IMG/VR virus record: IMGVR_UViG_2693429700_000011
Location: 1-4,893 of that record
DNA length: 4,893 nucleotides
Strand: one strand, 5' to 3'
Source of the DNA: a virus
Lineage: Duplodnaviria; Heunggongvirae; Uroviricota; Caudoviricetes
Part shown: positions 1-4,893 of the stretch, one piece after another
Layout: each line of letters starts with the position of its first letter
Position numbering within the stretch: position 1 is the first letter of the stretch
The notes under the pieces: generated by a model
The model's database searches: none
What the model saw: only the letters and a program-made list of their open reading frames with translations
Told to the model about the DNA's origin: nothing
Position numbers and translations under genes: made by a program

Positions 1-87
1 CTGTGAGTCATATTCATCCTGACTTTCCAGAACCATACGAATCGCCCGCTGACGGACTTCGGGGGAAAAACGAGTATTTTTAGTCAT
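1..87 (-). CDS. IS3-family transposase OrfA, N-terminal 29 codons (partial, runs off window)
   Basis: ATG at complement 85-87. Hand translation gives MTKNTRFSPEVRQRAIRMVLESQDEYDSQ, close to the IS629 OrfA N-terminus as I remember it (MTKNTRFSPEVRQRAVRMVLESQGEYDSQ). Confidence 0.8.
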   Translation of the reverse strand, partial: MTKNTRFSPEVRQRAIRMVLESQDEYDSQ

Positions 88-92
88 CCTGT

Positions 93-2798
93 TTACCTCT
101 TTCTCAGGGAGTTTAGTCTCCAGGATTTCCGGGGCGGTTCAAGTAGCCTTGCTGCATCGGTATTGTTTTGCAGTGCCGCGTGAATATTTTTTGCCTGTTC
201 ATACATCTCCGGACTGATAAACGTTTTCCCGGCATTTTCTTCTTGCTGGCGTTTTTGCCAGTCCTCCAGTGTCACCAGTTCCGGGCGAATTTTCCGTGCG
301 ATTTCGGTTAATTGCTCTTTTGTGCCACTGATGTTGTAAGGCAAAGATTTAGCACGTTCTTTTTTTGCCAGTTCTGGGTCTACAGTTTCAATTTGATCCA
401 GAAGCTGCTCCCGTGCTCCACTGGTTTTCAACAGAGGAGGGAGGCTTGCGTTGTATTCTTTAATACAGGCTTTCATTGCTGATGCTGTGTGTTTTTCCCC
501 CTCAGGAATACGCCGAAATTCCACCGGAAGCGAACCGTAAAGGATGCCTGTTTCTTCGGCCCCGGCACTTACAGACAGTGGCTGTATAAGAGTGCTGTTG
601 TAGCTTTCGATCCACTCTTTCATCTGCTCTGGTGTCATCAGTGCTGGCAGACTGGCATTGTGTTTTTTAATGATGGCGATCAGTTCGCTAGAAGTAGTAA
701 CCACATATTCAGGAACCGGTACCGGAATGGCATATTCATCAGCGAATTTATCCGTTTCCAGAACATAGCTGTGAATGATCCGCCCACGCAGCAGTGCATC
801 ACTTTCCTCGTTCGGAATAGTTCCGGCAATGTGCCGTCCGTGGTAATACATCAGGCTGATACGGGCATCCTTCAGCATCGTGCTGCTTATTCCGTTGGCG
901 GAGTGATAAACCTCGTTCGGGAGGTTTTCATAGCGGCCAGGCTCGAAATATGACGGCCACATGATTTCAGTTGCTACAGGAGCTGACGCTTCACCAGTTT
1001 CATCACTGCAATCACGATGCGGATCGCTGCCAGCATTCTCATTGTGCGGATGTTCAGCGCCTTCCATTTCCTCCGGATCATTTTCCTTAGCTTCAACCTG
1101 ATTCTCTTCATCGAATGTTTCCTGGTATGTTGCGTCGCCCATCACCGCACCACAGTCAGGGCAGTTATCCCCGCCAGTCTGACCGCAGGCATTGCAGACT
1201 ATTTCCGGTTTCTGTTGCACTACTGGCTCAGGTTGTTTCACATCCGGGCTGGTTTTTACAGTTTCTGGCGTGTTTTGTTTCGTTTCTGGCTGGTTCTGGT
1301 ACACAGAGTCGCGAGTCTGGATCCCCTTTACCCATTTCGGATCGTTCGGGTCGCTAATTCCGTCAACAAATTCACCACGTGATGCAGCAAGCAATTTATC
1401 GGCATCGACAGGATTTTTTGATGGAATGTTTTTCCGGGCTTCATGGAGTTCTGCCCGCAGTTTCTGATATTTCGCATCAACAGAATTTACCTGTGACTGA
1501 GCATCCAGCGGCTGCGTGTCCTGATGATGTTCAGTTGCATCCGGTTCCACTGTTTCAGCCGTTGCCTGTTTATCTGCCATTGCGCAAGATGGTTGCGGTT
1601 TTTCTTCACCATCGTGTTTTCCTTCTTCTGTTACACGCTGCGGCATTGGGGCAGAGGAACGACCGCAGGCAATATCCACGATTTCCGGATCAGGGTTGGC
1701 ATGATCGGTTTCAATCAGCACCTTGTTCAGATATTCAGTGACATGCGCAGGGATAACCTCGATCCCAATTGGTGCTTCTTTTACGGACGCAACCACGATG
1801 GCGCGGGAATAATCCAGCCCGCCAGGCATGGTGATGAATTTGTCGCGGAAAACAGAAAAGGGCGGTTTATTTTCAGAGATAATTTCCTCGACACGTTTAG
1901 CGTGTGCCGGATGAAGGTTATAAATGTCCACGTCCATTGAACGGGCCAGGACGCCAGTGGCTACGTCGCGCGCCAGTGACGTCAGATCGTGAACGAAACC
2001 TTCGCCGCGATCGGTGAGGTTCCCGCCGCCAGCATTAGCGCCGGAAGCCGTGCGCGTGATGCGTGAAACACGATTTCCTTTCATCCACTCTTTTGTCAGC
2101 AGACCACGATCGGTGTAGTCTGCGTCCAGGTATGCTTCGAAAAAAGCAGTCATCAGCCCCAGGCTTGAATTGCCTGGATTAGGGAAAACTCTGTCAGTAT
2201 CACGCACCAGTTTGTGGAGATCGCGAATTTCCAGCGGGTCGAGCAGGCTGGTTTTGTGGGAAACAGCCAGGGCAGTAACAGCTGGTAGTTCTTCAGCTCG
2301 TGCAATGTGTAATGCCTGGAGTTCGTCGCGTGAAACGTGCGTTACCGGTTTTTCGCTGCCGTGTTGAGCAAGCCAGCGAATGGGCAGCTCCTGACCGGAA
2401 ATCGGGAGTAGCATATTCTCCTCAATCTCCGTCATGTCTTCGCCATTAACATTGGTATTGTCAGTGCTGGCTGGTTTGTCCTGCGCAGAGGATGAGGGCG
2501 CGATAAATACCATTGTGATGCCATCTTCCCCGCCTTTTTTGTAACGGTTGCAGAATTCCGTATCAAATACGCCCTCTGGTGGAAGGTCATCAACAACGGG
2601 CAAATTGACGCGAACAGGTTTTTTAAAGTCATCTTCATCGTAGCCAGCATCGTCAATCGCAACAGCACCACGGGATATGGCAATGGATAATTTTTTCGCT
2701 TCAGCCCAGTAGAAACCGCCTTTAATACCGAGACGTTTTCTTACTTTGTCATTTTTTGCTTCGTAATACAGTGGGTAAACTTGTTTATCGGTGCTCAT
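93..2798 (-). CDS. recE: RecE-like exodeoxyribonuclease VIII (Rac prophage type), 3' end interrupted by IS insertion; ORF is a recE-IS chimera and probably non-functional
   Basis: 901-aa ORF from the track. ATG at complement 2796-2798 with GAGG about 11 nt upstream. Internal sequence ([45 protein letters not shown]...[27 protein letters not shown]...) matches E. coli RecE as I remember it. Synteny with racC, ydaE and kilR supports the call. The frame crosses the IS junction at 141/142, so roughly the last 15-16 residues and the TAA stop (93-95) are IS-encoded. Confidence 0.85.
105..141 (-). repeat. Terminal inverted repeat (IRL) of the IS3-family element; inner boundary approximate
   Basis: Outermost ~37 bp of the element starting with TGAACCGCCCC on the minus strand. 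The right-hand copy is outside the window, so the IR length cannot be measured here. Confidence 0.55.
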
Positions 2799-2867
2799 TG
2801 TTTTTTTAACCTCAACTTAGATTAAAATTACTGCGAGTGATGAATAAATGTCCCAGGTTCTTCACTC

Positions 2868-2900
2868 AGGCCTGCACAGTGTGCAGGCTTTCTTTTTTTT
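2868..2900 (+). terminator. Intrinsic (rho-independent) terminator-like hairpin plus T-tract, oriented on the plus strand, antisense to the racC-recE operon
   Basis: Perfect 8-bp GC-rich stem GCCTGCAC (2870-2877) / GTGCAGGC (2881-2888) with loop AGT, extendable by flanking A-T and G-U pairs. It is followed directly by TTTCTTTTTTTT (2889-2900). On the minus strand the hairpin is preceded, not followed, by the A/T run, so it is not a terminator for recE-direction transcription. Confidence 0.5.
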
Positions 2901-2928
2901 CAGATTTCACCCTTTGATTTCATTGCAA

Positions 2929-3174
2929 TCAGAGTTGCCAGAAATTCGGCTTTTTTTCTGCGGGCAGATTCTTTCCGATATGCACCAGGCACATTTTTTT
3001 GACGCCTTCGTTAAGTGTTTTAACGTTGCCTGATGGACCGTCGATATCAACCACAGTGAAAGGGGTTTCTTTATTTTCTGTTTTAATCACGTAGCCAATA
3101 CGCTTTCCTTCCAGGCTGACTTCGTGAACAATGTCATCAGTAGTAACAACAGTGGCTTCATAACTGGTAATCAT
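2929..3174 (-). CDS. racC: RacC (Rac prophage small protein), 81 aa
   Basis: Track ORF 2929-3222 contains MITSYEATVVTTDDIVHEVSLEGKRIGYVIKTENKETPFTVVDIDGPSGNVKTLNEGVKKMCLVHIGKNL..., matching RacC as I remember it. I place the start at the internal ATG (complement 3172-3174) because AAGGAG sits 6 nt upstream; the longer track ORF would translate through this RBS. Confidence 0.7.
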   Translation of the reverse strand: MITSYEATVVTTDDIVHEVSLEGKRIGYVIKTENKETPFTVVDIDGPSGNVKTLNEGVKKMCLVHIGKNLPAEKKPNFWQL

Positions 3175-3248
3175 GTTTTTCTCCTTAATTAAGGTTGAGC
3201 GAATCCCTGCCATTGCTGGCATAAACTCAGTTTCGGATAGTCAGTTAA

Positions 3249-3419
3249 TTAAAGTTCGTGTGCCATCTGGTCTTTTTCGGCACAGATTTCACTACAATAT
3301 TTTTTCATTTCCGTCGTTGGTATAACTCCACGCATGAAATGAAGTGGTCTTGTAATGATTTTGCTTTCTTCAATTTCTTTATTGCAAAGGTGATAAGCAC
3401 ATTTTATTTTCTTAGTCAT
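3249..3419 (-). CDS. ydaE: YdaE-like small Cys4 (putative zinc-binding) protein, 56 aa
   Basis: Not in the ORF track (too short). Hand translation of the minus strand gives [56 protein letters not shown] with stop TAA at complement 3249-3251. It has C-x4-C ... C-x3-C spacing and sits between racC and kilR as in Rac. The ATG overlaps the kilR stop. Confidence 0.65.
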   Translation of the reverse strand: MTKKIKCAYHLCNKEIEESKIITRPLHFMRGVIPTTEMKKYCSEICAEKDQMAHEL

Positions 3420-3640
3420 TACCATGACTCCGCCTTTACAGGTAAACCATCACGACCGAGGAAGACTCTAATCATGCAGTCAGAAATGCATGTTTTTGTA
3501 GTCAGGCTACGAATATAAAGTTTTCGCTTTTTAATATTGTTTGCCGAGGCGATATATGTCCGACCTTCATGAAGAACATAATCGCCAGGGGTCACACACT
3601 GACGTGGTATTTCATCAGTTCCGAAGTGATGAGCAATCAT
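3419..3640 (-). CDS. kilR: KilR (Rac prophage killing protein, cell-division inhibitor), 73 aa
   Basis: Track ORF 3419-3652 reads [78 protein letters not shown] place the start at the second ATG (complement 3638-3640) because GGAG lies 7 nt upstream of it; the first ATG would consume that RBS. The stop TAA (3419-3421) overlaps the ydaE ATG. Confidence 0.7.
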
Positions 3641-3661
3641 AATTATCTCCATTTTTACAAA

Positions 3662-3810
3662 TGAATTTTGTCGATGCGGTGCCTGGTGCCTCCAGGTGAC
3701 GTTAACCAGTTAACAATTAACGCCGGATACAGAGAATCCACCCATAACACTGTTTTTGGTTTTAACTGTTCCGCGTGCGCTTAGCCGCATTCACCGCATC
3801 ACAAAATTCA
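3662..3810. repeat. Long-range imperfect inverted repeat (19/20 nt arms) enclosing about 110 bp in the kilR-sieB spacer
   Basis: Left arm TGAATTTTGTCGATGCGGTG (3662-3681). Right arm 3792-3810 is CACCGCATCACAAAATTCA, whose reverse complement is TGAATTTTGTGATGCGGTG. The arms differ by one extra C. The enclosed segment contains a local hairpin CCTGG-TGCCT-CCAGG (3682-3696) and a tandem GGTGCCT GGTGCCT (3678-3691). Confidence 0.6.
3700..3722. repeat. Cluster of three (G/A)TTAAC motifs forming a CGTTAAC...TTAACG palindrome; candidate protein-binding site
   Basis: CGTTAACCAGTTAACAATTAACG: GTTAAC at 3701-3706 and 3710-3715, ATTAAC at 3716-3721. The outer 6-7 nt are reverse complements of each other. 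It lies 60-80 bp upstream of the kilR start codon on the kilR-sense side. Confidence 0.35.
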
Positions 3811-4179
3811 CTTTAAAAAGGGCGGCAGAGCAGCCACGGAGTAAAACTGATACCGCCAAACGTCACCAGAAAATTGATAACAGAGGGCGTTGCAGCGGGG
3901 TTGTCACTTAAGCGTATGGTCAACCTGACAACCCGGTGTCCTCAAGGGGAAGGAATAACCCCGCCATACTTACCGCCGCGCCATTTCGCGGAGTGCCACA
4001 ACCGGAAGTGCACGGTCGAATTAAATTTAACGACATCGTACAGTGAGACGAACTTCGCCGTGTGCTTTCGTGTTGTGTGCCTGTCTTTTTACCACTTCAG
4101 GCTCGGTGGTCTCGGCTATACCCCTACAGCGAGAGTCTGTGATAGCATTTTGATACCCTTACAGTAGAGAGTTATTAAT

Positions 4180-4713
4180 ATGCCTGATGTATTCGGCTTG
4201 TTGAGCAAGTTATTCAGTAACGAACCCTTAGAGCGCCTTATGTACATGCTTATTATCTTTGTTTTGATATTGCTCTTTATGCCTGATTCTGTGCCGGAGT
4301 ATGTTCAAGACAAAATCAGCATTCCTTATATTTACCCGGTATTCGTTTTTGCCTTTTCTTTTGTGCTGGCTATAAATCTCCAACGTTTAGCTTTATTTCT
4401 TCGTAAGATCTGGCGAAGTCACCGGAACAACACAAGAGAACAAAAAATAATCAGCCATATCAATGCAGTTATCGATTCCTTGACTGCGGGTCAGAAAAAA
4501 ATTCTCATTACGGCATTATCGAGGAACTATCCTGTGATCCATGCTGTACGCAATGATTCTGATATAAAAAAACTGGTATCTGCTAATATTTTGCTCCCCA
4601 TGGAAGGGCAACTCCTTCCCGACGAAAATCCATACTGCGTTTTGCACATAAACGATATTTTCTGGCGTGCCCTCATGCTCAGATGGAATGCCTATAGCGG
4701 TGAGATTGAGTGA
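4180..4713 (+). CDS. sieB: SieB-like superinfection exclusion / abortive-infection membrane protein (putative); start codon uncertain
   Basis: 177-aa track ORF with two predicted transmembrane helices (LMYMLIIFVLILLFM and IPYIYPVFVFAFSFVLAINL) followed by a ~110-aa soluble tail. It is divergent from kilR, at the position sieB occupies in Rac. Assignment is by synteny and topology, not remembered sequence identity. Only a weak GAGAG RBS precedes the 4180 ATG; in-frame Met21 and Met23 (4240, 4246) are alternative starts. Confidence 0.5.
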   Translation: MPDVFGLLSKLFSNEPLERLMYMLIIFVLILLFMPDSVPEYVQDKISIPYIYPVFVFAFSFVLAINLQRLALFLRKIWRSHRNNTREQKIISHINAVIDSLTAGQKKILITALSRNYPVIHAVRNDSDIKKLVSANILLPMEGQLLPDENPYCVLHINDIFWRALMLRWNAYSGEIE

Positions 4714-4714
4714 T

Positions 4715-4740
4715 CTTATTGCTCTCAAGCAATAATTTAA
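4715..4740 (+). terminator. Weak AT-rich hairpin just downstream of the sieB-like stop (possible terminator)
   Basis: TTATTGCT (4716-4723) / AGCAATAA (4728-4735), loop CTCA, followed only by TTT. The stem is AT-rich and the U-tract is short, so support is weak. Confidence 0.25.
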
Positions 4741-4817
4741 CGCTCCTTACCTGCCTCTGGTTTATTGAGAGTTTGAAACAAACTTTAGACTGGCCCCCTG
4801 AATCTCCAGACAACCAA

Positions 4818-4837
4818 TATCACTTATTTAAGTGATA
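4818..4837. promoter_or_regulatory. Palindrome inside the IS2 left end (TATCACTT-ATTT-AAGTGATA); likely the IS2 promoter/OrfA-repressor site
   Basis: Perfect 8-bp arms with a 4-bp spacer, seen directly. Attribution to IS2 transposase-promoter autoregulation by InsA is from memory of the IS2 literature. Confidence 0.5.
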
Positions 4838-4876
4838 GTCTTAATACTAGTTTTTAGACTAGTCATTGGAGAGCAG

Positions 4877-4893
4877 ATGATTGATGTCTTAGG
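4877..4893 (+). CDS. insC: IS2 OrfA (InsC-type) N-terminus, first 5 codons plus partial (runs off window)
   Basis: GGAG at 4868-4871, ATG at 4877-4879, then ATT GAT GTC TTA GG giving MIDVLG, the IS2 OrfA N-terminus as I remember it. Confidence 0.7.

Follow-up and report, generated by a model that had tools for sequence, protein, structure and literature searches.

A draft contig of a Rac-like prophage with a plain IS1203 insertion in recE and an IS2 insertion, most likely simple, beyond sieB

The Rac prophage of E. coli K-12 carries its genes in the order intR-xisR-ralR-recT-recE-racC-ydaE-kilR-sieB-ydaF-ydaG-racR, and the dicBF operon of the Qin prophage is arranged as dicA/dicC - dicBp - ydfA-ydfB-ydfC-dicF-dicB, with its transcript starting upstream of ydfA at dicBp, beside dicA. 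The locus described here resembles Rac in its insertion beside ttcA and shares its order of genes, intR through sieB. It differs from K-12 Rac in having a canonical DicF gene in place of the KilS sRNA, an IS1203 element in recE and an IS2 element after sieB. Identity to K-12 Rac DNA is 93% in central recE, 86% in the racC-kilR stretch and only 76% in the sieB module, and the RecE allele is longer than that of K-12 (1,041 versus 866 amino acids), with a distantly related nuclease domain (PDB 3H4R, 28.5 bits). The Rac-like prophages of strain ML35 and of O145:H28 are 99.3% identical over positions 132-4089, lack sieB and carry other genes past position 4089; ML35 has the same DicF, but its recE is intact.

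The window, by which we mean the whole stretch of DNA that was analyzed (4,893 bp, positions 1-4893), was found by record look-up to be the whole of contig CYAS01000122.1 from the draft E. coli assembly GCA_001283645.1. Its features are as follows.

1..141, minus strand: left (IRL) end of IS1203, an IS629-like element of the IS3 family, whose terminus TGAACCGCCCCGG ends at base 141
142..144: 3-bp target-site duplication, AGT on the plus strand and ACT on the recE sense strand
142..2798, minus strand: the first 885 codons of recE (allele of 1,041 codons), with a product identical to that of ML35 through L885
2929..3174, minus strand: racC-like gene whose C-terminus is altered by a -1 frameshift within a homopolymer
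3249..3419, minus strand: ydaE, 56-aa zinc-binding protein (PF27493 YdaE), positioned as in K-12
3419..3640, minus strand: kilR, 73-aa cell-division inhibitor (PF27398 KilR), annotated kil in relatives
3820..3871, minus strand: full-length DicF sRNA gene (Rfam RF00039, 75 bits where the gathering score is 48, covering model positions 1-52/52)
4180..4713, plus strand: sieB, 177-aa superinfection exclusion protein B (Pfam SieB, 55.7 bits)
4785: a lone T, with homology to IS-free relatives stopping at 4784 and IS2 starting at the next base
4786..4893, plus strand: left (IRL) end of IS2, starting TAGACTGGCCCC, with the insA ATG at 4877 reading toward 4893

Between the two elements the genes in window order are recE, racC-like, ydaE, kilR and sieB. 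Taken together with contig CYAS01000048.1 of the same assembly and compared with K-12 Rac, the prophage is integrated beside ttcA with intR/xisR and has the order recT-recE-racC-ydaE-kilR-sieB; the window covers the central portion of the early-left arm of this Rac-like lambdoid prophage. A preliminary description made from the window alone had read an IS629-like element on the left and IS2 on the right, orfA ends inward, and had placed IS2 72 bp past the sieB stop; the exact termini at 141 and 4786 bear out the first statement, and the stop codon at 4711-4713 with IS2 starting at 4786 confirms the second. It had missed that the window is a whole contig, the DicF gene at 3820-3871 and the cutting of recE within its reading frame. 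The shared inward facing of the two IS left ends has a chance expectation of 1 in 4 and carries no signal.

Both ends of CYAS01000122.1 fall approximately 100-140 nt inside multi-copy IS elements. Across 5,426 complete E. coli genomes, the IS1203 end was present in 3,613 and the IS2 end in 4,747, each at a median of 3 places per genome. Contig ends inside such elements are usual for short-read assemblies. The contig probably stops inside an IS at each end because the assembler was unable to extend through these repeats, and its IS-bracketed appearance is an assembly boundary; that it is an isolated prophage fragment is not shown. We consider it highly probable overall that the window is a draft contig in which IS1203 has inserted simply into recE and IS2, most likely also simply, into the spacer between sieB and a ydfB-like gene, the latter probably uncoupling the genes of the window from their promoter.

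At the left end, positions 1-141 (minus strand) are 100% identical to the IRL end of copies annotated by PGAP as "IS3-like element IS1203 family transposase", and share 93.7% identity with the IS3-family copy interrupting recE of O145 strains. A full reference copy of IS1203 is 1,310 bp long, starts with TGAACCGCCCCGG and is flanked by a 3-bp duplication. The copy at recE matches the element in its terminal inverted repeat, its left-end sequence and its orfA start, the orfA ATG lying at base 92 and reading toward base 1 and off the contig edge. By megablast, homology to recE appeared to begin at position 128, within the IS end; alignment attributed this overlap to chance similarity between CCGGGGCGGTT and CCGGGTGGTT and placed true identity from position 142.

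To identify what lies beyond this element, a hypothetical junction was built from the IS1203 right end, ACT and ML35 recE from codon 886, which predicted a 176-aa ORF. This ORF was present exactly in the protein collection, on CYAS01000048.1. Nine other left-junction ORF starts (a 182-aa ATG start and eight contig-edge starts) were absent on exact look-up; only the 176-aa ATG start exists. CYAS01000048.1 opens with the final 124 nt of IS1203 and ACT, proceeds through what remains of recE to recT, ralR, xisR, intR and ttcA, and is 99.43% identical to ML35 over 7,015 bp, through recT to zntB. The ACT that follows the IS1203 right end there (125-127) is the same as that in the window, and intact ML35 recE has a single ACT. 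Because this contig carries the IS1203 right end, ACT and recE in exact continuation, the left side has lost no sequence, which at the level of assembled sequence shows a plain IS1203 insertion without deletion; one copy would have entered recE after codon 885, duplicating ACT. As the two ends lie on different contigs, we infer a single 1.3-kb copy between the recE halves from the matching duplication and the exact continuity; the assembled part comprises 141 nt at one end and 124 nt at the other, the interior being collapsed elsewhere in the draft. Predicting a junction-spanning ORF and looking it up exactly therefore recovered the neighboring contig and settled insertion versus deletion at this side. 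The preliminary description had called the window a prophage fragment with left flanking functions likely lost and had proposed a search for intact recT with a matching target duplication beyond the left element; both were found on CYAS01000048.1, which continues recE exactly and then runs from recT to ttcA, and a left deletion is refuted.

Despite the lack of any deletion, recE is predicted to be inactivated because the nuclease motif lies beyond the IS1203 break. The called recE ORF spans 93-2798 (901 aa), its last 16 residues being read from IS1203 before a stop. The window RecE keeps the Pfam Exonuc_VIII domain and loses the PDDEXK-like DUF3799 (ML35 residues 854-1018), and in the alignment to PDB 3H4R the RPD...DVK nuclease motif falls beyond residue 890. 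The nuclease domain and the N-terminal region are thus not in one polypeptide, DUF3799/PDDEXK being encoded by the separate 176-aa ORF of CYAS01000048.1. By parting the N-terminal portion of RecE from the PD-(D/E)XK nuclease core, IS1203 would render the exonuclease inactive.

At the right end, positions 4786-4893 are 97.2% identical to the first 108 bases of the annotated K-12 IS2A and 100% identical to other IS2 copies; insC1 starts at base 92 of K-12 IS2A, which corresponds to position 4877. One of these other copies is flanked by a 5-bp duplication, AGCGA on both sides. IS2 has entered a 92-bp spacer between the convergent sieB and ydfB-like genes, approximately 21 bp past the ydfB stop, with no gene disrupted. 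The spacer of the IS2 junction would stay attached after insertion. The T at 4785 could have arrived with IS2 as an additional base at its left end, or could be a target C changed to T; a 1-bp spacer is described beside IRL in the IS2 minicircle junction, in a source that does not state whether the base is retained after insertion (PMC3299598). A simple insertion would give a right junction AAACT/CTCAATTCC... and then the ydfB-like gene: the IS2 right end ...GGGGCAAATCCA would lead into AAACT and CTCAATTCCATC... and then into the ydfB-like and DUF1391 genes, and the expected continuation past GGGGCAAATCCA is AAACTCTCAATTCC. Neither this right junction nor the contig that adjoins it was found, and no gene spanning the junction and likely to be called was identified. 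Ten guessed IS2 read-out ORFs, for which the IS2 right end was joined to AAACT and to flanks from eight relatives, were absent from the collection, which says little given the variable flank and an ORF antisense to real genes.

The main alternative is that the ydfB-like and DUF1391 genes and the repressor/cro module were lost in a deletion or rearrangement at IS2, which would have left dicF-kilR-recE detached from the remaining prophage. Only 108 nt of IS2 are on the contig, with nothing visible past them, and the T at 4785 mismatches the target in relatives, so an intact 5-bp duplication is unreadable from the left side alone. Neither IS junction was found in the 5,426 complete E. coli genomes, where no record covered at least 80% of positions 1-420 or 4640-4893, and the absence of the same IS2 junction there fits this alternative, as do the other signs of decay, the frameshifts in intR and racC. 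Against these points, the same argument proved wrong on the left side, and homology to IS-free relatives extends to 4784 with the exact IS2 terminus next, as transposition would give. Simple insertion would also be the general expectation for most IS copies in E. coli. The T agrees with the 1-bp spacer described for the left end of IS2 (PMC3299598). We therefore regard a deletion, inversion or other IS2-mediated rearrangement on this side as unlikely and a simple IS2 insertion as most likely.

What simple insertion would leave beyond IS2 can be gauged from relatives. Among ten loci examined, the identical SieB lies in lambdoid prophages that occupy three distinct sites in the chromosome, and in all ten it is followed by DUF1391, HTH repressor and cro/YdaS-type genes and by ydaT; directly past sieB one would expect a ydfB-like gene of 42 aa, then the DUF1391 gene and the HTH repressor. 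This module is of the same kind as K-12 ydaF-ydaG-racR, in a different order. The layout in these relatives is Qin-like (repressor gene, DUF1391 of the ydfA type, ydfB-like, dicF, division inhibitor), with kilR in the place of dicB and sieB antisense within the operon; in the window prophage, in contrast to Qin, IS2 lies between dicF and the genes nearer the promoter. Analogy with the Qin dicBF operon would place the early-left promoter beyond IS2, next to the repressor gene. Since the promoter should be further right, the 1.3 kb of IS2 probably uncouples dicF, kilR, ydaE, racC and recE-recT from it, which would keep the toxic division inhibitors silent. Polar silencing by IS2 is, on the Qin model, probable; counted against it are that DicF has its own terminator and that kilR may have an internal promoter. 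The preliminary description had worried that kilR might be kept without its cognate repressor. By the same analogy this concern appears weak with or without a deletion on the IS2 side, because loss of the repressor region would take the promoter as well. It is improbable, in our estimate, that IS2 has removed or relocated the immunity region or supplies outward transcription, such that, in this lineage, control of DicF and KilR no longer depends on the prophage switch.

Assembly artefact, in which the junctions are chimeric joins and no real IS lies at either site, is suggested by a short-read draft contig that ends in repeats; it is very hard to reconcile with joins exactly at known IS termini on both sides, with recE halves on separate contigs sharing the 3-bp duplication expected of IS1203, and with the presence of the same contigs in a second sample, and we judge it highly improbable. 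A mobile composite unit made of both elements and the DNA between them would explain why the recE-sieB block is bracketed by IS ends, but it can be dismissed almost entirely: IS1203 and IS2 are different insertion sequences and should not act together, as an IS3-family transposase acts on its own terminal repeats, IS1203 has its own 3-bp duplication inside recE with the recE halves continuous across it, and the block sits in normal prophage order beside attL and ttcA.

With the simple insertions retained as the preferred reading, the locus can be placed among known cases. Compared with other IS629/IS1203 and IS2 insertions in prophages, the termini, the 3-bp duplication of IS1203 and the orfA/insA start positions are all typical, and nothing is unusual. 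Several O145 strains carry an independent IS3-family insertion elsewhere in recE, in the opposite orientation. The finding is ordinary and its biology already known; it carries little biological weight, as IS insertions in E. coli cryptic prophages are routine and recE has been struck independently in other lineages.

The wider view of the preliminary description, that of a Rac-like prophage in decay, is supported by the split recE and by the frameshifts in racC and in intR, the latter on CYAS01000048.1, where a run of A8 is shortened to A7. In racC, alignment with the intact O145 and K-12 genes located the lesion to a run of seven T at 2951-2957 (plus strand) against eight in intact alleles, and ML35 carries the same frameshift. 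Relatives carry a PGAP-labeled "DicB" pseudogene of 28 codons at the equivalent of positions 3667-3750; the label was not confirmed, the translation having no evident resemblance to DicB. A match to STnc100 at 3633-3818 scored 38.2 bits, below the gathering score of 47. The DicF gene includes an intrinsic terminator hairpin (stem 3822-3837), where a terminator-like site was found on the minus strand, and the exact SieB protein occurs on 403 contigs.

The bracketing by IS elements is real at both junctions of the window, and its look of an isolated fragment is a product of the assembler's stopping point. Genes were called from the ORF listing and by direct reading; precomputed Pfam matches for Exonuc_VIII, YdaE, KilR and SieB agreed with fresh ones.

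Gene content of the window
93-2798, minus strand: recE-type ORF, 901 aa (Pfam Exonuc_VIII)
2929-3174, minus strand: racC-like gene
3249-3419, minus strand: ydaE (Pfam YdaE)
3419-3640, minus strand: kilR (Pfam KilR)
4180-4713, plus strand: sieB (Pfam SieB)

A strong terminator-like hairpin (plus strand, 2868-2900; 10 pairs, then a T run) lies between the recE start and the racC stop and opposes the direction of the genes around it.

The two IS ends reported in the preliminary description were confirmed, every detail of identity, position, orientation and the 72-bp gap from the sieB stop to the IS2 start being correct. Read as the reverse complement, bases 1-141 form the left end of an IS3-family element, with 100% identity to copies named IS1203 by PGAP. 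The designation "IS629-like" can be narrowed to IS1203, whose orfA ATG lies at base 92 and reads toward base 1. In a full reference copy, IS1203 spans 1,310 bp, opens with TGAACCGCCCCGG and shows a 3-bp duplication. At the other end, 4786-4893 aligns with the annotated K-12 IS2A starting at the first base of that element (97.2% identity) and with other IS2 copies at 100% identity, the insA ATG at 4877 reading toward the window end. The inward orientation common to both ends is a 1-in-4 coincidence. Exact look-up of the 901-aa product returned one contig, CYAS01000122.1 of the draft E. coli assembly GCA_001283645.1 (4,893 bp), over the range 1-4893, and the window is therefore the whole contig. 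Both ends are among the commonest E. coli repeats: the IS1203 end occurs in 3,613 and the IS2 end in 4,747 of 5,426 complete E. coli genomes, each at a median of three places per genome. A short-read contig that stops about 100-140 nt inside a repeat is a normal assembly outcome. Overall the biology is already known: a cryptic Rac-like prophage carrying two common IS elements, viewed through draft-assembly edge effects.

On the left, the window was compared with the near-identical prophage of E. coli ML35 (99.3% DNA identity over 132-4089), whose RecE is intact at 1,041 aa; the window product is identical to it through L885 and ends in 16 residues read from IS1203. We built the junction of a simple insertion from the IS1203 right end, a 3-bp duplication (ACT) and ML35 recE from codon 886, which predicts a 176-aa ORF starting MIWQPEFTDKTLSRKPGAVQ-LNHPDRK. 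This sequence was found exactly in the protein collection, on contig CYAS01000048.1 of the same assembly. The first 124 nt of that contig are exactly the right-hand end of IS1203; ACT and then recE follow, and ACT occurs once at the insertion site in intact recE. The contig is 99.43% identical to ML35 over 7,015 bp spanning recT, ralR, a DUF1187 gene, xisR, intR, ttcA, dbpA and zntB. Judged from these sequences, the left side is a simple IS1203 insertion. Nothing between attL and sieB is missing from this prophage arm, and the loss of flanking functions that had been proposed does not hold on this side, where recT and its neighbors continue past IS1203 with a matching duplication; for the left flank, this is the outcome that the preliminary description had specified as contradicting a deletion.

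Despite no missing DNA, RecE is inactivated. The PDDEXK-like domain (Pfam; ML35 RecE residues 854-1018) is absent from the window ORF, and the block aligning with the solved K-12 RecE nuclease (3H4R), including RPD...DVK, begins at residue 890, past the break; the insertion therefore leaves the nuclease core detached from the remaining protein. IS insertion into recE is recurrent: in several O145 strains an IS3-family element has independently entered this allele at another position, with both halves kept. In O145 RM11626-C1 (L016, 7593-8904) and sister strains, its orientation is opposite to that in the window, and the window end is 93.7% identical to this copy. Compared with K-12 RecE, the protein encoded by this allele is about 175 aa longer and its C-terminal nuclease region (ML35 RecE 886-1041) is only distantly related (3H4R, 28.5 bits), whereas the central part (window 142-975, RecE residues about 610-885) has 93% DNA identity, so recE is itself mosaic. 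Two prophages with a lambda Red-type module (Gam, RecT, YqaJ; L004 and L010, 6786-8700) share about 1.9 kb with the recE portion of the window at 94% identity. No gene is called there, and the stretch looks like what remains of recE next to a recombination module that has been exchanged.

On the right, ten loci with identical SieB were retrieved, spread over three insertion sites in the chromosome. Past sieB, each of the ten has a DUF1391 gene, an HTH repressor, a cro/YdaS-type gene and ydaT, and a 42-aa ydfB-like gene immediately follows sieB in seven; the K-12 Rac counterpart is ydaF (DUF1391), ydaG and racR. Window homology to these relatives extends to base 4784. The convergent sieB and ydfB-like genes are separated by a 92-bp spacer; IS2 lies in it, about 21 bp past the ydfB stop, and breaks no gene. 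Base 4785 is T where the relatives have C, which could be a substitution or the single spacer base that is documented beside the IS2 left end in circle formation (PMC3299598). On the second reading the spacer base would remain attached upon insertion, which was not found stated in that paper. We consider a simple IS2 insertion probable, and a deletion or rearrangement marked by IS2 unlikely. The neighboring contig on this side was not found. No junction-spanning gene is expected there, and the absence of ten guessed read-out ORFs from the protein collection carries little weight; the IS2 junction occurs in none of the 5,426 complete genomes. In the IS2-rich strain E. coli MS 119-7 (NZ_CP146653.1, 2453671-2455170), about 1.5 kb separates the segments that match window 3650-4454 and window 4640-4784, versus 186 bp in the window, a difference that points to roughly 1.3 kb inserted within sieB.

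The minus strand carries a full-length DicF sRNA gene with its own terminator hairpin at 3820-3871 (full model, 75 bits; threshold 48). It lies between kilR and sieB, and the block is therefore a Rac/Qin-type mosaic with two cell-division inhibitors, DicF and KilR. The preliminary description does not mention this gene, which is carried here by a prophage at the Rac (ttcA) site. Its position (compare window 3810-3871) is taken in K-12 Rac by the sRNA KilS (L014, 7406-7503), whose DicF-model score of 39.1 bits falls short of the threshold. KilS has the terminator hairpin in common with DicF but a different 5' part (AUUGCUGUGUGUAGUC), which weakly matches the Rfam RprA model consensus (28 bits, E 0.34); KilS looks like a paralogue of DicF whose 5' region has been exchanged. 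The same variant is present in another prophage locus (L013).

The preliminary description further raised the retention of kilR without its cognate repressor, a mechanistically weak proposal. In the Qin prophage, the dicBF transcript begins upstream of ydfA at dicBp, which adjoins dicA and is shut off by the repressor that dicA encodes. By analogy, the dicF-kilR-ydaE-racC-recE-recT transcript would begin past IS2, on the right of the DUF1391 gene. IS2 would then stand between promoter and operon with or without a deletion, and repressor loss would remove the promoter too, so kilR without its repressor is not a likely outcome. On the Qin model, silencing of the early-left arm would be more likely.

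The split recE, together with two frameshifts that could be real or homopolymer errors, fits the general remark on prophage decay in the preliminary description. racC has a -1 frameshift in an A8 run (7 bases at 2951-2957, versus 8 in intact K-12 and O145 racC) that alters the frame of its last 16 codons, and ML35 has the same lesion. On CYAS01000048.1, a 1-bp deletion in an A8 run (about 2870-2880) causes a -1 frameshift that splits the 411-aa integrase IntR, of which only a 254-aa C-terminal ORF is called. A recombination joint lies at window 4061-4089, where homology to the sieB module (K-12, L006 and L013 type) starts at 4061-4064 and that to the ML35/O145-type prophage stops at 4089.

Follow-up and report, generated by a model that had tools for sequence, protein, structure and literature searches.

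A long-type recE gene of a Rac-like Escherichia coli prophage split by a copy of IS1203

The recE gene of a Rac-like prophage located at ttcA was very probably interrupted by one single 1.31-kb copy of IS1203, which would have transposed into codon 886 of the 1041-codon gene with duplication of the 3-bp sequence ACT. The upstream fragment now encodes 886 native and 15 IS residues and is closed by a TAA within the leader of the IS, whereas the C-terminal 155 residues, which hold the PD...DxK motif, have been parted onto the far side of the element, and the exonuclease would be dead; recT is intact but stands 1.3 kb farther from the operon promoter, behind the IS, with probable polarity. The window (the whole stretch of DNA analysed here, 4893 bases) is the entire contig CYAS01000122.1 of the E. 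coli draft assembly GCA_001283645.1; a second contig from this assembly, CYAS01000048.1 (34,265 bp), carries the far side of the insertion at its end. Both junctions are known from the ends of short-read contigs, and from these we infer the single IS copy and the adjacency of the two contigs.

The gene layout of the window is that of the early-left region of the K-12 Rac prophage, read on the minus strand, and recE as well as the racC-like, ydaE-like and kilR-like ORFs all share this one orientation. Besides recE, the following genes were assigned:

2929 to 3222, minus strand: racC-like ORF, by synteny with K-12 Rac and EC11
3249 to 3425, minus strand: ydaE-like ORF, by synteny with K-12 Rac and EC11 and by the Pfam family YdaE
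3419 to 3652, minus strand: kilR-like ORF, by synteny with K-12 Rac and EC11 and by the Pfam family KilR
4180 to 4713, plus strand: sieB

When compared with K-12 and EC11, the window together with CYAS01000048.1 displayed the order intR-xis-(ralR)-recT-recE-racC-ydaE-kilR-sieB of a Rac-like prophage at ttcA; position and order are the same in K-12 Rac (ttcA-intR-xis-ralR-recT-recE-racC-ydaE-kilR-sieB). Past recT, CYAS01000048.1 carries a Lar/RalR-family gene, DUF1187, an excisionase-like gene, an integrase, ttcA and dbpA.

At the left end of the window, recE runs into the insertion sequence, and the features around the junction are as follows:

1 to 141, minus strand: left end of IS1203 (IS629 isoform, IS3 family), with the terminal inverted repeat at about 115-141, the leader and 29 orfA codons
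1 to 87, minus strand: N-terminal part of the transposase OrfA of IS629/IS1203, with its ATG at 87 to 85, opening MTKNTRFSPEVR... / MTKNTRFSPEVRQRAIRMVLESQDEYDSQ...
142 to 144: one copy of the target-site duplication, AGT on the plus strand and ACT in the recE sense
93 to 2798, minus strand: recE::IS1203 fusion ORF of 901 aa (CTT85599.1 / WP_072184512.1)
142 to 2798, minus strand: native 5' portion of recE, 886 codons, comprising the Exonuc_VIII domain, a linker and the first part of the PD-(D/E)XK domain
96 to 141, minus strand: IS-encoded tail of the fusion protein, namely the third base of codon L886 and 15 codons, as placed by protein alignment
95 to 93, minus strand: TAA stop of the fusion ORF, IS nucleotides 47-49

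Window positions 1-141 were identical, at 141 of 141 bases, to annotated copies of the "IS3-like element IS1203 family transposase", which removed the doubt whether this stretch is an IS3-family terminus at all. The original prediction had recE cut by an IS3-family element; the element could now be named as IS1203/IS629, and both junctions and a 3-bp duplication were recovered for it. The contig edge falls within IS1203, of which 141 nt lie on the window. A complete copy of 1310 bp with TG...CA ends, flanked by a 3-bp duplication (CTT), is present in espY2 of E. coli O157:H7 PV15-279 and served as the reference; its left end corresponds to window base 141, and its annotated transposase CDS begins at the position matching the OrfA start given above. 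For this copy, whose ends are identical to those described here, the annotation records a programmed frameshift together with the pseudoknot belonging to it.

The position of the junction was derived from two independent comparisons. Intact recE of EC11 is identical to the window from 142 on and unrelated before 142, and other copies of IS1203 (one on a plasmid, one in espY2 of O157:H7) part from the window right after ...GGTTCA at 141; these alignments together place the recE/IS junction at 141|142, in agreement with an IS terminus within the recE frame at 140-141 as originally proposed. The native recE DNA at 142-1000 was 99.5% identical to annotated recE genes. The 5'-TG...CA-3' termini of IS1203 were found here as well, contig CYAS01000048.1 closing the IS with ...GGTTCA. 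The terminal inverted repeats, about 25-27 bp long, are imperfect, with 22 of 25 positions matching between IRL TGAACCGCCCCGGAAATCCTGGAGA and IRR TGAACCGCCCCGGGTTTCCTGGAGA.

In some records the IS appeared to match as far as 157-160, and an IS portion longer than 141 was therefore considered; on alignment, the part past 141 proved to be a low-quality extension and this candidate was rejected. A megablast match of recE, in turn, reached window position 128, inside the IS, and from this arose the idea that the IS had been targeted through an IS-end-like sequence, the insertion target TCCGGGTGGTTG faintly resembling the IS tip TCCGGGGCGGTTCA. When both IS ends were aligned locally in both orientations with the 50-nt target, a score of 7 was obtained, which was equalled by 42% of 1354 control windows. 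The targeting idea was rejected and the resemblance attributed to chance.

In the protein alignment, the break falls after residue 868 of the 1023 residues of EC11 RecE, equal to residue 886 of the re-joined 1041. The fusion ORF thus keeps 886 native residues, the third base of codon 886 being supplied by the IS, gains 15 IS-encoded residues and has lost the last 155, in line with the original prediction that the native RecE C-terminus was swapped for IS-encoded residues. That prediction also had the frame open across the junction and closing at a TAA located 5 nt before OrfA, and this part stood, with ACAGG (92 to 88) lying between the TAA and the ATG of OrfA; it erred in putting the TAA inside the terminal repeat, since by the coordinates of the element the stop sits in the IS leader, between the terminal inverted repeat and orfA.

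The 901-aa product is entered in RefSeq as "exodeoxyribonuclease VIII" without comment (WP_072184512.1) and elsewhere as "putative phage exodeoxyribonuclease" (CTT85599.1), and neither name is accompanied by a pseudogene flag. Such entries would suit a naturally short RecE whose native C-terminus lies at this place. However, the full-length relatives, namely EC11 RecE (WP_041327105.1, 1023 aa) and the members of the 90% cluster (1028-1049 aa), are uninterrupted, unlike recE of the window, and run past ...AARLL with an identical stretch of 155 residues (NHPDRKSEISYFGFDEETGLEIRVRPDIEIRLPYESICADVKS...LEALSI), while the last 15 residues of the 901-aa product are encoded by IS DNA. The alignments hence refute a natural end of the protein, to which we give next to no credence; intact homologues ending at the same residue had been named as what would speak against the insertion, and they go on for 155 residues.

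A simple insertion predicts that the IS1203 right end, a duplicate of 3 bp and the remainder of recE should follow one another at the reciprocal junction, and six candidate ORFs were listed for it. A predicted hybrid ORF of 176 aa had an exact-sequence match in the protein collection (CTT44391.1/CTZ22349.1, "putative phage exodeoxyribonuclease"), and a 182-aa candidate remainder ORF starting from an upstream ATG was absent from that collection. The 176-aa hybrid reads MIWQPEFTDKTLSRKPGAVQ and then LNHPDRK...LEALSI, and is made of 20 IS-encoded residues and the catalytic 155 residues. It sits at the end of CYAS01000048.1, where the IS1203 right end (124 of 124 bases identical to the PV15-279 copy) is followed by ACT and then by the missing 155 codons, so that the other IS end, the 3-4 bp duplication and the recE/recT remainder, proposed earlier as a check of the insertion, were all recovered on this contig. 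The IS1203 copy of recE is represented in the assembly by 141 + 124 nt, with orfA amounting to 29 codons on the window.

The minus strand of the window reads ...GGCT ACT|TGAACC at the junction and CYAS01000048.1 reads GGTTCA|ACT CAACC, whereas the intact allele has a single ACT at the insertion site (GGCT ACT CAACC). The target duplication is exactly 3 bp, a length of 4 bp being excluded by the neighbouring bases. Removal of the IS and of one ACT restored an open frame of 3126 nt (1041 codons) that contains no internal stop, and the 155-residue remainder was identical to the C-terminus of EC11 RecE and of the cluster relatives. The presence of ACT at both junctions and the re-joining of the halves to an open frame argue for simple transposition, and chance is implausible, given that 141 of 141 bases match, that the IS stops precisely at its canonical TG terminus and that a reciprocal junction with a 3-bp duplication exists in the assembly. 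The insertion is probably recent, as both gene halves are otherwise undamaged and the IS ends show no difference from the PV15-279 copy.

A chimeric join of recE reads with IS reads might be suspected in a contig as short as 4893 bp with repeats at both ends. Several observations speak against such an assembly artefact: the canonical last base of the IS is precisely where the join lies, recE does not truly resemble the IS end there (an equal score is reached by 42% of random 50-nt windows), the reciprocal junction is present with the expected 3-bp duplication, and both contigs are recorded in two samples; we regard it as extremely improbable. A later rearrangement, for example an inversion by homologous recombination, would leave the two junctions on different IS1203 copies today and the recE halves apart. 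It draws on the location of both junctions at the contig ends of a short-read assembly, on the multi-copy nature of IS1203/IS629, which occupies up to 50 places per genome in many E. coli, and on the other decay of the prophage (an IS2 end at the right edge of the window, a frameshift in intR). Nevertheless, the matching 3-bp duplication and the perfectly complementary halves mark the original event as a simple insertion, and no observation requires a rearrangement, which is accordingly judged unlikely. The insertion of a single IS1203 copy is the reading followed below.

The N-terminal Exonuc_VIII domain (PF06630) was detected in the window ORF at residues 52-189 with 130.6 bits (cut-off 25). 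On the other hand, the C-terminal 290 residues matched the PDDEXK-like family PF12684 (233 positions) at positions 1-53 only, with 17.8 bits against a cut-off of 26, while the intact allele reached a PDDEXK-like score of 51 bits; a search of the PDB with the window ORF gave no match. The active site of RecE is known to be of the PD-DXK type and to include His-652 as a further residue (PMC11611040), Lys761 being the conserved catalytic lysine, to which Gln781 was proposed to hydrogen-bond (PMC3239189). The K-12 RecE numbering in our alignment reproduced H652, D748, D759, K761 and Q781. RVRPD of the intact allele aligned with RCRPD (D748) of K-12 RecE and ADVK with MDVK (D759, K761), a pairing that the HMMER alignment with PDB chain 3H4R_A reproduced.

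The whole PD...DxK motif is located within the 155 residues past the break, and from the catalytic set only the equivalent of His-652 is kept in the window ORF; the His...PD...DxK nuclease domain of RecE is therefore complete only in the re-joined gene. The original prediction that part of the nuclease core was lost turned out to be understated, as the entire motif is gone according to the alignments to K-12 RecE and 3H4R, and no D...ExK motif had been visible at the time because it lies entirely past the break. Lacking the catalytic lysine and the aspartates that bind metal, the 901-aa product should have no exonuclease activity.

It could be argued that the split is not a pure loss, and that a separated or altered RecE function, or an IS-dependent expression of recT alone, would result if both fragments were expressed. 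This reading is based on the 886-residue fragment, which keeps the large N-terminal region of RecE, and on the 176-aa hybrid ORF, which starts in the IS right end and lies directly upstream of recT. The function of the large N-terminal region of RecE is poorly understood. However, activity is improbable for half of a PD-(D/E)XK fold, and support for expression of the fragments was not seen, there being no promoter-like site on the relevant strand, and thus we hold a gain or change of function to be highly unlikely and retain the loss of RecE activity as the predicted outcome. The IS1203 right end reads outward with one frame open over at least 26 codons (positions 48-127 of locus L007 of CYAS01000048.1), with ATGs at 48 and 66, and an insertion in this frame and orientation consequently fuses the gene fragment lying downstream to IS codons in a hybrid ORF.

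On CYAS01000048.1, recT begins 11 nt past the stop of the recE remainder and encodes a protein of 350 aa (PF03837) that is identical to EC11 RecT at 349 of 350 residues. The downstream recT that adjoins recE genes is thus present here too, with the IS separating it from the window ORF. It had been presumed displaced or deleted; displacement, by about 1.3 kb, is what was found, and deletion was disproved by the intact gene after the recE remainder. We also considered, and rejected, an outward-reading hybrid promoter formed at the right end of the IS that would drive the recE remainder and recT, since L007 1-1800 of CYAS01000048.1 contained no promoter-like site on the strand concerned. With 1.3 kb of foreign DNA ahead of it and no outward promoter-like site at the IS right end, recT is probably under-expressed through polarity.

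On the side of the window, a terminator-like site is absent from the minus strand in the interval from recE to OrfA, and it is plausible from this, as originally suggested, that transcripts of the early-left operon could run on into orfA. Their translation would be halted in all three frames, because the frames entering the IS1203 left end all close before the OrfA ATG (TGA at IS nucleotides 1-3, TAA at 27-29 and TAA at 47-49); no RecE-transposase, that is host-transposase, fusion can therefore arise from this end. The 5-nt gap from stop to start would allow some translational coupling onto OrfA, a geometry which is a property of any IS1203 insertion in the same frame and nothing special to this one. 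The possibility that an RNA structure masks the OrfA start in read-through transcripts was considered as well: a 6-bp AUCCUG/CAGGAU stem forms in the junction RNA, and the 130-nt fold was no better than shuffles (z = -0.75).

Shiga-toxin-producing E. coli are rich in IS629 and IS1203. In prophage genes of these strains one meets the same element, 100% identical over the ends available here; the copy that splits espY2 in O157:H7 PV15-279, for example, shares its TG...CA termini and the 3-bp length of its target duplication with the recE copy. The preference of IS629/IS1203 for prophage DNA in Shiga-toxin-producing E. coli is likewise matched by the recE case; in four O157:H7 genomes, 62% of the IS629 copies were located in prophages or prophage-like elements, and the target duplications of IS629 were 3-4 bp (PMC3271280). 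The two copies differ in their target: the recE/IS junction occurred in none of 5426 complete E. coli genomes, in which the best coverage was 87%. The insertion site is strain-specific, and not a new kind of thing.

When re-joined, the present recE is of a long type encoding 1041 aa, in comparison with 866 aa for K-12 Rac RecE, the nuclease domain of which is available as PDB 3H4R. Both have the same PD-(D/E)XK fold and the same His...PD...DxK residues, and residues ~114-600 are near-identical between the two. The first ~113 residues are unrelated to those of K-12 RecE, unlike EC11 recE, which has a K-12-type N-terminus. Furthermore, the present allele has ~150 extra residues in the nuclease domain, between the helix of the His-652 equivalent and the PD motif, for which Pfam returned nothing above threshold. 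The RecT partner differs in length as well (350 aa here, 269 aa in K-12). The long recE variant occurs widely, and existing annotation already names it exodeoxyribonuclease VIII.

The split recE amounts to an insertional pseudogene of an ordinary sort, and adds one further case to the erosion of E. coli prophage genes by IS629/IS1203, with little import beyond annotation hygiene. WP_072184512.1 is an IS-fused truncation, for which a pseudogene-product flag is due. The strain should lack RecE nuclease activity, and probably RecET recombination, from the present prophage. For draft assemblies, the case illustrates a way of putting a split gene back together: the hybrid ORF expected at the opposite junction is predicted, and its exact sequence is then looked up.

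The prophage is decaying, as seen from IS1203 in recE, an IS2 end and a frameshifted intR. The Rac-type integrase is split into ORFs of 188 aa and 254 aa (L007 2416-3650 of CYAS01000048.1) by a 1-nt deletion relative to EC11 intR, and with this frameshift the excision of the prophage is probably lost. In the right part of the window two further features were noted:

4786 to 4893: left end of IS2 (TAGACTGGCCCCCTGAATCTCC...), with its orfA ATG at 4877
3820 to 3871, minus strand: full-length DicF small RNA (Rfam RF00039)

The IS2 end begins 72 nt past the sieB stop, at the right contig edge, so that the 4.9-kb contig has a different IS3-family element at each edge (IS1203 at the left, IS2 at the right); the genes past sieB, which in K-12 are ydaF, ydaG and racR, are thereby cut off or displaced. 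DicF was detected with 75 bits (gathering score 48; E = 8e-16) and contains a terminator-like hairpin at 3837 to 3822; it lies between kilR and sieB, where the K-12 Rac annotation has the kilS sRNA.

Follow-up and report, generated by a model that had tools for sequence, protein, structure and literature searches.

A plus-strand intrinsic terminator in the racC-recE spacer of a Rac-like prophage, and the small antisense RNA gene that it may close

The stretch of DNA analysed here (the window; 4,893 nucleotides, IMG/VR record IMGVR_UViG_2693429700_000011) is a segment of a Rac-like prophage, and its sequence is 99.9% identical to that of E. coli ML35 over positions 2600-3300 and 99.3% identical, with 8 gaps, over positions 128-4089. 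The genes recE (start at 2798), racC, ydaE and kil form a run on the minus strand, in which recE and racC are separated by a spacer of 101 bp (2799-2899). A first-pass annotation, made from the sequence alone, had described this gene context, and the list of open reading frames agrees with it. The same annotation had stated that no plus-strand gene ends in the spacer, and this holds: the sole plus-strand ORF (2848-3033) is unconserved and reads through the terminator that is the subject of this work. A small plus-strand protein was considered and rejected, given that the ORFs on this strand are not the same from allele to allele, continue past the terminator and have no Shine-Dalgarno sequence. 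The features of the spacer and of its borders are collected in Table 1.

Table 1. Positions of the features in and around the racC-recE spacer of the window.
Feature	Position	Strand	Basis
recE start codon (2796-2798) and Shine-Dalgarno sequence GAGG (2810-2813)	2796-2813	-	inside block conserved between alleles
Candidate -35 hexamer TTGTTT, overlapping the recE start codon	2798-2803	+	predicted
Candidate -10 hexamer TAAAAT	2823-2828	+	PWM scan; predicted
Predicted upstream stem-loop SL1, GAGUGAUGAA...UUCUUCACUC	2835-2867	+	folds; same layout in K-12 and L186
Putative small antisense RNA against the recE leader, about 62-65 nt	2835-2897	+	3' end from K-12 data; 5' end predicted
Terminator stem-loop SL2, 10 bp, loop AGT	2868-2890	+	sequence, consensus scan, fold, covariation
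T-tract TCTTTTTTTT, 9 T in 10	2891-2900	+	sequence, scan; T-rich tail in all variants
racC, frameshifted pseudogene in the window; stop codon 2900-2902	2900-3174	-	two ORF fragments; frameshifted in the ML35 annotation

Some features of the surrounding genes were also recorded. The racC region (2900-3222, minus strand) consists of two ORF fragments that overlap, 2929-3222 and 2900-2992, with the break close to a T/A homopolymer run at about 2952-2960, and racC is annotated as a frameshifted pseudogene both in ML35 and in O157:H7 493/89. The recE ORF of the window stops at position 93 (901 aa), ML35 annotates a longer recE (3126 nt), and no alignment to ML35 exists for positions 1-127 of the window; recE is thus either mosaic or disrupted at its 3' end in the window. 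As far as known RNA families are concerned, Rfam gave no match at 2799-2928 at E ≤ 1, the matches in the window being located elsewhere: upstream of kil, on the minus strand, there are a full match to DicF at 3820-3871 (75 bits, E 8e-16) and an STnc100-like match at 3633-3818. The prophage of the window keeps this intact DicF beside a dicB remnant. KilS (b4833), a small RNA of the Rac prophage of K-12, looks like a decayed copy of DicF, because it overlaps a sub-threshold DicF match (39 bits; locus L216, 5911-5966, minus strand).

The hairpin that lies next to racC (SL2) has the sequence AGGCCTGCAC-AGT-GTGCAGGCTT and is made of ten pairs, six G-C, three A-T and one G.T, with a loop of three nucleotides. 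It folds with an energy of -16 kcal/mol, and only one of 200 shuffled sequences folded as well. The T-tract starts directly 3' of the stem; counted from 2889 it comprises 11 T in 12 positions, which is the figure given in the first-pass annotation, and its last T already belongs to the stop codon of racC, as base one of the complement (tca, 2900-2902). In a consensus scan, the SL2 site ranked top among the terminator-like sites, on the plus strand only. Since the lenient scan as a whole was not enriched (6 sites observed vs. 5.7 expected), strict thresholds were set at ≥8 bp of stem, ≥5 G-C pairs and ≥8 T in 10. With these thresholds SL2 was the sole site on either strand of the window, and any site at all was found in just 3 of 300 dinucleotide-preserving shuffles. 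The hairpin and the T-tract exist and are not a chance feature. In RNA made from the window allele, the 3' end would be expected at about 2895-2899.

On its minus-strand side the stem continues as CUGAGUGAAGAACC, and a U-tract is absent. The site shares with bidirectional terminators between convergent genes the plan of a GC-rich hairpin set between an A-tract and a T-tract, but differs from them in that one side only is T-rich, the minus-strand side reading CUGAGUGAAG, and in that the flanking genes are co-directional. A bidirectional terminator was therefore rejected, because the stem is followed by a U-tract on one strand only and the minus strand has no terminator-like site here.

Two kinds of IMG/VR scan, one with the conserved block at the recE start and one with the hairpin, gave 25-33 distinct spacer variants. 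Homologues of RacC are confined to Rac-like prophages, and for this reason the sample has no deep phylogeny. The terminator hairpin and the T-tract are kept in 33 of 33 distinct variants, so that the conservation of the hairpin across racC-recE junctions, which the first-pass annotation had left to be checked, extends to every junction sampled; a T-rich tail comes right after the stem in each of them (TCTTTTTT, TTTCTTT, TTTTTCCCATT and others). In the alignment of 25 variants, 96.4% of the cells at the ten stem pairs are paired, as compared to 18-42% in slid controls, and two-sided changes are found at three pairs, 78-100 (AU/UA), 86-92 (AU/GC) and 87-91 (CG/UA). The observed pairing and covariation scores were each reached by none of 500 shuffles, statistics which overstate the support, the variants being closely related prophages and not independent lineages. 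It holds all the same that two alleles with flanks about 40% identical keep the stem by compensatory changes. Among near-identical prophages the hairpin loop is found in both orientations, CCATA vs. TATGG in the K-12 type and AGT vs. ACT in the window type (window 2878-2880; K-12 locus L002, 3987-3991; loci L103 and L011). This pattern fits the loop inversion that would be expected at a palindrome by template switching.

Several observations bear on the question of which strand is under selection. The T-tract lies on the plus strand only. Among the 25 variants, single-sided changes in the stem mostly give G.U pairs on the plus strand, which correspond to C.A mismatches in the sense RNA; these plus-strand G.U pairs are found at pair 79-99 (n = 12), at pair 85-93 (n = 4, in both allele types) and at pair 86-92 (n = 1). 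The exceptions, which favour the minus strand, are one single-sided change (locus L118) and the loop-closing pair of K-12, and both concern the loop-closing pair. The consensus energy calculated by RNAalifold is -15.8 for the plus strand vs. -8.1 for the minus strand. In 29 of 33 distinct variants, greater stability is found for the plus-strand RNA, the mean difference being 4.3 kcal/mol; for the K-12 allele, the energies of both strands nearly coincide (-24.7 kcal/mol for the plus strand vs. -25.3 kcal/mol for the minus strand). This tally would favour the plus strand, in a manner that is suggestive rather than decisive.

Homology to K-12, as detected by megablast, breaks at about 2894; in a direct alignment, the K-12 spacer is found to be 101 bp long as well and to have the same build. 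The block around the start codon and the ribosome-binding site of recE is nearly identical between the window and K-12, while the middle of the spacer is strongly diverged. The K-12 hairpin, TAGCCTGCG-CCATA-CGCAGGCTA, is followed by TTTCTTT and occupies the same place beside the racC stop. Among the Term-seq 3' ends listed by Adams et al. (2021; eLife, PMC7815308, Supplementary file 1) there is one on the plus strand at position 1417486 of MG1655, assigned to the class 'antisense racC'. In NC_000913.3, recE occupies 1414786-1417386 and racC 1417488-1417763, which places this end within the spacer, at a distance of 2 nt from the stop of racC. The sequence at this end reads ...TAGCCTGCGCCATACGCAGGCTATTTCT, and the surroundings are TCTTGCCGGATACACACTGTTCATAGCCTGCGCCATACGCAGGCTATTTCT on the near side of the end and TTCAGATTTC on the far side (PMC7815308); the 3' end was taken as the 51st base of each printed sequence, a position calibrated on the row of sgrS. 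It corresponds to a U five bases beyond the K-12 stem, inside the K-12 T-tract. The site is entered three times in the supplementary file, which has one sheet per growth condition, and two of its rows give 185,664 and 146,140 reads, more than every non-tRNA plus-strand entry among the rows listed (e.g., sokC with 66,698 and sgrS with 6,222). Among the same rows, no other plus-strand 3' end is present between 1411575 and 1417486 (PMC7815308).

These data show that the K-12 counterpart makes an abundant plus-strand RNA 3' end in growing cells, in which the recE operon is silent. The first-pass annotation had proposed a rho-independent terminator on the plus strand, antisense to the racC-recE operon, and had named plus-strand 3' ends in Term-seq data and a terminator prediction with free energy as the ways to check it. 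Stem, T-tract, scan and fold energy bear the proposal out in the window, as does Term-seq in K-12, where the transcript ends within the U-tract in vivo; this last evidence pertains to the K-12 allele, not to that of the window. Compared with K-12, the window allele has, to judge by its letters, a better U-tract and an equally good stem. A plus-strand intrinsic terminator in the racC-recE spacer is well supported.

Upstream of the hairpin, the best plus-strand sigma-70 candidate found in K-12 by the PWM scan is TTGTTT-N18-TAAAAT; the distance between the two hexamers is 19 bp in the window, 18 bp in K-12 and 17 bp in the diverged L186 allele. TAAAAT is placed about 7 nt before SL1 and is kept in all 33 variants. 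It is also invariant in every Rac-type sequence found by means of the hairpin alone, and the bases just downstream of it vary freely. On the opposite strand, the ribosome-binding site of recE begins a short way downstream of TAAAAT. Considering, however, that the candidate promoter overlaps the ribosome-binding site and start codon of recE, its conservation is ambiguous and could reflect recE translation alone. Two further features of this region concern recE. The T-run located between its start codon and its Shine-Dalgarno sequence (window 2799-2806) varies from 5 to 7 T among variants, and therefore its length changes both the distance from the Shine-Dalgarno sequence to the AUG and the -35/-10 spacing (17-19 bp). 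The sense leader (window 2799-2830, minus strand) contains a weak hairpin, UUUUAAUCU...AGGUUAAAA, which pairs the Shine-Dalgarno region of recE and is conserved in K-12; with or without the antisense RNA, this hairpin may keep recE translation low.

The stem-loop SL1 is kept in all but one of the 33 variants. Its sequence differs between alleles and its pairing stays: the outer pair is G-C in the window and C-G in K-12, and in L186 one G-C pair is changed to A-U and one mismatch to a pair. The two adjacent hairpins, SL1 and the terminator, gave z values from -4.5 to -5.2 in the window, K-12 and L186 alleles. When the 15-mer of the SL1 loop was searched in IMG/VR, it was found in Rac context only, the other matches being chance ones in unrelated genes. 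Transcription from the candidate sigma-70 promoter TTGTTT/TAAAAT would start near 2835, about 7 nt past the -10 hexamer, and would give an RNA of about 65 nt consisting of these two hairpins. Such an RNA would be complementary to any read-through mRNA, since it lies within the spacer of a run of co-directional genes. The first-pass annotation had suggested that the terminator might serve an antisense RNA overlapping the recE start; the K-12 3' end agrees with the termination of an antisense RNA, but the overlap is not supported: the predicted 5' end at about 2835 precedes the Shine-Dalgarno sequence when read in the sense direction, and the RNA would cover the leader only. An entry for racC or recE was not found in the SMRT-Cappable-seq supplements, and no match for the site was found among the entries listed in the TERMITe supplement.

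In strain VL40 another gene is found in place of racC. Here the ribosome-binding block of recE is intact as far as AACTCA, and the spacer is only 23 bp long and lacks TAAAAT, SL1 and the terminator. Therefore, the RNA module goes together with racC and is dispensable for recE. The two spacer types and the two recE 5' types are found recombined in all four possible ways (e.g., loci L011 and L076), and a promoter shared by every one of these recombinants would have its only place in the conserved block. This block, about 30 nt around the recE start (window 2790-2830), acts as a mosaic joint (loci L011, L076 and L215). On the sense strand of the K-12 spacer (L002, 3906-4009), the 7-mer AATCTGA occurs at the racC stop and again just upstream of the recE Shine-Dalgarno sequence. 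The two copies bracket the RNA module of about 80 nt and could be the trace of an insertion or deletion of the module, or a coincidence.

As regards previous descriptions, NC_000913.3 annotates ralA and kilS in Rac and no RNA in the racC-recE spacer. The main text of Adams et al. (2021; PMC7815308) does not mention racC or the Rac prophage, and among open-access full texts none was found that pairs racC or recE with a small RNA, an antisense RNA or a terminator, or that prints the hairpin sequence. The terminator is an element of an ordinary kind, that of a prophage antisense RNA, and the RNA marked by it appears to be unannotated. Shinhara et al. (2011; PMC3175480) validated five prophage small RNAs, including ECS025. 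This RNA is intergenic and prophage-encoded, has a predicted sigma-70 promoter, measures 60 nt by sequencing and about 65 nt by northern blot, increases upon cold shock and does not figure in the set of transcripts reported there as reduced in the hfq knockout. The size of ECS025 matches that of the RNA predicted in the racC-recE spacer, and the two may be the same RNA, the match being one of size.

In our reading the element is a working Rho-independent terminator, and we consider it on balance probable that a small autonomous RNA gene, contained entirely in the racC-recE spacer, has its 3' end here; that the terminator closes a small cis-antisense RNA gene is moderately supported. It is rather unlikely that the terminator is a backstop without a dedicated gene, which would stop pervasive antisense transcripts arising from spurious promoters in the AT-rich recE and recT and keep them from running into racC-ydaE-kil and the immunity region. 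The start site of the RNA is indeed only a predicted one, there are several weak promoter-like plus-strand sites inside recE, and the terminator works in the plus direction only, with all the upstream Rac genes on the minus strand. Yet the 3'-end signal of K-12 is very high for spurious transcription, and the long interval before it holds no further plus-strand 3' end among the rows listed (PMC7815308). Furthermore, SL1 and the -10 hexamer are conserved alongside the terminator even where the 5' coding sequence of recE has been swapped. A shield from convergent transcription, which the first-pass annotation had put forward, is thus possible but less favoured, because the upstream hairpin and the -10 element are conserved together with the terminator.

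The first-pass annotation had also pointed to a hairpin in the sense mRNA. That the selected function resides there, as a stability or processing hairpin after the racC stop or as a control of recE translation, with the T-tract and the plus-strand 3' end as by-products, seems improbable to us. The part of this claim that stands is that the sense RNA, too, can fold into the stems (-20.8 kcal/mol in the window allele and -25.3 in K-12); the element is moreover located exactly at the racC stop, travels with racC, and has in its neighbourhood the weak leader hairpin sequestering the recE Shine-Dalgarno sequence. What this function leaves unexplained is the T-tract, because a T-rich tail on the plus strand, that is an A-tract in the sense RNA, is present in every variant, the diverged ones included, and a sense hairpin needs none, and likewise the mid-stem changes that keep a G.U pair on the plus strand only and leave a C.A mismatch in the sense RNA. 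For the sense strand the consensus energy is the weaker one, and the K-12 plus-strand RNA is present while the operon is silent. We also give little credence to a trans-acting prophage small RNA, the product of a moron-like gene, which would have targets in the host or in other phages and overlap the recE leader incidentally. The autonomous layout of promoter, RNA and terminator, expressed from a silent prophage, would suit such an RNA, and so would the U-tail of the window allele, which has at least 8 U, as in Hfq-binding small RNAs; there are, besides, small RNAs already on record for Rac (RalA and KilS), and DicF is present in the window. The U-tail of K-12, however, is short (UUUCU), and the body of the RNA is strongly different between alleles, with no conserved seed evident. 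In addition, racC and recE are both absent from the RIL-seq-derived small RNA tables of Bar et al. (2021) that were searched. The best complementarity elsewhere in the window is 10 nt long, which is about chance level, and a trans target inside the window was rejected on this ground.

The cis-antisense RNA that we favour would be fully complementary to the racC-recE intercistronic leader and would probably act in cis when the early-left operon is transcribed. It might form a duplex of about 65 bp with the read-through mRNA, which would be cleaved by RNase III, or the promoter and its polymerase might act by occupancy at the recE translation start; by either route, recE-recT expression would be uncoupled or damped relative to racC. 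By analogy, recE is probably under cis-antisense control of the kind exerted by lambda OOP on cII or by P22 sar on ant. OOP is an antisense RNA of 77 nt that acts via RNase III cleavage of the duplex. With it, the spacer RNA would share the character of a short antisense RNA of a lambdoid prophage, made independently of the lytic operon and ended by a strong intrinsic terminator, as well as the overlap with the end of one gene and the intercistronic region of the opposing operon. The two differ in position (cII-O as compared to racC-recE) and have no sequence similarity, and the putative RNA described here overlaps no coding sequence, its start and its effect on the target being predictions. 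P22 sar is an RNA of about 68 nt transcribed against the operon direction from a promoter inside the arc-ant intercistronic region, and is very similar in size and in its layout of a small gene inside an operon spacer. However, sar covers the ribosome-binding site of ant, whereas the predicted spacer RNA leaves about 22 nt between its 5' end and the Shine-Dalgarno sequence of recE, and sar has no homology to the spacer RNA.

The likeness to toxin/antisense-RNA pairs that the first-pass annotation had drawn was not upheld, there being no small toxin ORF opposite the RNA and RalR/RalA being located elsewhere in Rac. This type I pair belongs to the same prophage and includes an antisense small RNA annotated in K-12 (ralA, b4714), but RalA is 179 nt long and overlaps the coding region of the toxin, whereas the spacer RNA would be complementary to the leader only. 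A type I toxin-antitoxin pair in the spacer was rejected, as the opposite strand holds only the recE leader and no small ORF that is conserved between alleles.

A retron toxin-antitoxin defence is triggered by RecE, and its toxin is blocked by RacC, according to the report of Bobonis et al. (bioRxiv 2020.06.22.160242). A device that uncouples racC from recE would be biologically meaningful, because RacC and RecE are the blocker and the trigger of retron toxin-antitoxin systems. It may be speculated, as a distant prospect, that a constitutive antisense RNA of about 65 nt sets the RacC:RecE ratio and serves the phage as a counter-defence dosing device that travels with racC. If this were true, cleavage or uncoupling of the mRNA exactly between racC and recE would dose the blocker of the retron against its trigger.

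Rac is among the most studied cryptic prophages, and recE and recT are the basis of recombineering. The curated K-12 record is without an RNA in the spacer, despite the presence there of one of the stronger plus-strand 3' ends of the Term-seq table, and the interest of the site rests on the unannotated RNA marked by the terminator, not on the terminator itself. In practical terms, constructs with the native recE leader would also carry the candidate promoter and the terminator. A small antisense RNA gene at this place would add a regulatory layer to recE expression, and would bear on the balance between RacC and RecE.

Follow-up and report, generated by a model that had tools for sequence, protein, structure and literature searches.

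We found that the 539-bp spacer separating kilR from sieB (positions 3641-4179 of the window, i.e. the whole 4,893-nt stretch of viral DNA analysed here) is the dicF locus of a lambdoid prophage, whose small RNA content is already known. We consider it likely that this locus sits in the early-left operon of a prophage mosaic between the Rac and Qin types, and that the long inverted repeat which it contains forms an RNase III processing helix. The original prediction, made from the sequence alone, had regarded the spacer as an unknown element, unless databases held a match to a known one. Such a match exists, as an Rfam search returned the small RNA DicF (RF00039) with a score of 75 bits.

This match, on the minus strand at 3820-3871, is well above the family cut-off of 48 bits (E 7.7e-16) and covers the model over its full length (positions 1-52 of 52). 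Upon alignment with the K-12 Qin prophage, the gene extends over 53 nt (3820-3872, minus strand), of which 52 are identical to K-12 DicF. The sole difference, A to G, changes a U-A pair into a U-G pair. A terminator hairpin is found at about 3821-3857 on the minus strand and is followed by a U5 tract (3815-3819, minus strand), so that a terminator scan reports a site at the 3' end of DicF; a stem-loop with a U tract is the type of end expected for an Hfq-dependent small RNA. DicF represses ftsZ, xylR, pykA and manX by base pairing with Hfq (PMC5069750), and with 52 of 53 nucleotides shared with the tested K-12 RNA, the copy of the window may have the same function.

The similarity extends well beyond the RNA itself. 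Identity to the ydfC-dicF-dicB spacer of K-12 Qin reaches 96.8% over 3660-4035; in Qin, the match starts 16 nt before the dicB start codon, and 176 nt separate DicF from dicB. The spacer is matched in 4722 of 5426 complete E. coli genomes and also in several viable phages, among which phage Tritos has DicF annotated at this place. In ML35 and CU37RT-2, the gene order is repressor, ydfA-like genes, dicF and kil, which places dicF in a repressor-controlled early-left lambdoid operon, upstream of a division inhibitor that is Kil rather than DicB. Given the Rfam match, the terminator and the identity with the Qin spacer, the spacer is thus a dicF locus joined to kilR, and not to dicB. The RNA is DicF, and its locus is homologous to the characterised Qin locus. 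The idea that the spacer might hold a stand-alone small RNA was therefore right as far as DicF at 3820-3872 is concerned, and wrong in placing this RNA in the inverted repeat domain.

The two flanking genes were assigned as follows. On the minus strand, kilR (3419-3640), the cistron downstream of the dicF module, encodes the FtsZ-directed division inhibitor Kil: its product matches phrog_294 “Kil protein” of the PHROG collection (E 8.5e-36), and kil is annotated at this position in near-identical loci. Its ATG is at 3640, and an alternative in-frame ATG is present at 3652. On the plus strand, sieB (superinfection exclusion B, 4180-4713, ATG at 4180) is divergent from the dicF-kilR transcript, and was recognised by Pfam PF14163 (E 5e-15) and phrog_6399.

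Starting 7 nt past the DicF 3' end, a long helix can form in the minus-strand RNA, in which 3813-3792 (5' arm) pairs with 3681-3659 (3' arm) through 22 pairs, with one bulged base at 3672 in the 3' arm. Both arms came out of the inverted-repeat search, the folds and the arm alignment. The inverted repeat of 19/20 nt first noticed at 3662-3681 and 3792-3810 is therefore real, slightly longer than described, and the best of the spacer. When 3641-4179 was aligned with its own reverse complement (Smith-Waterman), the top alignment, of score 44, ended at 3681/3792, compared to a mean of 23.9 (sd 4.7) for 100 dinucleotide shuffles, one of which reached 44. In the transcript folded from the 5' end of DicF, pair probabilities along the helix ranged from 0.65 to 1.0, nearly all being 0.96 or higher.

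Pairing of the arms is also conserved. We collected 24 distinct copies of the dicF-linked domain, found by domain motifs in loci anchored either on DicF or on these motifs. Among them, 95.8% of the cells of the arm alignment are paired, a figure that falls to 33-52% if one arm is shifted against the other by 1-3 columns. Compensatory double changes (C-G to U-A, A-U to G-C and U-A to C-G) are seen in three base pairs, as expected if the proposed structure is a genuine one. The helix and the domain which it closes are therefore real and conserved. In addition, 46 of the 528 arm cells are G-U or U-G, and these pair only in the minus-strand RNA, which supports the proposal of a conserved non-coding RNA structure in the kilR sense. 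At least four different cistrons are found behind the conserved arms (DicB variants, Kil, and two ORFs starting with MLNVAIENQ and MIPIITPRS), and the dicB and kil versions cease to be homologous immediately past the 3' arm. The helix thus belongs to the dicF module, and not to kilR.

The same data bear on the suggestion that the inverted repeat and the GTTAAC palindromes act as DNA sites, for protein binding, recombination or cruciform formation. The palindromes do exist in the DNA, and the mosaic junction between dicB-type and kil-type prophages falls right at the 3' arm. Against this, the wobble pairs are specific to one strand of RNA, the compensatory changes maintain pairing and not sequence, and the element lies within a transcript known to be processed. 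A DNA-level role is thus highly improbable. The GTTAAC cluster itself, though present as described, corresponds to the 10-bp hairpin at 3698-3724 of the folded domain.

The helix closes a domain of about 110 nt, the whole fold with the helix amounting to about 155 nt (3659-3813). Following the RNA from its 5' side, the GGUG that tops the 5' arm is followed by an AAU junction and a small hairpin (3773-3788, the two together spanning 3773-3791), seen in the fold and the Rfam alignment. In an alignment of 62 copies, this hairpin varies among relatives at loop positions only. Next comes a variable central arm (3725-3772), which in related prophages is replaced or carries insertions and deletions. 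It is followed by the 10-bp hairpin, conserved across the dicF-linked copies, and finally by the hairpin CCUGG-AGGCA-CCAGG at 3682-3696, the signature 3' hairpin that the domain has in common with STnc100 (see below), which was part of the original prediction and is found again in the fold; all these elements are on the minus strand. The tandem GGTGCCT repeat reported earlier is present in the sequence but is not a separate feature, being made of this last hairpin and the top of the 3' arm. As anticipated for a highly structured region, the 261-nt region folded better than shuffles on both strands (z ~ -4.2).

The 62 copies come from a search anchored on the DicF core, which gave 8 genome loci and 120 viral-contig loci; 121 copies had enough flanking sequence, corresponding to 62 distinct sequences. 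Nearly all of these carry the downstream domain. An exception is a Salmonella enterica locus (L006, 3663-3684), in which a DicF-like terminator scaffold has a different 5' part (GUGAGAGUUGGG...) and is directly followed by an ORF (MSKAQIVDLF...), without the folded domain.

We then compared this structure with what has been published on the maturation of DicF. In K-12, DicF is excised from a polycistronic transcript starting at dicBp, RNase III producing a species of about 190 nt in which RNase E then generates the 5' end of the 53-nt form (bioRxiv 10.1101/2023.04.14.536235). According to the passages of PMC5069750 and PMC9438474 that cite Faubladier 1990, the 3' end of the 53-nt form results from intrinsic termination, and a 72-nt form results from RNase III acting on the full-length mRNA. 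Counting from the DicF 5' end at 3872, and taking these sizes as given in those passages, the last nucleotide would be 3820 for the 53-nt form and 3801, a position within the 5' arm, for the 72-nt form. If RNase III leaves its customary 2-nt 3' overhang, the cut opposite 3801 would place the 5' end of the kilR mRNA near 3669. The helix has the length of an RNase III substrate (about two turns, i.e. some 20 bp or more), with its 22 pairs and one bulge.

On the upstream side, the published size of the precursor would place its 5' end at 4009, so that 3873-4009 (minus strand) would make up the 5' part of the ~190-nt species, in a region where Qin homology runs through 4035. Position 4009 falls within a long interrupted hairpin (15 + 9 + 5 bp) predicted by the folds at 3992-4082 on the minus strand, which is a probable upstream RNase III site. 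Taken as a whole, 3815-4179 did not fold better than shuffles (z = -1.4).

A comparison of K-12 wild type and an rnc mutant by RNA-seq gives rnc-dependent sites in two corresponding intervals: “dicF-dicB”, flagged as known, with 0 and 0 reads versus 26 in rnc, and “kilR-sieB”, with 0 and 0 versus 41 reads (PMC5371410, Table S1), these counts being low and the resolution coarse, as sites are at least 400 bp apart. Based on the published RNA sizes, the helix is most likely the site at which RNase III cuts between DicF and the next gene; the exact cut positions are inferred from the same sizes, and any effect on kilR expression is likewise putative. In K-12, the “dicF-dicB” site would lie about 36 nt past DicF, a distance obtained from the MG1655 dicB start coordinate and the 176-nt spacing between DicF and dicB, for a site with few reads.

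Taken together, these elements suggest the following order of events. A leftward polycistronic transcript, antisense to sieB, would carry the long hairpin, DicF and the folded domain in this order. RNase III would cut the upstream hairpin to yield the ~190-nt precursor, and the 53-nt Hfq-dependent DicF (3872-3820) would then receive its 5' end from RNase E and its 3' end from its own intrinsic terminator. Readthrough of this terminator would produce the domain of about 155 nt (3659-3813) closed by the 22-bp helix. Cleavage of the helix by RNase III would then yield the 72-nt DicF, detach DicF from the downstream mRNA, and leave the kilR mRNA with no more than some 30 nt of leader.

Proximity to kilR had suggested another role for the helix, as a gate acting in cis on the toxic kilR mRNA, at the level of its translation or its stability. 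The gene would be silent as long as the leader is unprocessed, and would be activated by melting of the helix or by RNase III. The base of the helix is indeed close to the translation signals, as the 3' arm ends 8 nt before the kilR Shine-Dalgarno GGAG (3647-3650, minus strand). The domain also precedes several toxic division inhibitors, namely dicB, kil, and terB/tciA in P7 and P1. Translation can also be modulated by RNase III sites of phage leaders, of which the λ N leader is an example. However, the kilR Shine-Dalgarno and AUG are outside of the helix, and their predicted unpaired probability is similar in the full, readthrough, processed and leaderless transcripts, being set by the downstream coding sequence. 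Moreover, the dicB and kil versions have entirely different sequences from the 3' arm to the start codon. Gating of the kilR ribosome binding site, as first proposed, is therefore quite unlikely. One local fold pairs the CUCC at 3838-3841 in the DicF loop, the anti-Shine-Dalgarno part that binds ftsZ, in cis with the kilR GGAG at 3647-3650. The helix would juxtapose both sites in this model, which involves only 4 bp and may mean nothing.

A second question is whether the domain that would be released by RNase III has a function of its own. The domain matches the Rfam family STnc100 (RF02076) over its full length, and the same is true in K-12 Rac; its score of 38.2 bits is however below the gathering cut-off of 47 (E 7e-6). 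At threshold, no STnc100 match was found either in a dicF-linked relative (L181) or in the P7 locus (L228). STnc100 and its relative PasD are prophage small RNAs described without an assigned function, and the paper that links them omits DicF. PasD is Hfq-dependent and was seen on Northern blots and by RIL-seq. Our literature search found nothing that linked the dicF-dicB spacer to STnc100 or PasD.

We also examined the family as such, by a scan for the shared hairpin motif TCACCNGGAGGCACCNGGCAC, which returned many canonical STnc100 copies. These score between 52 and 161 bits, and are often arranged in tandem beside phage tRNA genes. The middle pair of the signature hairpin is complementary in all 225 instances (T-A in 131, G-C in 94). 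The closing stem of the family was anchored on its conserved GRTG/CAYC ends, without reference to pairing, which gave 72 distinct arm pairs from phage contigs. Of their cells, 86.6% are paired, as compared to 20-55% when slid. Double changes are found in 92 cells, against 39.6 ± 7.8 after shuffling (none of 500 shuffles was as high), with covariation scores of 0.363 and 0.206, respectively. This stem is about 7-9 bp long in the wider family, and reaches about 22 bp, the size of an RNase III substrate, in the dicF-linked branch. The window domain has the closing stem of STnc100 (GGUG/CACC, with covarying pairs) and its terminal hairpin CCNGGAGGCACCN'GG. It lacks the C-rich first hairpin (AAUCCCCC...GGGG), which is replaced by GCGGCUAAGCGCACGC, where cmscan flags non-canonical pairs.

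One reading of these similarities is that the domain, at about 3670-3800, is a trans-acting small RNA of the STnc100/PasD type, released by two RNase III cuts in the helix. The operon would then encode two small RNAs, which is compatible with the processing of DicF proposed above. The full-length match, the signature hairpin and covarying closing stem common to the domain and the family, and the Hfq dependence of PasD all point in this direction. On the other hand, the score is below threshold, and the domain has neither a terminator of its own nor a U-tail, as it runs straight into the kilR ribosome binding site. Its central arm is freely replaced among relatives, and reads of the dicF-dicB stretch of K-12 are present only in the rnc mutant and not in the wild type, which suggests that the cut is followed by decay. 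We thus regard a second small RNA as unlikely.

A broader and tentative proposal is that the domain following DicF is a divergent module of the STnc100 type, acting as a kind of phage RNA “punctuation” placed immediately behind RNA genes of polycistronic transcripts, the small RNA in front of it being an exchangeable cassette. If so, the module would follow DicF here, a small RNA with an RprA-like seed in K-12 Rac and at least 10 other contigs, and tRNAs in P1, P7 and Stx-type phages. The closing stem would have grown to RNase III size in the dicF branch, the cassettes would share one terminator scaffold and differ in their seeds, and the domain, once excised, might itself act as another regulatory RNA.

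Tandem arrays of 2-6 canonical STnc100 copies were observed beside tRNA clusters in L139 (2265-3380), L198 (4349-5513), L146, L147, L157 and L132. No mention of this arrangement was found in the STnc100 and PasD papers that we examined. As for the window, ARAGORN finds no tRNA in it, and a tRNA-like element was rejected.

In K-12 Rac (L229, 8655-8760), the position of DicF is occupied by a different small RNA-like sequence, which has the same terminator scaffold as DicF (GGCGGCAUCAG...CUGAU..CCGCCCUUUUU). In its 5' part, 16 nt match the RprA core exactly (AUUGCUGUGUGUAGUC), and the resemblance continues on both sides. This RprA-like RNA was found in at least 9 viral contigs (L137, L161, L171, L174, L179, L181, L185, L204 and L225), and could be, judging from this resemblance, a prophage mimic of the RprA seed. 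A literature search for a small RNA described between kilR and sieB returned nothing relevant. In the P1 ban operon (L227), a “dicF-like region” is annotated at 68791-68892 and is followed by tRNAs. After these tRNAs and upstream of tciA, a 28-nt segment (70080-70107) matches exactly the top of the 5' arm and the first hairpin. In P7 (L228) and phage D6, 116-124 nt of the domain are found upstream of terB. Finally, dicF loci of the E. coli type were encountered under unexpected names: in contigs L008, L009 and L010, from MAG bins of Veillonella parvula, Collinsella sp. and a soil “Proteobacteria bacterium” (the L009 copy being more divergent than is typical), and in MT713136 and PP818812, records named Aeromonas phage AP1 (98% identity) and Actinobacillus phage vB_Apl-pPE4. 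Mis-binning of contigs or contamination of assemblies is the apparent cause.

The spacer had been described as devoid of any credible ORF, and our searches agree with this: none of its six ORFs has a Pfam match, and the only PHROG match is to a 31-aa ORF that overlies the RNA domain. This ORF (3658-3750) matches phrog_24763 (E 4.6e-17), and PGAP annotates a pseudogene, “DicB, incomplete”, over the equivalent of 3667-3750 in near-identical loci. The interval might on these grounds be a decayed gene, either an N-terminal remnant of DicB or a member of phrog_24763. Both matches are produced by N-terminally extended gene calls in dicB-type loci, in which the leader happens to share the reading frame of the dicB ATG. 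The real DicB begins with METLL or MKTLL, after the arm. In kil-type copies, a 1-nt insertion shifts the frame, yet the region is equally conserved. Substitutions at paired positions preserve pairing and not codons, and the ORF starts within the variable arm, which is rich in indels. A coding origin is thus very improbable, and we rejected the protein-coding readings, the PHROG and PGAP matches being gene calls made over an RNA leader. In RefSeq, the annotation reads “cell division inhibition protein DicB, incomplete” at L001 4027-4110 and L230 7038-7121 (about 3667-3750 in the window), and this spurious ORF seems to underlie phrog_24763 as well. None of the RefSeq E. coli loci inspected has DicF annotated.

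Besides kilR, the minus strand of the window encodes a recE-type exonuclease (93-2798) as well as racC-like and ydaE-like ORFs. The region 128-4089 is 99.3% identical to prophages of E. coli ML35 and O145 strains, and the sieB side matches other strains, so that the region is a mosaic. Beyond the dicF module, the sieB-proximal segment (4090-4179) is homologous to K-12 Rac and not to Qin, and presumably provides the promoter and leader of sieB. Shortly before the sieB start codon, it contains a direct repeat, ATACCCCTACAG / ATACCCTTACAG, at 4118-4129 and 4153-4164 (35 bp apart), which is conserved in K-12 Rac and may be a sieB promoter or operator element.

Insertion sequences are present at both window ends (1-127 and 4767-4893). 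On the right, about 4767 to 4893 matches IS2 ends, an IS2 end lying directly beyond sieB and including the palindrome TATCACTTATTTAAGTGATA at 4818-4837. The TATCAC half-sites at 4818-4837 were considered as a λ-type operator (pL/OL); this was ruled out, as they are the end of the IS2 element. On the left, 1-87 on the minus strand translates to MTKNTRFSPEVRQRAIRMVLESQDEYDSQ, which we take to be the start of an IS3-family OrfA. The recE-type gene is truncated at this end of the window by what resembles an IS3-family element (OrfA start MTKNTRFSPEVRQRA...).

In relatives whose operon is intact, a repressor-controlled promoter precedes ydfA-like genes, which are followed by dicF and kil. The window is a prophage fragment that IS2 has cut off from its immunity region and native promoter. 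Since IS2 directly follows sieB and the exonuclease gene is truncated by an insertion sequence, expression from the native promoter is unlikely in this genome, and the window copy may be altogether silent. An internal promoter for kilR was also considered and rejected: a promoter scan found no minus-strand promoter-like site in 3400-4893, and no second promoter is reported for the dicBF operon (bioRxiv 10.1101/2023.04.14.536235).

The puzzle of half a kilobase of non-coding DNA is therefore explained by a textbook prophage small RNA gene and its processing signals, a finding that is real but ordinary. Its value is partly one of annotation, as in the RefSeq E. coli loci inspected the DicF gene goes unmarked, while a DicB pseudogene or a hypothetical protein is wrongly called over its leader. 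In this Rac-type prophage, moreover, the FtsZ inhibitors DicF and Kil share a transcript, as DicF and DicB do in Qin. The new points are modest: from sequence comparison, the helix appears to correspond to the stem that closes an STnc100-like domain, and the small RNA that precedes it seems to vary between prophages.

The closest known system is the dicBF operon of K-12 Qin (ydfABC-dicF-dicB-ydfD), with which the window shares DicF, its terminator, the precursor region through 4035, and the downstream folded domain with its long helix, at about 97% identity. It differs from Qin in that the next cistron is kilR instead of dicB, homology ending after the 3' arm. In addition, the 3' arm of the window has a 1-nt bulge, ydfC is replaced by a Rac-type segment and the divergent sieB, and the operon is cut off by IS2. 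With the kilR-sieB spacer of K-12 Rac, the window has in common the flanking genes, the folded domain, the helix, the kilR leader and the sieB-proximal segment. K-12 Rac however contains only a sub-threshold DicF-like RNA (39 bits) with a 5' part like the RprA seed, whereas the window has a canonical DicF and a precursor region of the Qin type.

The likeness to STnc100 (RF02076) and PasD consists of the closing stem ending in GGUG...CACC, the AAU junction, internal hairpins, and the terminal hairpin CCNGGAGGCACCN'GG. The window domain departs from them by its lower score (38.2 against 47), its replaced C-rich first hairpin, and a stem of 22 instead of about 7-9 bp. It is placed in an early-left operon after a small RNA, whereas the canonical copies that we examined are in tandem arrays adjacent to tRNAs; in the literature, STnc100 copies are placed in late regions, near stx and Q.

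Lastly, the λ N-leader site and sib are RNase III sites of lambdoid early-left transcripts that affect the neighbouring message. By analogy with these sites, the window would have a long duplex in a pL-type transcript, whose cleavage by RNase III alters the neighbouring message. This likeness is one of description, and the duplex of the window differs in being a long-range closing helix, which would also define the 3' end of a small RNA.
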